From positions 512,001-576,000 of the forward strand of contig CAWHVC010000003.1 of NCBI GenBank assembly GCA_963832745.1: a DNA stretch of 64,000 nucleotides. The letters run 5' to 3'. A model generated the notes under the pieces. That model made no database searches, was not told the origin of the DNA, and saw only the letters and a program-made list of their open reading frames with translations. Source of the DNA: Candidatus Bathyarchaeota archaeon. Its GTDB lineage: Archaea > Thermoproteota > Bathyarchaeia > Bathyarchaeales > Bathycorpusculaceae. Position numbers and translations under genes: made by a program. Positions 1 to 64,000 of the stretch are shown here, one piece after another. Within the stretch, counting starts at the first letter, position 1. Each line of letters begins with the position of its first letter.

Positions 1-621
1 GGTCAACTTGCAACTTTACCTAATCATGAACTAGAAAAATTCCGAGAAATCGTTAACCGGTTCGTAGAGTTAAAAGATAACTCAGAATTAATGATGGCTT
101 TAGCCTACTCTGCTCTTCTGCTTAATAACCGGGAGCTAGCAGACGAAGTTGAACGTCTTGAAGAAAAGGTTGACCAGTTACATACTGAATTTGAGCTTTT
201 GGCATTGAAAAGTGACTTCAAAAAAGAAGAAGCTTCAGGTTTCCTTGGGTTAATCAGGCTGGGCGTAGCCACAGAAAAAATCGCTGATGCTGCAACTGAA
301 ATGGCCGAAGTTGTACTACGCGGCGTTGAACCTCACCCTGTACTAAAACTTACTATTGCTGAAGCTGAAGAGACAGTGACACAGGCCTGCGTTACAAACG
401 ATTCCATGTTGGTTGGTAAAACCCTGAAGGAAGCCCGTGTTCATGAACAAACTGGCATGTGGGTCTTAACTATTAGACGTGGAGAGAAATGTTTACGACC
501 GCGGGCTGATACGCAGATTCAGGTTGGAGATGTCTTGATTGCTTCAGGCTATGCTGACGGCGCTGATGACCTTAAAGTGCTAGCTTCTCCACAGATGGCT
601 TGCCAACTTGAAGAAGACTAA
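1..621 (+). CDS. PhoU-like + TrkA-C (RCK_C) domain protein, potassium-transport associated; 5' end truncated by the window
   Basis: Frame open from base 1 (GQLATLPNHELEKFREIVNRFVELKDNSELMMALAYSALL...). PhoU-type helical part, then RCK_C (LVGKTLKEARVHEQTGMWVLTIRRG...IQVGDVLIASG). Confidence 0.75.
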   Translation, partial: GQLATLPNHELEKFREIVNRFVELKDNSELMMALAYSALLLNNRELADEVERLEEKVDQLHTEFELLALKSDFKKEEASGFLGLIRLGVATEKIADAATEMAEVVLRGVEPHPVLKLTIAEAEETVTQACVTNDSMLVGKTLKEARVHEQTGMWVLTIRRGEKCLRPRADTQIQVGDVLIASGYADGADDLKVLASPQMACQLEED

Positions 622-705
622 TTTTTGCGTCTGTTATTTTTGGGACGCACAATATTTTTACTTTTAAGTTTGACACTTTAGAAAGTAAATTAGGAGATTA
701 CCTAT

Positions 706-1077
706 TTGTCGACGACTCTGCAAGAGACTGACCCTGCACTTGTCACCTCAACAGAATCCGAACCAAAAGCTTTGGATGCTGAAGAAGTTACAACGATAGC
801 TACAACCTTTCTGAAACGAATAGGTCACCGAGGCCCATTGAACCCTAAACGTGTCTCTGTAGAAGAAGACCTTTTCACTGTTGAAGTGGAAATGAAAAAG
901 TTTTCTGCAACAGTAAAAATCAGTGCTTTAAACCGTGAAATACGGGAGTACGATGTTCAACCTAAAAGCGAAGAAGCGCCATCCTCATTTTCGCCCAAAT
1001 TGATTATGACTGTAGTGATAGTGTCTGTGATTGTTTGTGTAGGTTTGTATTTCGGATTTAAAATGTTGGGTCTTTAA
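706..1077 (+). CDS. hypothetical protein with C-terminal transmembrane anchor
   Basis: TTG start after GGAG SD-like site; hydrophobic C-terminal helix LIMTVVIVSVIVCVGLYFGF. Confidence 0.6.
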   Translation: MSTTLQETDPALVTSTESEPKALDAEEVTTIATTFLKRIGHRGPLNPKRVSVEEDLFTVEVEMKKFSATVKISALNREIREYDVQPKSEEAPSSFSPKLIMTVVIVSVIVCVGLYFGFKMLGL

Positions 1078-1146
1078 CCTTTGAGAGCGTTAGATAAAAT
1101 AGAGTAAAAAAATTTTAGAATTAAAATGTTAAAAGAGAAAAGTTGA

Positions 1147-1464
1147 TTATTTCTTTTTCTTAGCGATTTCTTCTGGAGCAGTTTCTTCTTTCTTGTCCTC
1201 GATTTCTGTTGTGATTTCTTCGATTGGCTTTGGAGGGGGTGTAGTTGCCATTGTCCATCCGATCCATGCGCCTATGAACATTATTGCGACAAAGGCGATG
1301 AAAACTGGGACTGCGATTACCCAGAACTGGACGTTAGCGGTGCTGCCGAGTAATCCAATGGTGACTAGCCAATCAGGATAGAAGAGTGTAACAATGTAGA
1401 ATACAGCAACGAGAACACAAACGAGTAGTATTGCTCCACCTATAGCTTGATCTTTGCTTACCAT
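1147..1464 (-). CDS. small two-TM membrane protein with charged tail
   Basis: Two hydrophobic helices, WIGWTMATTPPPKPIEEI motif, GGTGA SD upstream. Confidence 0.7.
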   Translation of the reverse strand: MVSKDQAIGGAILLVCVLVAVFYIVTLFYPDWLVTIGLLGSTANVQFWVIAVPVFIAFVAIMFIGAWIGWTMATTPPPKPIEEITTEIEDKKEETAPEEIAKKKK

Positions 1465-1542
1465 TTAGTGATTCACCACTTTATAGCCATTGTAATAGCT
1501 TAATCCATTTAAAGTTTGTCATGAATTCAAGAGTAGTTCTGC

Positions 1543-2799
1543 TTAGGTTGTCCCCATCTCCCAAGTGGACAAATACTTTTTCTGTTCATCTGTCAACTCG
1601 TCAATGGTCACACCCATGCTTTTGAGTTTTAACTCAGCAACTTTTTCATCAAGTTCTTTTGGCACCGTGTAAACTTTAGTCTCCAATTTTGTACTTTTAG
1701 CAATATACTCTGAGCATAATGCTTGATTAGCAAATGACATGTCCATAACCTCTGATGGGTGGCCTTCTGCAGCTGCCAAGTTGACTAGTCTGCCTTCGGC
1801 AAGCAGGTAAAGGTGTCTGCCGTCTTTCAGAGTGTATTCTTCCATGTTTGGTCGCATCGTGCGTTTTGACTGTGTGAGTGATTCGAGATCTGGAATGTTG
1901 ATTTCAACATTAAAGTGACCACTGTTACACATAATGGCGCCGTCTTTCATTTTTTGCATGTGCTCTTTACGTAATACGCTTATGTCACCTGTGGCTGTAG
2001 CGAATATATCCCCGATAGGTGCTGCCTCAGACATTGGCATAACGCGGTAACCGTCCATAACTGCTTCTAGGGCACGGGTTGGTTGAACCTCTGTTACTAT
2101 CACGTTAGAGCCTAGACCTCGTGCACGCATAGCTATGCCTCTGCTACACCAGCCGTATCCGCCGACAACAAAGTTTTTACCTGCAAGCAACACTGACGTT
2201 GCACGTAGTATCCCGTCTATTGTGCTTTGGCCCGTTCCATAGCGGTTGTCAAAGAGGTATTTTGTGTATGCATCATTGACAGCTATGATTGGGTATTTTA
2301 GGCTGCCATCCTGTTCCATGGCTTTTAGTCGAACTACACCCGTAGAGGTTTCTTCGGTTCCGCCTTTGATGTCTTTTATTTGGTTTTGGCGTTTACTATG
2401 AAGCATGCCAACGACATCTGCGCCATCATCCATGGTTATGGTTGGCTTAAAATCAAGAACTTTATCGATGCATTTGTAGTAGTCTTCTGTGTTTTGTCCT
2501 CTCCAAGCGAAAACGTGAACGCCGCTGTCTGCTAAAGCTGCGGCTACATCATCTTGGGTGGAAAGTGGGTTAGAACCACATAAGGCAACGTTGGCGCCTC
2601 CTGCAATGAGAGTTTTGATTAAGACGGCGGTCTCTTTTGTTACGTGAAGGCAAGCCGCTAGGGTTTGTCCTTGTAACGGTTTTTCTTTTTCAAAGCGTTC
2701 TTTGATTATGTTAAGGACTGGCATGTGTTTTGATGCCCATTCAATTTGTAAATGGCCTTGTGCGGCTAATGATTTATCTTTTACTTGGAATTCTTCCAT
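1543..2799 (-). CDS. ahcY: adenosylhomocysteinase (SAH hydrolase)
   Basis: Motifs [57 protein letters not shown]. Start placed at the ATG of MEEFQVKD. Confidence 0.97.
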
Positions 2800-2935
2800 T
2801 AGGGTTTGCACCTTTGTTTATGGGTGATGCAGTTTACATATTTAGTTTTATCCCTTATACTAGGCCAAGTGGTTAGAGTCGGTTTTTTTGTTAAGATTTA
2901 AATGTTTAATCCCTATTTTTTGTTACAACTAACTG

Positions 2936-4048
2936 GTGACTGTTATGAGTGATGCTGCCGCTTTGAATCTTTCACATGATGCTGTTCTTCAGTACATGCG
3001 TTCTCTTTACGGAGAGAAAGTTGAGGTCCAACGAATTTGGCGTTTAGGTGAAACACCTGGAACTGCTGCTGACTTGAAAGGTTTCGGTTATGGTTACCCC
3101 TATGTTATAGAATTCAAGCACGAAGGCAAAACTCGACGAGTTGTTTTAGAGACAATGCGTCCTGGAGAGGGCTTCGGACATGACCATTTCTCTGACCGGG
3201 CTCAAGTTTTAATCTGGCAAAATTCAGCTTTCAATAAGCTGCCCAAACACGTGCATTCGGTTGATGCAGGCTGCTTTGAAGATACTGGCAAACTAGTTTC
3301 TGTTGGTAGAGGCAAAGAATACTTTATTTTAACAGAATTCATTGAGGGAAAACTTTACCATTTAGACCTTGATCGATTAAAAGAAACTGGCGCAATGAGC
3401 GAGCTTGACGAGAATCGGTGCGTAGCTCTTTCAGATTATCTTGCTGAAATCCATAAATCACGTCACAGTTCAGCTGGTCTGTATGTTAGACGAATTCGCG
3501 ACTTAGTTGGTCATGGTGAATGCATTATGGGCCTTCTTGATAGTTATCCTAAAGAATTCGCTTATGTTGATAAATCCTACTTTATCGATGTTGAGAAAGC
3601 CTGTGTAGAATGGCGCTGGAAACTAAAAGAACGCACTCACCGTCTAAGCCAAGTGCACGGCGATTTCCATCCATGGAACATTCTTTTCCGTGAAGGTGTC
3701 GACTTTACAGCGCTTGATCGCAGCCGTGGTGAATGGGGCGAACCAGCAGACGACATTGCAGCATTAACTATAAATTACCTCTTTTATTCTCTTCAAAAAT
3801 ATGGTGAACTGAGCGGCGTTTTTGACAGGCTGTTTAAGCTTTTCTGGGAAAACTATTTGCAGAAAACTCATGATTCAGAAGTGCTTGAAGTAATACAACC
3901 ATTCTATGCTTGGAGAAGCCTTGTTGTTGCTTCACCTATATGGTACCCCAACTTGAGCGTTGACGTCCGTGTTAAACTGTTGAACTTTGCACAAAATGTG
4001 CTGCGGCGTGACCGTTTCAATGTTATGGATGTAAACTCTTACTTCTAA
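2936..4048 (+). CDS. aminoglycoside phosphotransferase/choline kinase-like small-molecule kinase
   Basis: Brenner motif HGDFHPWNIL followed by LD and GEPADD. Confidence 0.8.
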   Translation: MTVMSDAAALNLSHDAVLQYMRSLYGEKVEVQRIWRLGETPGTAADLKGFGYGYPYVIEFKHEGKTRRVVLETMRPGEGFGHDHFSDRAQVLIWQNSAFNKLPKHVHSVDAGCFEDTGKLVSVGRGKEYFILTEFIEGKLYHLDLDRLKETGAMSELDENRCVALSDYLAEIHKSRHSSAGLYVRRIRDLVGHGECIMGLLDSYPKEFAYVDKSYFIDVEKACVEWRWKLKERTHRLSQVHGDFHPWNILFREGVDFTALDRSRGEWGEPADDIAALTINYLFYSLQKYGELSGVFDRLFKLFWENYLQKTHDSEVLEVIQPFYAWRSLVVASPIWYPNLSVDVRVKLLNFAQNVLRRDRFNVMDVNSYF

Positions 4049-4132
4049 TACTTCCTTTTTTTGACATATTACCGCTTAAACATGCAACATTATATACGTG
4101 TAGCCATAACTTGTTTTGGAGAGTATGCCTGA

Positions 4133-4246
4133 ATGGAAAACGATGTTGAATTGGCTCAGTTTTTGCGTGAAATGGGTTACTCAGAAGCTATTGTTGCAAA
4201 AATAATTGATTGGTACTTAAAAGACCACCCAGAAATTTCAACTTAA
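4133..4246 (+). CDS. 37-aa small protein (MENDVELAQFLREMGYSEAIVAKIIDWYLKDHPEIST)
   Basis: ATG 4133 to TAA 4246; GGAGAG SD-like at 4118-4123; TTATATA TATA-like at ~4090; T-run downstream. Below the ORF-track cutoff. Confidence 0.55.
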   Translation: MENDVELAQFLREMGYSEAIVAKIIDWYLKDHPEIST

Positions 4247-4344
4247 CAGTTTTTTAACCCGCTTAATATTTAACTTGAAACCTAAATAAACAGGTAAACT
4301 TAAACAAGGCTTAGTATTTACCCTTATCTAGTGGAAGGCAACAT

Positions 4345-4890
4345 ATGATTAAGACTTCTGGCTGGTGTATTTGGATAACTGGTCTTCCGGGAAGCGGCAA
4401 ATCCGTGGTTTCCCGAGCCCTAATAGAGCTTTTAAACAAAAAAGGCATTTCTGTTCAAATGTTATCATCTGATGAACTTCGCAAAACTTTAACTCCAAAA
4501 CCAACTTACAGCCTTGAAGAGCGAGACATCGTTTATGCCACCATGGTTTACATAGCTAAACTGCTCACGCAAAACGGCATCAACGTCCTAATCGATGCTA
4601 CTGGCAACCTTAGACGTTACCGCGATGATGCACGGGCACAATTGCCCCGTTTCATTGAAGCCTACATTGAATGTCCCTTTGACGTGTGCATGCGACGTGA
4701 AGCCGAACGAAAAGAAACCTACAATGCTCCAACACAAATTTATCAAAAAGCCCTGCAAAACAAGGCATCAAGCACCGTTCCAGGAGTCGGTCAACCCTAT
4801 GAAGAACCCTTAAACCCTGATGTGGTAGTGAAAAATTTTACGCTTACCCCTCAAGAGTCTGCACAACAAATTTTTGAGGCAATAAAATGA
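4345..4890 (+). CDS. adenylyl-sulfate kinase-like P-loop kinase
   Basis: WITGLPGSGKS P-loop and VPGVGQPYEEP C-terminal motif; canonical CysC LDGD and KGLY motifs altered. Confidence 0.75.
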   Translation: MIKTSGWCIWITGLPGSGKSVVSRALIELLNKKGISVQMLSSDELRKTLTPKPTYSLEERDIVYATMVYIAKLLTQNGINVLIDATGNLRRYRDDARAQLPRFIEAYIECPFDVCMRREAERKETYNAPTQIYQKALQNKASSTVPGVGQPYEEPLNPDVVVKNFTLTPQESAQQIFEAIK

Positions 4891-4898
4891 AAAAATAA

Positions 4899-5510
4899 TT
4901 ATTTTTTGATATAGTCAAGCACTGTCTTGGCTTGTTCAGCAGAAATTTTTCCGTTTTTCTGCAATGAAGTGACTACTTCTGACACTTTAGCTAAAGCATG
5001 TACAGTGTAGCCTGCTTTTTCTAAGTTTTCTTTGCCCCCTTGTTCCCGATCGACTATGACCAGTATGTGCTTAACTTCTGCTTCAAGTTCTAAAAGAGGT
5101 TTAATTCCCTCAATCTTTGACAACCCCTCGCTGACAACATCATCAACAAAAAGGATTTTGTCGCCTCTTTCCACGTCTGCGCCTGCTATTCTGCCGGTTA
5201 CTCCATAGGCTTTTTCTTCCTTGCGTACAATGACGCATGGCAAGTTGGTTTTGCAGGAGATACCTGGTACGATTAATGCGCCTTTTAGTTCAATTGAAGC
5301 AAGCTTGGTTAATGGGTTAGTGTTGCTGATTTCGCTGATTTTTTGGGATGCAATCTCCGCTATTATGCATAGTTCTTTAGGTTTTGAGAGCAGCTTTGCC
5401 ATGTCAATGTAATATGGACTTAACGCTCCTGATTTAATTTTGAACGAGCCAAATTTTATACATCTTGATTCATAGAGTGCATTTGCAACTTTGTCTATAG
5501 ATGAATCCAT
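4899..5510 (-). CDS. pyrE: orotate phosphoribosyltransferase
   Basis: FGSFKIKSGALSPYYID, RKEEKAYG, PRPP loop FVDDVVSEG, VDREQGG. Confidence 0.93.
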   Translation of the reverse strand: MDSSIDKVANALYESRCIKFGSFKIKSGALSPYYIDMAKLLSKPKELCIIAEIASQKISEISNTNPLTKLASIELKGALIVPGISCKTNLPCVIVRKEEKAYGVTGRIAGADVERGDKILFVDDVVSEGLSKIEGIKPLLELEAEVKHILVIVDREQGGKENLEKAGYTVHALAKVSEVVTSLQKNGKISAEQAKTVLDYIKK

Positions 5511-5782
5511 GTTTTTTCCCAACGACAAAAAATGGGAAATAGCAATTTAACCCTTTACTAACTAACACAATAATTATGAACCAAAAATATTAAAAAACCC
5601 GCGATTTTTTCTAGATTAAATTTTTGCAAACGATAATTTAGTTTTGTCTGGGGTTTTAATGGTAAGAGATAATTATGGGTTTGTCATTTGTTTTTACTTA
5701 GAGTTTTGCACTGTTTAAGTTTTTTAATGGTAACGTTTATAACTGTATTTTATATTTGCTAAAGGCGCGAAGCGGAAGTACA

Positions 5783-6796
5783 ATGGGACATCGAAAAGTT
5801 CATGCTCCAAGACATGGTTCACTAGCTTATTTACCTAGGAAACGGGCTAAAAGCCCAGTAGCCAGAATACGCTATTGGCCAGAAATTAAATCAGATTCTC
5901 CTAGGCTTTTAGGATTTGCAGCTTACAAAGCTGGTATGACATACATTTTCACAATTGAGGACAAGAAACGTTCACCTCATTTTGGAAAAGAAGTCATGAA
6001 AGCGGCATCTATACTAGAAACGCCGCCTATCCTGATTTGTGGCTTTAGAACATACATGAAAACACCATACGGAATGCAAAATATCAGTGAAGTCTGGATG
6101 AAAGAACCCCCAGCAATCCTTAACCGTGCATTGGTTCTGCCAGAAAGCTTTGATACAGAAGCAATGCTGGAAAAAGTCCAGAAAAACTTAGACCAAACAA
6201 TTGCAATCCGTGTAGTTACAGCTACTCAACCCTCACAAACAAGCCTTTCAAGAAAGAAACCTGATATCTCTGAAATCCAAATTGGTGGAGGTAATATCCA
6301 GCAACAATTTGACTATGTGAAACAGCTTTTAGGCAAAACAGTAACGCCTGAAGAAGTATTCAAAGATGGTCAATACGTTGACATTGCTGGCATTACAGTG
6401 GGTAAAGGCTATCAAGGTCCAGTAAAACGTTGGGGTGTAACCAAACTTCAACACAAAGGCCGTAAAACAAAGCGTGGCATTGCCACTTTAGGTCCATGGA
6501 ATCCACACCACCTCATGTACTCAGTTGCACGAGCTGGCCAGATGGGTTACCACCAACGCTTAGAATTTAATAAGCGTATAATGAAAATCGGCAAAGACGG
6601 CAAAGAAGTTACCGTTAAAGGCGGTTACATCCGTTACGGCGAAATCAAAGGACCATACATCATAATCGACGGTAGCGTTCCAGGACCAGAAAAACGTCAA
6701 TTACGTCTCCGTGTTCCTGCACGTCCACCAACTGAAGTCCCAGAAGCACCACCACAAGTAACATATATCTCACTAGAATCTCCACAAGGAAAGTAA
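5783..6796 (+). CDS. rpl3: 50S ribosomal protein L3
   Basis: MGHRKVHAPRHGSLAYLPRKRA, YKAGMT, GKGYQGPVKRWG, AGQMGYHQR. Confidence 0.98.
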   Translation: MGHRKVHAPRHGSLAYLPRKRAKSPVARIRYWPEIKSDSPRLLGFAAYKAGMTYIFTIEDKKRSPHFGKEVMKAASILETPPILICGFRTYMKTPYGMQNISEVWMKEPPAILNRALVLPESFDTEAMLEKVQKNLDQTIAIRVVTATQPSQTSLSRKKPDISEIQIGGGNIQQQFDYVKQLLGKTVTPEEVFKDGQYVDIAGITVGKGYQGPVKRWGVTKLQHKGRKTKRGIATLGPWNPHHLMYSVARAGQMGYHQRLEFNKRIMKIGKDGKEVTVKGGYIRYGEIKGPYIIIDGSVPGPEKRQLRLRVPARPPTEVPEAPPQVTYISLESPQGK

Positions 6797-6807
6797 GGTG
6801 AAACGTC

Positions 6808-7593
6808 ATGTCAGAAAAAACCGCAGAAGTCTTTGACCTACAAGGCAAAGCAACAGGAAAAATTACACTTCCAAGTGTCTTCTCTACGCCAGTAAGACCC
6901 GACGTGATTAAACGTGCAGTGTTGGCAATCCAATCAAACCGTCTCCAACCCCAAGGCAGAGACCCAATGGCTGGAAAACGCACAACCGCAGAATCACGCG
7001 GAACCGGCATGGGCATCGCAAGAGTCCCCCGCATAAAAGGTGGAAGCGGACGAGCATCATTTGCACCAAGCACTGTCGGCGGAAGACAACCACATCCACC
7101 AAAAGCAGAAAAGAAAATCGTTAAAAACATTCCAAGGAAAGAAGCTAAGCTTGCATTAACTTCCGCTATAGCAGCAACTGCTCAAAAAGAAGTTGTTGTT
7201 CTACGCGGTCACAAAGCAGAAAATGCTGTACAAATCCCCTTAATAGTTGATGACGCATTTGAAAACTTAACACGCGCAAAAGATGTTGAAGCAGCATTCA
7301 CCAGCTTAGGCATTGACAGTGACGTTACACGCGTACGTGACAGCCGTAGCGTCCGTGCAGGTAAAGGCAAACGCAGAGGTCGCAAAATGAAGCAAGCCAT
7401 TGGTCCACTCATTGTGGTTGTTGATGGCGTAAACTTGGTTGCAGCTGCAAGCAACATTCCAGGCGTTCAAGTAACAACCGTTTCAAAGCTAAACACTGAA
7501 ATGTTAGCTCCAGGAACACATCCAGGAAGATTAACAGTTTGGACAAACGGTGCCATTGAACAATTAAACACCCTTTACGGAGAAAACGCATAA
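6808..7593 (+). CDS. rpl4: 50S ribosomal protein L4
   Basis: RPDVIKRA, AESRGTGMGIARVPR, RAGKGKRRGR, LAPGTHPGRL. Confidence 0.98.
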   Translation: MSEKTAEVFDLQGKATGKITLPSVFSTPVRPDVIKRAVLAIQSNRLQPQGRDPMAGKRTTAESRGTGMGIARVPRIKGGSGRASFAPSTVGGRQPHPPKAEKKIVKNIPRKEAKLALTSAIAATAQKEVVVLRGHKAENAVQIPLIVDDAFENLTRAKDVEAAFTSLGIDSDVTRVRDSRSVRAGKGKRRGRKMKQAIGPLIVVVDGVNLVAAASNIPGVQVTTVSKLNTEMLAPGTHPGRLTVWTNGAIEQLNTLYGENA

Positions 7594-7853
7594 TGGACAA
7601 TAACGAAGTAATCTTTTATCCACTCATGACTGAATCAGCAAGCATCATGGTGGAAAAAGACAACAAACTACTCTTTGTCGTTAACTTGAAAGCTGGAAAA
7701 GCTGACATCAAGAAAGCTGTCGAAGAACTTTATGAAGTCAAAGTTAGCAAGGTTAACCTGCAAATTACCAGCCAAGGCTTAAAGAAAGCTTATGTAAGGC
7801 TTACTCCAGAATTCAGGGCATCAGACGTAGCAATCAAACTTGGAATACTCTAA
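7593..7853 (+). CDS. rpl23: 50S ribosomal protein L23
   Basis: YPLMTE, KADIKKAVEELYEVKV, KKAYVRL; TAATG coupling to rpl4. Confidence 0.97.
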   Translation: MDNNEVIFYPLMTESASIMVEKDNKLLFVVNLKAGKADIKKAVEELYEVKVSKVNLQITSQGLKKAYVRLTPEFRASDVAIKLGIL

Positions 7854-7875
7854 ACTATTATAGAAGGCATGACTT

Positions 7876-8619
7876 ATGGGAAAACGAATTCGTGTACAAC
7901 GGCGTGGACGCGGTGGACAAAACTTCCGGGCTTCAACTCACAAACGTGTTGCCCCAGCGAAGTATCCATTCGTGAAGTCACCCAAAGAAGTTTACGAAAT
8001 GGTCGTAACTGGCACAATTAATGAACTGGTTCATGACCCCGGACGCGGTTCACCACTTTCACAGATTACACTTGAAAACGGCTTAAGCTATTACAGTATT
8101 GTTCCAGAAGGCGTCTTCACTGGCCAGCAAATCAGCCTTGGCGGAAACGCTTCGGTTGACATCGGCAACATTATGCCTCTTGGAAAAATCACTGAAGGTA
8201 CCTTAGTGTGCGACCTTGAACTTCGTCCAGGTGATGGAGGAAAAATGGCTCGTTCATCAGGCGCTTATGCCACAGTTGTCGGTCACACACCACAAGGCAC
8301 AATGATCCGTCTGCCATCAGGCCGCACAAGATACATTGACGATCACTGCATGGCAACCATCGGTGTAGTCGCAGCTTCAGGTAGAATGGAAAAACCGTTC
8401 CTTAAAGCAGGCGAAAAATTCCACCTAATGAAAGCTAAAGGTCACAAGTATCCAAGAACTAGCGGTCGTAAAATGGTTCCAGCTGTTCACCCCTATGGTA
8501 GCAGCAAACGTAGCGCACGCAGAACAACAACAACTTCACACGGTGCACCTCCAGGACAGAAAGTCGGTTTAATCGCTGCAAGAGGACCAGGACAGAAAAA
8601 GAAACGCGCAATAAGATAA
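7876..8619 (+). CDS. rpl2: 50S ribosomal protein L2
   Basis: MGKRIRVQRRGRG, HDPGRG, PGDGGKMARSSG, PPGQKVGLIAAR. Confidence 0.98.
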   Translation: MGKRIRVQRRGRGGQNFRASTHKRVAPAKYPFVKSPKEVYEMVVTGTINELVHDPGRGSPLSQITLENGLSYYSIVPEGVFTGQQISLGGNASVDIGNIMPLGKITEGTLVCDLELRPGDGGKMARSSGAYATVVGHTPQGTMIRLPSGRTRYIDDHCMATIGVVAASGRMEKPFLKAGEKFHLMKAKGHKYPRTSGRKMVPAVHPYGSSKRSARRTTTTSHGAPPGQKVGLIAARGPGQKKKRAIR

Positions 8620-8642
8620 AAAAATAAAGGTAAGAATGAAAA

Positions 8643-9050
8643 ATGCCATTAAAAGAATTTAGCTACCGTGGACACAGCCTTCAAAGCCTTGAAGGAATGT
8701 CTATGGATGAATTCATTAACTTGCTTCCGTCAAGACAAAGAAGAAGCTTACAACGCGGCTTAACACCAGAACAACGCATATTGCTAGAAAAACTACGTGT
8801 CGCAAAAGAAGAGCAAAAACAAGGCAAAGAAGTAAACCTCAAAACACATGTACGCGACTTAATCATACTCCCAGAAATGGTGGGTGCAAAAGTCCAAGTA
8901 CACAACGGCAAAGAATTCGTCGCATTCGAAATAAAGCCAGACATGATCGGTCACTATCTTGGCGAGTTCGCTATAACCAACAAACCGGTTAGACACGGAA
9001 CTCCAGGTATCGGTGCATCACGATCATCAATGTATGTGCCGCTAAAGTAA
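8643..9050 (+). CDS. rps19: 30S ribosomal protein S19
   Basis: [42 protein letters not shown]. Confidence 0.98.
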
Positions 9051-9062
9051 GCAGCCCCCAAA

Positions 9063-9094
9063 TCTTTTCTTATTTTTTACTTTTTTCTTGTTTT
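9063..9094 (+). terminator. archaeal oligo-T terminator after rps19
   Basis: Several T-tracts immediately after the stop codon. Confidence 0.55.
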
Positions 9095-9249
9095 CGCTAT
9101 CTTGTTTGTTTTGTTGATGCTTCTGTATACAGGTCCCAGTTTTCCATCAATTTAGCACTGTTTTTTTAACATGCTAAGGCTTGTTTCTGTGTCTTTACTA
9201 CCTGGGCTCCTTAGTGTTTTGCGGCTTTTAGAAGTTTTTAGGCTGGTTT

Positions 9250-9310
9250 TGACCTACCCTTATAGGTTTCTTCATGCTATTTCTATTAGGATCCAAATAG
9301 GTTGGTAGCA
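9250..9310 (-). repeat. dispersed CCTATTTGG...AACCTATA...TAGGTCA element, copy A
   Basis: Reverse complement aligns with 21846-21906 and 53051-53120. Confidence 0.7.
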
Positions 9311-9373
9311 TCATCGTTTTATTGTGGATTTGCATAACCTTCTTTTAATGCCTAAACCTTTAGGTGATTAAGC

Positions 9374-9817
9374 TTGGACTCGCAGGATGAACTTAACGCC
9401 AGCACCTTTCAAACCTACGTGTATCTAGTCAGAATTGGCAGGCCAGTTGGTCCACGTGATGTGATGCGAGGTGCCAACTTGAGCAGCCCCAGCGTAGCTT
9501 ACCGCAACCTGCAAAAACTCATGGATTATGGCTTAATTGTCAAAGACGCATATGGAAATTATGTTGTTAAGGAGAAAGTTGGCTTAAAAGGTCATGTTTG
9601 GATTGGAAAAGCGCTTGTTCCACGTTATTTAGTGTTTGGACTAATTTTTGTAGGGGTTTTGATTGCTGAAATGGTGATTCTGCTGCCACACCTGCTTGTT
9701 GGCGCTTCAGTGGAAGGCGGGTTTTGGCTTATGATACTCTTAACCATTATTACGGCTGCCATTTTTTTAACTGACGGCTTGAATTACAGGAAAAAACCCA
9801 AACAACCAGCACAATAA
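9374..9817 (+). CDS. membrane-anchored winged-helix protein (wHTH + 2 TM)
   Basis: VGPRDVMRGANLSSPSVAYRNLQKLMDYGLIVKD wHTH followed by two hydrophobic helices; GGTGAT SD upstream. Confidence 0.8.
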   Translation: MDSQDELNASTFQTYVYLVRIGRPVGPRDVMRGANLSSPSVAYRNLQKLMDYGLIVKDAYGNYVVKEKVGLKGHVWIGKALVPRYLVFGLIFVGVLIAEMVILLPHLLVGASVEGGFWLMILLTIITAAIFLTDGLNYRKKPKQPAQ

Positions 9818-9825
9818 ACGTAAAA

Positions 9826-11358
9826 GTGCTGGTAGGAAGAATTAAAAACCCTGACAAGACCTTTCTAGTAGAGGTTTTTTTGTCACAAACAGTTTTTTCA
9901 CATACAGATGGATACCGAAAAGAGGTTTTGCTTGTTTTTCCTGGTAAATTTAAAGCATCTGACCCGCAAGTGCCGCTTTCAATTTTGCATATTGCAGCTG
10001 CTCTTAAGCAGGAAGGTTATACTGTTCGGGTTTTGGATATGCGACTTCAGAATTACCGTGGCTTTAACGTGGGTTCGCCTGTTTTTGTTGGAATAAGTTG
10101 TATGAGTGGCATGCAGGTTCGGTATGCTTTAGATTTTGCTCGGTTTGTTAGGCAACAAAATCCCCATTGTCCTATTGTTTGGGGCGGTATTCATCCAACG
10201 TTGTTACCTGAGCAGACAGCAAGCCATCCCCTTGTCGATGTAGTAGTTCGGGGTGAGGGCGAATTAATTATCAAAGATTTGGCACATAATCTTTTAGACA
10301 AAAAACCCTTAGACGACGTGGCTGGAATAACCTTCAAGTCCGACGACAAAATTCAAAGCAATCCTGACGGGCAAGTAATCAATTTAGATGACTTACCTAT
10401 AGCTTTACCTTGGGATCTACTTTTAACCGAAAAGTACCCGTCAATAAAATCTGGAAGAATTCACATTCAAACAAGTCGAGGTTGTCCCCATCGATGTGGC
10501 TTCTGCTATAATACACTTTTTAATAAGCAAAAATGGCGCGGCAAAACCCCTAAACGAGTACTAGACGAAATTGAATACCTTAATCAAAGGTTTCCGAACA
10601 CAAAAATTATTGACCCAATCGATGACAACTTTTTTGTTGATAAACGCCGGGTTGAAGCAATCTGTAACGGTATTTTGGGCAGGGACTTAAAAATTCAGTG
10701 GCGTGCTAACTGCCGTTTTGATTATCTTTCAGGTTATGATAGGGATTTTCTAAGTCTGCTTGAAAGATCAGGTTGTGTTGAGTTGGATTTTGGCGGCGAA
10801 TCAGGCTCTGATCGTCTTCAGAAGCTTATTTGTAAGGATGTCTCAGCTGAGCAGATGTTGTTGTCTGTTCAAAACTTGAAAGCTTGGGCGCCTACTATTG
10901 AACCATATGTTTCATGGATGAGTGGGTTGCCTGAAGAAAGTGATGATGACCTTTCGAAAACTTTTGATTTGATGGATAAAATGCAGGCTTTAAACCCAAA
11001 AGTGCAACATTACGGAATTTTTGTTTATACACCCTTTCCAAGTCCAATAATTGAAAAGTTACCCAAGGATTATAGGCCACCAAAAACCCTTGAAGAATGG
11101 AGCAATATAGCTGTATTTCATTTTGACCCACCTTGGCATAGCAAAAAACAGCTTTCAAAATTGCACACTATTTCGGCGGTCACACGAATTGCATTTTATC
11201 CAAAAGCTCGAATACAAGAACGTAGCTTAGCTTTCAGGGCAGCTTATGGATTAATAAACAGGATTGCCCGATATCGTTGGCGTCACAGAAACTTTAGCTA
11301 TCCACTGGAATTGACGATTGTGGATGCATTTTCAAGAAAATTTAAGGGATATATGTAG
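9826..11358 (+). CDS. B12-binding domain radical SAM protein
   Basis: Cobalamin-binding segment (GISCMSG, VWGGIHPT, RGEGE), SRGCPHRCGFC CxxxCxxC, DDNFF, GGESGS. True start may be the TTG at ~9880. Confidence 0.9.
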   Translation: MLVGRIKNPDKTFLVEVFLSQTVFSHTDGYRKEVLLVFPGKFKASDPQVPLSILHIAAALKQEGYTVRVLDMRLQNYRGFNVGSPVFVGISCMSGMQVRYALDFARFVRQQNPHCPIVWGGIHPTLLPEQTASHPLVDVVVRGEGELIIKDLAHNLLDKKPLDDVAGITFKSDDKIQSNPDGQVINLDDLPIALPWDLLLTEKYPSIKSGRIHIQTSRGCPHRCGFCYNTLFNKQKWRGKTPKRVLDEIEYLNQRFPNTKIIDPIDDNFFVDKRRVEAICNGILGRDLKIQWRANCRFDYLSGYDRDFLSLLERSGCVELDFGGESGSDRLQKLICKDVSAEQMLLSVQNLKAWAPTIEPYVSWMSGLPEESDDDLSKTFDLMDKMQALNPKVQHYGIFVYTPFPSPIIEKLPKDYRPPKTLEEWSNIAVFHFDPPWHSKKQLSKLHTISAVTRIAFYPKARIQERSLAFRAAYGLINRIARYRWRHRNFSYPLELTIVDAFSRKFKGYM

Positions 11359-11365
11359 TGGTGGT

Positions 11366-11797
11366 TTAGAGGCTGTAGTCTCTGCCTGCTGGTTTTGTGC
11401 TTGGTGGTTTTGCTCCGGCTTCAGGAATCTGCGGCAACGGAATCGGTGGCGGAATATTTAGTGTTCTTGAAATGAGCACTGATTCTATGAAGACAACGTT
11501 CGATATTGACTGAACAATTATTTGTGCGGGAGGTTTTTTCTGTTCAAAATCTTTGAGAACTTTGTCAACTTCGCTTTTTTCGCCATTCACGTAGGCGTTG
11601 CCTTTAATGGTTATCTGCGCAATCGATGGGTTATACGCTATTGAAAGCACGTAAGGGACTTCAAGAGTTTCGTCCTGCTTTTTCTCCATGCCTACAACGT
11701 TAATGTTTGTGTTGATTTGAATAGGTGGTATTGGCTTGCGAATGTCCCAGTAGCGTTCAGCTGAAATGGTTGAAATAACTACGTTTACTCGAAGCAT
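11366..11797 (-). CDS. conserved archaeal hypothetical protein, possibly SecB-like fold
   Basis: Four beta-strand segments, then helices, then NIPPPIPLP; co-oriented with rps27ae. Confidence 0.6.
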   Translation of the reverse strand: MLRVNVVISTISAERYWDIRKPIPPIQINTNINVVGMEKKQDETLEVPYVLSIAYNPSIAQITIKGNAYVNGEKSEVDKVLKDFEQKKPPAQIIVQSISNVVFIESVLISRTLNIPPPIPLPQIPEAGAKPPSTKPAGRDYSL

Positions 11798-11851
11798 GAT
11801 AAATCAAAAAAGAAATAGTGCAGTTGAAAGATTTAAAACTGCTTATCAAAA

Positions 11852-12088
11852 TTATTTCTGCTTGTAGCGTGTAAAGCCGCAGTGACCGCAAGTATATCTG
11901 TCATTGTGGTCTGCCATGAAGTATCCTGGACCGCAACGTTCACAGGTTGGACGTGCACGGCTAACTTTTTCGCCTTCAACCTTGTACATTGTGCTAACGC
12001 CAGTTGCTTTTTTCTTTCCTTTTTCTTTTGGTTTACTTTCAGTTTTTGCACCTTTTGCTGCTGGTGCGGCTGCTTCTGGTTTTGGCAT
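11852..12088 (-). CDS. rps27ae: 30S ribosomal protein S27ae
   Basis: CERCGPGYFMADHNDRYTCGHCGFT zinc ribbon. Confidence 0.95.
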   Translation of the reverse strand: MPKPEAAAPAAKGAKTESKPKEKGKKKATGVSTMYKVEGEKVSRARPTCERCGPGYFMADHNDRYTCGHCGFTRYKQK

Positions 12089-12396
12089 TATGCTTGCGCC
12101 TCTTCTTTAGGTTTTTCAGGATTGTTTCGTTTCCTGATGTATTCTGGCTCTACAACTTGAGCTTGCTCGACACTTTTATAAATGTTAGCAAAACCGTTAG
12201 TGATGCTTGTTCCAGTTAAAGTTTCCATATTTTTTATGTAAACAAGGGTTTCTTTAACTTGCATCTCGTTAGCTACTGCTCTTTTAGCATCAAGTCTTTG
12301 CGGGGTCTTCTCTTTTGGACCTTGCGTTATTGTGAAGCCTACTTCTTTGCGTTTGAGAAGCGGGTTGTCTTTAGTTGATACGATTTTAATCTCCAT
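12088..12396 (-). CDS. rps24e: 30S ribosomal protein S24e
   Basis: NPLLKRKEV, TPQR, EPEYIRKRN; canonical position. Confidence 0.93.
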   Translation of the reverse strand: MEIKIVSTKDNPLLKRKEVGFTITQGPKEKTPQRLDAKRAVANEMQVKETLVYIKNMETLTGTSITNGFANIYKSVEQAQVVEPEYIRKRNNPEKPKEEAQA

Positions 12397-12444
12397 GAAT
12401 ATTCACTTGATTCGAGTCTTGATTTCTTACAGGTTTCTTCTTAT

Positions 12445-12969
12445 TTAGCTTTTCGAACAATTTTCCATCGCTTTCAGGAATCCCGAGGCTTCTGACTTCT
12501 TTTCGGGCGAAACTTTAATCAAAACTATGCCTTCATACGGCTGTCCATACACCACGACCGCGTTTTCTGGCGCGTAAAGCACGGCAACAAGCGTTAACAG
12601 GTCTTCCTCGCCGTCAACAACTATGTGGATGTGTTCCCTGCTTTTCAGGGCTTCTTTGACTGCTTCAACAGCTTCCTTGGTGATGGTTCCCTGGGGATTC
12701 TTAACGCTGATTGCCTTTGAAGTGTACATCGTGGGCTGAAACTTTTTGCGCATACATTGATTATCAATAATTGCTACGTCAGGCGGAATTTTGTAGTCGT
12801 GCAAGTTTTTGGTTACAGTGTCGCCTACAGAAATAATTTTTGGTGGGTTCTGGGTTTTGATTTCACGCATTTTTGCCATGGTTTGGTCAAATGAACCTTT
12901 AACCAAAATGCCAAACGGTTTTTTGAGTTTAACTCTGAGTTCAGGAGTGATGGTGTAGATTACTGACAT
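12445..12969 (-). CDS. GTP-dependent dephospho-CoA kinase (DUF359)
   Basis: SVGDTVT, NPQGTIT, VDGEEDL, YGQPYEG; canonical neighbour of rps24e and spt4. Confidence 0.9.
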   Translation of the reverse strand: MSVIYTITPELRVKLKKPFGILVKGSFDQTMAKMREIKTQNPPKIISVGDTVTKNLHDYKIPPDVAIIDNQCMRKKFQPTMYTSKAISVKNPQGTITKEAVEAVKEALKSREHIHIVVDGEEDLLTLVAVLYAPENAVVVYGQPYEGIVLIKVSPEKKSEASGFLKAMENCSKS

Positions 12970-13041
12970 CTGCATGGTACCTGCTGACAACAATTACTAA
13001 AAAAACTGTTGAAGTAAAATAGTGAATAAAGTTGGTCCGGG

Positions 13042-13227
13042 TTAGCGGACTTTTAAGGCGTAACGGCCTTTATCTTTAACGCCCATGGCTTTTGCGATTG
13101 CCGAATTTTCAGGATCAAACAATACAACAAGGCCACCGAAATCTTCACTTAAACTGCTGCTTTTACATTTTGGGCAAGCATTTTCCTTAGTTAGAAAATG
13201 GCAGTTTGCGCATGCTTTTTCACTCAT
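13042..13227 (-). CDS. spt4: transcription elongation factor Spt4 (RpoE'')
   Basis: ACANC...CPKC, SAIAKAMG, GRYALKVR. Confidence 0.95.
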   Translation of the reverse strand: MSEKACANCHFLTKENACPKCKSSSLSEDFGGLVVLFDPENSAIAKAMGVKDKGRYALKVR

Positions 13228-13236
13228 TGCCTATTT

Positions 13237-13812
13237 TCACTCCTCTTTTTTCTCTTTAGCTTCTGGAGCTTTGCCTTGGTCCATTTGGAGCCATTCCAGT
13301 TTGCCAAGGAATGGTTGTCTTGCGGTTACACCGATTTTGCCTGAACTACCTGCTCTGCCCAGTGACACTGCGGTTATGCGAACGCGGACTTGGTCTCCAG
13401 TGGTCAGTTTGCGTTTTGACTCTTTGCCCAGCAGCACACCCTGTTTTTCATCGTATGAGATGAAGTCGTCCATTAGTTGAGAAACGTGTAGCAGTGCGTC
13501 GATTGGACCAATTCTGACGAATGCACCGAAATCAGCGATTTCAACAACGTCTCCTTCAACTACTTCTTGGATTACTGGGTAAAAGGTTAACAGTGAAAAG
13601 TTTACTTTGTGGAATGTTGCTCCGTCGCCTGGAATGATTTTGCCTATTGGGCTTACTTGGAGGCCTGTTACAGCTATAACATAGCCTAATTCTTCATCCA
13701 CAATTCCTTCATATTTCTGTTTTACCTGCTCTCGGCCTACCTTCTCAAGTGGTTTTCCGAAGGTCTCCGGCGGAATGCGGATAGTGTCTTGAAGAGTAAT
13801 TAGTTTGAACAT
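13237..13812 (-). CDS. rpo7: RNA polymerase subunit Rpo7 (E')
   Basis: IRIPP, PGDGAT, S1 domain FGAFVRIGPIDALLHVSQ, RQPFLGKLEW. Confidence 0.96.
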   Translation of the reverse strand: MFKLITLQDTIRIPPETFGKPLEKVGREQVKQKYEGIVDEELGYVIAVTGLQVSPIGKIIPGDGATFHKVNFSLLTFYPVIQEVVEGDVVEIADFGAFVRIGPIDALLHVSQLMDDFISYDEKQGVLLGKESKRKLTTGDQVRVRITAVSLGRAGSSGKIGVTARQPFLGKLEWLQMDQGKAPEAKEKKEE

Positions 13813-14232
13813 CTACGATATCAACCCGTCAATCTCTAGACGAGATTTTTGTCTCACATAAATCACTGGCAGACTTATATCTCTTAGCCTCTTTTTTAAT
13901 TGCCTGTCGTTGGTAAAAACCGGCGAATTCCAGTCTTGTGCCACTCTAACTATCGCATCGTCAGTTGTAAACTTATCTGAAACAGCAACCGGCACGTACT
14001 TGCATTTTTCTGCAAGTCTAAGCGCAAAATTTGCTTGCCTCCGTAGTTTTGAGGATTCTTTTTTTGCAAGCAATTCCAATTCAGCCTTAACTGGAGAAAG
14101 CAAAATAAATTCCACGTTACGGTTAAGCAGACGCCTTAATTCTTCAAAAACATCTATTTTCAACTCTAAGGGTGCAAACAAAGCGTTTGAATCCATAATT
14201 ACTTTTAAGGGTTGAGGTGATGTTTTTGACAT
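13813..14232 (-). CDS. PIN-domain protein (Fcf1/Utp24-like)
   Basis: VIMDSNAL, ELE, TDDAI, FTNDRQLK acidic PIN residues; canonical context upstream of rpo7. Confidence 0.88.
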   Translation of the reverse strand: MSKTSPQPLKVIMDSNALFAPLELKIDVFEELRRLLNRNVEFILLSPVKAELELLAKKESSKLRRQANFALRLAEKCKYVPVAVSDKFTTDDAIVRVAQDWNSPVFTNDRQLKKRLRDISLPVIYVRQKSRLEIDGLIS

Positions 14233-14330
14233 TTAAGCGCCTACTTAATTGTGTTTTTAATGTTTTTTTGTTTCTTTTCTATACTCTTAATTATGCCGTG
14301 ACTTTAAATACTTCTTAGCTAAAACTTGTT

Positions 14331-14792
14331 TTGTTGTTGGTGAAATTTGTGCTTGGCGAAAAATCTTGTGGTGCCGTAGTTTATCTACAAAAAGGTCCTG
14401 AAACTCTCTATTTGCTGCTTCATTACGAAGCTGGACACTGGGATTTTGTTAAGGGTAACGTGGAAGCAAACGAGACAGAAAAAGACACAGTTGTCCGCGA
14501 ACTTAGAGAAGAAACAGGAATAACTGACGCCCACTTCATAGACAATTTCAGAGAAGAAATAGAGTACTACTATCGCAGGCAAGGGGAAACCGTGCACAAA
14601 GAAGTTATATTTTACCTTATGGAAACAAACACTGAAACAATCACAATCTCTTTTGAACACATCGGTTCAATCTGGCTTAACTATAACCAAGCAATAGAAA
14701 AATTGACGTTTAAAAACGCAAAAGAACTGCTAAAGAAAGCAAACGATTTCTTAAACAAAAAAAATAAAAGCGGCTATTTTATTAAGCCGTAA
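14331..14792 (+). CDS. NUDIX hydrolase, Ap4A (bis(5'-nucleosyl)-tetraphosphatase) type
   Basis: SCGAVV, HWDFVKG, Nudix box GNVEANETEKDTVVRELREETG, SFEH. Confidence 0.88.
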   Translation: MLLVKFVLGEKSCGAVVYLQKGPETLYLLLHYEAGHWDFVKGNVEANETEKDTVVRELREETGITDAHFIDNFREEIEYYYRRQGETVHKEVIFYLMETNTETITISFEHIGSIWLNYNQAIEKLTFKNAKELLKKANDFLNKKNKSGYFIKP

Positions 14793-16036
14793 CCGATTAG
14801 ACGCCAACGCGCCGTAATCTTTCTGCTTATCGCAACACGGGCGCCTGGCAAGGCACAAATCGGTCTTGTCAACTTTACTTTTATCGTGTTTTGTTTAATC
14901 CCAATTACTTTGCCAACGTTTACTGCTGCGCCAACGTGAAGCAAAAGTTGCTCGTCAGGATTAATTTTTTCCACCTTAAGCTGATCTTTAGTTCCAACTA
15001 CACGTTCAAGAATGTATGTTTCCAAAGTTAATTCAGTTAAGGTCTCAGGTAGCATACCCGTTTTTCCAGCGATGCTTCCTGTTAAACCGTCAGCTTTCGA
15101 GTAAGACGGATCCAGTAGCGTGCCAACGCCGACTAGACCCCCGCAAGTTGCTTCTTTGACGTTTTGGTCGCCTGCATGTAGACTAACGATTTCGCTGATT
15201 AAGGGGTTGTAGATTGTTTTGCCTTCGCGTTCAACTGGTATGCCGGGACGGATTTCGATTTCTTCGCCTACTTTGAATTTGCCCTGTGCGATGGTTCCGC
15301 CAATGATGCCTCCGCCAAGTTCTTCGATGGTTGTGCCTGGCTTGTTTGTGTCAAAAGATCGAACAATAAACATTAAAGGTGGCAAGTCGGGGTCGCGTTT
15401 GGGTGTTGGAATAATTTCTTGAATTGCGTCAAGAAGTACGTCAATGTTAATGTTTCTTTGAGCTGAAAGCGGGATGATTGGGGCGTTTTCTGCTACGGTG
15501 CCTTTTACGAAGGCTTTGATTTCTTTATAGCTTTCCATGGCCCTTTTTTGGTCAACTATGTCAATTTTGTTTTGAACGATAATTATGTTTTTGATGCCGC
15601 TAACCTCGGCTGCTGCCAAGTGTTCACGTGTTTGTGGCTGTGGACAGGGTTCATCAGCGGCTATTACAAGTATTGCTCCATCCATAATGGCGGCGCCTGA
15701 AAGCATTGTTGCCATTAAGGCTTCGTGGCCTGGAGCGTCAACAAAACTTATTCCACGTACAAATTCTGCTTTGCTGTTGCAGTTTTCGCATTCGGGTTTT
15801 ATTGTGTAGTTTTTGGGTGGTGGACATTTTGGGCACTTGTAGATTGGCATGTCGGCATAGCCCAGTTTGATGGTGATGCCTCTTTTGAGTTCTTCACTGT
15901 GGCGTGATGCCCATGTACCTGTTAAGGCTTGGACAAGGGTTGTTTTTCCGTGGTCTACGTGACCAATTGTGCCAATGTTTACTTCTGGTTGACGCGGCAT
16001 GGGCGTGGATTTTCTTTCTTGAGTATTTTCAGCCAT
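14774..16036 (-). CDS. eif2g: translation initiation factor aIF2 gamma subunit
   Basis: GHVDHGKTT, RGITIKLGY, zinc knuckle, DAPGH, QNKID, WRLIGYG. Confidence 0.98.
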   Translation of the reverse strand: MAENTQERKSTPMPRQPEVNIGTIGHVDHGKTTLVQALTGTWASRHSEELKRGITIKLGYADMPIYKCPKCPPPKNYTIKPECENCNSKAEFVRGISFVDAPGHEALMATMLSGAAIMDGAILVIAADEPCPQPQTREHLAAAEVSGIKNIIIVQNKIDIVDQKRAMESYKEIKAFVKGTVAENAPIIPLSAQRNINIDVLLDAIQEIIPTPKRDPDLPPLMFIVRSFDTNKPGTTIEELGGGIIGGTIAQGKFKVGEEIEIRPGIPVEREGKTIYNPLISEIVSLHAGDQNVKEATCGGLVGVGTLLDPSYSKADGLTGSIAGKTGMLPETLTELTLETYILERVVGTKDQLKVEKINPDEQLLLHVGAAVNVGKVIGIKQNTIKVKLTRPICALPGARVAISRKITARWRLIGYGLIK

Positions 16037-16223
16037 TTACAAACGCCTTTAAGTTCTGGCTTGTCTTATTATTCAATGCTTAAATTTAACCTTTCTATGT
16101 CAACAAAAATTTTGGTAGGCAACAAACTTCAAAGTTTAGTGTCAATGGTTTATTTGCTTGGTTAAAACTGAAAAGGGAAACTCAGCCTATTACTGAATTG
16201 TTCGTTGAAAAGGTGAAAAAAGT

Positions 16224-16610
16224 TTATGCTTGAGCTGCAGGTTCAGCTTTTGCAGCTTTGGCAGGTTGTTCAACAATTTTTAGGTTTAATTGAACAATCT
16301 CGTCAGTGATTGTGTTTCCGCGAACAGTTTTGCGTCTTCTTTCTCCGTCTCTTTTGGGTTTGAATCCTGCACCCTCGCTTAAAACTACTTGGCGTCTAAT
16401 TCCTCCGTGAACGTCGCCCCTCATGGGTACGCCGTCTGTGTCAGAACCGCCTAAAATTTGAAGTTTGGTTGCTGGCATGTCTACTACTATGCCGTCGATG
16501 ATTTCGCCCAGTTTTCTTCCGATAAGTGGAGCTGCACGTGCTTCTTCGACTTCAACTACTTTGCTTTTTCCGTCTGTTGGATCAGATATGATTACCTTGA
16601 ATTTTGCCAT
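16224..16610 (-). CDS. rps6e: 30S ribosomal protein S6e
   Basis: GGSDTDGVPMR, GERRRKTVRGN. Confidence 0.96.
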   Translation of the reverse strand: MAKFKVIISDPTDGKSKVVEVEEARAAPLIGRKLGEIIDGIVVDMPATKLQILGGSDTDGVPMRGDVHGGIRRQVVLSEGAGFKPKRDGERRRKTVRGNTITDEIVQLNLKIVEQPAKAAKAEPAAQA

Positions 16611-17096
16611 TTGAAGATTAACTCTCCAGCGCAGTTTAAAATCGAATTACTCTCTATTAAGCATTTATATTTAAATCATAAATTGGATGCTAAGAAAACG
16701 TTCCCTCAACAAAAACCTTGTCCACATTATTGCAAAATACACTTCACTGAGTATGGCTGAGGTGTTTTTGGAAAAAGATGGTTTTTATTGAAATTGTGCT
16801 GTAACTTTTTTGCGGTAAAATCGTAAAGTTAACTCTAGTGGGGCTTGCTAAAAAACCGTTTTTGTATTAAAAAAACTGGAGTCTTTTGACGTGTTGTTTG
16901 GTTGCCGTTTTTTTGAAATACCCATAGTCAGGTTGAGTTTGTGCTTCTAGTTAACAAATCATTTTAAATTTGGTTGAATGGTGCACAGATACTCTGCGTA
17001 GTGTAAAAGGTTGTATTTGAAAAAGCGTGCTTGTATTTGCAAAATATTCATAAATTTTTTCGCCTAAAGCTTTTAATTTAACCCTGAAATGCATTT

Positions 17097-18344
17097 TTGG
17101 CTATGTGGCGACTTGGGTTCTTCTTTCACGAGATAGCCTTCGGCTTACTAAGCGTCTTCATACCACTCTACGTGGTTGCCTTTCAAGACGCAAGCATCCT
17201 AGGCGGACCTCTAGTCGCTTTAGGTATAATGTCATCTGTTGCCGTTTTCTGCTCAATTCCCGCCTCATTCCTTTGGGGCTGGCTCGCCGACAAAACAAGA
17301 CACTACAAATTCTTCATTTTACTTTCCTTTGCCTCATCAGCTATTTTACTGTTTATGATGACACTTTCTTTTGCCCAAAACGTCATAGTTTTTGTGGTTT
17401 TATACGTGATTATGCAGGTTCTTCATGCAGCACATGAAGCCCCAAAGAACGTGTTAATCGCTGAACATTACAGCCGTGACGAATGGGAGAAATCTTACGG
17501 TTACTATGAAGGTTCAACAGAGATTGGTTTCATAGTTGGTTTAGCCATCGGTTTCTGTTTGTCTGTAGGCTTATTTGCTTTTACAGCAAACCTTGACTCT
17601 GCAGTTTTGGCAACTTACACTTTATACTTATGTAGCGGCTTAAGCTTGGCTGCCTTCATACTTTCAGTAGTCTTAATTGCTGACCCATTGATGATTTTTG
17701 AACGCCGCCTAGTTGGAATAGAACGAAAAGTCGATTTCACATGTCGAGGTGTAGATTCAGCTTCAAGAGTCTTAGATGGCGCTCCTTGGGATGGTTCACC
17801 CAGACAGGACAGCTTCAAAGTGTTTGCTTTTGCTATCGTCCTGTTTTCTTTAGCTACAAGCATCTTTTTCACACCTTTACCCGTGTTCTTAAGTCAAGGT
17901 TTGAACCTGTCCGACAGCATGGTTTACGTTGGATACATTTTTACTTCGATTGGAGCCACAGCTGGCTACTTCTTTGTTAGTAAGCGAGCTCGATCTATGG
18001 ATGGCCGTAAACAAATGCCCCGTTTCGTCCTATACAGAAGCCTGCTAATCTTTGCATTAATCGGCGCCATACAGTTAGTTATCGCCCCAACATTGATTAC
18101 TTTCCTAGTTCTTGTTTTTCTAGGCTTCTCTTTTGCCGTGTATTACATTTTGATGATTTCTATTTCAATGGAGCTTATACCTGCAGGAAAAAGCGGCCTG
18201 TTTGACGGACTTGTAGGTTTAGGAACAGCTTTTGGCTCATTCCTTGGACCTTACTTGGCAAGCACTTACAATTACTTACCAACATATTTTATTGCCGCAT
18301 TGCTGTTCCTGTTTGCCTTTATGTCCGTAAAACTGGCAACTTAA
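17097..18344 (+). CDS. major facilitator superfamily transporter
   Basis: ~12 hydrophobic helices; motif A WGWLADKTRHYK. Confidence 0.85.
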   Translation: MAMWRLGFFFHEIAFGLLSVFIPLYVVAFQDASILGGPLVALGIMSSVAVFCSIPASFLWGWLADKTRHYKFFILLSFASSAILLFMMTLSFAQNVIVFVVLYVIMQVLHAAHEAPKNVLIAEHYSRDEWEKSYGYYEGSTEIGFIVGLAIGFCLSVGLFAFTANLDSAVLATYTLYLCSGLSLAAFILSVVLIADPLMIFERRLVGIERKVDFTCRGVDSASRVLDGAPWDGSPRQDSFKVFAFAIVLFSLATSIFFTPLPVFLSQGLNLSDSMVYVGYIFTSIGATAGYFFVSKRARSMDGRKQMPRFVLYRSLLIFALIGAIQLVIAPTLITFLVLVFLGFSFAVYYILMISISMELIPAGKSGLFDGLVGLGTAFGSFLGPYLASTYNYLPTYFIAALLFLFAFMSVKLAT

Positions 18345-18399
18345 TTGTTAAATTGAGTTTAAAGAAAAGAAGAAAGAGCCTTTTGGCTCAAAGTGTGGT

Positions 18400-19839
18400 T
18401 TATTCTGTGTGGACTCTGTATAAGTCTACGTCTTCGCGCATGCTTGGTGTCAGTTCAAGGAAGTCCCGTACTGACCGTTCAATGTCTTTTGATTGTGTAA
18501 CGTACCTACCGACGATAAGAATGTCTGCACCTTTATCCAGTGCTTCTTTGGCTGTTTCTGGAACAATTCCGCCTGCAACTGCAATTAGGAATTTCTTGTT
18601 AGGAAAAGCTTCACGTATCATTTTTATGCGTTCAAGTCCACTGCTTCTGCCTGTTTCTTGGTCGATGCCTCGGTGTAGGATGACGATGTCTGGGAAGTCT
18701 TTGATTGATTTTAGTTTTGCAAGAACATCTTCAACGTTGAGCATGTCGATGACTGCGTAGGTTCCTAAGCGTCTGGCTTCCTGTACGGTTGCGTCAAGGG
18801 TTTCTGCTGGTGCAAGGCCTGCTGCGACAACTGCGTCTGCTGTGTCTTCATAGGCAATGTCTACTTCAACTTTGCCTACGTCGAGTGTTTTGAGGTCTGC
18901 GATTATGAATTTGTCTTTGGCGATTTCGCGGATTTCGTTGATGACTCTTGTGCCGTAACGTTTGATAAGTGGTGTTCCGACTTCAAGAATGATTCTGTCG
19001 CTTCCTGGCAACTCGGAAATGACTTTCTTTGCTGCTTCTATATTGGGTGCGTCAAGTGCAATTTGTAGGTATGGTGGTCTCCATAGGCGTGGAACTTTAA
19101 AGCCCATAATTGGATGCTTTGCGCGGTCTTTATCATAGTTAATTTTTTCTAATGATGGATACTTCTTGAGTGCACGTTGAAGCGCCATTTTTGTTGCGCC
19201 GTAATTGTACTGGTAGATTTTGCGGTAATCGGTTGCTTTTGGATGAATAAAGACGCTTGCGATGATTACCCACTCATCAAGTTTCGATAGAGGGATTATG
19301 CCTTCTTCTGCGGCGTCTGCAACGGCTTTGGCTACTGCAGCTTGTGCTGGACCAAAGATTTTGCCTGTGTCTTCCATGTTTTTAACTGTGACTTTTGGAA
19401 CGATTAGTGTGTGTGGTTTAGGTGGTAGGTTGGGGCGGATAACTGCGAGCAGTGGTGTGTGGCCTGCTGATAAGCTTGCCATTCCGGTTGCGAAGGCTTG
19501 ACCGACTGGTCCGCTTTTATCGCCAATCATGAGGTCAACATGTGCAACTTCGTTTCCTTCTCCTAACAGTGATTCACCGATTAAGTAGGTGGGGCCTGAA
19601 AATTCTTCGTCTTTATTATTTTGGGTCGGCATACAGTCTATAATCTCCTTGAAATCGACATTAAATTCTTTTAGCCAAGAATAAAGGGTGTCTCTATGAA
19701 TGTCCATTTCCTTGGCGGTTCCGATTATTGTCGGTTTTGTCGGTTTATTTTTGGTTCCGGTTTCTCGTTGGGCTGCTTGAAGAACTACTTTGATAAATTC
19801 TTCCTTTGTGGATGGCTTTTTAACATCTATTCCCGACAT
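18400..19839 (-). CDS. fae-hps: bifunctional formaldehyde-activating enzyme / 3-hexulose-6-phosphate synthase with extra N-terminal HTH
   Basis: Fae motifs (GESLLGEGNEVAHVDL, GHTPLLAV, FGPAQAAVAKAVAD, YNYGATK); HPS motifs (LQIALD, EVGTPLIK, ADLKTLD, LHRGID, AVAGG, VGR); N-terminal IIGTAKEMDIHRDTLYSWLK. Start placed at MSGID. Confidence 0.92.
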   Translation of the reverse strand: MSGIDVKKPSTKEEFIKVVLQAAQRETGTKNKPTKPTIIGTAKEMDIHRDTLYSWLKEFNVDFKEIIDCMPTQNNKDEEFSGPTYLIGESLLGEGNEVAHVDLMIGDKSGPVGQAFATGMASLSAGHTPLLAVIRPNLPPKPHTLIVPKVTVKNMEDTGKIFGPAQAAVAKAVADAAEEGIIPLSKLDEWVIIASVFIHPKATDYRKIYQYNYGATKMALQRALKKYPSLEKINYDKDRAKHPIMGFKVPRLWRPPYLQIALDAPNIEAAKKVISELPGSDRIILEVGTPLIKRYGTRVINEIREIAKDKFIIADLKTLDVGKVEVDIAYEDTADAVVAAGLAPAETLDATVQEARRLGTYAVIDMLNVEDVLAKLKSIKDFPDIVILHRGIDQETGRSSGLERIKMIREAFPNKKFLIAVAGGIVPETAKEALDKGADILIVGRYVTQSKDIERSVRDFLELTPSMREDVDLYRVHTE

Positions 19840-19946
19840 TAATTTACCTTCTTCGGCACTTGTATTTAACCGAATATTTAAGATTGTCGGACAGACAGAC
19901 CATTTATTGCCTATTTGCACTCGGTTTATGTGTCGGTTTGTCGGTT
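19729..19946. promoter_or_regulatory. cluster of six TGTCGG boxes around the fae-hps promoter and start
   Basis: TGTCGG at 19729, 19738, 19885, 19931 and 19939, plus an inverted copy (CCGACA) at 19833; TATA-like TTAAATAT (minus) at 19874-19881. Confidence 0.65.
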
Positions 19947-20058
19947 GAACAGTTCCAAGTTTATGGTTGACGCTTAAAGGCTTTTTCTGTTTAACCGTAA
20001 ATCTTTATATCCCGTGTCTTATTGACTTGATAGTCGCATGCAAAAGAGGTAACCTGTA

Positions 20059-20262
20059 ATGTCATGGTCAAACTGGATAAGCGTAATACTTGTCATTGTC
20101 GGCATAGGCTTGTTTCTGTATGGGGCAAACGTTTACGATGCAACCGTCGGCTGGACAGGTTTTTACCTTGGAATCGCCGGCATACTACTCTACATAAGTA
20201 CTTACGTTTATGTTTGGTATAAAAAAAATGAGTCAAAAGAGGCTCCTACTCAGAACCCATAA
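20059..20262 (+). CDS. small two-TM membrane protein
   Basis: Two hydrophobic helices; GAGGT SD; TATA-like at ~20003. Confidence 0.65.
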   Translation: MSWSNWISVILVIVGIGLFLYGANVYDATVGWTGFYLGIAGILLYISTYVYVWYKKNESKEAPTQNP

Positions 20263-21782
20263 AGCTCACTGTACTTGTTTTGCAGATACCGTAGGAACGG
20301 TTGTGGATCCAAGTTTTTGCCTGTTGCCTTCTTGATTAGGTCTTCTGGGTCGTAAAGGTCGCTTGGGCGATGGATGTTTTCTTTTAGCCAAGTGTTTAAT
20401 TCTTTTAGGTTACTTTGTGCAAGTTGGCTACGCCAGTTCGGCAGGGCTGCTGTTAAGGCTTCAGTTATTTGTCCACTGTAAATGTTGCCCAACGCGTAAC
20501 TGGGGAAGTACCCGTATAATCCGCTGCTCCAATGAGTATCCTGCATTACACCCTCAGAGTCATTCTCAATTTTTACTCCCATATATTTGGCGTATTTTTC
20601 ATTCCATGCCTGCGGAAGCTCATCTATACTGACTTTGCCTGCAAACAAGTCCCGTTCTAACTCGTAACGGATAATAATGTGCAGGTTATAGGTCACCTCA
20701 TCAGATTCGATGCGAATCTTGGAACGTTCAACACGGTTAACGGCGTGAATAAAATTGTCCAAGCTTATGTCTGATAGGGCTGGAGCAATCTTTTGGATTT
20801 TAGGCAGAAAACCAGTCCAAAACTCTTTGGAGCGTCCCACGATGTTTTCGTAAAGCCTTGATTGAGACTCGTGAATGCCATAAGAGCAGGTGCCTCCGAC
20901 GGCTTGGTATATCCATTCTGGATTCACGTTTAACTCGTAAAGCGCATGACCTGACTCGTGAAGGACCGAGAAAATTGAGTTTGCATAATCATTAACATAG
21001 TAATGAGTTGTTATACGCACATCTTGGTAGCTTCCAGAGGTGAAAGGATGCTCGGTTTCATCAATTCTTCCACTTGCAGTTGTTGAAGTTGTATCGTAGC
21101 CAAGCGTTTGAGTTATTAACTGAGAAATCTGCCGTTGCGTTTCCACTGCTACTGGCTGATGCAGAACCGTTGTGTCTGGATGTTTGCCTGACTCTTGGAT
21201 TTTGTCCAAAAGCGGACGCAGCCCTGCCTGTAGTTTGTCGAAGGTTTCAGTGATTTTCTGCGTGGTCATTTTGGGTTCAAACTGGTCAATCAATGCTTCA
21301 TACGGCGTTTTGGTTTGCTTTACTTTCATTAGAATTTCAGCAGCTTGCATGTTTAAGTCAAACAGTTTCTGCAGTTCAGGCTTAAGCAGACTGTAATCCT
21401 TTTTTGCTTTGGCTTTCTTCCAAGTGTTTACAGTGATTGTTTCTTGCCTTGCCAGTTCCGCAACCAGCTTCTCAGGAAGGCTTGTCTGTTCAAGATAGCT
21501 TTTGTTAATCAGGTAAACGTTACGTTTCTCAACTTCCCCAAAATCGTAGTAGGATGGGTTTGTTTGGATTTGTTGTAAGAGTTTGCCGATTTCTGGGTTT
21601 GTGCTCATTTGATGTCCAATGCGGCTGAGCAGTTCCAGTTGCAGACTGCGTTGTTCTACCGCATTTGGCGGCATCATCGTTTCCATGTCCCAATGGATTA
21701 AGCCTTGAGCGGTTCCCAGAACTATGGTGTCTTTAGTTTTTTCTAAAAGTTGGTTGTAAATGGGTTTGATGCTGTTTTGCAA
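20250..21782 (-). CDS. carboxypeptidase M32 (Taq-type)
   Basis: WDMET, HPF, DVRITT, HESGH, HESQ, IRIESDE, GVMQDTHW, YFPSY. Confidence 0.96.
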   Translation of the reverse strand: MQNSIKPIYNQLLEKTKDTIVLGTAQGLIHWDMETMMPPNAVEQRSLQLELLSRIGHQMSTNPEIGKLLQQIQTNPSYYDFGEVEKRNVYLINKSYLEQTSLPEKLVAELARQETITVNTWKKAKAKKDYSLLKPELQKLFDLNMQAAEILMKVKQTKTPYEALIDQFEPKMTTQKITETFDKLQAGLRPLLDKIQESGKHPDTTVLHQPVAVETQRQISQLITQTLGYDTTSTTASGRIDETEHPFTSGSYQDVRITTHYYVNDYANSIFSVLHESGHALYELNVNPEWIYQAVGGTCSYGIHESQSRLYENIVGRSKEFWTGFLPKIQKIAPALSDISLDNFIHAVNRVERSKIRIESDEVTYNLHIIIRYELERDLFAGKVSIDELPQAWNEKYAKYMGVKIENDSEGVMQDTHWSSGLYGYFPSYALGNIYSGQITEALTAALPNWRSQLAQSNLKELNTWLKENIHRPSDLYDPEDLIKKATGKNLDPQPFLRYLQNKYSELYGF

Positions 21783-21845
21783 AGTTTTTCCTCTATTGGT
21801 TTGTGTGTGGGGTTTGTATTTACTGTTTTGATGCAGCCCAAAACA

Positions 21846-21906
21846 AGTAACCCGCCTATTTGGAGCCTTTAGCAGTTAATTGCAGGAACCTATAGGCGAT
21901 AGGTCA
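21846..21906 (+). repeat. dispersed element, copy B
   Basis: CCTATTTGGAGCCTTTAG...GGAACCTATAGGCGATAGGTCA. Confidence 0.7.
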
Positions 21907-22023
21907 TTATTGACAAATTTTTAAGCCATTACTTGTTGATTTTTGCTTAGTTAGCCCTAAACTGTCTACAAAGGTTTTTATCTTAAACTCTAATACACGG
22001 TTTCTTAGAGGAATACAATCAAA

Positions 22024-22695
22024 ATGAGTAATAGTACCTTCGAATCAAGCAAACTCTTAGCTGCAATCGGCTCAATAATGCTGTTCTTAGCCTTTATTCC
22101 AAGTGTTGGACCTATAATAGGCATCGTCGGCATAATTCTTGTTCTAATCGGCATGAAAGGATTAGCTGAACACTACAGAGACGACAGTATCTACCGAAAC
22201 GCATTCACAGGCGTAATATTCGGCATCGTCGGCTTAATCGCTCTGGCCGTCGGTGGATTCAGTCTAGGAGCCATATTCAGTTTAGGTGTGGCGGGCATCA
22301 TCGGCGGAATACTAGGTTTACTGTTGCTTCTGGTAGTAGTTTTCGTCTTTATCCTGTTAATGGCAATAAACTTTAGAAAAGCACTTTTCGCGTTAGCAGA
22401 CCGTTCAGGTGAACATCTATTCCATACAGCAGGAACATTACTGTTCATCGGTGCAGCATTAACAATAGTGTTCTTCATCGGCTTAATCTTAGTATTCATC
22501 GCTTGGATAATCGCAACAATCGCATTCTTCTCAATTAAAACTAATGTACCATCATACAGTTACACTCCACCGCCAACATCACAGCCTCCCCCAACAGCAC
22601 CAACCGCAAGCACAGGAGCTCAATACTGCCCACACTGCGGCGCACCAGTCCAACAAGGCGCAACATTCTGCTCACACTGCGGTAAACAGATATAG
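22024..22695 (+). CDS. DUF996-like membrane protein with C-terminal zinc ribbon
   Basis: Multiple TM helices, Pro/Thr linker, CPHCG...FCSHCG. Confidence 0.8.
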   Translation: MSNSTFESSKLLAAIGSIMLFLAFIPSVGPIIGIVGIILVLIGMKGLAEHYRDDSIYRNAFTGVIFGIVGLIALAVGGFSLGAIFSLGVAGIIGGILGLLLLLVVVFVFILLMAINFRKALFALADRSGEHLFHTAGTLLFIGAALTIVFFIGLILVFIAWIIATIAFFSIKTNVPSYSYTPPPTSQPPPTAPTASTGAQYCPHCGAPVQQGATFCSHCGKQI

Positions 22696-22828
22696 ACCAA
22701 AAAAACCCAAAAAAAACTATCTTCAATTTTTTATCCTAAACACTTGAGCGGATGCGCTTGTTGTCACATTAAAGCAACAACATACCTTTAGAAAACCCTC
22801 AAGAGGAATTTTATTTAAGGTTGGTTTT

Positions 22829-23035
22829 ATGAGTGAATACAAACCACCATACGGCACACAAGTCAATACCCGAAACGTGAATTTACCTCAAGTTCCAGCG
22901 CCACCTGAAGAACCCCTGCGTGGAATTGAACCAGGAAAACTTATTTGCACAATATGCGGAAAAACATTCAAAACAGCAAACGGGCTTAAACGGCACCGGG
23001 AAAACATGCATGGCACACCAGAACGGCCCATATAG
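22829..23035 (+). CDS. small C2H2 zinc-finger protein
   Basis: CTICGKTFKTANGLKRHRENMH. Confidence 0.75.
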   Translation: MSEYKPPYGTQVNTRNVNLPQVPAPPEEPLRGIEPGKLICTICGKTFKTANGLKRHRENMHGTPERPI

Positions 23036-23040
23036 CATTT

Positions 23041-24102
23041 TTACCCGATTAGCCTGTTAAGGTACGGAATTTTTCTTAACGGGTAAAGCACCAGCAAACA
23101 AATCACCAAAGTAACCATGGTAAGGAGCGGGATTTCGATGATAGGGTTTAGTGTTGCCAAGCTTATTCTAAAGCCAAATAGGTACCCGTTTTCCAATGTT
23201 TCCAAAACCATGAAGTGAAACAGGTAAATCGCCAACGAACTTATGCTAATATAGTGAATTAAGCGGTCAAGCATGGGGAATCTGCATTTGATTTTGTTGT
23301 ACTGAACCGAAGATAGCAGCAGAAATAGTGCCACTGAGGATAAGATGACCCCTAAACTGAAGTAGTCGTAAAAGAAGAACTGGATGCTGCCTCCAACTGT
23401 GGCTGTTATCCAATACGTGCCCAACGTTGTCCAAGCAAACCCCACTAAAACTGCCAACAACAAAAACTTCCTGTTTACAGATGTGTTTAACAGGTAAAGT
23501 CCAAGCAGAAAATACCCAATATACCCAGTTATTAAAAACAGGCTATTATTCAAATTATGAGCTACTAAAAGGTTCAGAAGTGGCACAATTGATACTCCGA
23601 TTAACCATAAAACAAAAAAGTACCTCATCAAAAGTCTACTGGCGTGAGCAACAAAAATGCGTACCAATGGCGTAACCAAGTACAAGCCAATTAACATGTA
23701 AAAGAACCAAAAATGAATATATGGGCCATTAAAAACCCCTTCAACAAACGTTTGAACTGTTAAGGTTTCATGGTTAACAAATACGTCCCAAGCAAAATAG
23801 AGCCCCATCCAAAACAAAAAAGGCAAAGCAATTCGGCTAACCCGTTTCCTAAAAAAAACTCCAAGGGGCTCGTCAACTTTAGATGGCGAAAGTAGCAGGG
23901 CACCACTTAACATGACAAACAACGGTACACACGGTCTTGCAAAGGAGTCGTAAAGGTTTACGCTCCACCATTGAACAAGCACCGCTGAAGAATCCGGCGT
24001 TACAATTGCCGGAATAGGCTCTATAGAGGCATGAAGTAAAACAACCAACACTATGGCAAACGTTCGAATCAAGTCAACGGGCAGTTGCCTGCTTTCGGGC
24101 AA
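23041..24102 (-). CDS. acyltransferase family 3 (WecH/YiaH-like membrane O-acyltransferase)
   Basis: DLIRTFAIVLVVLLH, VPLFVMLSG, RVSRI, HFWFFY, SLAIYLFH. Confidence 0.88.
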   Translation of the reverse strand: MPESRQLPVDLIRTFAIVLVVLLHASIEPIPAIVTPDSSAVLVQWWSVNLYDSFARPCVPLFVMLSGALLLSPSKVDEPLGVFFRKRVSRIALPFLFWMGLYFAWDVFVNHETLTVQTFVEGVFNGPYIHFWFFYMLIGLYLVTPLVRIFVAHASRLLMRYFFVLWLIGVSIVPLLNLLVAHNLNNSLFLITGYIGYFLLGLYLLNTSVNRKFLLLAVLVGFAWTTLGTYWITATVGGSIQFFFYDYFSLGVILSSVALFLLLSSVQYNKIKCRFPMLDRLIHYISISSLAIYLFHFMVLETLENGYLFGFRISLATLNPIIEIPLLTMVTLVICLLVLYPLRKIPYLNRLIG

Positions 24103-24336
24103 GGAACTTGTTGAAGCTTCTCCGTCTTTGGGCAGTTGGCTGCCGCCAATTTGTGAGTCCGCGTTTAACCCCCAGTAATCCCAAAAACGTTAAGTATAAA
24201 ATGTTAATAAGTCTTTAAAAAACATCAACAACAAAGTATAAACTACGACTAAAACTGGCTGAATTTAATATATAGAATTAATCCGTAACAGATTAAAGTT
24301 ACCAAGACAACATGCCTAACTTATAACAACTGGGTT

Positions 24337-26028
24337 TTGGTTGACTTGGATGATTTAGAGGGACTACTAAACGGGCAAAAAATAGCTTACTTCTCAATGG
24401 AAATCGGTGTAGCAAGCGAAATTCCCACATACTCAGGAGGCCTTGGGGTTCTTGCAGGCGATACTTTGCGTTCAAGCGCTGATCTTAGGATTCCAATTGT
24501 CGCAGTAACTTTGCTTAGTAAGAAAGGGTTTTTCCGTCAAGAATTAACCTCTGAAGGAAAACAAATTGAATACCGCCAAGATTGGGAACCATCCAAATAC
24601 ATGAAAGTGTTGGATCAAGAGGTAACGGTGCTAATACAGGGTAGAACAGTCAAAATCCAAGCATGGCTCTATGAAATAAAGAGCTTAATCGGCGGAATAG
24701 TTCCAGTATTATTCCTTGACACAGATGTTGAAGGAAATGCGCCTGAGGACCAAGAAATCACCTCCTACCTATATGGGGGTGACCAAAAATATCGGGTTAA
24801 GCAGGAAATCGTGTTAGGCATCGGCGGTGTAAGGATGCTGGATGCTTTGGGGTTTAATGTACGTAAATATCACATTAATGAGGGTCACGCAAGCTTTTTG
24901 GCGCTTGAACTCTTGCAAAAGAACGGTATAAGTCCAGAAAAAGTGCGTGAACTATGCGTTTTTACAACTCATACTCCTGTTGAGTCAGGACATGACAAAT
25001 TCAGTTACGATTTAGTAAAAGAGGTTCTTGATGGCACAACAGACATGAATGTGCTAAAAACATACGGTGGAACCGACGCGTTAAACATGACGCTGTTGGC
25101 GTTGAATCTGAGCAAATATGTTAATGGTGTAGCTAAACAGCATCAACGTGTATCTGAGAAAATGTTTGGAGGCGGCTACAAAATTCACGCAATCACCAAC
25201 GGCATACACTCCTTCACTTGGACTGGTTATAGCTTCAGAAAACTTTACGACCAATACCTGCCTGGATGGGCAAATGAGCCTGAACTTCTTGCACGCATCG
25301 CCGACGGTATACCTAACGAGGAAATCTGGCGTGCACACAAAGAGCAAAAAAAGCTTCTCATCGATTACGTTAACAATTTAACCAAGGCTGACTTGGACTA
25401 TGATGTGTTCACGATTGGTTTTGCACGCCGTGCTACAGAATACAAACGTGCTTACCTTCTGTTTTCGGACCTTGAACGCCTAAGAGGCATCGGCAAAAAG
25501 CACAAAATTCAACTCATATTCGCCGGAAAGGCACATCCTAAAGACATTCAAGGCAAAAAATTAATCGAGCAACTCTTTAACTATGCAAACCAGCTAAAAC
25601 CTGACATAAAAATGGTTTACCTGCCTAACTATGATATTGACATGGCTAAAAAAATGTTGGGCGGTGTTGACGTTTGGCTTAACACGCCTCTTAAACCTCT
25701 TGAGGCTTCAGGAACCAGTGGAATGAAGGCAGCCCACAATGGCGTACTTAACTTTAGCGTCTTGGATGGTTGGTGGATTGAAGGTTGGATTGAATGCGTT
25801 ACAGGCTGGTGTATTGGTTCTTTGCCAGACGAATGCTTGGAAACGCCTGATTGCATAACAAAAGAAGTTGCTGACATTTACAACAAACTTGAATACGTAA
25901 TACTTCCCACATATTACGAGCGGCTTGATGATTGGACAAGAATGATGAAGAACTCAGTTGGTAAAATCGCTTATTACTTTAATAGCCATAGAATGATGCG
26001 TAGATACGTAACAGAAGCTTACCTGTAA
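24337..26028 (+). CDS. glgP: alpha-glucan (glycogen/maltodextrin) phosphorylase, short form
   Basis: YFSME, YSGGLGVLAGD, HINEGH, FTTHTP, ARRATEYKR, PLP-lysine motif EASGTSGMKAAHNG. Confidence 0.95.
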   Translation: MVDLDDLEGLLNGQKIAYFSMEIGVASEIPTYSGGLGVLAGDTLRSSADLRIPIVAVTLLSKKGFFRQELTSEGKQIEYRQDWEPSKYMKVLDQEVTVLIQGRTVKIQAWLYEIKSLIGGIVPVLFLDTDVEGNAPEDQEITSYLYGGDQKYRVKQEIVLGIGGVRMLDALGFNVRKYHINEGHASFLALELLQKNGISPEKVRELCVFTTHTPVESGHDKFSYDLVKEVLDGTTDMNVLKTYGGTDALNMTLLALNLSKYVNGVAKQHQRVSEKMFGGGYKIHAITNGIHSFTWTGYSFRKLYDQYLPGWANEPELLARIADGIPNEEIWRAHKEQKKLLIDYVNNLTKADLDYDVFTIGFARRATEYKRAYLLFSDLERLRGIGKKHKIQLIFAGKAHPKDIQGKKLIEQLFNYANQLKPDIKMVYLPNYDIDMAKKMLGGVDVWLNTPLKPLEASGTSGMKAAHNGVLNFSVLDGWWIEGWIECVTGWCIGSLPDECLETPDCITKEVADIYNKLEYVILPTYYERLDDWTRMMKNSVGKIAYYFNSHRMMRRYVTEAYL

Positions 26029-26145
26029 GTGCTAGTTTGTTTGTTGTACATTAAAACAGGCATTGACTTTTGGTTTTTTGCTGTTTTTTCTTTAATTTGG
26101 CTGCTTTTTGTAAGGGGTACTAGCGTTTTTTACCGAAACGGTTAA

Positions 26146-27267
26146 ATGCTGACTTGCTGCTTGGCTCCCGAAAACGCTGGTAATATGATGACTTCAGATA
26201 CGCTACAGGTTGGCGGTGGCAAGCCACAGTCACATTCCATCTCAGAATTAAGCATACTCAAAATCCTATCCTTAATCCTGCTTATCTTTGTCCACAGCGA
26301 CCTAATCATTGCATACCCCAAAGTCATGTACCCCATCCAATGGTTCCTGCTAAGCGTGTTTTTCTTCATCGGCGGCTATCTTGCATACTCTTCATTTCAA
26401 AAACGTGGAAAAAGCCTAAAAACATTCTTCAAAAACAAAGCCTTAACACTGTACATTCCATTCGTTGTAGCAGTAGTATTCTACCTGACCTTGGAAGTGG
26501 CAATGGGTGTACAACTAAATCCTCTAAATGTGTTTTCTCAAATATCAATGCTAAACGTTTTTGACAAAATAAATTCCGTTAACAATTGGGGAACATTATG
26601 GTTCATTCCGTTTCTATTACTATTCATGGGTATCACCTGTATACTTGAACGATACGTTAAAAGCACAAAACGGCAACTCTTCACAATCTCCACACTATTA
26701 GCATTCACTGCTATTTTTTGGCTCTATGAAACCCCATTAAAACTTGACTCACTCTTCAGCCAATACCTGCTAGTCTTTGTTTTTGGCTTCTATGTAAGTA
26801 AATTCGGCTTATACGAAAAAATTATTAACCCAAAAATGGCTTTTGTCGCCGTCCCGCTGGTTGCTTTTTTTGCTTTTGACTTTTCAGGTTTCTTTAACTA
26901 TAACAGCATTCTTAACGCTCTACAAGCACAGATTTACTTCAACTGCCGCAGCGTGCTGTTAACAATGGGCCTAGTAGTTTTAGCCTTGGTGGTTTTAAGA
27001 AAAATAAAAATGCCCGTACGCGGACTTGGAAAACAAATAGCAGACCATAGTGCACTCATCTACCTTTATGAGCCCTTCATTAGTTTCATAATTCTAAACT
27101 ATGGGTTCGGTCAAAGCGAGGCTTTCTTCGCAAGCGGCATAATGTTTTATTTTTACCAAGCAACAAGAATCACTGTTCTGCTTGTAATTATCCCGTTTGG
27201 GTTCCTTGTTTGGAATAACCGCAAGAACCTGCCGAACCTAAGTATCCTCCTAAAAGGCAAGTTTTAA
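26146..27267 (+). CDS. acyltransferase family 3-like membrane protein
   Basis: LKILSLILLIFVH, FFFIGGY, LWFIP, SALIYLYE; many TM helices. Confidence 0.65.
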   Translation: MLTCCLAPENAGNMMTSDTLQVGGGKPQSHSISELSILKILSLILLIFVHSDLIIAYPKVMYPIQWFLLSVFFFIGGYLAYSSFQKRGKSLKTFFKNKALTLYIPFVVAVVFYLTLEVAMGVQLNPLNVFSQISMLNVFDKINSVNNWGTLWFIPFLLLFMGITCILERYVKSTKRQLFTISTLLAFTAIFWLYETPLKLDSLFSQYLLVFVFGFYVSKFGLYEKIINPKMAFVAVPLVAFFAFDFSGFFNYNSILNALQAQIYFNCRSVLLTMGLVVLALVVLRKIKMPVRGLGKQIADHSALIYLYEPFISFIILNYGFGQSEAFFASGIMFYFYQATRITVLLVIIPFGFLVWNNRKNLPNLSILLKGKF

Positions 27268-27294
27268 TACAGATTTTTTAGTAGCAGCGTCAGA

Positions 27295-28275
27295 TTGTTA
27301 AGGCAGGACAATCTGGCAAATAGAGTGATAACTGCTTTGAAGTACCGTTATCTTGTAGCTGTCGTCGTCTTTATCTTACTGATAGCGGTAAGTCTGTTCA
27401 TTTTTTTAGGCCCCCCCGAGCTTGAAGAGAAAGCGTTGCTTCCAGAAATCACCCCCTATACCAAACGAACTGCAATTCCCTACGAGAATGATTCAAACTC
27501 TTATCACCAGTTAGACGTATATCTTCCTGAAGGTGAGGGTCCTTTTCCAGCATTAATTTATGTTCACGGAGGCGGATGGGTGCAAGGCAACCGTACTGAC
27601 TTTAACAAAATAGCTGCACTTTATGCTAAGCGTGGCATAGCAGGCTTTTCAATAGACTACACACTATCTACCGAAAACAATACCGCTTGGCCGCAAGACA
27701 TTAACGATGTCATAGCTGCTTTAGAGTTTGTCAGGAAAAACGCTGACTTTTACCATGTTAACGCCGAAAAAATTGCGTTAATGGGTAGCAGTGCAGGTGC
27801 ACAGTTAGTTTCGCTTGTTGGAACACTTAGCGGCAACGAATCCTTCATTTCAACGCCAACGCAGGAGCCCCTTAAGAGTCAAGTCTGCTTAGTAATCAAC
27901 TATGACGGAGCCACGGATTTGGAGTATATTGGTGAAAACTTTAGTCCTTACTTGATTTACAATATAGTTACAAGCGGTTTTGGTAACATATCCTACTCCG
28001 AGAACCCAGCTTTGTGGCGGCAAGCTTCGCCAGCAACCTACATCTCAAGTGATGAACCACCTTTCGTGTTTGTGCACGGTACCAAAGACGTGGTTGTGCC
28101 TATAGCTGTGGCTGAATCTTTTAACAATAAACTGCAAAACGCCGGTGTAGAAACCTACTTTATACGCGTAGATGGAGACCATGACGTATTAACTAGCGAT
28201 GAATTAAACCTGCAGGCACGTTATCAGCTTGACCCCTTGCTGTCTAAAGCATTTGACCTAAAAATCAGCGCTTAA
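27295..28275 (+). CDS. membrane-anchored alpha/beta hydrolase (esterase, HSL-like)
   Basis: N-terminal TM, HGGG oxyanion motif, GSSAG nucleophile, HGTKD and a late His. Confidence 0.9.
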   Translation: MLRQDNLANRVITALKYRYLVAVVVFILLIAVSLFIFLGPPELEEKALLPEITPYTKRTAIPYENDSNSYHQLDVYLPEGEGPFPALIYVHGGGWVQGNRTDFNKIAALYAKRGIAGFSIDYTLSTENNTAWPQDINDVIAALEFVRKNADFYHVNAEKIALMGSSAGAQLVSLVGTLSGNESFISTPTQEPLKSQVCLVINYDGATDLEYIGENFSPYLIYNIVTSGFGNISYSENPALWRQASPATYISSDEPPFVFVHGTKDVVVPIAVAESFNNKLQNAGVETYFIRVDGDHDVLTSDELNLQARYQLDPLLSKAFDLKISA

Positions 28276-28314
28276 ACCATAAGCTGGGTTTTTTAAAAAC
28301 TATTTTGGTTGGTT

Positions 28315-28392
28315 TGGTGCTCCGGCCGGGATTCGGACCCGGGTCTTCGGCTCGAAAGGCCGGAATACTTGACCGGACTATACTACCGGAGC
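28315..28392 (-). tRNA. tRNA-Glu (TTC), CCA encoded
   Basis: GCTCCGG acceptor stem, anticodon loop CTTTCGA, T-arm CCGGG-TCCGAAT-CCCGG. Confidence 0.92.
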
Positions 28393-28464
28393 GCTCTACA
28401 AATAGAAGCATCAAGCAAAATATAATTACCCATGAATAAACCTTACCCTTCCAAAATCAAGCTT

Positions 28465-28983
28465 TTAACTCTCAGGTTGTTGCTGCTTGGATTTTTTAGG
28501 CTTAAAGAGAAACGCTGTTATTTGCTCGATTAGCTTGGTTTGGCTTTGCAGGGTTTTTTCTAATTCGGCAACGCGTTTTTCGATGTCGTTTGAAATGATT
28601 TTTCCTTCAATACGGTTTGCGCTACGGAACATTAACAGCATCTTGAAGACTTCAGAAATGGCTTTTTGCTGTTCCTCGTTGGATGCCGGTTTTACTCCTG
28701 CACAAACCAGCAGTAAGTCAACATAGTGTTCCTTGATTTTAAGTTCTGCGCTTACTGATGGGTCTTTAGGAAACGCGATGCTTAGTGGGGTTTGTTTGCT
28801 AAGTTCACTAGCGGTGGGGAACCGGATGATGATGTCTCCTCTTATCCATGAAGTAACAAATTCATCAACAATTCTGCGAACGTCTTTATCGTTATAAAGT
28901 GCAGCTGACGGCTCAGACTTCTTCTTTATTCTGACACGAATTATTTTGTTTTCTTCGGGATTTGCTATGTTATTTTGCGCCAA
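28465..28983 (-). CDS. hypothetical protein with C-terminal coiled coil
   Basis: 172-aa ORF; heptad segment IEKRVAELEKTLQSQTKLIEQI. Confidence 0.6.
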   Translation of the reverse strand: MAQNNIANPEENKIIRVRIKKKSEPSAALYNDKDVRRIVDEFVTSWIRGDIIIRFPTASELSKQTPLSIAFPKDPSVSAELKIKEHYVDLLLVCAGVKPASNEEQQKAISEVFKMLLMFRSANRIEGKIISNDIEKRVAELEKTLQSQTKLIEQITAFLFKPKKSKQQQPES

Positions 28984-29062
28984 TCTTTGCCCCTTCCACG
29001 CAAACTGTACGTTTAATTCATCTTAAGCATGACTAGTATATAAGAAAAGCATACAGAGAAAC

Positions 29063-30343
29063 CTAAAATGAAATTTTTGCAGCATAGGGAACGTTGCCCA
29101 AAATCTTAACCGTGGCCTTCTCAACAGTTTCACGTTTCTCCTCGTCAGTGTAGACGCGGATGATGTTCATGAAGCCTTTAAGGGTCTCAAAAATTTTTGA
29201 GCTCTCACTTAGTTTTTGCAGGGCACGTTTGCCTTTAGGATTCTTTGTAAATACTGGAATTTCCATTGACTCCATCAATACCGCGTGATGATAGGGCACC
29301 GATGGCACAGTTGGAACGTCAATAGTCACAGATTCAATATCAACGCCTGCTTCCTTGGCGATTTCGCTTCTAACCTGCGTACGGTAAGATTCTCTGCCAA
29401 ACAAATTAGAAACCATATCATCCTTCTCATAAAAGGTTCGTTCGTAAGCGCACTTTATCATTCTGCGGCGTTCCAGATTCTCAATTATGCCTTTGGAGGC
29501 TTTGCATTTTTTTAGTGCAGACCAAACGGTGTAATCGTCAAGCTGCATGTACTCTTCAGGAGTCTCAAAACTGGTTAAACCCAATTCACTGTTGGCTTTA
29601 TCCATGGCGGAGGCAAGCATTATCTGTGCGGCTCTTCCCATGCGGTGAAAATAGATGCTTTTAAAAGATTCAATGCGGGCAATCATGAAAGCTTCTAAAG
29701 CCGAAAGCGCGCCCAACTCGACAGCTAAGTTTTCACCTAAAACATCAAGGGCATGTATTAACCGGTAAACATCTATGAATCCATATTCGGCGCCTGTGTG
29801 GTAGGTGTCTCTTAAGATGAAATCCATCTTGTCGACGTCTACGGCGCTGCTGATGATTTGGTCAAGAAACGCTTTTCCGGGTTTTTGCTGTTTTCCTACT
29901 GCAAGCTTACCTACTTCAGAGGGGTTATATCCTAGTTTGGAGAGTTTGTCGGCGACTTCACTTTTCTCGACTATCCAAGTCGTAAGGTCCTCATGGGTTT
30001 TGTGCAAGTCCTTAAGCAGTAGGTGTTCAAACACGTGCGAGAAAGGTCCATGTCCGCAATCGTGGAGTAATGCGCTGATTCGGGTCATATCTACTTCTTC
30101 TTCGGTGACAACTTGAGAAATATGTGGATTCTCAAGAACATTGCCTGCCAAGAACATTACGCCAAGGCAGTGTTCGAAACGTGTGTGGTTGGCGCCGGGG
30201 TACACGTATTCGGAGCCTGCAAGCTGCCGTATCCTTCGTAACCTTTGCATTGGGTAAGTGTCAATTACATCTTTTTCTGCCTGTGTAATGTACACGTAAC
30301 CGTGCACTGGATCTTTGATTTCTCCCCAGTAAGCCTTCGGCAT
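29063..30343 (-). CDS. HD-domain phosphohydrolase (SAMHD1/dNTPase-like)
   Basis: IKDPVHG, QRLRRIRQL, HTRFEHCLG, LLHDCGHGPFSH, DVDKMDF, YFH. Start placed at MPKAY. Confidence 0.92.
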   Translation of the reverse strand: MPKAYWGEIKDPVHGYVYITQAEKDVIDTYPMQRLRRIRQLAGSEYVYPGANHTRFEHCLGVMFLAGNVLENPHISQVVTEEEVDMTRISALLHDCGHGPFSHVFEHLLLKDLHKTHEDLTTWIVEKSEVADKLSKLGYNPSEVGKLAVGKQQKPGKAFLDQIISSAVDVDKMDFILRDTYHTGAEYGFIDVYRLIHALDVLGENLAVELGALSALEAFMIARIESFKSIYFHRMGRAAQIMLASAMDKANSELGLTSFETPEEYMQLDDYTVWSALKKCKASKGIIENLERRRMIKCAYERTFYEKDDMVSNLFGRESYRTQVRSEIAKEAGVDIESVTIDVPTVPSVPYHHAVLMESMEIPVFTKNPKGKRALQKLSESSKIFETLKGFMNIIRVYTDEEKRETVEKATVKILGNVPYAAKISF

Positions 30344-30433
30344 AAACTCTGCGCCTTTTTTGTGTTTGCAAGTTATATTTAGGGGGCTCCCTATAATGGT
30401 TAACGCTAAAAGCCAAATTGGGTAAGGCATGAC

Positions 30434-31030
30434 ATGACCATGAAAGGGATATTTATCTGCATTGAAGGTTTAGACGGAAGCGGAAAATCCACCCAAGCCA
30501 AACTGTTAACAAAAAAACTTTGTAAATCAGGCTACAACGCCGTCTTCACTGCAGAACCCAGCCAAGGAAAAATAGGCAAATTCATACGCAAACGCCTATT
30601 CGAACAAGAACGCATGCCCACAACTGTCGAGGCGCTGCTTTTTGCTGCTGACAGAATCGAGCACATACAAAAAACGGTTGAACCCGCTTTGAAAGAGGGC
30701 AAAATCGTGGTTTCCGACCGTTACGTTTACTCTTCGCTTGCGTATCAGGGCAGTGCAGGTTTAAACTTGGACTGGATAGAAACTATAAACATGCACGCTC
30801 AAAGGCCCGATCTTTCGATTTTCATAGATGTTGCACCCGAGGTGGTTTTGGAGCGGCTTAAACGCAAAAAATCTGTGATGGAAGTCCTGCAGACCCAGCG
30901 GAAGGTCTACGCAATTTACAAGAAATATCTTGAAAAAGGTGAGCTTAAACGTGTTGACGGCGCAAAAAGCAAGAGTGAAGTTTTAGAAACGCTATATTCT
31001 GAGGTTACCAGTTTTTTGAAGAAAAATTAG
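30434..31030 (+). CDS. tmk: thymidylate kinase
   Basis: EGLDGSGKST, EP, LFAADR, DRY..SS.AYQ. Confidence 0.95.
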   Translation: MTMKGIFICIEGLDGSGKSTQAKLLTKKLCKSGYNAVFTAEPSQGKIGKFIRKRLFEQERMPTTVEALLFAADRIEHIQKTVEPALKEGKIVVSDRYVYSSLAYQGSAGLNLDWIETINMHAQRPDLSIFIDVAPEVVLERLKRKKSVMEVLQTQRKVYAIYKKYLEKGELKRVDGAKSKSEVLETLYSEVTSFLKKN

Positions 31031-31053
31031 GCCCAAAAAAGTGGGCTGATTAT

Positions 31054-32160
31054 TTAGTCTTCTCTCCATTTGAACAGTTTTACTGCCAACACGAAGATGA
31101 CTGCTGTTATTATGCCCAGTACTGCAATGTCGATGAGTGCGTTTGGTATGTTGTTGTAAACCATGACGTTGTTTAAGCCTTCAGTAACGTAGAATAGTGG
31201 CAGGACGTGCGCGAAGGTTTGTAGGTATTCTGGCATGGCGCTGATTGGGAAAAAGGTGCCTGCAAGGAACATCATTGGGAAGGTTACGATGTTGCCGATG
31301 ACTCCTGCGGTTTCTGGATTCTTAGTTACTGTACCGACTAGCATACCTAAAGCGGCAAACAACATTGGACCCAAAACTAGGAAGGGTATCAGCCAAAGGG
31401 ATAATGTGACGTGTGCCCCGAAAGCAAATACTCCTACACCAACCATGAGTATGAAACCGGCAACTGTCAATAGAATGTAGAACATTACTTTAGAGATTAG
31501 CCATTCCATCTTTGTTAGTGGGGTTAGTGAGAGTTGTTTGAAGAGTTTGTTTTTCTTGTATTCAGAGGATATGTTGACGAGCGAGAACATTGGGCTTGTA
31601 AGGATAGAGAAGCCGATTAAGCCTGGAATAAGGAAGTCAATGTACGCCGTTTGTTGGGTGTTGACGGTGGCTGAAGTAGTGCCTATCACCATGGTTCCGT
31701 TGAAACGCTGTAAATTGAAGTAGTTGGCGTATCCACCGACCGTTCCACTGACTATTCCGCTTGTACTAGACGCTGGATTACCATAAACTGTAACGTTAAC
31801 ATGCTGCCCCGCTATGTAATCTGCCGTGAAATTTGAGGGAATAACTATCCCGTCTGACGCCGAATGCGCCGCCAAGTAATCAGCAAAGTTTTCTGAAGCA
31901 TTCACTGTTATAACTTGAACTGTCGAAGACTCATTTAACGCTGTTAAGAAGTTGTCACCGATGTTTTGACCGTAGGCGCCTGTGTCTTGGTTTTGAGCAT
32001 AGACAGTTACTGTTCCGGTACTGCCGCCCGAAAAGATAGCGCCGAAAATCAAAATCAAGATTACCGGAAATATCAAGCCGAAGAATAACCCGAATTTGTT
32101 TCTTAAATATCCTACACTAAATACTCTAAAGTCTGCAAAAATACGTTTAGCACTGACCAT
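31054..32160 (-). CDS. ABC-2 type exporter permease
   Basis: N-terminal TM, extracellular loop, FLIPGLIG, FPMMFLAGTFFP. Confidence 0.9.
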   Translation of the reverse strand: MVSAKRIFADFRVFSVGYLRNKFGLFFGLIFPVILILIFGAIFSGGSTGTVTVYAQNQDTGAYGQNIGDNFLTALNESSTVQVITVNASENFADYLAAHSASDGIVIPSNFTADYIAGQHVNVTVYGNPASSTSGIVSGTVGGYANYFNLQRFNGTMVIGTTSATVNTQQTAYIDFLIPGLIGFSILTSPMFSLVNISSEYKKNKLFKQLSLTPLTKMEWLISKVMFYILLTVAGFILMVGVGVFAFGAHVTLSLWLIPFLVLGPMLFAALGMLVGTVTKNPETAGVIGNIVTFPMMFLAGTFFPISAMPEYLQTFAHVLPLFYVTEGLNNVMVYNNIPNALIDIAVLGIITAVIFVLAVKLFKWRED

Positions 32161-32162
32161 GT

Positions 32163-33122
32163 TTATCGCCTTCCCTTTTTCTTGGAGGTTTGTTGTGTCT
32201 CTATTTCTCCTTGTTCACCAAGTGGCTCGTTAACAAGTTTAATGAATACGTCATCTAAGCTGTCTTGGCGTGTCTGGATTTCGCCCCAGTCCATTCCTGA
32301 CTGTTCAGCCGCAGCCAAAGCCGCCAATGCATCGATTTTCTTTTTCAGCGGTATAGTGATTACCTCTTTGGCGCTGTCGTATTCAACTTGTAGTTCAGTG
32401 TTTGCTTTAATGTAGTCAGCAAGTTTTTGGTCTCCATGCATTTCTAAACGTTCACCTGAACCATGCTGTTGAATAATTTCTTCGGTGGTTCCCATGGCTA
32501 CAATGTGTCCGTGATCCATAATGGCTACTCTGTCTGAGAGTTGTTGTGCCTCGTCAAGGTAATGGGTAGTTAAAATGATGGTTTTTCCTTTAGCTTTCAG
32601 CTTTCGGATGACTTCCCAGATAGCACGTCTAGCGTTAGGGTCTAAGCCTGTGGTAGGCTCATCAAGAAATAGCAATTCAGGCTCATTTACCAGTGAGAGG
32701 GCAAGTCCTGTTTTCTGTTTTTGGCCTCCTGAGAGGCTTTCAAAAACGTGCATTTCCATCTCATCAAGCAGAACTTCTTTCAAAATTGCGTCAGGGTCAA
32801 CTTTAACTTGAAAGAGTTTTGCGTAATATTTGATTGCTTCTTTTGGGGTAGTTTTCTCGAAAAACGTAAACTCTTGAGGGATAACTCCTATTTTCTTATG
32901 GAGTTCATAGCCGTTCTTCCAAGGGTCTAAGCCGAGGATTTTCACGCTTCCACCGTCACGTTCGCGTAGTCCCTCCATAATTTCTATGGTGGTGGTTTTT
33001 CCTGCGCCGTTTGGACCTAGCAGCCCAAAGACTTCTCCTTGCTTGACGGTGAAGGAGATGCCGTCAACTGCTTTAAGGCTGCCATAACTCTTCTTTAGAT
33101 TGGTTACTTCTATTGAGGACAT
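32163..33122 (-). CDS. ABC exporter ATP-binding protein
   Basis: GPNGAGKTT, LSGGQ, LFLDEPT, TTH. Confidence 0.95.
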   Translation of the reverse strand: MSSIEVTNLKKSYGSLKAVDGISFTVKQGEVFGLLGPNGAGKTTTIEIMEGLRERDGGSVKILGLDPWKNGYELHKKIGVIPQEFTFFEKTTPKEAIKYYAKLFQVKVDPDAILKEVLLDEMEMHVFESLSGGQKQKTGLALSLVNEPELLFLDEPTTGLDPNARRAIWEVIRKLKAKGKTIILTTHYLDEAQQLSDRVAIMDHGHIVAMGTTEEIIQQHGSGERLEMHGDQKLADYIKANTELQVEYDSAKEVITIPLKKKIDALAALAAAEQSGMDWGEIQTRQDSLDDVFIKLVNEPLGEQGEIETQQTSKKKGRR

Positions 33123-33237
33123 TATTTTTCTCCTTTTAGGGTGTAGTCTGTCTTTTATTTTTTCGGAAATGGAACGTGTATCTTACTCAAAGATATAACT
33201 TTCGATTATAGAATATGGAATGCATTATCAAGGATAT

Positions 33238-33771
33238 TCAAAATTCGCCTTTTTCTGCCTCGCTTTTCTTCAAAGCTCGTTTGCTTAACGTTTTGTTTAT
33301 TCTATCTATGATTATTGCTATCAAATCTTCAGGAGAAATATATCTTGGACCCTGCTTATGAAAAACCTGAAACTCTAATATTTTAGCCTCAAAACTGGCT
33401 TTAAGCATGTAGTAATCAAATTTTAATGCTGTCTTCTTTTGAGCGCTGATTTTGTAGTAACGTATCGCACAGAAGAAGTCCAACGACGCTGGCTGCTTAG
33501 TTTTAAGCATATCTAGTGCTCTTTGGGTTTCTATTTCGTCAAGAAAATTAAACGCTTCCTCCTCTGCTATCCCAAACTCTAAAATAACTTCACAATCCGG
33601 AATAGTTGGATTAGAAATTTCTTCAAAACAGAAGGGCTTTCTGTTTACATCTTTTAAAGTTATAATAAGCTTTTCTTGAAGCTTCTTGATTCCAATTGTT
33701 GAAGTAAATTTTTCTAAAAAATGAATATTTAAAGGGAAATTGTCATATTCGCCCAGCATCAACTTTGCCAT
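33238..33771 (-). CDS. hypothetical protein
   Basis: 177-aa ORF abutting the upstream UPF0148 gene. Confidence 0.65.
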   Translation of the reverse strand: MAKLMLGEYDNFPLNIHFLEKFTSTIGIKKLQEKLIITLKDVNRKPFCFEEISNPTIPDCEVILEFGIAEEEAFNFLDEIETQRALDMLKTKQPASLDFFCAIRYYKISAQKKTALKFDYYMLKASFEAKILEFQVFHKQGPRYISPEDLIAIIIDRINKTLSKRALKKSEAEKGEF

Positions 33772-34152
33772 CTATGGTTTAATGGTTTTCATTCGCCTAA
33801 TCTTTTCTAAACTGCTTAACAATTCTGAAAGGGCAGTGCTTAGCTTCTGTATCTCCTCAACGTCTTCAGTTTTCTCGATTTTATCTTCGATCCCTTGAAT
33901 CTTCTTTATCAGAGTAGCTTCAAGTTTATCGTAGGCTGCATTTGATTGAGATGATGCCGTTTGGACTGGTGCTTGTTCGCCTTCCTTTACAATTACCACT
34001 TTTTTCTGGTCTTGCTCGCACCAAAGGGTGCCATCTTTAAATCTAAACAGTGGTGAAGAGCAAACTGGGCATGAAAGATCCGTTAAAGTTGCGCCTTGCC
34101 GCAGCAAATCTGCCATGCGTTTGATTGGTGTGTCGTCTTTTTTCTGTTGCAT
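33772..34152 (-). CDS. UPF0148 / SSSCA1-like zinc-ribbon protein
   Basis: MADLLRQGATL...CPVCSSPLF...C with C-terminal helices. Confidence 0.85.
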   Translation of the reverse strand: MQQKKDDTPIKRMADLLRQGATLTDLSCPVCSSPLFRFKDGTLWCEQDQKKVVIVKEGEQAPVQTASSQSNAAYDKLEATLIKKIQGIEDKIEKTEDVEEIQKLSTALSELLSSLEKIRRMKTIKP

Positions 34153-34233
34153 TTAAGAACCTCAAAGTTAAATACATATCAAAAGCTTATATAACTTGAT
34201 TACTGCGATTCTGCCATTACAAGGGGAACGTTT

Positions 34234-34512
34234 ATGGTGCGGAAGAAAAAAGCGGAAGAATATGAAGCTAAAATTCAGCAAGCCTTAGTTGTGCTTGGCG
34301 AAGTTTCAGAGGACAGTACAACGCCACGGAACATTCGACGTGCTGCAAAAGACGCAATGACAGCGTTACAGGGTACAGAGTATACTCCAGCAGTTAAGGC
34401 ATCAAATGCAGTTTCACTGCTTGATGAGATTCTGCAGGACCCGAACATGCCTCCTTATACGCGTGTTAAACTTTGGAACGTTATGAGCTTTATCGAAGCC
34501 ATAAAAGACTAG
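34234..34512 (+). CDS. UPF0147 family protein
   Basis: TTPRNIRRAA, DPNMPPYTR; divergent from UPF0148. Confidence 0.9.
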   Translation: MVRKKKAEEYEAKIQQALVVLGEVSEDSTTPRNIRRAAKDAMTALQGTEYTPAVKASNAVSLLDEILQDPNMPPYTRVKLWNVMSFIEAIKD

Positions 34513-34594
34513 AAATTAAAGATTATTTTCCTTTCTTATTTAGCGATTATATTCTTGTTTTTAGTACGGCCTTACGCTATGTTGGTTAATTACT

Positions 34595-35056
34595 TTACCA
34601 TGATAAGTTATTGAATTGTTGGCTTACAGGAAAATGTGTTGTTTTTTCCAAAGAAACGTCTGCCTGCATTATAGTTGGTATCTTTTTTATTTTGTCAGTT
34701 ATGTTAATCATGCTTGTATAATCTTTAACGACTGCAAAAGCTATAACGTCATAATCACCAAACGTTTCTGATACAAGAATAACGTTAGGAATTTTTTTCA
34801 AAGCTTCAATCGTTAAAATTTTTTGTTGCGTTTTTATGGTATATCTGGCTCTTCCTTCGTAACCAATCTTTTGTAAGTCAATAGTTATGAAGTTATGAAG
34901 AATGGTTTTTTCTTGAAGCATTTTTTCATATTTTTTTTTAATCGTGTTTTGGGAAATGTTGAGCTTTTTGGCGATTGTTGAGAATGAGGCTTGAGGGTTG
35001 CTTATGAGTTCCTGAAGTATTTGATAGTCAACATTTTTCATAAATTCAAGCTCCAT
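34595..35056 (-). CDS. Lrp/AsnC family transcriptional regulator
   Basis: DYQILQEL, SFSTIAKKLNISQNT HTH, IGY, GDYD RAM domain. Confidence 0.88.
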   Translation of the reverse strand: MELEFMKNVDYQILQELISNPQASFSTIAKKLNISQNTIKKKYEKMLQEKTILHNFITIDLQKIGYEGRARYTIKTQQKILTIEALKKIPNVILVSETFGDYDVIAFAVVKDYTSMINITDKIKKIPTIMQADVSLEKTTHFPVSQQFNNLSW

Positions 35057-35519
35057 TGGTTGATTGGATCACTATGTTTTCATGAATGCAGCATGGTGTG
35101 CTCCAAAGTGCAATACTGATTTTTCCTGATTCCACATATTTCCTTAAAATGCTCCTTAGTTTATCAAAATCAACTGTTCCTTTAGTTATAAAGAAAAATA
35201 CTGCGTCACTTTTTCCAGTGCTGAAACTTTTGACAAGAATGATTGCTCTTTCTTTTAGCAGTGCTTCAACTTTTTTTGACTGTTCCTCTTTTATGTTTTC
35301 TATTTCAATTGAACCCGGATATAAGTCGCCTATCTTACTCACGTCGATTAGCAGTACAGCACCTGTTATTACTCCCAATTTTTTTAAGCGTTCTACCCTT
35401 TTGCTAATTGCAGTAGGTGATATGCTGCAGTCTTTAGCTATGTTTTTCACTTTGGCTCTTGCATCTTTGAGAAATGCGTATAAAATTTTGGCATCAATTG
35501 AATCAATGTCAATTGACAT
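35046..35519 (-). CDS. Lrp/AsnC family transcriptional regulator
   Basis: IDSIDAKIL..DAR....IAK...ISPTAISKRVERLKKLGVI. Confidence 0.88.
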   Translation of the reverse strand: MSIDIDSIDAKILYAFLKDARAKVKNIAKDCSISPTAISKRVERLKKLGVITGAVLLIDVSKIGDLYPGSIEIENIKEEQSKKVEALLKERAIILVKSFSTGKSDAVFFFITKGTVDFDKLRSILRKYVESGKISIALWSTPCCIHENIVIQSTNGA

Positions 35520-35591
35520 ATCTTTCTATCTGTTTTTTAGGTTTATATTAATTTGTAAATGCAATTTGTAAAAAAAGTATTTTTTAAATGT

Positions 35592-35744
35592 AAAAATTAA
35601 CATTTTAGTTTGTAGTTGTTAATTTTTCTATTTTTTAATTAGTATTTGGGTTGATTTTTGCTTCGTATGAAATTCCGTTTGTATTAACCTTAAATGTGTG
35701 TAAAATTTGTGAAAAAAACAAACTTTTTAACGTAAAAAAGTTTG
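35592..35744. promoter_or_regulatory. two perfect inverted repeats in the Lrp / beta-propeller divergent promoter
   Basis: AAAAATTAACA-N14-TGTTAATTTTT (35592-35627) and CAAACTTTTT-N6-AAAAAGTTTG (35719-35744). Confidence 0.45.
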
Positions 35745-35820
35745 CTTTTTAATCTTTTTTGCCATTGCTTGGAAAAGTTTAAAACGCTTTAGTATCTAGC
35801 ATTTTTACAGGAGAAATAAA

Positions 35821-38445
35821 ATGATTTTGAAAAATAAAATAAATGCAAAATATATCGCTATTTTTAGTATTGCTATAATGCTCCTATCTTTTCCCGTCGC
35901 TCTTCCCGCTGCTAACGCTCAATCCAACACAGTCGTGATGGGCGGTATGCCTACCGAAAGTGGTGCAGGTACCAGTGGTGCCTTGCCATCTGGCGTAACG
36001 CCCGACGTTACAGTTGACACTAGGGCATTTCTAAGCTTTGCTCCTAACCCAATCGGTGTAGGACAAACCTTGCTAGTTAACATGTGGACAAACCCCCCAA
36101 TTAGCCCTAACAGATTCCAAAGCGGCTATTCAGTTGAAATCATGAAGCCAGATAATACAACGTTTACTGTTGGGCCATTTAATTCATATCCTGCTGACGC
36201 AACCGCTTACTTCACATTCATACCTGATGTGGCTGGAACTTGGCAACTCAAATTCACCTTTGCAGGCGAGTACTTCCCAAACGGTACGTGGCTAAACAAC
36301 CAGTTAGTTCCAGTTAACACTACAAACTCGTACTATCTAGCTTCGGCTTACTATACTCCAGCATCAACAGACTGGCAAAGCTTAACAGTGCAAGATGCAA
36401 TGGTGCCTTCTTGGCCTTTAACATCACTTCCAACCGATTACTGGACAAGACCAGTACACTTCGAAAACAGACAATGGTGGCCAATTCTAGGCAGTTATCC
36501 ACCATACGGTGTTGTAGGCGGTGGACCAACCTGGCCTGCAGACACTAACATATACATGAGCAACTACAACTATGTTCCATACGTTACAGCACCAAATACT
36601 GCTCACATTGTCTTTAAACAACAAGTAGCAATAGCAGGCATGATCGGTGGAACCGCAGGACAATATGGACAAACAGCCAATGTAGGCAATCCAAGCGTAA
36701 TTTATGCCGGCCGGGCTTATCAAACTCTAACAGTACCAATCAACGGTGTACCAACAAGTTGTGCAGTTTGCTATGACATACGCACTGGCGAGCAGTATTA
36801 TGCTATTCCGATTTCTCAAGGCGGTGTAACTCCCCAAGTAGTTTCATACACTCCTCCAGGAGCTGGTGCAGTTGAAGGTGCAATCGCCGAATCAACCTAC
36901 AGTGTATCGCTTCTTAGCTTAGCTAGTAACAGACTGATTAAAATTGATCCCTACTCAGGTGCAGTCACATTAAACGTTACCGGCATGACTCCCCAACTCC
37001 TCGGCGGCGCCCAGGGCAGTGTCTCACAAACAGGCTTCTACGCAGACCCATACGTTATTAGCATTCAACAAATAGGCTCAGGCCCAAGCTTACAGTACAG
37101 GTTAATTAACTGGACAACAGCAGGAAGCTCAACCAACTTTACAAGCAGAATAGCCAACAACGTTAGTTTGCCATGGGGCTATGTAAACTTTGGCGGCGGT
37201 GTCTTAGGCTACGGTGGTATCGTTGCTGACTTTGAATCAAACATTATGGTCTGGATGGTTGGTCTAGCACCAATAGCATTAGGCGTATACCACGGCACAT
37301 GGATGATGGCAGTTGATATGTCAACAGGACAACTCCTCTGGAACAGAACTTACGAAGACACTCGATACAGCACCGCTTGCTTGTGTGCAGACCACGGAAT
37401 GGTTGCAGTTCTAATGGAGCAAGGCTACTACAGCGCTTTTGATCTTCACACAGGAGACCTAGTTTGGAACAGCGATCCATTTAGCTATCCATGGTCTTCA
37501 GCTGGCTTCGGAGCATACGCAGTGCAGTCCGCTTATGGGCTTCTCTACCGCGAAGCATACGATGGCGTCTACGCTTTCAACTGGACCAACGGAAAAATGG
37601 TCTGGCGCTTCATAGCTCCCGCACCACCATTTGAAACACCATACAACGACGGAAATGGAACAGCAGTTTACTCTTTCAACGGTGGAGGTTTTGTTGCTGA
37701 CGGCAAACTTTACACGTACAATACTGAACATACACCCTCTTATCCAAGAACCAGAGGCTGGAAACTATTCTGCATCGACGCAATGACAGGTGAAGGCATC
37801 TGGAACATAACTGGTTCAATGTCTCCCGGTGCAGTAGCTGACGGATACCTTGTCAACGTTAATCCTGACGACGGTTATGTATACTCTTTCGGTAAAGGTC
37901 TAAGCGCAACAACAGTTACAGCATCGCCTAAAACAGGTGCGCAAGGCTCTCAGGTTCTAATTGAAGGCACAGTGTTTGACCAATCACCTGCACAACCAGG
38001 CACGCCATGTGTTTCAGCTGGTTCAATGACTACACAAATGGAATACTTGCACATGCAACTTCCAATTGCTGGAATCTGGGGCAACGTTACAATGACTGGT
38101 GTTACAGTGAAGCTAACCGCTGTTGACCCTAACTGTAACATGATTGACATCGGTGAGACAACAACTGACCCATACTATGGAACGTTTAATTTTGCTTGGA
38201 CACCAGACAATCAAGGAACATATACAATCATGGCAACGTTTGCAGGTGATGACGCTTACGGCAGCTCCAGCGCTTCTACAGCAATAGTTGTAGGCTCAGC
38301 TGCAGCCACCTCAACCCCAACATCAACTTCAGGCAGTTCCGATGAAGCCAATAGCACATTGCTGACTCTCACAATAGGCATGGGCATAGCAATCATAATT
38401 GCAATAGCAATCGCAACAGTACTAATCCTGAGAAAACACGCCTAA
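35821..38445 (+). CDS. large secreted, C-terminally anchored PQQ-like beta-propeller protein (paralog 1)
   Basis: Signal peptide (...PAANA/Q), Ig-like ends, D..TG..LW propeller repeats, Ser/Thr linker, C-terminal TM plus RKH. Confidence 0.85.
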   Translation: MILKNKINAKYIAIFSIAIMLLSFPVALPAANAQSNTVVMGGMPTESGAGTSGALPSGVTPDVTVDTRAFLSFAPNPIGVGQTLLVNMWTNPPISPNRFQSGYSVEIMKPDNTTFTVGPFNSYPADATAYFTFIPDVAGTWQLKFTFAGEYFPNGTWLNNQLVPVNTTNSYYLASAYYTPASTDWQSLTVQDAMVPSWPLTSLPTDYWTRPVHFENRQWWPILGSYPPYGVVGGGPTWPADTNIYMSNYNYVPYVTAPNTAHIVFKQQVAIAGMIGGTAGQYGQTANVGNPSVIYAGRAYQTLTVPINGVPTSCAVCYDIRTGEQYYAIPISQGGVTPQVVSYTPPGAGAVEGAIAESTYSVSLLSLASNRLIKIDPYSGAVTLNVTGMTPQLLGGAQGSVSQTGFYADPYVISIQQIGSGPSLQYRLINWTTAGSSTNFTSRIANNVSLPWGYVNFGGGVLGYGGIVADFESNIMVWMVGLAPIALGVYHGTWMMAVDMSTGQLLWNRTYEDTRYSTACLCADHGMVAVLMEQGYYSAFDLHTGDLVWNSDPFSYPWSSAGFGAYAVQSAYGLLYREAYDGVYAFNWTNGKMVWRFIAPAPPFETPYNDGNGTAVYSFNGGGFVADGKLYTYNTEHTPSYPRTRGWKLFCIDAMTGEGIWNITGSMSPGAVADGYLVNVNPDDGYVYSFGKGLSATTVTASPKTGAQGSQVLIEGTVFDQSPAQPGTPCVSAGSMTTQMEYLHMQLPIAGIWGNVTMTGVTVKLTAVDPNCNMIDIGETTTDPYYGTFNFAWTPDNQGTYTIMATFAGDDAYGSSSASTAIVVGSAAATSTPTSTSGSSDEANSTLLTLTIGMGIAIIIAIAIATVLILRKHA

Positions 38446-38457
38446 AATTAAACTCCC

Positions 38458-38477
38458 TTCTTTTCTTTTTTTATTTT
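38458..38477 (+). terminator. oligo-T terminator
   Basis: TTCTTTTCTTTTTTTATTTT after the stop codon. Confidence 0.55.
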
Positions 38478-38491
38478 AAATCAAAATTTTA

Positions 38492-38953
38492 TTATTTTTG
38501 TTTGCTTGAGCGCTTGCATTCTTTGTAGGATTGAGCACAGTGTATGCAGCAAAACGCCATCTCTTTGCCATCAATGACTTCGCGGTAGCTGCCTTCGTAG
38601 ACTTTACAGCCGCAGTGAGCACAAATGTACAGGCTGGGTTCAATGGCGATGGATACAAGCTCGGCGAAGCGCTTAAACAAGCCTACGCAGAGTTCTTTGC
38701 CTTCTTGGGTTAACTCAAAATTTTTTCTTTCCTTCTCGCCGATAGGTTCTATGGTGTGTTTTACTAAGCCTTTTTCTTCTAGCTGCTGCAGGAACGGGTA
38801 GACTAGGCTTGGGCTGACTTCTTTTTTGACTCTTTTTTTGAATCTGTTAATAATGCTGTAGCCGTGTACTGGGCCTTCATAAAGTATGGTTAGTATGTAG
38901 AAGCGTGAGAAGTCGCTGATGAGGTCGTTGAAATCGCTGTTTTGGTTTGTCAT
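38492..38953 (-). CDS. PadR family regulator with C-terminal TRASH-like metal-binding domain
   Basis: PVHGYSI, SPSLVYPFLQQLEEKGLV, RKNFELTQEG; C-terminal CAHCG...FCCIHCA. Confidence 0.88.
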   Translation of the reverse strand: MTNQNSDFNDLISDFSRFYILTILYEGPVHGYSIINRFKKRVKKEVSPSLVYPFLQQLEEKGLVKHTIEPIGEKERKNFELTQEGKELCVGLFKRFAELVSIAIEPSLYICAHCGCKVYEGSYREVIDGKEMAFCCIHCAQSYKECKRSSKQK

Positions 38954-38994
38954 TTTTGCCCTGCAGACTGTTTGTGGCTGCACAGATTTAAATG

Positions 38995-39016
38995 TTTTTT
39001 AGATATATCTAAAAAA
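38995..39016. promoter_or_regulatory. perfect 22-bp palindrome, candidate PadR operator
   Basis: TTTTTTAGATATATCTAAAAAA between padR and the flavoprotein gene. Confidence 0.6.
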
Positions 39017-39126
39017 GATAATGTGTTTCTTGTCCCCCTTTAGTATCTGAATTTGCCCTTGCTTTTCACTAACAAATATATTCGACTGCTTGCATTTACT
39101 TTTGGATTTCCACGGAGCGGTACTCA

Positions 39127-40509
39127 TTGAAATATGATGTAATAATCGTCGGCGCAGGCCCCGCAGGCATATTTTCGGCTTTAGAATTAACCGAAAAAAC
39201 TAACCTAAACGTCCTCGTGCTAGATAGAGGCCAAGAAATTGACAAACGCAAATGTCCTTCAAAACGAGGCTTTGAATGCGTCCATTGCGAACCATGCGCT
39301 ATCCTTTCCGGCTGGGGAGGAGCAGGCGCCTACAGCGACGGCAAACTAACCCTGTCAACAGAAGTTGGCGGTTGGCTGAGCCGATACGTCTCCCACAAAG
39401 AATTGGCTGACCTCGTAAGATATTGTGACGGAATCTACCTTAAGTTCGGTGCAAGCGAAACTGTTTACGGCACAGAAAATGAGGAAGTAAACAAAATAGA
39501 AAAAGAAGCTGCTCTTGCAGGCTTAAAGCTTGTTAAACAAGAAGTTCGCCATATGGGCACCGACAAGTGCCTTGAAGTTTTAAAACGCATGTTCAAGGCT
39601 CTTGAGGGCAAAATTACTTTCAGGCCGAAAACTGACGTTAAAGGCTTGATCATAGAAAATAACGTTATTCAAGGTGTAGAAACAACAACCGGTGAAAAGT
39701 ACCACGCCAAATACGTCATTATTGCTCCCGGCAGAGGCGGCGCTGAATGGCTGCAAACCGAAGCCCAAATCCGTGGCTTAAAAACCGTAAACAACCCCGT
39801 AGACATTGGTGTACGCGTTGAAGTTTTGGCTTCAGCCATGGAGAAACTCACCAAAGTTCTCTATGAACCCAAACTAATTTATTACTCAAGACAATTTGAC
39901 GACCAAGTTAGAACCTTCTGTGTCTCACCTTATGGCGAAGTAACCACAGAATCTTATGACGGCGTCTTAACGGTAAACGGCGGAAGCCAAGCTGAAAGCA
40001 AAACCAACAACACAAACTTCGCCATCCTAGTTAGTACTCAATTTACTGAACCATTCAAGGAGCCCATTGCTTACGGCAAATACATTGCACGCTTATCAAA
40101 CCTGTTAAGCGGCGGAGTCATGGTTCAACGACTTGGAGACTTGACTGCTGGAAGACGTAGCACTCCCGAACGTTTGGCCCGAAGCGTAGTTCAACCAACA
40201 CTCAAAAATGCTACTCCAGGCGACTTAAGTTTCGTGTTGCCCTACAGATACTTGGCGGATATTCGTGAAATCCTTCAAGCACTTGACGTTATTGCTCCGG
40301 GCGTTCACTCAAGAGACACATTGCTGTACGGTGTAGAAGTCAAGTTCTATAGTAGCCATCTTCAACTAAACAATTCATTGGAAACTAAGATTCAAAACAT
40401 GTTCACCATCGGCGACGGTGCAGGCGTAACCCGCGGTTTAATCCAAGCATCCGCTTCAGGCGTTATAGTTGCAAGAGAAATTTTAAAACGTGAAAGTGTG
40501 AAGGCCTAA
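39127..40509 (+). CDS. uncharacterised FAD-dependent oxidoreductase (COG2509-type)
   Basis: GAGPAG, Cys cluster CP...CVHCEPC, GWGGAGAYSDGKL, RHMGTD, RTFC, GDGAGVTRG. Confidence 0.88.
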   Translation: MKYDVIIVGAGPAGIFSALELTEKTNLNVLVLDRGQEIDKRKCPSKRGFECVHCEPCAILSGWGGAGAYSDGKLTLSTEVGGWLSRYVSHKELADLVRYCDGIYLKFGASETVYGTENEEVNKIEKEAALAGLKLVKQEVRHMGTDKCLEVLKRMFKALEGKITFRPKTDVKGLIIENNVIQGVETTTGEKYHAKYVIIAPGRGGAEWLQTEAQIRGLKTVNNPVDIGVRVEVLASAMEKLTKVLYEPKLIYYSRQFDDQVRTFCVSPYGEVTTESYDGVLTVNGGSQAESKTNNTNFAILVSTQFTEPFKEPIAYGKYIARLSNLLSGGVMVQRLGDLTAGRRSTPERLARSVVQPTLKNATPGDLSFVLPYRYLADIREILQALDVIAPGVHSRDTLLYGVEVKFYSSHLQLNNSLETKIQNMFTIGDGAGVTRGLIQASASGVIVAREILKRESVKA

Positions 40510-40514
40510 ACATC

Positions 40515-41261
40515 ATGGCTGCAGTGGCTCAAGAAATCCGTTGCTCACATTGCGGTGCCCCCGTTGAATTCAAACCGGGCGAGTTAGTAGCCACCTGCAA
40601 ATACTGCGGCTTTATGACAGTAATTCAAACTGGTCAAGCCTTTAACTTTGAACACTCTTTACTTTTGAACAATTACGGTGACGTTCAAATGGAAAACCGC
40701 ATTCATGACTGGATGAGCAGCGGTTTTATGAAACCCGGCGATTTAGCAAAAAAATCAAAAATCGTCGAGAAAAACCTTGTCTATTTGCCCTTCTGGGTTG
40801 TATCTGCAGTAGCTACAACAAAATATAAGGGCATTTTTGAACGAATATCCCCGCCAATTGTGAAAGAGGGACAGATTGAGAAAGAATATAATTGGCTTGT
40901 TTTGGCAAGGGAAGCCTCTGATTTTCCCACACGTGAATACGATGTCCCGTTAGCCGGCAAGATTCCGTATGACTTCCGAAAAATTGAGGGTTTTGCCAAA
41001 GTGTTAAACAGTGAAATAGACAAGGAAGAAGCTTTGGATCTTGCAAAACAGCAAATTGAACAGCATCATCGTTTCCTGCTTCAGCAAGACATTGACCGCG
41101 TCGTAGAAATCTCAACATCATTAGAGCTTAAGCAGACGTTGTACTTGCATGCGCCAGTGTGGTTCATCAAATACCAATATAAAGGCAATCTGTATCAATT
41201 GATTATTGACGGTTCAACTGGTAACGCGTTGAAGGGCGATATACCTTCAACCAGATTCTAA
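40515..41261 (+). CDS. zinc-ribbon protein, YdjG-like
   Basis: CSHCGAP...CKYCG, YLPFW, HAPVW...IDGSTG. Confidence 0.7.
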   Translation: MAAVAQEIRCSHCGAPVEFKPGELVATCKYCGFMTVIQTGQAFNFEHSLLLNNYGDVQMENRIHDWMSSGFMKPGDLAKKSKIVEKNLVYLPFWVVSAVATTKYKGIFERISPPIVKEGQIEKEYNWLVLAREASDFPTREYDVPLAGKIPYDFRKIEGFAKVLNSEIDKEEALDLAKQQIEQHHRFLLQQDIDRVVEISTSLELKQTLYLHAPVWFIKYQYKGNLYQLIIDGSTGNALKGDIPSTRF

Positions 41262-41332
41262 ATAGATATAAAAATAACCTTTTTAAGCTACCCTTTTTTC
41301 TATATCGGAAATAAACAGGTCGGAAATCAAAA

Positions 41333-41872
41333 ATGAGCGAAAATAAAGATGTATATGCACAAGCAAAAAGCCAAATGCGGCTTTCTGAACGCATTGCAGC
41401 AGCCCTACCCGGCTTTAGAGGATACAAAGAAAAAGAGCTTCGCCGTGAATCAGACAAACTAATCCGCAACCACCTATCAATGAAACTAACCCACGCAAAA
41501 GAAAACCTCCGCAGCATCTTTCAAAAAATCGCGGATCGCCGTTACTTAGACATTTTACCCGACATGGACCGTTTAACAGCGAAAATCGACCGTGTAACAG
41601 AAAAAGTTAACCATGCCTCTTACGGTTACAGTGGCTTCTTTGATATAGTTAAGGTTAAAGAAGAAAATCTTGACCACATGATAACTTTTGATAATCAACT
41701 CATCGAGTATGTAGACGCCTTAACTGCCGCTGTTGATGTCCTCAAAACTCAACTTGCCAGTGGCGACTACAGTAGCCTCAAAGACAAAATTCAAGCCGTA
41801 ACTGACAAGCTTGAAGCCCTAGAGGACGCATTTGATAAACGTGAAGAAGTAATATTGGGAGTGACACAATAA
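41333..41872 (+). CDS. conserved helical-bundle hypothetical protein
   Basis: LPGFRGYKEKELRRESDK, YGYSGFFD; TAATG coupled to the SPFH gene. Confidence 0.75.
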   Translation: MSENKDVYAQAKSQMRLSERIAAALPGFRGYKEKELRRESDKLIRNHLSMKLTHAKENLRSIFQKIADRRYLDILPDMDRLTAKIDRVTEKVNHASYGYSGFFDIVKVKEENLDHMITFDNQLIEYVDALTAAVDVLKTQLASGDYSSLKDKIQAVTDKLEALEDAFDKREEVILGVTQ

Positions 41873-42849
41873 TGCCACAAGTAATAGAATGGACAAACGC
41901 TAGCCAAGACGCAATAGTTTGGAGATACCCTAACGAGGAAATCACTTGGGGTTCCCAACTTGTAGTGCAAGAATTCCAGATGGCTGTGTTTTTCCGTGAC
42001 GGTAAAGCCTATGACGTTTTTGGTCCAGGTAGACATACCTTAACAACCCTAAATCTGCCATTGCTTACTGGATTACTGACGCGTCTTGCTGGTTTTGGCG
42101 GAAACAAGCCGTTTAAAGCTGCGGTTATCTTTATCAGCACCAAAATTTTCGCAGGCAAATGGGGAACAAAAGCACAAACCACTGAACTAGCGCCTCTGCA
42201 GACTTATGGGCAATTCTGGTTCAAAATAGAAAACGCCACCCTCTTTGTCAACGAAGTTATCGGTGGACAAAGCGCTTACACAACTGACCAAGTTAATAGT
42301 TTCCTACGCGGCTACCTCAATGAAAAAATAATCGATGAACTCAGCCATTACGACCTAATTACAGTCTTTACACGGCTAGACGAGACAAGTGTTATCGTTA
42401 AAAACTCGATTATGGACTACTTCAAACGTGTCGGCATAGAACTAACCGACCTACGCTTCGAAGGCATCGACACAACACCAGAATACCGTGAACGCTTGTT
42501 CTGGCTCAAAACCGGTCAAACCGCACCCAGTGAAGTGCTACGTATGGAAACCATGAAAAGTGCGGCAGCATCCCTCGGTCAAGGCGGCGGCAGCGGCGCT
42601 TTAGGCGCTGGAATGGTGCTTATTCCACAAATCATGAACCAGCAAGGACAACCACAAGCAGCACCCGCAGCAGCACTTGTCATCTGCCCCAAATGCGGGG
42701 AAAAAGTTCCGGCAACAAGCAAATTCTGCCCCAACTGTGGAACAAGCCTTACACCACCAGCTGAAGGAGCAATCACCTGCTCAAAATGCGGCAAATCGAT
42801 CCCGGCAAACAGCAAGTTCTGTCCAGAATGCGGAAACAAAATCGCCTAA
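41872..42849 (+). CDS. SPFH/Band-7 (YdjI-like) protein with double zinc ribbon
   Basis: IVWRYP...GSQLVV..Q.AVFFRDGK...FGPGRHTL.T.NLP; two CxxC...FCxxCG ribbons. Confidence 0.88.
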   Translation: MPQVIEWTNASQDAIVWRYPNEEITWGSQLVVQEFQMAVFFRDGKAYDVFGPGRHTLTTLNLPLLTGLLTRLAGFGGNKPFKAAVIFISTKIFAGKWGTKAQTTELAPLQTYGQFWFKIENATLFVNEVIGGQSAYTTDQVNSFLRGYLNEKIIDELSHYDLITVFTRLDETSVIVKNSIMDYFKRVGIELTDLRFEGIDTTPEYRERLFWLKTGQTAPSEVLRMETMKSAAASLGQGGGSGALGAGMVLIPQIMNQQGQPQAAPAAALVICPKCGEKVPATSKFCPNCGTSLTPPAEGAITCSKCGKSIPANSKFCPECGNKIA

Positions 42850-42861
42850 ACGGAGCAAAAG

Positions 42862-43212
42862 ATGAGCATGAACGAAAGCAACCGTCAACTCTTAACTGTC
42901 GGTATATTCATAGTCGCCATTGCGGTAGGCGTGTTGCTGTATGCAGCATCACTTATCAGTTGGGTGCTGATACTTCCAGTTGTGCTGCTGGTGTTCGGTT
43001 GCTGGATGCTGGTCTTAGCGTATATGCAGTCAAGCAGTCCAGTTAAGTATGCTCAAACCCCGTTTGGAACAATGGCTTTGGGGTTGACTATGATTGCGGT
43101 TGGCGGAGCATGGTTTCTCTTTGACTACACCGGCAATATCCTGTACACGTTGGTCTTGGTCTTGCTGGTGATTGCTGCACTGGCGATTGCAGCCGCATTA
43201 CGACGCAAGTAA
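42862..43212 (+). CDS. four-TM membrane protein
   Basis: Four hydrophobic helices. Confidence 0.7.
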   Translation: MSMNESNRQLLTVGIFIVAIAVGVLLYAASLISWVLILPVVLLVFGCWMLVLAYMQSSSPVKYAQTPFGTMALGLTMIAVGGAWFLFDYTGNILYTLVLVLLVIAALAIAAALRRK

Positions 43213-43269
43213 CCCATCAGAGCCCTTTTTTGGCTCTAAACATTTTTTTATAACATATGCACAGCTAAT

Positions 43270-44904
43270 GTGCAGAAGGCAGCAGAATTGAGTGAAGAAA
43301 CAACCACTACAACTATTGGTCATGGAACATGGTATGACATGATGGCTCAGAAGGTCATTGACCGCGAAAAACAACTGGGCCGAAACATGAGTTTAATAAG
43401 AACAGAAATGGGTCTTGGCGCTTCAGGCTTCCCACATATTGGCAGCTTAGGCGATGCTGCACGCTCCAACGCCGTATCCTTAGCCCTTAGAGATTTAGGT
43501 TACAACTCTGAACTCGTTGCTTACTGTGACGACAAGGATGGTCTTCGAAAGGTTCCAGCTGGCCTTACACATGCTAATTTAGAAAAATACCTCGGGTACC
43601 CAGTTTCAGCTATTCCTGACCCGTTTGGTTGCCATGAAAGCTATGGTAAACACATGAGCAGCCTGCTGCTTGACGCTTTGGATAAGTGCGGGATTCAATA
43701 CAAGTATTACTCCGCAAACGAGGTTTACAAAAAAGGTTTACTGATAAACGAAATTCGCGCATTGCTAACTAACGCGCAAAAGGTTGGTCAAATAGTTAAA
43801 GAAGAAGTAGGACAAGAAACCTACACCGAAGTACTACCCTACTTTGCAATCTGCGAAAAATGTGGACACCTCTACACTACACGCGCATACAAGTTTGACC
43901 CCAAAACCGACAAAGTCACCTACAAATGCGTCGGTCTAGAAATCAGGGGCAAACTAATTCCCGGCTGCGGATACGAAGGCGAAATTGACATAAAAAGCGG
44001 CAACGGCAAACTAACCTGGAAAAGCGAATTTGCAGCCCGCTGGAGAGCGCTCGACATCAGGTTTGAAGCTTACGGTAAAGACATCGCCGATTCTGTACGC
44101 ATAAACGACCGCATTAGCCGTGAGGTCCTTGAGTTTGAACCGCCAAGCCACGCAAAATACGAAATGTTTCTTGATAAAGGCGGCAAAAAAATTAGCAAAT
44201 CAGCGGGGAACGTGTTTACGCCGCAAGTTTGGTTCCAATACGGTTCTCCGCAGTCGTTGCTTTTGTTGATGCTTAAACGGTTTGTAGGGACCCGCAGTCT
44301 AGACGTTTCAGACATTCCCTCGTACATGAATGAGCTTGATGAGCTTGAAGACGTGTATTTTGACAAAAAACAGTTAAACCCAAAGGAAACCGCACGCCTA
44401 AAAGGTCTTTATCAATACTGTTGGGTAATGACGCCACCAGCCAAGCCAAGCATCCACGTACCTTACAACCTATTGGCGTTCCTTGTCAAGATGGCGCCAA
44501 AAGAATGCGTAAACGATTACGTCGCCGAAAAATTACAAAGCTACGGTTACCTGCAAAAGAATCAAACAATCGACGAAGGCTTAGCCCAACGCATAAAATA
44601 CGCAGAAAACTGGTCACGTGACTTTGAAGAAATCAAAGAAGCCACTGTAACCCTTACGCCAGAAGCCAAAAAGGCCATTGCAGAGTTGCTTGTAAACTTG
44701 CCTGCAGCTGATGATGCTGACAAAATTCAGAATGCCATTTTTAGTGCTGCCAAAAACAATGGATTAAAACCGGGCGCGTTTTTCAAGACTCTTTATGCGG
44801 TTTTGATGGGTGCAACTCAGGGTCCGCGTTTGGGTCCTTATGTTTTGGCTATGGGTAAGCAGAATGTTGCTTCTGCTCTTGAAAGGGCGTTAAGTAAGGC
44901 TTAA
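43270..44904 (+). CDS. lysS: lysyl-tRNA synthetase, class I
   Basis: SGFPHIGS (HIGH), DGLRKVP, KLTWK..F.ARW, EAYGKD, KISKS, GPRLG. Confidence 0.96.
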   Translation: MQKAAELSEETTTTTIGHGTWYDMMAQKVIDREKQLGRNMSLIRTEMGLGASGFPHIGSLGDAARSNAVSLALRDLGYNSELVAYCDDKDGLRKVPAGLTHANLEKYLGYPVSAIPDPFGCHESYGKHMSSLLLDALDKCGIQYKYYSANEVYKKGLLINEIRALLTNAQKVGQIVKEEVGQETYTEVLPYFAICEKCGHLYTTRAYKFDPKTDKVTYKCVGLEIRGKLIPGCGYEGEIDIKSGNGKLTWKSEFAARWRALDIRFEAYGKDIADSVRINDRISREVLEFEPPSHAKYEMFLDKGGKKISKSAGNVFTPQVWFQYGSPQSLLLLMLKRFVGTRSLDVSDIPSYMNELDELEDVYFDKKQLNPKETARLKGLYQYCWVMTPPAKPSIHVPYNLLAFLVKMAPKECVNDYVAEKLQSYGYLQKNQTIDEGLAQRIKYAENWSRDFEEIKEATVTLTPEAKKAIAELLVNLPAADDADKIQNAIFSAAKNNGLKPGAFFKTLYAVLMGATQGPRLGPYVLAMGKQNVASALERALSKA

Positions 44905-45293
44905 AAACAGTTAACGCTCTTTTTTTGCTTTTTTTTATTTCTTAAATAAGTGTTTGTTTTCCCTTTGTTTATCCCCCGCTTTTTGTTCTCTTTTTCTAAA
45001 AAAGCGTGGGAAACATTCGATATTCCTGACTATTTTTTGTTAACAATTGTTGTTGATTTCTCTTTGGAAAAAATGTTTTATTGTAAAATTTTGGCTTAAA
45101 CTTTGCAGTTTGTGTCGATCTGTTGATAATTTGCGCTTCTCTAATGCTGAGTATGCCTTTGATGGTGTTTTTGGTTAAAAAAACGGTGTTTTTTGCTTTG
45201 CTCATCCCTGTTTATGACAAACCTTATAAACAAAACAAGTCTGTAAGAGAAGCTATCACTTACAAGATAAGTAAGTGAAAAAAGGTAAAAAAT

Positions 45294-47930
45294 ATGATAA
45301 ATCTAAAAATGTCAAAAAACAAATTAGCAATAGCTTCTGTGATACTTTTAGGTTTACTGATAACTTCAATGCTGACAATAAGCATACCAGCGCAGGCACA
45401 AGAAGTCATGCACGGCGGAAACCCATCATCACCTAACTGGGCATACAAAACAGTACCCTCAGGCGTAACAGTTGACAAACAAATTCAGTCTCAAGCCTTC
45501 CTTAGCACCTCACCAAACCCCATAGGTCTTAACCAACAATTACTGATCAACGTTTGGCTCACCTTCCCATCAGCAGAAAACAGGTTCTGCGCAGACTACA
45601 CTTTAGACATCATAAGACCAGACGGTACAACAGACCAAATCGTTATGGAATCATACGTGGCAGACGGTACATCCTATGCAATTTACGACATGAATCAAGA
45701 GGGAACATGGCAATTCAAGTTCACGTTCCCAGGCGAATACTTCCCAGCTGGCATATACTACAACGGTAAACTTGCAAACTCCACTCAATCAACTGACGGA
45801 TTCACCATAACCAGTGGAACAGGAGCAACAACCAGCATCGGAACAGGCGTCTACACAAACTATCCATACTCTGAATACTACAAACCAGCAGAAACCCAAT
45901 GGCAAAACGTTACCGTTCAAAAAGACATGATACTATCATGGAGTTCAGCTCTTCCAAGCGACTACTGGACACGTCCAATCTCACCAAACAACCGAGAATG
46001 GTACACAATCTCAGGTAACTACCCATGGGAACACATGCAAGTCGGCGGTGCATGGGCAGTAGCAGACAGATACTATGGTCCATACATCACAGCACCAAAC
46101 AGTCCACACATTGCATGGATGCAAACAGCCACAACAGCCGGTTTAATTGGTGGAGAAACAGGCCAATACTCAATCATTTCCGGACCAAGCGCTTCAACAC
46201 CAATCAACACTCCAAGCGTTATCTACATGGGCAGAGCATACGCCACCGTAACAAAATCACTTAACGGCGGTGCACCACAACAATACGCAGAATGCTATGA
46301 CATACAAACAGGCCAAATTTACTATGATATTGCAGTTTCAGCCGGCGGTGTCACACCTACACACATAAATTATGTTGACCCAACAGCAACAGTAGTTCCA
46401 GGTGAAGCGGCAGACGCAACTTTCACTGTAGAACTCTTGACAATTTCAGGAACAAGGCTTCTAAAGATTAACCCAACTACCGGCGCAGTAACAGCCAACA
46501 TTACTATTCCGCGCTTTAACTATGCAGAATTAATGTACGACAACGGATTCTTCCTAAGCTACAACGTAACAGGTGCAGCAGCAACCCCAGCCGAAAAAGG
46601 TGTTCTATACAACTGGACAGCTTCAGGTTCAACAACAGACTTTAATTCACGAATTATCACTCAACGAAACATTACCATACCTCACAGCATGAGAGCATAT
46701 GCACCAAGCGACATCTATGGCTTCTTAGGATGCTATGACCCAGCAGCAGGCGTAACTGTTATCCAAAGCAGATTCCTCTACGGAAACGTCTACGGCTACA
46801 ACCTTGTGGCAATGGACTTAAACACTGGCGCAATACTTTGGAACTACACCTCACCTGAAAACGAAATGGTCTCCGCTTACAGACCAACAAACGGTTGGGC
46901 ACGTGACGGAATCTACGCTGCACAAATGGAACTCGGCTCCATAAAAGCTTGGGACATTAGAACAGGCGAAGTACTGTGGGAAACACACATTCCGGATTAT
47001 CCATGGGGAGAATTCTGGATGTATGACCGCGCAGCATACGGCGACTTGTTATTATCTCCAGGATACACTGGTCTTTGGGCAATCAATGAACATGACGGTT
47101 CAATCGCATGGCACTATGCAGATCCAGCAATACCCTTCGAAACACCATACTCAAGCAACGGAACAAGCACCTACTCAGTTCAAGACATCAGAGTTGTAGA
47201 CGGTAAAGTTTACCTAACAGACAACGAGCACACTCCATCTCAACCTGCAACAAGAGGCTGGGGTCTAATGTGTCTCAACGTCACAAATGGTGACTTACTG
47301 TGGAAACTTAACGGCGCCAACTTTGTTTGCGGTGCAGCATCAGACGGTTACATGGCAGCAGCATCAACCTACAATGGACAAATGATCGTTATGGGCAAAG
47401 GCCAATCATCAACAACAGTTTCAGCGCCACAAACACAAATAGTTTCAGGCCAAAGCGTAATGATTACCGGATCAGTCCTTGACCAATCATCTGCACAACC
47501 AGGAACAGCATGTATCTCAGACGAATCAATGGCAACATGGATGGATTACCTACACTTCCAACTACCAATCGACGGCATATACCACAACATAACCATTACA
47601 GGTGTACCAGTATCAATTGACGCAGTTGATCCAAACGGCAACTATGTACACCTTGGCGACGCAGTCAGCGACATGAGTGGAACCTTCACCTTCGCATGGA
47701 CACCAACAAACCCAGGCGAATACAAGATCACTGCAACCTTTGGCGGCAGCAATTCATACGGCGCTTCATATGCTTCAACAGGCGCAGTTGTAGCTGCAAG
47801 CACACAAAACTCAACACCAGAACCAACAACAATCACAATGCCACCATTTGAGCTATACATTGCAGGTTCAACTATTGCAATCATAGTAGCAATTGCATTA
47901 GTTGCCTTATTGCTCAAGAAAAAGCCATAA
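45294..47930 (+). CDS. large secreted, C-terminally anchored PQQ-like beta-propeller protein (paralog 2)
   Basis: Signal peptide; shares PNPIG, YWTRP, NEHTPS, RGW, QPGT.C.S..SM..MDYLH and DPN motifs with 35821-38445; TM plus KKKP. Confidence 0.85.
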   Translation: MINLKMSKNKLAIASVILLGLLITSMLTISIPAQAQEVMHGGNPSSPNWAYKTVPSGVTVDKQIQSQAFLSTSPNPIGLNQQLLINVWLTFPSAENRFCADYTLDIIRPDGTTDQIVMESYVADGTSYAIYDMNQEGTWQFKFTFPGEYFPAGIYYNGKLANSTQSTDGFTITSGTGATTSIGTGVYTNYPYSEYYKPAETQWQNVTVQKDMILSWSSALPSDYWTRPISPNNREWYTISGNYPWEHMQVGGAWAVADRYYGPYITAPNSPHIAWMQTATTAGLIGGETGQYSIISGPSASTPINTPSVIYMGRAYATVTKSLNGGAPQQYAECYDIQTGQIYYDIAVSAGGVTPTHINYVDPTATVVPGEAADATFTVELLTISGTRLLKINPTTGAVTANITIPRFNYAELMYDNGFFLSYNVTGAAATPAEKGVLYNWTASGSTTDFNSRIITQRNITIPHSMRAYAPSDIYGFLGCYDPAAGVTVIQSRFLYGNVYGYNLVAMDLNTGAILWNYTSPENEMVSAYRPTNGWARDGIYAAQMELGSIKAWDIRTGEVLWETHIPDYPWGEFWMYDRAAYGDLLLSPGYTGLWAINEHDGSIAWHYADPAIPFETPYSSNGTSTYSVQDIRVVDGKVYLTDNEHTPSQPATRGWGLMCLNVTNGDLLWKLNGANFVCGAASDGYMAAASTYNGQMIVMGKGQSSTTVSAPQTQIVSGQSVMITGSVLDQSSAQPGTACISDESMATWMDYLHFQLPIDGIYHNITITGVPVSIDAVDPNGNYVHLGDAVSDMSGTFTFAWTPTNPGEYKITATFGGSNSYGASYASTGAVVAASTQNSTPEPTTITMPPFELYIAGSTIAIIVAIALVALLLKKKP

Positions 47931-47950
47931 ACAAAAAACCTAAACCAATC

Positions 47951-47971
47951 TCTTTTTCTTTTTTTTATTTT
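47951..47971 (+). terminator. oligo-T terminator
   Basis: Long T-tract after the stop codon. Confidence 0.55.
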
Positions 47972-48020
47972 AAAATTTTACAAACCTTTACGAGTAAAAC
48001 CAAATTAAAAAAATTGATGT

Positions 48021-48599
48021 TTATTGTTTAATGAGTTTTAACTCGTTAGTTTGGGTGTAAACGTTTTGCTCGTAAACTCCTTCCCACTGGTCATGCCATG
48101 TGCCTTCCATGTTGCTTGTTGTGAAAGTGAAGACGCCCACAGTGCCGATTTGATGTATTGGTCCTTGATTTGCCCTTGTAAGAGTTAATTGTGTGCCATT
48201 GATTGTGCCTGTTAAATCCATTGGTGAAACATCAGGAGTATAACCTGAATCTGAAGCAAGTTGCCTAGCCGAGTAAGTGAAGGTTACATGTACGTTTACA
48301 ATGTTTTCTTGCCCTGTGCCTGTTATTGTCCAAATCATGGTACGGTTTTCTTTGCCTACGTCCTCGATATTAAATGAGTTGAAGTCTGTGGCGATGTTGA
48401 ATTGGGTGGATAAGGGTGTTTTCCATGTTCCTTCTATGTCTCTTGTAGGTGAGAGAACGTTTGGAATGCTTATGCCCATGTCGCTAAAAAAACCTGAAAA
48501 GTACATGGCACCTACAATGGAAACGATAAGTATTGTTACTGGTATGATTTGGAGTGCTTTGTTTGCTTTTTTAACTGGGGCTTGAGAATTTTTTGACAA
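48021..48599 (-). CDS. membrane-anchored beta-rich extracellular protein
   Basis: N-terminal TM; IEGTW and MEGTW strand motifs. Confidence 0.6.
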   Translation of the reverse strand: MSKNSQAPVKKANKALQIIPVTILIVSIVGAMYFSGFFSDMGISIPNVLSPTRDIEGTWKTPLSTQFNIATDFNSFNIEDVGKENRTMIWTITGTGQENIVNVHVTFTYSARQLASDSGYTPDVSPMDLTGTINGTQLTLTRANQGPIHQIGTVGVFTFTTSNMEGTWHDQWEGVYEQNVYTQTNELKLIKQ

Positions 48600-48756
48600 C
48601 CTTTACTTGTCACCTTATTTCGTACGAATAACGATGAGCATGATTAAAAACATTGCTAATTATTGCTAAGCCTATGGGAACCATAAAAAAGCAGCCAAAG
48701 TATCAAGCTTAGCCTTAAATTCTCAAAACAAGAATATTGTTAAACTGTGAACCCGC

Positions 48757-49728
48757 ATGGTAGCTATTGATAATCAAGAGGTTAACTGGACCGTAAACGG
48801 CATCCCAGTTTATGGAACAATAACTCGTCCAAAAGACAAAAACGTACGTGCCGCCATAGTTTTTGTGGCAGGCAGCGGTCCAACCGACCGTGACTGGTGC
48901 TCACCCCTTCTGCCGGGAAAAAACGGCAGCGCCAAACTGTTAGCTGAAACACTTGCAGAGAACGGTTTTATTACCCTGCGTTATGACAAGATTGCTTCTG
49001 GTCCACATGCCCAAGAAAATGTTCCTAAAATGATGGGTAAAATTAGCATGCAAAGTCATGTTAACGAACTTTCCGGGGCTGTTGAAACATTAGTTAAAGA
49101 AAGCGGCGTAGATAAAAACAACATTTTTGTGCTTACCAGCAGTGAAGGCGCTATTCATGCTTTAAATTATCAATTGCAAGCCAAAATTAAATTTAAAGGC
49201 TTGATTTTAACTGGGGCGCCAGGTAGGTCTATTGGTGAAGTAGTATACAACCAAATAGTCAATCAGCTATCACCTTTACCTAACAAGGAAGAAATCCTAC
49301 AACAGTATGAAGATGCAATAGCTTCCTTCTCAAAGGGCACCCCAATAAATCCAGACCCTAGCCTTCCTGTTGGCATTAAAAATCTGTTGCTCTCGCTTGA
49401 AACTCCAGTAAACTTGCCATTTAGTCGAGAACTGTGGAGTTATAACCCTTCAGAATACATTTCGAAAATACAAGAACCAATACTGGTCATCATAGGCAAA
49501 AAAGACATACAAGTAAACTGGCAGGCTGACGGCAAAGCACTCGAGAACGCCAAAAAAGAAGGCATTACCTTTGTTTATCCCGAAAATGCTGATCACATCT
49601 TAAAACATGAAGAAACACCCACTGAAAAACTTGGAGCAAACCTTGCAGTCAACTACAACATTGAAGGACGAAAGCTGGATGATGAAGCGGTTAATGCGAT
49701 TTTAGACTGGCTTTCAAGCCATTCTTAA
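48757..49728 (+). CDS. alpha/beta hydrolase
   Basis: AGSGPTDRD, LRYDK, TSSEG elbow, GKKDIQV, DH. Confidence 0.85.
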   Translation: MVAIDNQEVNWTVNGIPVYGTITRPKDKNVRAAIVFVAGSGPTDRDWCSPLLPGKNGSAKLLAETLAENGFITLRYDKIASGPHAQENVPKMMGKISMQSHVNELSGAVETLVKESGVDKNNIFVLTSSEGAIHALNYQLQAKIKFKGLILTGAPGRSIGEVVYNQIVNQLSPLPNKEEILQQYEDAIASFSKGTPINPDPSLPVGIKNLLLSLETPVNLPFSRELWSYNPSEYISKIQEPILVIIGKKDIQVNWQADGKALENAKKEGITFVYPENADHILKHEETPTEKLGANLAVNYNIEGRKLDDEAVNAILDWLSSHS

Positions 49729-49845
49729 TGCTAACCCTATTTTTTGTGTATACAGAGTTATTGTCTAATTATTTGTGTTAATCAAAAACTGCTGTTGGTT
49801 TGAGTCAGGTTTATTTAGTTCTGGGTTGTAGTTAGTGTCGGTTCT

Positions 49846-49924
49846 GGGCTCGTCGTCTAGTACGGATTATGACACCAGCCTGCGGAGCTGGAGGTCCTGG
49901 GTTCAAATCCCAGCGGGCCCGCCA
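49846..49924 (+). tRNA. tRNA-Arg (GCG), CCA encoded
   Basis: GGGCTCG/CGGGCCC acceptor, CCAGC-CTGCGGA-GCTGG anticodon arm, TTCAAAT T-loop. Confidence 0.93.
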
Positions 49925-49962
49925 TCAACATTCTAACTGCGCACTTCTCATCAGGCAACACC

Positions 49963-50601
49963 ATGAAAACCCCCAAACTAACCGATACATTACTCAACCA
50001 GTTCCAACGACCCACAGGCAAACCCGGCAAAACCATAGCTGCAAGAATGAACAAAGAACACGACCAACTAACCAACTGGGGGCTAAGCCACATAAAAATA
50101 GAGTCCGATTTTAAAGTTCTGGACATAGGCGTAGGGGGAGGTAGAACCGTTGGTAAACTGGCGAATCTAGCGTTTGAAGGTCAAGTTTTCGGCATAGACT
50201 ACTCGCGTGACATGGTTGACTTCTCCAAGATGCAGAATCAACGTTTGGTTGTTGAGGGCAAAATACAGTTTGTCCAAGGTTCAGTTGACGCTTTAAGTTT
50301 TTGTGACGGCTTTTTTGATTTGATTACCGCTGTTGAAACCCTCTATTTCTGGCCAAGCCTGCCCAAGGCTTTCTGTGAAATAAACCGTGTACTTAAGCCA
50401 GATGGAAAACTGTTACTTGTCAGCGAAATGATTAAAAATGGAAAATTTGAAGTTGAAAATGCTGAAATCATCGCTAAAACCCACGTCAAACTGCGTTCGC
50501 TTGATGAACTTCAGGGGTTGCTTGAGGCTGCGGGTTTTAATGTTGAGGTTTCAAGAAAGCCTAATTCACCTTGGAATGTTGTTGCCGCCCAGAAAAGGTA
50601 A
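49963..50601 (+). CDS. class I SAM-dependent methyltransferase
   Basis: VLDIGVGGG, GIDYS, FDLITAVETLYFW, RVLKPDG. Confidence 0.9.
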   Translation: MKTPKLTDTLLNQFQRPTGKPGKTIAARMNKEHDQLTNWGLSHIKIESDFKVLDIGVGGGRTVGKLANLAFEGQVFGIDYSRDMVDFSKMQNQRLVVEGKIQFVQGSVDALSFCDGFFDLITAVETLYFWPSLPKAFCEINRVLKPDGKLLLVSEMIKNGKFEVENAEIIAKTHVKLRSLDELQGLLEAAGFNVEVSRKPNSPWNVVAAQKR

Positions 50602-50608
50602 AGTGCGG

Positions 50609-53014
50609 TTAAATGGCTGTTTTGTTTTTTCTTTTTTGTTGCACTTTCTCATGTAACCATGCGAAGAGGTGGCCTATTAAAAGTGCGAACGCTGGAAAAG
50701 CCGGCAGGATGTACCAGTACAGTTTTGTCTGCGCAAATGTGAATAGCCCAAGCACTACAATTAACCAAACAACAAGCAACGTGTCAGGTTTTGACCGTTT
50801 AAACGCTGCGTAAGTGCTTAAACCGATGCCAAATGGTAAAGCTGCTATCCAAACGGGGTTTTCACGAGTAACCAAATACGTTAGGTAGTACAAGACGCCT
50901 CCGTCATGGCCTTCGATTGGGTTTGTTGCACGTACGACGCCACTGTACATGAAGTACCATTCGCTGAAAATTGGGCCAAACTGTAGCAACATGTAGATTA
51001 CCCATGGCATAAAAATCAGCAATGCAACACCGATAAACAATGCAAATCGTTTAGTGAATAGGAATCTTGGGCTCTTCTTAGTTATCAAGAAATAGATTAT
51101 AACAATCATAGGTAAAAGAAACGCTTGGATTTGCTTAGTCATTAAGGCTAAACCAAAAAATGCGCCCGCTAATGCTGCATACCAGTTTGCCCTTTTGCCC
51201 GACTCGCTTGTAAGAATAAAATATATGCCTGCGGTTATGAAGAAGACAAACATTATGTCTGTCATAGCGTGACTGGCAAAAATGAAAAACGTCACAAAAG
51301 TGCCCAGAATCATTGCGGCGGCAAAACCTGTTTTTTGGTTGTAAAGCATTTTCCCAAGATAATACACCATTATCATTGCTAAAAGGCCAAAGATTGGACT
51401 AATCAGTCTCGTGGAGAAATTGCTAAACCCAAACAGTTGATACGACAACGCCATAAGCCACATGTACAATGGCGGTTTGGCAATCCAAAAATTGGTGCTC
51501 CCAGACGTCCACGGGGTCAAGTAGTCTCCCGATTTATTCATGTGAAACGCCCACTGAGAATAGGTCTGCTCATCAGCAAGCCACAATGAACCGTTTCCTA
51601 GAAAAACAAAAAACGCCACTGAGAAGACTAAAATCGCCAATATTACGGTTGCGTCGGTGTGTTTTTTAATCCATGACTTACCGTTGTCCAGAAAAGCCGT
51701 TTGGTTGTGCTCTTTTTGGCGGTCCTTATGGATAACTAAAATAAACCCTGTGATAACAACAAGAATGATTGCGACCGCAATTGTATCAAAGGCAAATATG
51801 TTTTGGCTTAAGTTACTATCAACAGGGAAAGCTGGATTTTCAACTTGCATATTAGTTAAGGCAAAAGCGTAAATCATGTAATCATACGAGCACACATACA
51901 ACGTATTATTTGCAACCGTTGGAGAAGATTCAATTTGGTTGCCTGTTTCATAACTCCATTTCTTCTCGCCACTAAACGCGTTAAAACAGTAAATACTTTG
52001 GTCCTGAGAACCCACATACACGTTGCCGTCAGCGACTACTGGAGAAGAACTAATCCAGTAACTAGTCGGTGCCTGCCAAACTAGTTCGCCGTTGCCCGCG
52101 TCAAAGCAGTAGAGCCTATCGCTGAATGAGCCAACATAAATATTTCCATATGCAATGGCAGGTGAAGAATCCACTTGACCTTCAGTTTGGTACTGCCAAA
52201 TCGTTGTTCCATTTGTAGCGTTTAAACAGCAAACAAAACCGTCAACTGACCCAACATAAACCCTGCCATCATATACGCATGGCGAAGACTGCACGCTGCC
52301 AGTATGCGTCTGCCATAGCTCAGAACCGTCTGAAGCGTTCACCGCATGCGTGTTATAGTCGTCACAACCAAAATACACTACGCCTCCATAAACAGCCGGT
52401 GAAGAATTAACCCGCAAATCTGTCGGCGAAACCCAAACGGCTTTTCCATTTGTAGCGTTTAAACAGTAAAGTCCGCTGCTTCCCGAACCAATAAAGATTT
52501 TGCCATCCACAAGCGTTGGCGAGGACCTAACTGAGCCTTCTCCAATCTGCATCTTCCAAACATTTTCTCCATTTGTAGCCTTCAAAGCGTAAACACAGCC
52601 ATCATCAACCCCAACATAGACAAGTTCCTTGTCAATGGCAGGTGAAGACCAAACTTCCCAACCAAAAGCCCGTCGCCAAACGGGCATGCCAGTTGAAATG
52701 TTAATGCAGTAAACTTGGCTGTCGCGGGAACCAACAAAAAGCCTGCCGTCAGCTACTGCTGGCGAGGATTGGATACCGCGGTTTGTGGGGTACCTCCAAA
52801 GTAGCAAGGCAGAGCTTGGCGATTCATTGTCACTTGGAAAAGCACTATGGCTTGGGTCATTGCGGAACATCGGCCATTTGTTGTTTGTGTTCTCATTGGC
52901 TGGTTGGGCTGACACTAAAAATGTGGATTGAACCAGCAAAACAAGCAAAATTAATGAAATTGTTAGTAGTGCCTGTTTAGGTTTGCCCATTGCCATCATT
53001 ATAGGCAAAAACAT
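50609..53014 (-). CDS. fusion of an eight-bladed PQQ/BamB-like beta-propeller and an ArnT/PMT-like GT-C glycosyltransferase
   Basis: Signal peptide, WPMFR, eight ~40-aa SSP repeats; then DEQTY, KPPLY, R..S, D..F, LMTK, KLYWYILP. True start may be the ATG at ~52990. Confidence 0.85.
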   Translation of the reverse strand: MFLPIMMAMGKPKQALLTISLILLVLLVQSTFLVSAQPANENTNNKWPMFRNDPSHSAFPSDNESPSSALLLWRYPTNRGIQSSPAVADGRLFVGSRDSQVYCINISTGMPVWRRAFGWEVWSSPAIDKELVYVGVDDGCVYALKATNGENVWKMQIGEGSVRSSPTLVDGKIFIGSGSSGLYCLNATNGKAVWVSPTDLRVNSSPAVYGGVVYFGCDDYNTHAVNASDGSELWQTHTGSVQSSPCVYDGRVYVGSVDGFVCCLNATNGTTIWQYQTEGQVDSSPAIAYGNIYVGSFSDRLYCFDAGNGELVWQAPTSYWISSSPVVADGNVYVGSQDQSIYCFNAFSGEKKWSYETGNQIESSPTVANNTLYVCSYDYMIYAFALTNMQVENPAFPVDSNLSQNIFAFDTIAVAIILVVITGFILVIHKDRQKEHNQTAFLDNGKSWIKKHTDATVILAILVFSVAFFVFLGNGSLWLADEQTYSQWAFHMNKSGDYLTPWTSGSTNFWIAKPPLYMWLMALSYQLFGFSNFSTRLISPIFGLLAMIMVYYLGKMLYNQKTGFAAAMILGTFVTFFIFASHAMTDIMFVFFITAGIYFILTSESGKRANWYAALAGAFFGLALMTKQIQAFLLPMIVIIYFLITKKSPRFLFTKRFALFIGVALLIFMPWVIYMLLQFGPIFSEWYFMYSGVVRATNPIEGHDGGVLYYLTYLVTRENPVWIAALPFGIGLSTYAAFKRSKPDTLLVVWLIVVLGLFTFAQTKLYWYILPAFPAFALLIGHLFAWLHEKVQQKRKNKTAI

Positions 53015-53050
53015 GTATTGTGTAACATATAAAACCTACCAAACTAAGCA

Positions 53051-53120
53051 GCCACCAGCCTATTTGGAATCTATTAGGAGCCTATTAGTGGTTGTATGTA
53101 GAAACCTAAGGAGGGTAGTG
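53051..53120 (+). repeat. dispersed element, copy C (one extra 11-bp unit)
   Basis: CCTATTTGGAA-TCTATTAGGAG-CCTATTAGTGG...GAAACCTAAGGAGGGTAG. Confidence 0.7.
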
Positions 53121-53184
53121 CTAATGGTTGAAAGTCAAGTCATTAGTATGTTGAAAAATAGGAAGGGCCCAGCTAACTGCTGGT

Positions 53185-53517
53185 TTACTTTAGTTTGTTA
53201 AAGAAGCAACTGTATTCGCCAGTGTGGCACGCATTATCTTTCTGCTCAACCACATACAGCAATGTGTCATAGTCACAGTCAGTTGAAACAGACACAATCT
53301 TTTGAGTGTGCCCACTGGTTTCGCCTTTAACCCAAATCTCGTTACGAGAACGGCTCCAGTAAGTGGCTTTGCCCGTTTTCAGGGTTAAGTCGAGCGCTTC
53401 CTTGTTGGCGTATGCGAGCATCAAAACAGTTTTTGTGGTTACGTCTTGAACTACGACTGGGATTAAACCGTTGCCTTTAGCGAAGTCAAGCTTTGATAGT
53501 AATTCTTCAGGTGTCAT
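53185..53517 (-). CDS. hisI: phosphoribosyl-AMP cyclohydrolase
   Basis: YWSRSR..W.KGETSG, DCDYD, ACHTG..SCF; no HisE domain. Confidence 0.96.
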
Positions 53518-54317
53518 TGTCTTATTGTCACCCCCGCCTTACGCAAATAATCCTTCAGCATTGGAACAGGATACTTGTTATAATGAAATACTGAAGCAGC
53601 TAACGCCGCATCCGCCTTGCCCAAAGTGAAGACATCAACAAAATGTTGAGGTACACCTGCGCCTCCGCTTGCAATGACGGGGACGTGGACTCGTTCAGAA
53701 ATGGCTCGTGTTAATTCGATGTCAAAACCGCTTTCTGTGCCGTCCTTATCCATTGATGTTACAAGGAATTCGCCTGCCCCCAACCGTTCAGCTTGAAGTG
53801 CCCATGCGACTGCGTCTATACCTGTGGGTTTTCTGCCGCCATAAGTGTTAACTTCAAACCACACTGGGCCCTCACTTGTCTGCACTGTGATTTTGCCTTC
53901 CGTTGGGGTGCGGTTGCGTTTAGCGTCGATTGCAACTACTACGCATTGCTGACCAAAAACGTTCGCTAACTCTGTAAGCACTTTCGGGTTCTCAATGGCT
54001 GCAGTGTTAACTGAAACCTTGTCAGCTCCACTGCAGAGAACGTTTCTTGCGTCTGCAACATTACGGATTCCGCCACCGACAGTGAAGGGAATGCTGATTG
54101 CTCTAGCAACGCCTTCAACGTACTGCCGCATAATATCCCGTTTCTCGTTGGAAGCGGTGATGTCGAGAAAGACAAGCTCGTCTGCGCCTTCGTCGCTGTA
54201 GCGTTTTGCCATTTCTACTGGGTCGCCTGCATGTTTTAGCTGCAAGAAGTTGATGCCTTTAACTACTTTTCCGTGGTCAACATCAAGACAGGGGACGATA
54301 CGTTTTGCTAGCGGCAT
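53514..54317 (-). CDS. hisF: imidazole glycerol phosphate synthase, cyclase subunit
   Basis: [44 protein letters not shown]. Confidence 0.97.
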
Positions 54318-54319
54318 TT

Positions 54320-55042
54320 TTAGGCTCCTATTTTCTGTATGGCTTCTTTTAGTGTAAAACGACCTTCATAAAGAGCTTTGCCAATCACTGCTCCTTCGAC
54401 GCCGATTTTTTTAAGATTTGCAAGGTCTTCGATGCTGCCTATTCCGCCTGCCGCCAAAATTTTTGCGCCTGAACACTTTACTGCTTCTTCTAAGGTTTCA
54501 AGGTCTGGACCACTAAGTAAGCCGTCGTGGGTAATTGAAGTGATTAGGAATCTTTGAGTACCCAGTTCAATGAATTTTTCAAGTGCATCTTGAAGAGTCA
54601 TGTCTGTTGCTGTTCGCCAACCGTCAATCATAACCCATCCGTTCTTGTTATCAAGGGCAACTACAACTGATTCTTTACCGAACTTGTCCTGCAGGCGGGT
54701 GATTACTGAGAAATCTCTAAAGGCTAATGAGCCAAGCATAACCTGTGTGATGCCTGTGTTGAAGAGTTTCTCTGCGATTTCGAAGCTACGGATTCCTCCG
54801 CCAACTTGAATGGGCAGATTAATGTTTTTGGCGATTTCAGTGATGACTGGGTGATTGTTGCCCTTGCCAAAAGCGGCGTCAAGGTCGATAATGTGGAGTT
54901 TGCCTGCACCTTCTTCAACCCACCGTTTTGCGGTCTCTACTGGTCCGCCATATTGTTCATAAATTTTGGCGGTTTTAGCTTCTCCTTGTGTTAAACGGAC
55001 GATTTTGCTGTTCATTAAATCTATTGCTGGAATTAACTGCAT
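54320..55042 (-). CDS. hisA: ProFAR isomerase
   Basis: LIPAIDL, LHIIDL, QVGGGIR, DGLLSG, GKALY. Confidence 0.96.
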
Positions 55043-55047
55043 ACTGG

Positions 55048-55653
55048 TTACCTCGTTACTATTTTGGCGAAGTTACGTAGAATCTGCAAGCCCACATCGC
55101 CTGATTTTTCTGGGTGAAACTGGGTGCCATACACGTTCTTACCTGTAACTGCTGAGGCGAAGGTTGTGCCGTACGTGGTTTTAGTGCACACTATGCTCTC
55201 GTCAGTTGGTACGGGATACAATGAGTGCACGAAATACACGTATGTATCCTCTTTTATGCCGTCAAAAAGCTCGCAGGGTTTTGTGATGTTAATTGTGTTC
55301 CATCCCATATGTGGAATCTTCAAATCACCCTGGAGACGTACAATTTTGCCTTTAAAGAAACCCAAACCTGCTCCCGGACCTTCTTCGCTTGCTTCAAAGA
55401 ACAGTTGAAGCCCAAGGCAGATGCCCAGTAACGGAGTGCCTTCTGAGACCTTGCGTTGAATGACTTCTTTGACGCATTCAAGTTTTTCTGCTGCAGGCGT
55501 GAAACTGCCTACCCCGGGCAGCGCGATGGCGTCAGCTTTCGATAATTCCTGCTCAGTTGTTCCGATAGAAACGTCTAAACCCGCTTTTTCCAAAGCACAT
55601 TTGAGGCTTAACAGGTTGCCTACGCCGTAGTCAAAGATTACTGCTTTTGCCAT
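55048..55653 (-). CDS. hisH: imidazole glycerol phosphate synthase, glutaminase subunit
   Basis: DYGVGN, LPGVG, GICLG, PHMGWN, YFVHS, QFHPEKS. Confidence 0.97.
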   Translation of the reverse strand: MAKAVIFDYGVGNLLSLKCALEKAGLDVSIGTTEQELSKADAIALPGVGSFTPAAEKLECVKEVIQRKVSEGTPLLGICLGLQLFFEASEEGPGAGLGFFKGKIVRLQGDLKIPHMGWNTINITKPCELFDGIKEDTYVYFVHSLYPVPTDESIVCTKTTYGTTFASAVTGKNVYGTQFHPEKSGDVGLQILRNFAKIVTR

Positions 55654-55655
55654 CT

Positions 55656-56231
55656 TTAGATTACTCCTTTTGAGCTTGGAACACCTTTGCGTCTTGGATC
55701 AACTGTGACTGCTTGACGCAGGGATAGAGCGAGGGCTTTGGTTGCGGCTTCTGCTTTGTGGTGATCATTGCTGCCGTACATTACAAATATGTGCACGTTA
55801 GCTTGCAGGGAGTTGGTTAGGGATTCGTAGAAGTGGTTGATGTCTTCAGTTTGCATTTCTTCGATTTTTCTTCCTTTGAATTTTAGGTCAATCTTGAAGT
55901 ATGGACGCTTAACCAAGTCCACGGCTGCTAAAGCCAGTGAACAGTCCATTGGTGCGGTGGCGTTGCCGAAGCGTGTAATGCCCACACGGGTACCGAGCGC
56001 TTTGTTTAGGGCTTCGCCTAAGCCGATGGCTAAGTCCTCTACACAGTGGTGAACCAAGTCGCCTTTGACGCTGGCTTCAATGTCGATTAAACTGTGTGTG
56101 GCAAGGCTGGTTAGCATGTGGTCAAGAAACGGCACGCCTGAATCGATGGTTGCTTTGCCTTCGCCGTCAAGGTCTACTTTTGCTTTTACTTCGGTTTCTT
56201 TGGTTTTACGGTAAACTTCTTCAACCCGCAC
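55656..56231 (-). CDS. hisB: imidazoleglycerol-phosphate dehydratase
   Basis: RKTKET, FLDHML, HHCVED, NDHHKAE, SSKG. Confidence 0.97.
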   Translation of the reverse strand: MRVEEVYRKTKETEVKAKVDLDGEGKATIDSGVPFLDHMLTSLATHSLIDIEASVKGDLVHHCVEDLAIGLGEALNKALGTRVGITRFGNATAPMDCSLALAAVDLVKRPYFKIDLKFKGRKIEEMQTEDINHFYESLTNSLQANVHIFVMYGSNDHHKAEAATKALALSLRQAVTVDPRRKGVPSSKGVI

Positions 56232-56233
56232 TT

Positions 56234-57352
56234 TTATTCCTCGCTTATTTGTTTTAATGTCTCGATTAGTTTAGCATTCATTTCGGGCAAGCCCACGGTT
56301 ACGCGGAAACAGTTATCATACTGCAGTAGTTTGCCCCATTTCTTTAGCATAACGCCGCGTCTTAGCAGTTCTTCATACACTTTATCAACTGATTTTTTAG
56401 TGTTCATGAGTACGAAGTCTGCTTGTGAATCAAACGCCTCTACGCCTTCTATTTGGTTTAGTGCCTTTATGAGTTTTCCCCGCTCCGCTTTCAACGCCGA
56501 GACGGCTGTTTGCATGATGTCCATGTTTTCCAGCATTTTGATGCCCATGCGGATGGTGAAGCCGCTTACTGGGTAGGGCAAGGGGGCTTTTTCAGTTAAG
56601 ATTTTGGCAAGTTCCGGATTAGCAACTGCATAACCTAAACGTAGCATAGCAAGGCCGAAGGCTTTGGAGAATGTGCGAAGGATTATCATGTTTGGGAATT
56701 CTTGGATACGTGGTACAAACGAGTAATCGGCAAATTCGTCGTATGCTTCGTCAACGATGACTATTCCTGGGAATGCTTTGGCGAGTGTTTCGATGTCTTC
56801 GGGCTTCATTTGGTTGCTTGTTGGATTGTTGGGTGAACATAGGTAGAGTAGGCGGGTTTTTTCTGAGAATAATTTGAGCATGGCTGGCACGTCAAGCTGA
56901 AAATCGTTCTTTAATGGCACAGTGACGTATTCGCCTTCCTGCCGTTTCACGCACAACCGTGGAATAGCAAAGGATGGCGTGAATGAGACTGCAACGTCTC
57001 CTTTTTCGACAAAGAGGCGTATCATGCGGTCCAACAGTTCGTCTCCTGCGTTGCCAATGATTATGTAATCTTCGGGGACGTCCATGTATTCTGCCACTTT
57101 CTTTACCAATTTCGGGACTTCATCCTCGGGGTACATGCGTAAGTCAATTTCGTCGGCAACCTGCTTAATCAGCGGCGTTTGGCGGCTGCGGTTAACAAAA
57201 AGGTTTTCGTTAAAGTTGAGTTTTACAATTTTTGATGTGTCAACGCCCAACTGCTTCGCTAAATCTTCCGGTGTAACACCTGCCGAATAGCAGTCAATAG
57301 CTTGGAGTTTCACTTTTTTTTGTTCTATCCATTTGCGGTAGGATTCGCTCAT
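56234..57352 (-). CDS. hisC: histidinol-phosphate aminotransferase
   Basis: NENL, YP, SPNNPT, DEAY, RTFSKAFGLA.LRLG. Confidence 0.95.
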   Translation of the reverse strand: MSESYRKWIEQKKVKLQAIDCYSAGVTPEDLAKQLGVDTSKIVKLNFNENLFVNRSRQTPLIKQVADEIDLRMYPEDEVPKLVKKVAEYMDVPEDYIIIGNAGDELLDRMIRLFVEKGDVAVSFTPSFAIPRLCVKRQEGEYVTVPLKNDFQLDVPAMLKLFSEKTRLLYLCSPNNPTSNQMKPEDIETLAKAFPGIVIVDEAYDEFADYSFVPRIQEFPNMIILRTFSKAFGLAMLRLGYAVANPELAKILTEKAPLPYPVSGFTIRMGIKMLENMDIMQTAVSALKAERGKLIKALNQIEGVEAFDSQADFVLMNTKKSVDKVYEELLRRGVMLKKWGKLLQYDNCFRVTVGLPEMNAKLIETLKQISEE

Positions 57353-58654
57353 TTTTCGAACCTCGCGTTTATTGCTTTGTAGTGATTTGGCAGGTTTTCG
57401 GCGTCGGTTATTACTTTGACGCTGTCTCTTACTCTTTCTAAGCCTGTTCGGGTGCTTTCTATGATGCTTACTCGACGCATAAAGTCATAGGCGGATAGGG
57501 CAGAGAAGGATTGGGCAAACGCGCCTGTAGGTAACACATGGTTGGTTCCGCTGGCGTAGTCGCTTAACGGCACTGGAGTGTAAGGTCCAATTAGGATTAA
57601 ACCTGCGACAAGGTTTTGTGCTAACTCTTTAGCGTTGACAGTTAGGACTTCTAAGTGCTCAGCAGCAAACTGGTTAGCTAAACAGACCATTTCTTCAACT
57701 TTGCTGCAGACTATTATGAAGCCATATTTTGCCTAGTGATTCCGAAATTTTTTCGACTCTTTGAGTGGATGCGGAAATCTTTGCAAGGTTTTCTTGTACT
57801 TGTAACGCGACTTTTTCAGATGTTGTTATGAGTCCAGCTACGCTGTCACCGCCGTGTTCAGCCTGCGAAATCATGTCATAAGCAATCAATCTTGCATCTG
57901 CCGACTCATCAGCTAAAACCAAGACTTCACTTGGGCCTGCCGGCATGTCAATTGCGACGTCGGTTGAAACCAAAACTTTCGCTGTAGTCACGTATTTACT
58001 TCCTGGTCCAACAATTTTGCGTACAGGCTTTATGGTTCTAGTTCCGTACGTTAATGCTGCTATGGCTTGAGCTCCACCTACCTTGTATACTTCATCAACA
58101 CCGCAAATGTCAGCGGCAACAAGAACCAGTGGGTTAACTTTGCCACGGGCATCTGAAGGTGAAACTACAACGATTCTGGGGACCCCCGCGATTTTAGCTG
58201 GCACAGCAGTCATGACAAGGGTGCTTGGATAAGCCGCCTGACCACCGGGGACATAGCAACCCACACTTTCCAGGGGACGTAGAACAGTTTGAATCATTAT
58301 GCCATCACTGTTCTGTTTTACTTCAGTCTGGGTTAACAGTGTTTTTTGGTAATTGCTGATTCTTTCTTTCATGAATTTGAGTGCTGAGATTTGGTCGAGG
58401 CTGGTTTGAGTGTAGGCTTCTTTGAATTCTCCTGGTCTAACCCGCAGGGTTTTAGAGGTGAGTTCGGCTTTGTCAAACTTTAACGCGAACTCTATTAACG
58501 CCTTATCACCCTCTGCTTTAACCTGGCTGATTATTGCCCGAACGCTTTCTTCAAGTTCAACGGTGGCTTTTTGGTCTGCTTGTTGCCGTTTAAACCAGTC
58601 AGAAGGCAACGTTTGGGTTGTCCACTGTTTGACTATTCCGGTTTGCATTTGCAT
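57349..58654 (-). pseudogene. hisD: histidinol dehydrogenase interrupted by a single-base frameshift (real or assembly error)
   Basis: N-part 57695-58654 (YVPGG, GGAQAIAA, IDMPAGPSE, SQAEH) and C-part 57349-57690 (AAEHL, DYASGTNHVLPT, H). Removing one base in CTAGGCAAAATAT (~57725-57736, minus) joins them via ...SL-x-KYGFIIVCSKVEEMVCL. Confidence 0.9.
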
Positions 58655-59625
58655 TCGTTTCTCCGCGCTATCTCATCTAGCGCTAAAACCTGCCGCGGCT
58701 CGTACACGACTAAACCCTGTGCTATTTTGCGGATTTTCGGTAAGAGTTCAATTAGGCAATCCTTTTCGATAACGGTGTTTACGCTAACCCATTCTTCGTT
58801 TGCAAGCGGCGAAATTGTTGGGTTCTTTAGTGCCGGTAGCTCGGTAAGCAAGGTTTGCAGGTTAGCTTTTTTGACATTTACAAAAATGTGTATGCGTTTC
58901 TGTCCGTCTACGACGCCTTTTAGTAATGCAACGATGTCGAAGATTTTTTCGCGTTTCTCTGGGTCTTCAAGGGCTTTCTTGTTAGCAATCAATGTGGCTG
59001 CTGACCGTAGGACTGTGTCGATTATTTTTAGGTTGTTTGCTTCAAGAGTTGTGCCTGTTTCGGTTACGTCCATGATGCAGTCTGAGTTTTCTGGCGGTTT
59101 TGCTTCGGTTGCGCCGAATGAGAGAAAGATTTTTGCTTTTGTGTTCTCGCCTTTTTTCCACCATGGTGTGACTAACATTGGGTCGGTGTCGCCGAAACGT
59201 TTCTTATAGTTTGGTTGTGCTTTGAGGTAATCGGAGGCAATGTTTAGGTATTCAGTGCTGACACGGAAGTTTTTGCCTTGGCTCCAAATGTACTCCATGT
59301 ACTCGTTCATGTCTTTCTGGGCAACACTTTTAGGAACAGCTATGACTAAGCGGATTTTTCCGTACTCAAGATTCTGGAGAATTTCTACGTCTGCACGGTT
59401 TTCTTTTACCCAATCCTCGCCAGTGATGCCTATGTCTTGTAGGCCTTCGCTTACAAACACTGGAATTTCTTGGGGTCTAAGAACCTTAATTTCAATTTGT
59501 GGGTCGTTTATTGCTGGACGATATGTACGGTCCATTGAGCCGAGTTTGAATCCTGATTTGTCGAAGAAGTCAGAGGTTGCTTTTTGTAGGGAACCTTTTG
59601 GGATGGCAAATTTTATTTTATCCAT
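58633..59625 (-). CDS. hisG: ATP phosphoribosyltransferase, long form
   Basis: AIPKGSL, RPQEIP, DIGITGED, GATE, DVTETGTTL, C-terminal regulatory domain PTISPL. Confidence 0.95.
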   Translation of the reverse strand: MDKIKFAIPKGSLQKATSDFFDKSGFKLGSMDRTYRPAINDPQIEIKVLRPQEIPVFVSEGLQDIGITGEDWVKENRADVEILQNLEYGKIRLVIAVPKSVAQKDMNEYMEYIWSQGKNFRVSTEYLNIASDYLKAQPNYKKRFGDTDPMLVTPWWKKGENTKAKIFLSFGATEAKPPENSDCIMDVTETGTTLEANNLKIIDTVLRSAATLIANKKALEDPEKREKIFDIVALLKGVVDGQKRIHIFVNVKKANLQTLLTELPALKNPTISPLANEEWVSVNTVIEKDCLIELLPKIRKIAQGLVVYEPRQVLALDEIARRNECKCKPE

Positions 59626-59899
59626 AAATTTTTTTCTCCTAAATTTTTAGAGATTACTCTAAATGTTTTTTTGTTTTGTGACAAAATATTTCTGGAAAAG
59701 ATTGCGCCTAATTCTAAATAAGAAATCGATAAACTGTTTATGCGGGGGTTTCTGCTTTTAAGCTGAATGAAGGCAATCGCCTTGTATGAACGCAATCCCT
59801 CATCGTATATCACTGAGTGACACCTTAGCAGGTTTCTTGCATATAAACCTGTTTCCAGAATATTTAACTATTCAAAAAAGGATTGGCGGTCTATCACGT

Positions 59900-60463
59900 T
59901 TAAGCGGTGGGTTTTATTTCGAAAACAAGCGGCGGAACAGAATTTTTAGTTTCCAGCTTTATTCCAAATAGACCTTCCATTATGCCTTCCCAGAGTGGTG
60001 CATCATTAAGAAAGGGAGTCTTAAGCAGCAGATACTTGTCTTTAAGATAAAAATCGCCAAAACCTTGTACACGCAGTCTATTGAAAACTGCTTCCCAATT
60101 TTCCTGTTTAGATGAGTCAACACCAAGGGTTGTTTCCATTGAAACTTTGAGGGCGTCGCCCATTTTTTTGCCGATGTCGTGCCATTTTTCGTTTGGAATG
60201 TTTTTAATTAAAATATTGATTAATTCTACGTTCACAAATGCGATTCTGCTTATGCCGCAGTAGTATTCTCCTGGAAAATGCCAGTCATAAATCATCATGC
60301 TGCGGTAGACATCAAGCATTTTGGAGATTAACGGTTTGATTCCTGGTTCTTTGCCTTCTCTGATTAGGGTGTCAATGAAGTCGCGTTCATCCTTTTCGAG
60401 AATGATTGTTGTTCTTTTTGTTTCATCGCTGGTTTGCTCTTGCTTTTTCTTGCTTGACGGCAT
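59900..60463 (-). CDS. putative regulator: RHH-like N-terminus plus V4R/H-NOX-like small-ligand domain
   Basis: KRTTIIL beta-strand then two helices; C-terminal IGKKMG...L...GFG...EGIMEGLFG pattern. Confidence 0.6.
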   Translation of the reverse strand: MPSSKKKQEQTSDETKRTTIILEKDERDFIDTLIREGKEPGIKPLISKMLDVYRSMMIYDWHFPGEYYCGISRIAFVNVELINILIKNIPNEKWHDIGKKMGDALKVSMETTLGVDSSKQENWEAVFNRLRVQGFGDFYLKDKYLLLKTPFLNDAPLWEGIMEGLFGIKLETKNSVPPLVFEIKPTA

Positions 60464-60580
60464 ACCTGTTATTGCCTAAGTCATACCTAATATGCTTTAC
60501 GCATTTTTGGGTAACAAAATCTTGACTCCGTATGTTCTCATAAAGAATACTTAATAAAATACGCGATGCCTTAACAGGGC

Positions 60581-60635
60581 GCCGATGAAGAATCTAAACT
60601 GCTGATTTGATGATGCACCCTAGGGTATCTGAGGC
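60581..60635 (+). ncRNA. box C/D methylation-guide sRNA
   Basis: GCC/GGC terminal stem; C-like ATGAAGA 60585; D' CTGA 60602; C' TTGATGA 60607; D CTGA 60629; TATA-like at ~60550. Confidence 0.75.
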
Positions 60636-60651
60636 AAAAGTCAAGACACCA

Positions 60652-60864
60652 TCAAATTATCACTTTTTTCCTGACAAGGTAAATTAAGTCAAACGCTCCG
60701 ACGAGAAAAACTACGAAACCCACACTTACTGCGGCTGCGTTTCCGACTTTAAGTGCCTCATTAAGAATCAAGGGCAAATAGGTTGGTCCAGCAAAAATAA
60801 AAACTGCTGCAATTATAATAAGAAAAACACGTAGAAATTTAGAGTTAATTTGGTCTTGAGACAT
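60652..60864 (-). CDS. small two-TM membrane protein
   Basis: Two hydrophobic helices, IFAGPTY. Confidence 0.65.
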   Translation of the reverse strand: MSQDQINSKFLRVFLIIIAAVFIFAGPTYLPLILNEALKVGNAAAVSVGFVVFLVGAFDLIYLVRKKVII

Positions 60865-60884
60865 TTAGAACACCACCAAAACAA

Positions 60885-61553
60885 TCACTGTTCTGGTGTA
60901 ATGTCTTCTTTTAGCCCCTCTTTTATTTCTTTCCCCAAGGCCTTCATGAGGAACTTAAAAACCAAAAAGCCTGCTTCACGGTCCGCCTTAAACCCTAAAG
61001 TTGTACCCAAAAGGCAAACCCCGTCAAGGTTACGTTCCTTGGCAAGTGCTAAAGTTAAACCTGTGCCACCGACAATTCTGCCTTTACTGTAAATAACTCC
61101 GCCTTTCTCCATGAAATCTGTTGCCAACCGGTTCGAGGTTGCAGCAATGAAAACTTCGGTTTTATCTTCCGTAATTGGCACGCCGCCCATTGTTACGATA
61201 AATTTGCAGCCTAAGGATTCAGCAAAATTCAAAACTTCTTCGCAAACCGTGTAATGCGCAACTACGTCATCGAATGAAGGTTGAATTTCGCCGCTCATGA
61301 TGATGAGGTTATTTTTTTCCATTGGTGCATAATAGAAATCGTATTTTGGCAGATGCGCAACTCCTTTCGAGGTTATTGAGATGTAATCGGGAAATGATGG
61401 TGAATAGAGTTCTGCGAATGGTTTGGCTTCAAAAAACTTTACCAGCAAATGCGCTGCGATTCTGCCGACGTTTCCGAAACCTGGAAGCCCCTGAACAAAG
61501 ATTGGGTTCTCAAGTGGAGGGTTTGAAAGTTGACGTAAATATGGTTTATCCAT
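60885..61553 (-). CDS. PAC2 family proteasome-assembly-chaperone-like protein
   Basis: GLPGFGNVGRIAA, YSPSFP, GEIQP, TMGG, IVGGTG. Confidence 0.88.
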   Translation of the reverse strand: MDKPYLRQLSNPPLENPIFVQGLPGFGNVGRIAAHLLVKFFEAKPFAELYSPSFPDYISITSKGVAHLPKYDFYYAPMEKNNLIIMSGEIQPSFDDVVAHYTVCEEVLNFAESLGCKFIVTMGGVPITEDKTEVFIAATSNRLATDFMEKGGVIYSKGRIVGGTGLTLALAKERNLDGVCLLGTTLGFKADREAGFLVFKFLMKALGKEIKEGLKEDITPEQ

Positions 61554-61684
61554 TGCAACTGCCTAGCACAACTAAATATTTTCCATACTAAAATGCTTTT
61601 GCCGCAATGCAGAAACGAAACTATTAATACCTGACAACTAAGTTTAATAGACTGCAAAAACAGAAAACTGTTTGAACCACTCGT

Positions 61685-61763
61685 AGCGGGGTGGGGTAGC
61701 CAGGATTAACCCGCTGGGCTCATAACCCAGAGATCGATAGTTCAAATCTATTCCCCGCTACCA
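61685..61763 (+). tRNA. initiator tRNA-Met (CAT), CCA encoded
   Basis: A1-U72 pair, three G-C pairs at the end of the anticodon stem (CTGGG-CTCATAA-CCCAG), TTCAAAT T-loop. Confidence 0.94.
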
Positions 61764-62405
61764 AACAATTTCTAAAAATTGATTTTAAGCTAAAAAACGG
61801 GTGTTTTTGTTTGTTGGTTTTCCAAACATTTCCGTATTTCGAGGAGAAAGGAGAAGGTTTCGAAAACGGTAACTAATTTTGCAGGCTTGTCTGGAAAGCT
61901 TTCAACCGTTAACACCATTTTTCTGCCTTGAATACTATGGGTTCTGGTTTTGTTATAATAAGCTTGTTAACTTTTGATAATTAGTTGCCCTCTTCGTATG
62001 GCAATATAGACTACATGTTTTTACAATAAATGAATGAAAGCCATAGACTTGTGCTATAGCCTTCATTTTTCGAGTTTTCTCTCTTCCACCTTACCGTTAA
62101 GTCTGGTTTGAATGTAGTTTTTATCATAATCGCCATCGGTTGACCCTGTAGGTTAACAAGCCTTCTTTATATTCTACATATTTTATGTGTGCAAGTTTTA
62201 TTTCCTAAAAGAGCACCTATAGATTTTGTAAATAGCTTGGCGGCTACCTTACATCTAGTTCCGATGCTTTGGCAGGCTAGTTGGCAAACTGCAAATGACA
62301 CCTCTGCAGAAAACTTTTGCTAACGGCCTGTCAAGGCGTTGCTTTGTGTTTAGTGTTTATTTACTAGCGAACCTAACTCTTGGGTTAACCACAAGTGCCC
62401 TTTCA

Positions 62406-63251
62406 ATGTCAAAATACAAGGCTTTACCTATTTCAACAGGATTTTGGAAACCCAAAGATGATTACCTAACTTGCATTCTTAAGGCTATAGCAGGCAAAAC
62501 AGTCGATGGCGATTTCATCGTGGTTTCTGAGAAAGCCATCTCAACCGCCTTAGGCAACATAGCTGATGAAAGCAAAGTCACTGCTGGCGTTAACGCCAAG
62601 TTTCTCGCAGGGTTTTGGATGCGTACTCTTTGGGGTTACCCTTTGGGTGTATTGTGTCATTTTGGGCAGCGACTGCTTTCACGACTACGACAGTACCCTG
62701 TCGAGTCAGGACCAAGACATAAACAGGTGGCTTTGGAGTATGCCGGGTTGGGACAGGCGCTCATGTTTGGTTCTGAAGGCGCTATTGACGGTTCAAATCT
62801 GCCGTATTCACTGGTTAGTTTGCCTTTAAAAGACTCCCAAATGGTTGCAGAGCAAATTCAGGGGGAAATCGGTTCTAGATTGGGTAAACAGGTCTGTGTT
62901 GTAATTGTTGATACTGATAAAACCTACCGATTTGGTAACTTTTATTTTACCCCTCGTCCTCGCCCTCTAAAAGGTATCCAATCGTTTAGTCGTTTTGCTT
63001 TGTTGGCGTATGTTGGGGGTAAATTTTTGAGGTTGCGGAAGAGTTCTACGCCGCTTGCTGTTGCGGGTTGCAGGTTGGAAGCGGTGGAGGCTTTGAAGAT
63101 TGCTAACATTGCTGATCGTGCTCGGGGTGCTGGGTCGGGGGCGACGGTGTGGGATATGGCTTCCCGGTTTCATGTGCAGGTTAACGGTGTCACGTGGGGC
63201 ATGTTGAGTCAGATTGAACATAAACCCATAGTTGTTATTAGAAAGACATAA
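62406..63251 (+). CDS. coenzyme F420-0:gamma-glutamyl ligase-like (CofE/DUF129) protein
   Basis: DFIVVSEKAIS, IDGSN, IVDTD, GAGSG, PIVVIR. Start placed at MSKYK (frame open from 62295). Confidence 0.75.
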   Translation: MSKYKALPISTGFWKPKDDYLTCILKAIAGKTVDGDFIVVSEKAISTALGNIADESKVTAGVNAKFLAGFWMRTLWGYPLGVLCHFGQRLLSRLRQYPVESGPRHKQVALEYAGLGQALMFGSEGAIDGSNLPYSLVSLPLKDSQMVAEQIQGEIGSRLGKQVCVVIVDTDKTYRFGNFYFTPRPRPLKGIQSFSRFALLAYVGGKFLRLRKSSTPLAVAGCRLEAVEALKIANIADRARGAGSGATVWDMASRFHVQVNGVTWGMLSQIEHKPIVVIRKT

Positions 63252-63372
63252 CGATGCAATGATGTGCTGGATAATTATTGGAAGATTCAACATTGTTTGT
63301 GCTAGAATTGTTTTTTGCATAGTAAGACATAAAAATGGGACTCTTGACTTTTAGCAAAGACCGGGATTCACC

Positions 63373-64000
63373 ATGGAAGAAGCAATACAAAAATTAGATG
63401 CGTTCTTTAATCCTCGCTCAGTAGCAGTCATTGGCGCGACAAAGAAAGAAGGAAAAGCAGGTGCAGTTATTTTCAAAAACTTCGCCACAAATAAGCTACG
63501 AGGAGTTTTTAAAGGCGAACTTTACCCAATTAATCCAAAAGAGGAAGAAATTTTAGGATTCAAATGTTATGAGACATTAAGCAAAGTCCCAGGCGATGTG
63601 GATTTAGTCGTTGTTATTGTTCCCTCAGGTGCCGTTGCAGGCGTTTTAGAGGAAGCCGGCGGCAAAAATACTAAGGCAGCAGTTATTATCAGTGCTGGTT
63701 TTAAAGAAGTTGGGAACCATGCAGCTGAAGATGAAGTTGTAGCAGTGGCCAAAAAGCATGGTATACGTGTGCTTGGTCCTAACTGTCTTGGTGTCTTTTA
63801 TGCTAAAACAGGTGTGGACAGCCTCTTTTTGCCTGAAATTAAGAAATTGTCAACAGGCAAAGAAGTTGTTGCTACTCCACGTCCAATGTCTGGAAACATT
63901 GCAATGATTACTCAAAGCGGCGCTTTTGGTAGTGCAGCGCTTGATTATCTGACAGGTCGCCAGATGGGTGTCTCTAAATTTGTTAGTTTCGGTAACAAAT
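63373..64000 (+). CDS. ADP-forming acyl/acetate-CoA ligase alpha-subunit type protein; 3' end truncated by the window
   Basis: MEEAIQKLDAFFNPRSVAVIGAT, YPINPK, ISAGFKE, LGPNCLG, TQSGA, SFGNK. Confidence 0.88.
   Translation, partial: MEEAIQKLDAFFNPRSVAVIGATKKEGKAGAVIFKNFATNKLRGVFKGELYPINPKEEEILGFKCYETLSKVPGDVDLVVVIVPSGAVAGVLEEAGGKNTKAAVIISAGFKEVGNHAAEDEVVAVAKKHGIRVLGPNCLGVFYAKTGVDSLFLPEIKKLSTGKEVVATPRPMSGNIAMITQSGAFGSAALDYLTGRQMGVSKFVSFGNK

Follow-up and report, generated by a model that had tools for sequence, protein, structure and literature searches.

The locus lies in a window of 64,000 nucleotides, the whole stretch of DNA that was analysed. It comprises a gene read on the minus strand, its promoter and a set of short repeated words, CCGACA or its complement TGTCGG, referred to here as boxes. 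The features are as follows.

18400..19839, minus strand: HTH-Fae-Hps gene, 479 aa (stop codon 18400-18402, conserved ATG 19839-19837, from the list of open reading frames)
18463..19074, minus strand: Hps domain (3-hexulose-6-phosphate synthase, OMP-decarboxylase fold), residues 256-459; Pfam PF00215 OMPdecase, E 3e-34
19105..19581, minus strand: Fae domain, residues 87-245; Pfam PF08714, E 1.6e-68
19588..19629, minus strand: acidic linker from the HTH to the Fae core, about residues 71-84, variable in length and sequence among orthologs
19630..19839, minus strand: N-terminal predicted DNA-binding domain, about residues 1-70, from the alignment, AlphaFold and VIA-align
19729..19743, minus strand: boxes C1 and C2, two copies of CCGACA 9 bp apart, inside the coding sequence, 147 and 156 bp from box A
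19833..19838, plus strand: box B, inverted (TGTCGG in gene orientation), overlapping the start codon, 52 bp from box A
19874..19881, minus strand: TATA box TTAAATAT, assigned from the sequence; TTAAATA/TTATATA beside box A is conserved in orthologs
19885..19890, minus strand: box A, CCGACA, 3 nt upstream of the TATA box TTAAATAT, in the position of the TFB-recognition element (BRE)
19931..19944, minus strand: boxes A'1 and A'2, tandem CCGACA, 54 and 46 bp upstream of box A, between the divergent promoters
20097..20102, minus strand: a seventh CCGACA, 212 bp upstream of box A, within a divergent 67-aa open reading frame (20059..20262, plus strand)

Fae-Hps connects formaldehyde with 3-hexulose-6-phosphate and ribulose-5-phosphate on one side and with methylene-H4MPT on the other. 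The enzyme portion of the window protein looks like a canonical Fae-Hps: the NCBIfam model for this enzyme (PRK13307 / NF009833) matched residues 85-478 with 578.7 bits against a cut-off of 274, covering model positions 2-390 of 392 with Fae and then Hps in the expected order. The Fae domain matched PDB 1y5y (E 1.2e-41; its two entries hold 10 chains, and the solved Fae entries have five chains each), and the Hps domain matched 9lj9, 3f4w and 3ajx, each a hexulose-6-phosphate synthase. The protein is 65-97% identical to its orthologs, and its gene is the sole Fae-Hps match in a genome that is 99% complete. A search of the same genome for 6-phospho-3-hexuloisomerase (TIGR03127) gave nothing above the cut-off.

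Because Fae starts at residue 87 according to Pfam and the PRK13307 match at residue 85, approximately 84 N-terminal residues are extra, which agrees with the original prediction of some 80 residues preceding Fae. The model of the canonical methanogen enzyme (PRK13307) has no room for this domain. The reading frame is open from 19920 already, and the ATG conserved among orthologs is that at 19839. An internal start at Met72 was rejected, as the position is not conserved (I, T, V or S in orthologs). Relatives are named in the databases only as 'bifunctional enzyme Fae/Hps', and the regulatory domain therefore goes unannotated. One RNA run with a small word share (0.04) gave contigs of relatives, 57 of 67 being less than 90% alike. 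These contigs covered 18400-19767 and none covered 19768-20100; since assembled contigs cannot show a transcript start, no inference about the promoter was made from them.

The predicted parts of the N-terminal domain are a helix at residues 12-29, a basic linker ending in P36-T37, a helix at 38-44 and a recognition helix at 49-58 (HRDTLYSWLK). The AlphaFold model (pLDDT 67, falling below 50 across linker residues 72-82) places helices at 12-29, 38-44, 49-58 and 63-69, with 38-44 and 49-58 in an HTH arrangement, in line with the HTH originally proposed. Twelve positions (P9, A22, P36, T37, G40, H48, R49, D50, T51, W55, V61 and F63) are invariant across an alignment of 37 orthologs (alignment A1). 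For the single protein, evidence for the HTH is weak. The Pfam matches to the N-terminus (HTH_28, HTH_29, HTH_23 and GP3_package) are all sub-threshold, with HTH_28 at 21.5 bits against a cut-off of 25 and GP3_package (PF16677), on residues 1-85, at 18.1 bits against 29.4. The best rows of VIA-align were almost all HTH DNA-binding domains, at Z-scores of 6.1-4.6, a middling range that the tool calls common, and Foldseek against the PDB found no match to the HTH model at E <= 0.001. The profile of alignment A1 gave weak rows only in the PDB (best, the phage protein 2ao9, E 0.073) and reached the protein P0161 (E 1.5e-06), a clear PF16677 member (77.3 bits) that bears the motif IPTIAGLAHFLGIHRDTVYAW. 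The nearest sequence relatives of the domain thus seem to be HTHs of the phage gp3/small-terminase and transposase types (HTH_23/HTH_28), the window domain remaining below every Pfam cut-off; in phages the gp3/small-terminase HTH (PF16677) sits in the terminase, whereas the window domain is fused to an enzyme. The description 'Fis-like' was not supported: Pfam HTH_8 (PF02954) was absent at E up to 1 from both the full protein and residues 1-85, and NtrC1, NtrC4 and Fis domains appeared only among many tied HTH rows of the fold-level search, so a likeness of fold may exist but is not specific. No paralog of the domain was found in the window genome.

The fusion was present in 127 of 401 genomes of the class Bathyarchaeia, all belonging to one order, throughout which the HTH is conserved and fused to Fae-Hps (by family, in our numbering: f1 94/103, f6 10/11, f7 18/18, f3 2/2, f2 1/1 and f19 1/2). 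Nearly all copies of the N-terminal domain lie in open frames of about 480-550 aa, and no stop codons separate the domains in the full-length orthologous rows. The Fae Pfam domain was found in all of the 120 matches listed of 404 database matches, and OMPdecase in almost all of them. One candidate for a stand-alone HTH protein, an 89-aa frame in genome G025, was rejected as a cut gene because it ends where its contig ends.

A word search located TGTCGG on the plus strand at 19729, 19738, 19885, 19931 and 19939 and on the minus strand at 19833-19838, which are the positions of the six hexamers originally noted within about 220 bp. Across the whole window the word shows no enrichment: 23 copies were counted, shuffled sequences averaged 17.4, and 11 of 100 shuffles reached 23. 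What is exceptional is the clustering. In total, 964 copies occur in the 3,021,879 bp of the genome, a density of 0.32 per kb (0.07 per 220 bp), and a genome-wide scan for TGTCGG clusters identified the six copies in 220 bp as the single maximum, the best window elsewhere having three. A Poisson estimate from these counts gives about 1e-5 genome-wide for such a cluster, an optimistic value because the two tandem pairs are not independent events. No other promoter in the genome has a box cluster, every other three-copy cluster falling within coding regions, and a wider CCGACA regulon in this genome was consequently rejected. CCGACA occurs 1-4 nt from a TATA-like word three times in the genome and is placed ahead of a gene in this manner only here. 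The seventh CCGACA (20097..20102) is a doubtful member of the array; only close relatives (L002, L003 and L035) have a copy at 198-202 bp before box A.

Box A was exact in 117 and box B present in 115 of 122 distinct orthologous loci, most of them from one genus or family and therefore not independent in kinship. The exceptions were five loci without an exact box A and seven without box B. The two boxes were 51-55 bp apart (51 bp in 11 loci, 52 bp in 39, 53 bp in 44, 54 bp in 19 and 55 bp in two). In the promoter profile of 37 diverse loci, box A was the sole conserved block besides the TATA box, and its flanks were not conserved. A second TATA-like word at 19862-19870, 12 bp farther downstream, leaves the exact promoter geometry ambiguous in this genome. 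As for the upstream boxes, many loci in the family of the window genome have a CCGACA at 50-55 bp before box A, and the second copy of the A'1/A'2 pair is confined to the closest relatives (L002 and L035).

The boxes inside the gene leave their mark on codon choice. Box B shares its TG with the ATG at 19839-19837, so that A-TG-TCG-G encodes Met, Ser and then a codon beginning with G, and C1 and C2 encode the P-T of KPTKPT, directly ahead of the second helix of the HTH. Of 68 loci, 66 use TCG for Ser2, a codon that accounts for 6.5% of the Ser codons of the window genome, and residue 3 varied among G, E, D and V, all with codons starting with G. CCGACA encoded P36-T37 in 57 of 70 loci, where codon usage would predict 4.6%. 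Control sites in the same 37 loci had ordinary codon mixtures, the invariant P9 being CCG in 7/37, and ACA being used in 14/36 at T41 and in 14/37 at T51. Codon usage hence indicates that the boxes in the coding sequence are held at synonymous sites, i.e., by a constraint at the level of DNA. The spacing of the boxes is also regular: Rayleigh R over 111 further boxes from 37 diverse loci was 0.67 at a period of 10.5 bp, dropping to 0.10 at 10.0 bp and 0.07 at 11.0 bp, and the 35 upstream boxes alone gave R 0.74, above the maximum of 5000 random sets (0.50). The phasing of 10.5 bp, together with the spacing of about 52 bp, is only suggestive of looping by the oligomeric enzyme.

The boxes follow the HTH in its losses. 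In a genome of the same genus (G159), an in-frame deletion has removed the HTH, and box A is CCGGCA and box B TGTCAG; the second copies of the gene in G017, whose HTH is degenerate (KLT, QLDT), and in G006, which has no HTH, are without boxes. Comparison of these loci indicates that boxes were lost together with the HTH in three of three copies. Box sequence also changes with residue 54 of the recognition helix, which is Ser in the window protein. All five loci with Arg54 (HRDTLY-R-W) had at least one ACGACA/TGTCGT box between -140 and +60 of box A, and four of the five had at least two; among the loci without Arg54, 25/116 had at least one and 1/116 at least two. In a fresh sample of 20 loci, the lone Arg54 locus (L203) had five ACGACA-type boxes including box A, and the remaining 19 had CCGACA-type boxes. 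The rule is not clean, as box B of L203 is still TGTCGG and its coding sequence still has CCGACA, and another locus (L023) is mixed. The co-variation of residue 54 with the box is nonetheless apparent in the alignments.

Other N-terminal domains were found on the same enzyme. An RHH-type Fae-Hps is present in 40/401 genomes, none within the HTH order. Its head scored 22.2 bits as ParD_antitoxin against a cut-off of 21 in one locus (L094) and up to 20.0 bits as RHH_1 against 20.5 elsewhere, and the profile of this type (A2) matched the ParD antitoxins 3kxe (E 7.2e-05), 7b22 and 8c24. The RHH-type loci had GTGACAC/GTCACA boxes in 9/9 and CCGACA in 0/9, with the predicted proximal operator some 33 bp ahead of the TATA box. 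Another type of HTH, in two genomes, goes with GCCGCA/TGCGGC boxes; in both genomes one such box lies directly 3' of the TATA box. Three kinds of N-terminal domain on Fae-Hps would thus each have a promoter box word of their own. Neither CCGACA nor the RHH-type boxes occurred in the eight Fae-Hps genes without an extension. The originally proposed survey of orthologs for co-occurrence of HTH and boxes came out as predicted (117 and 115 of 122 loci, against 0/3 with the HTH lost or degenerate, 0/8 without extension and 0/9 of the RHH type). The HTH type forms one clade and the RHH type another, and because relatives share descent, the independent events behind these counts are few (about three gains, three losses, and Arg54 in some loci of four families).

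Taken together, conservation, co-loss, co-variation with residue 54 and uniqueness in the genome lend support from comparative genomics to the original prediction that the enzyme controls its own transcription through the boxes. Recognition of the boxes by the fused HTH, and with it control of the gene's own promoter, is very probable. The features of a trigger enzyme seen here are an HTH and an enzyme in one frame, in 127/401 genomes, and putative operators at the gene's own promoter. As to the sign of control, we lean, with limited confidence, towards negative autoregulation by the fused HTH via the CCGACA boxes. The HTH would read the word (AT)CCGACA, with ATCCGACA as its candidate target DNA, and the array would lie on one face of the DNA: upstream, at the BRE against the TATA box, over the start codon and within the codons of the HTH itself. 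With a transcription start placed from the TATA box and a conserved GAGG about 9-12 nt before the ATG, box B would fall approximately 15-20 bp downstream of it. Solved Fae structures are pentameric, so binding of the oligomeric enzyme to several boxes would be cooperative. In archaeal promoters, sites at the BRE or just past the start usually block TFB/TBP or the polymerase; the sites over the BRE and just past the start would accordingly keep TFB/TBP and RNA polymerase off this promoter. The substrate or product of the enzyme may modulate repression, which would make it a trigger enzyme. Repression rather than activation, the role of the oligomer and physical binding are what we infer, and a response to formaldehyde, H4MPT or sugar phosphate, as originally suggested, is pure conjecture.

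An extended form of this proposal is possible but rather doubtful: Fae-Hps may be a self-wrapping trigger enzyme, repeatedly acquired and responsive to ligand, with several heads on an in-phase array whose step is set by the scaffold. A pentamer-based oligomer would present several DNA-binding heads to single boxes, in an array that begins about 85 bp upstream of the TATA-proximal box and ends about 170 bp downstream of it, and the promoter and first 150 bp of the gene would be wound on the enzyme. The step of about 52 bp would be set by the enzyme scaffold, because it recurs with the unrelated RHH head. Occupancy would follow formaldehyde or pentose-phosphate status, and the same enzyme would have gained three unrelated DNA-binding heads in different lineages. 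If true, this would mean strong and repeated selection for self-control of a step that supplies ribulose-5-phosphate and releases toxic formaldehyde.

The best surviving alternative, in our judgement unlikely, accepts that the fused HTH reads these boxes but has the protein activate its own promoter or act both ways, TFB/TBP being recruited from the upstream boxes when ligand is bound. Such a mode has been proposed for RbkR, with activation and subsequent deactivation by the product (PMC5397151). Many loci bear boxes 31, 54 or 74 bp upstream of box A, and the proximal operator of the RHH type, about 33 bp before the TATA box, has a position typical of activators. Yet conservation is highest for the boxes on the BRE position and over the start codon (A and B) and lower for the upstream ones.

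Quite improbable is that the boxes are operators of a separate transcription factor, the fused HTH serving for protein contact or for unspecific tethering to DNA. The link between HTH and box is indeed comparative, and the HTH scores are sub-threshold, but the boxes decay in 3/3 cases where the HTH is deleted or degenerate, their sequence tracks residue 54 of the recognition helix, and with three N-terminal domains and three box words the factor would have to be swapped in step each time. Slightly more improbable again is binding of the HTH to the array for a non-transcriptional purpose, such as parking a formaldehyde-handling enzyme or nucleating a structural complex. It would account for the many phased sites, which reach about 150 bp into the coding sequence and exceed the needs of a simple operator; tethering, however, predicts many genomic sites, the array is confined to the enzyme's own promoter in a genome of 3 Mb, and the two best-conserved boxes bracket the core promoter.

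We give hardly any credence to the hexamers acting in RNA, with UGUCGG at the start codon pairing with coding CCGACA to control translation, or as the BRE of this lineage: boxes B and C are both transcribed and mutually complementary, but box A and the upstream boxes precede the TATA box, the array follows the 10.5-bp period of DNA, the 156-nt leader-plus-coding segment folds no better than shuffles (z = -1.16), and many permuted forms of CCGACA occur more often than CCGACA itself beside TATA-like words in this genome. The predicted fold shows no pairing between boxes B and C, so that this idea is unsupported, and a general BRE was rejected, because only three TATA-adjacent copies occur in the genome (against up to six for permuted letters), one of them so placed before a gene.

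Under autoregulation by the fused HTH, one protein and 220 bp of DNA make a testable pair, in which the predicted specificity residue is residue 54 and the predicted base is the first letter of the box. The three unrelated DNA-binding domains on one enzyme, each with its own predicted operator, are a natural replicate, and their repeated fusion speaks for a need to keep Fae-Hps levels under tight control. With the predicted operator copies in the coding sequence, a regulator would also limit which synonymous codons its own DNA-binding domain can use. The host class is abundant, is known here from metagenome assemblies only, and almost nothing is known of its gene regulation; no published description of self-regulation by an HTH-Fae-Hps was found in the literature searched.

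Trigger enzymes, i.e., fusions of enzyme and regulator, are few. One is PutA, in which an N-terminal RHH is followed by proline dehydrogenase and P5C dehydrogenase, and for which there are five GTTGCA sites. The parallel with the proposed Fae-Hps is that a large, oligomeric catabolic enzyme uses a DNA-binding domain at its N-terminus to repress its own control region (put) through several short sites. For the RHH-type Fae-Hps found in other Bathyarchaeia families, the parallel extends to the kind of domain. PutA differs in being bacterial, with a redox- and membrane-dependent switch and unrelated chemistry, and in having an RHH where the window protein has an HTH. The RbkR paper, PMC5397151, names PutA of Escherichia coli/Salmonella as a trigger enzyme, along with the bacterial enzyme/repressors BirA and NadR. 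These two similarly carry an N-terminal HTH on an active enzyme, the ligand of the enzyme being their co-repressor; they differ in belonging to vitamin and cofactor metabolism and in acting as dimers on a single palindromic operator, and no sequence relationship to them was found here.

The closest parallel is an archaeal one, the riboflavin kinase/regulator RbkR, for which binding, the ligands CTP and FMN and the structure of the DNA complex are established (Rodionova et al. 2017, PMC5397151). Like the window protein, it is a metabolic enzyme with an N-terminal DNA-binding domain and with operators predicted by comparative genomics; its own gene is in its regulon, its operator motif varies among lineages and its DNA-binding domain has been lost in some of them, likewise as seen here. 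RbkR carries a winged-HTH-like domain on a kinase of vitamin metabolism, whereas Fae-Hps has a different, small tri-helical HTH on an enzyme of central carbon and C1 metabolism. RbkR acts as a dimer on palindromic operators in a multi-gene regulon, and for Fae-Hps the sequence points to single words of 6-8 bp at its own promoter only, in a phased array that continues into the coding sequence. The trigger enzymes listed in that source all belong to vitamin, cofactor or amino-acid metabolism; Fae-Hps, if self-regulating, would be a trigger enzyme of central carbon and C1 metabolism.

The open reading frame of the window gene runs from 19920, and comparison with orthologues places its conserved start codon at ATG 19839-19837, giving a protein of 479 aa. 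Residues 85-478 match PRK13307 (NCBIfam equivalog, bifunctional Fae-Hps) at 578.7 bits (cut-off 274); because this match begins at residue 85, the first 84 residues are extra, close to the 80 or so originally claimed ahead of the Fae domain. All six hexamers noted originally were re-found at their positions. The features are, in gene orientation:

19920 to 18400, minus strand: open reading frame
Residues 87-245: Fae domain (Pfam, E 1.6e-68)
Residues 256-459: OMP-decarboxylase/Hps fold (Pfam, E 3e-34)
19931..19944: upstream tandem pair, CCGACA-aa-CCGACA, then 40 bp to box A
19885..19890: box A, followed by the TATA word, CCGACA-atc-TTAAATAT, then 34 bp to box B
19833..19838: box B, A-TGTCGG, with TG common to box and ATG, then 89 bp of coding sequence
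19729..19743: coding-sequence pair, CCGACA-aaa-CCGACA, encoding P-T of KPTKPT
19995-20013: TATA-like word of a divergent ORF, ATATAAAGAT when read on the minus strand

At 19862-19870 (minus strand), 12 bp downstream of the TATA word at box A, there is another TATA-like word, GTTAAATAC, which among relatives occurs only in the closest (the group of loci L001-L005). The divergent ORF (20059..20262, plus strand; 67 aa, membrane-like), which has its own TATA-like word, shares an intergenic region of 219 bp with the Fae-Hps gene. The upstream CCGACA pair is located between the two promoters, and the arrangement is kept within the genus.

The genome containing the window (3.02 Mb, 5 contigs) holds 964 hexamers, or 0.07 per 220 bp. 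In the genome-wide cluster scan suggested by the original prediction, the six-copy cluster at Fae-Hps was the single maximum; elsewhere at most three copies were found together, and these 3-copy clusters were all within coding regions. The window as a whole contains 23 hexamers against a shuffle mean of 17.4, without over-representation, so the signal is the clustering and not the word itself. CCGACA stands beside a TATA-like word at three places in the genome, with a promoter of the Fae-Hps form only at the window gene. With only three TATA-adjacent copies genome-wide, CCGACA was ruled out as the BRE of the lineage.

The AlphaFold model of the N-terminus (pLDDT 67) has helices at residues 12-29, 38-44, 49-58 and 63-69, a predicted helix-turn-helix (HTH), as originally claimed, whose recognition helix opens with HRDTLYxW. 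Across A1, an alignment of 37 diverse N-termini, P9, A22, P36, T37, G40, H48, R49, D50, T51, W55, V61 and F63 are invariant; the acidic linker that leads into the Fae core is variable. In Pfam, residues 1-84 matched HTH_28, HTH_29, HTH_23 and GP3_package, all below threshold; because HTH_8 was absent from these matches, the label "Fis-like" lacks specific support. No significant match to the N-terminal model was found by Foldseek. The best 50 rows of VIA-align were almost all HTH DNA-binding domains, including AraC, sigma-28, TetR, NtrC1 and the P22 small terminase, at Z = 6.1-4.6, a range flagged as common by the tool itself. Apart from Fae-Hps itself, the domain is closest in sequence to HTHs of the phage gp3/small-terminase type: protein P0161, matched by the A1 profile, clearly belongs to PF16677 and has the motif IPTIAGLAHFLGIHRDTVYAW, and the top match of the profile in the PDB, though weak, was the phage protein 2ao9.

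In the representative library, protein P0135 (153 aa) shares the HTH N-terminus (KPTISGTATLLGVHRDTLYAWLKEFHVDF), but its C-terminal part is a different one and not Fae; judging from this sequence, which may be incomplete, the domain may also be fused to another protein. Four further proteins (P0139, P0140, P0145 and P0149; 409-641 aa) are made up of a short, related HTH unit, ...AEIAKKLGITxxTLYRYLRxxNVP..., repeated 6-8 times in tandem, and match many Pfam HTH families.

When the whole protein was used as query, 38 of 41 related genomes were matched, the full-length matches beginning at query residue 1-5 with no internal stop; this pattern held within the genus and, at 65-69% identity, in at least eight genomes belonging to other families of the order. 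Residues 1-85 alone matched 127 of the 401 sampled class genomes, almost always in open frames of 480-550 aa. By family, the matches were 94/103 (f1), 10/11 (f6), 18/18 (f7), 2/2 (f3) and 1/1 (f2), all of one order, and a single one in another order (f19, 1/2). The survey of orthologues proposed earlier therefore finds the extension conserved across essentially one order. Against 5.8 billion proteins the same residues gave 404 matches; all 120 listed had the Fae Pfam domain, and the only source name among those listed was "bifunctional enzyme Fae/Hps". In a separate comparison, the closest named records were labelled Candidatus Bathyarchaeia and Candidatus Bathycorpusculum. The only apparent stand-alone HTH, in genome G025, is a gene cut by a contig end. 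In the window's genome there was neither a second copy of the N-terminal domain nor a second Fae-Hps.

Several genomes of the order have a second, Fae-only match (query about 86-245, 47-53% identical; G025:C31, G036:C196, G026:C20, G029:C84, G037:C55, G032:C83 and G039:C58), in open frames of about 495-545 aa, that is, a Fae domain within another, larger protein. In the same genus as the window, the match at G015:C19:114072-115214 is in pieces with several TAG/TAA stops, which suggests either a pseudogene or poor assembly at this place. In the PDB, residues 124-286 of 8ub7_B and of eight other entries with the name "Avd" (290 aa; 45 chains in 9 entries) resemble the window protein's Fae domain (E 2.4e-41); this solved five-chain assembly has a Fae-like domain behind another N-terminal part, in a fusion either natural or engineered.

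The boxes were surveyed in 122 distinct HTH-bearing loci with sufficient upstream sequence. CCGACA lies 1-5 nt upstream of TATA in 117/122 (the others having ACGACA in 2, CCGGCA in 1, TCGACA in 1 and none found in 1), and TGTCGG lies over the start codon, 51-55 bp beyond box A, in 115/122, counts that overstate independence because most loci come from one genus or family. In the profile of 37 diverse loci (N-terminus 42-71% identical), CCGACA and TATA are the only conserved promoter blocks, with unconserved flanks, and the flanks give an extended box consensus of about ATCCGACA. Of 68 loci, 66 (33/35 diverse) have TCG as their second codon, although its share of Ser codons in the window's genome is 6.5%, and residue 3 varies but is always an amino acid with G-starting codons. 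The invariant P36-T37 is encoded by CCGACA in 57/70 loci (24/37 diverse) against 4.6% expected. As controls, among the 37 loci CCG encodes the invariant P9 in just 7, and ACA encodes the likewise invariant T41 and T51 in just 14 loci each; synonymous sites are thus otherwise scrambled. Judged from codon choice, the boxes inside the gene are held at synonymous sites, i.e., constrained as DNA.

In family f6, one more CCGACA occurs in another reading frame, at 95-102 bp downstream of box A. The further boxes fall into classes about 85, 74, 54, 31 and 22 bp upstream and about 53, 97, 147, 156 and 168 bp downstream of box A, all near multiples of 10.5. The 111 boxes of the 37 loci give a Rayleigh R of 0.67 at 10.5 bp vs 0.10 at 10.0 and 0.07 at 11.0, values inflated by inherited positions, although about 10 distinct positional classes still agree. 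The 35 upstream boxes alone give 0.74; 5000 random sets reach at most 0.50.

The original prediction had asked whether the boxes occur only with HTH-bearing versions, and they are absent or decayed where an intact HTH is missing. In G159, a genome of the same genus, an in-frame deletion brings MSGTEVKKPENR right up to ASGPTYLIGE; this locus has kept an intact TATA, but has CCGGCA at box A and TGTCAG at box B. A second copy in genome G017, in which the domain is degenerate (KLT for KPT, QLDT for HRDT), has no box, and one in G006 has neither domain nor any box. The upstream sequences of these second copies (L088, G017:C94; L089, G006:C58) are strongly G/T-rich, unlike the main copies, and they may come from a co-binned different organism. 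Boxes also co-vary with position 54, the sixth recognition-helix residue: all five Arg54 loci have ACGACA/TGTCGT promoter boxes (two or more in four), vs one such box in 25/116 and two in 1/116 of the others. Among 20 further loci, the sole Arg54 case (L203) has five ACGACA-type boxes, the TATA-proximal one included, and the other 19 have CCGACA-type boxes; the rule is imperfect: at its start codon, L203 still has TGTCGG.

The Fae-Hps core is present in 220/401 class genomes, and 20 loci without the HTH, that of G159 among them, were sampled. Nine, from other Bathyarchaeia families (L091, L094, L097 and L102-L107), have a different extension, with consensus GLVRAPGRITxEQYRFLEExVxxGRFGSVSEAVRAAI. 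It matched Pfam ParD_antitoxin at 22.2 bits (cut-off 21) and RHH_1 at up to 20.0 (cut-off 20.5), and its profile matched solved ParD antitoxins (E 7.2e-05); by these matches it is a ribbon-helix-helix (RHH). RHH-type Fae-Hps occurs in 40/401 genomes, none from the HTH order. Its promoters have CCGACA in 0/9 and GTGACAC/GTCACA boxes in 9/9, with a proximal pair about 33 bp upstream of TATA and a distal copy 51-52 bp further upstream in 6/9. One of the 20 loci has a third head, a different HTH (Sigma70_ECF, 22.6 bits; cut-off 21.1), found in two genomes of family f17 (L214 in G051 and L215 in G073, 47% identical to each other); both loci have GCCGCA/TGCGGC boxes around TATA, in each case with one box directly 3' of it. 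The extension is absent in another nine, and in the eight scorable extension-less loci neither CCGACA nor a GTGACAC-type word is repeated.

At archaeal promoters, TFB recognises the BRE, which adjoins TATA on its upstream side, and transcription begins about 25 bp downstream of TATA. The place of the BRE is taken by box A. About 9-12 nt ahead of the ATG, a conserved GAGG points to a short leader, which would therefore put box B at about +15 to +20 from the inferred transcription start. Because a protein on boxes A and B would exclude TFB/TBP and RNA polymerase, we favour negative autoregulation of the Fae-Hps gene, in which binding, start and sign of control are all predicted; a metabolite might modulate the binding. 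Fae is a homopentamer and Hps-type barrels dimerise; the solved Fae entries, of five chains each, agree with the former. An oligomer with five or more heads would fit an in-phase array of single boxes, and the step of about 52 bp common to HTH-type and RHH-type promoters hints that the enzyme scaffold sets the spacing.

The main rival is that Fae-Hps activates its own promoter, as RbkR, the nearest archaeal precedent, is a proposed activator (PMC5397151). That boxes B and C (the coding-sequence pair) act at the RNA level is unlikely, since the predicted fold has z = -1.16 with no B:C pairing, and untranscribed boxes and the DNA-period phasing would be left unexplained. The interpretation as a self-regulating Fae-Hps, put forward originally, is supported by this comparative sequence evidence.

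Full-text searches of the main text of non-subscription articles found no description of a DNA-binding domain on Fae-Hps. BirA, NadR, PutA and RbkR each combine an enzyme with a DNA-binding domain and control the pathway in which they act (PMC5397151), and Fae-Hps likewise joins an enzyme to a predicted DNA-binding domain. Unlike in these systems, the enzyme belongs to central carbon/C1 metabolism, its head is a tri-helical HTH of the gp3/transposase-like kind, and the putative operator is a phased single-word array that reaches into its own coding sequence and, for the window gene, is carried only by its own promoter; moreover, three unrelated heads have been recruited to Fae-Hps. The kind, enzyme/regulator fusions, is thus known, whereas the Fae-Hps case, with its phased array and three heads, differs.
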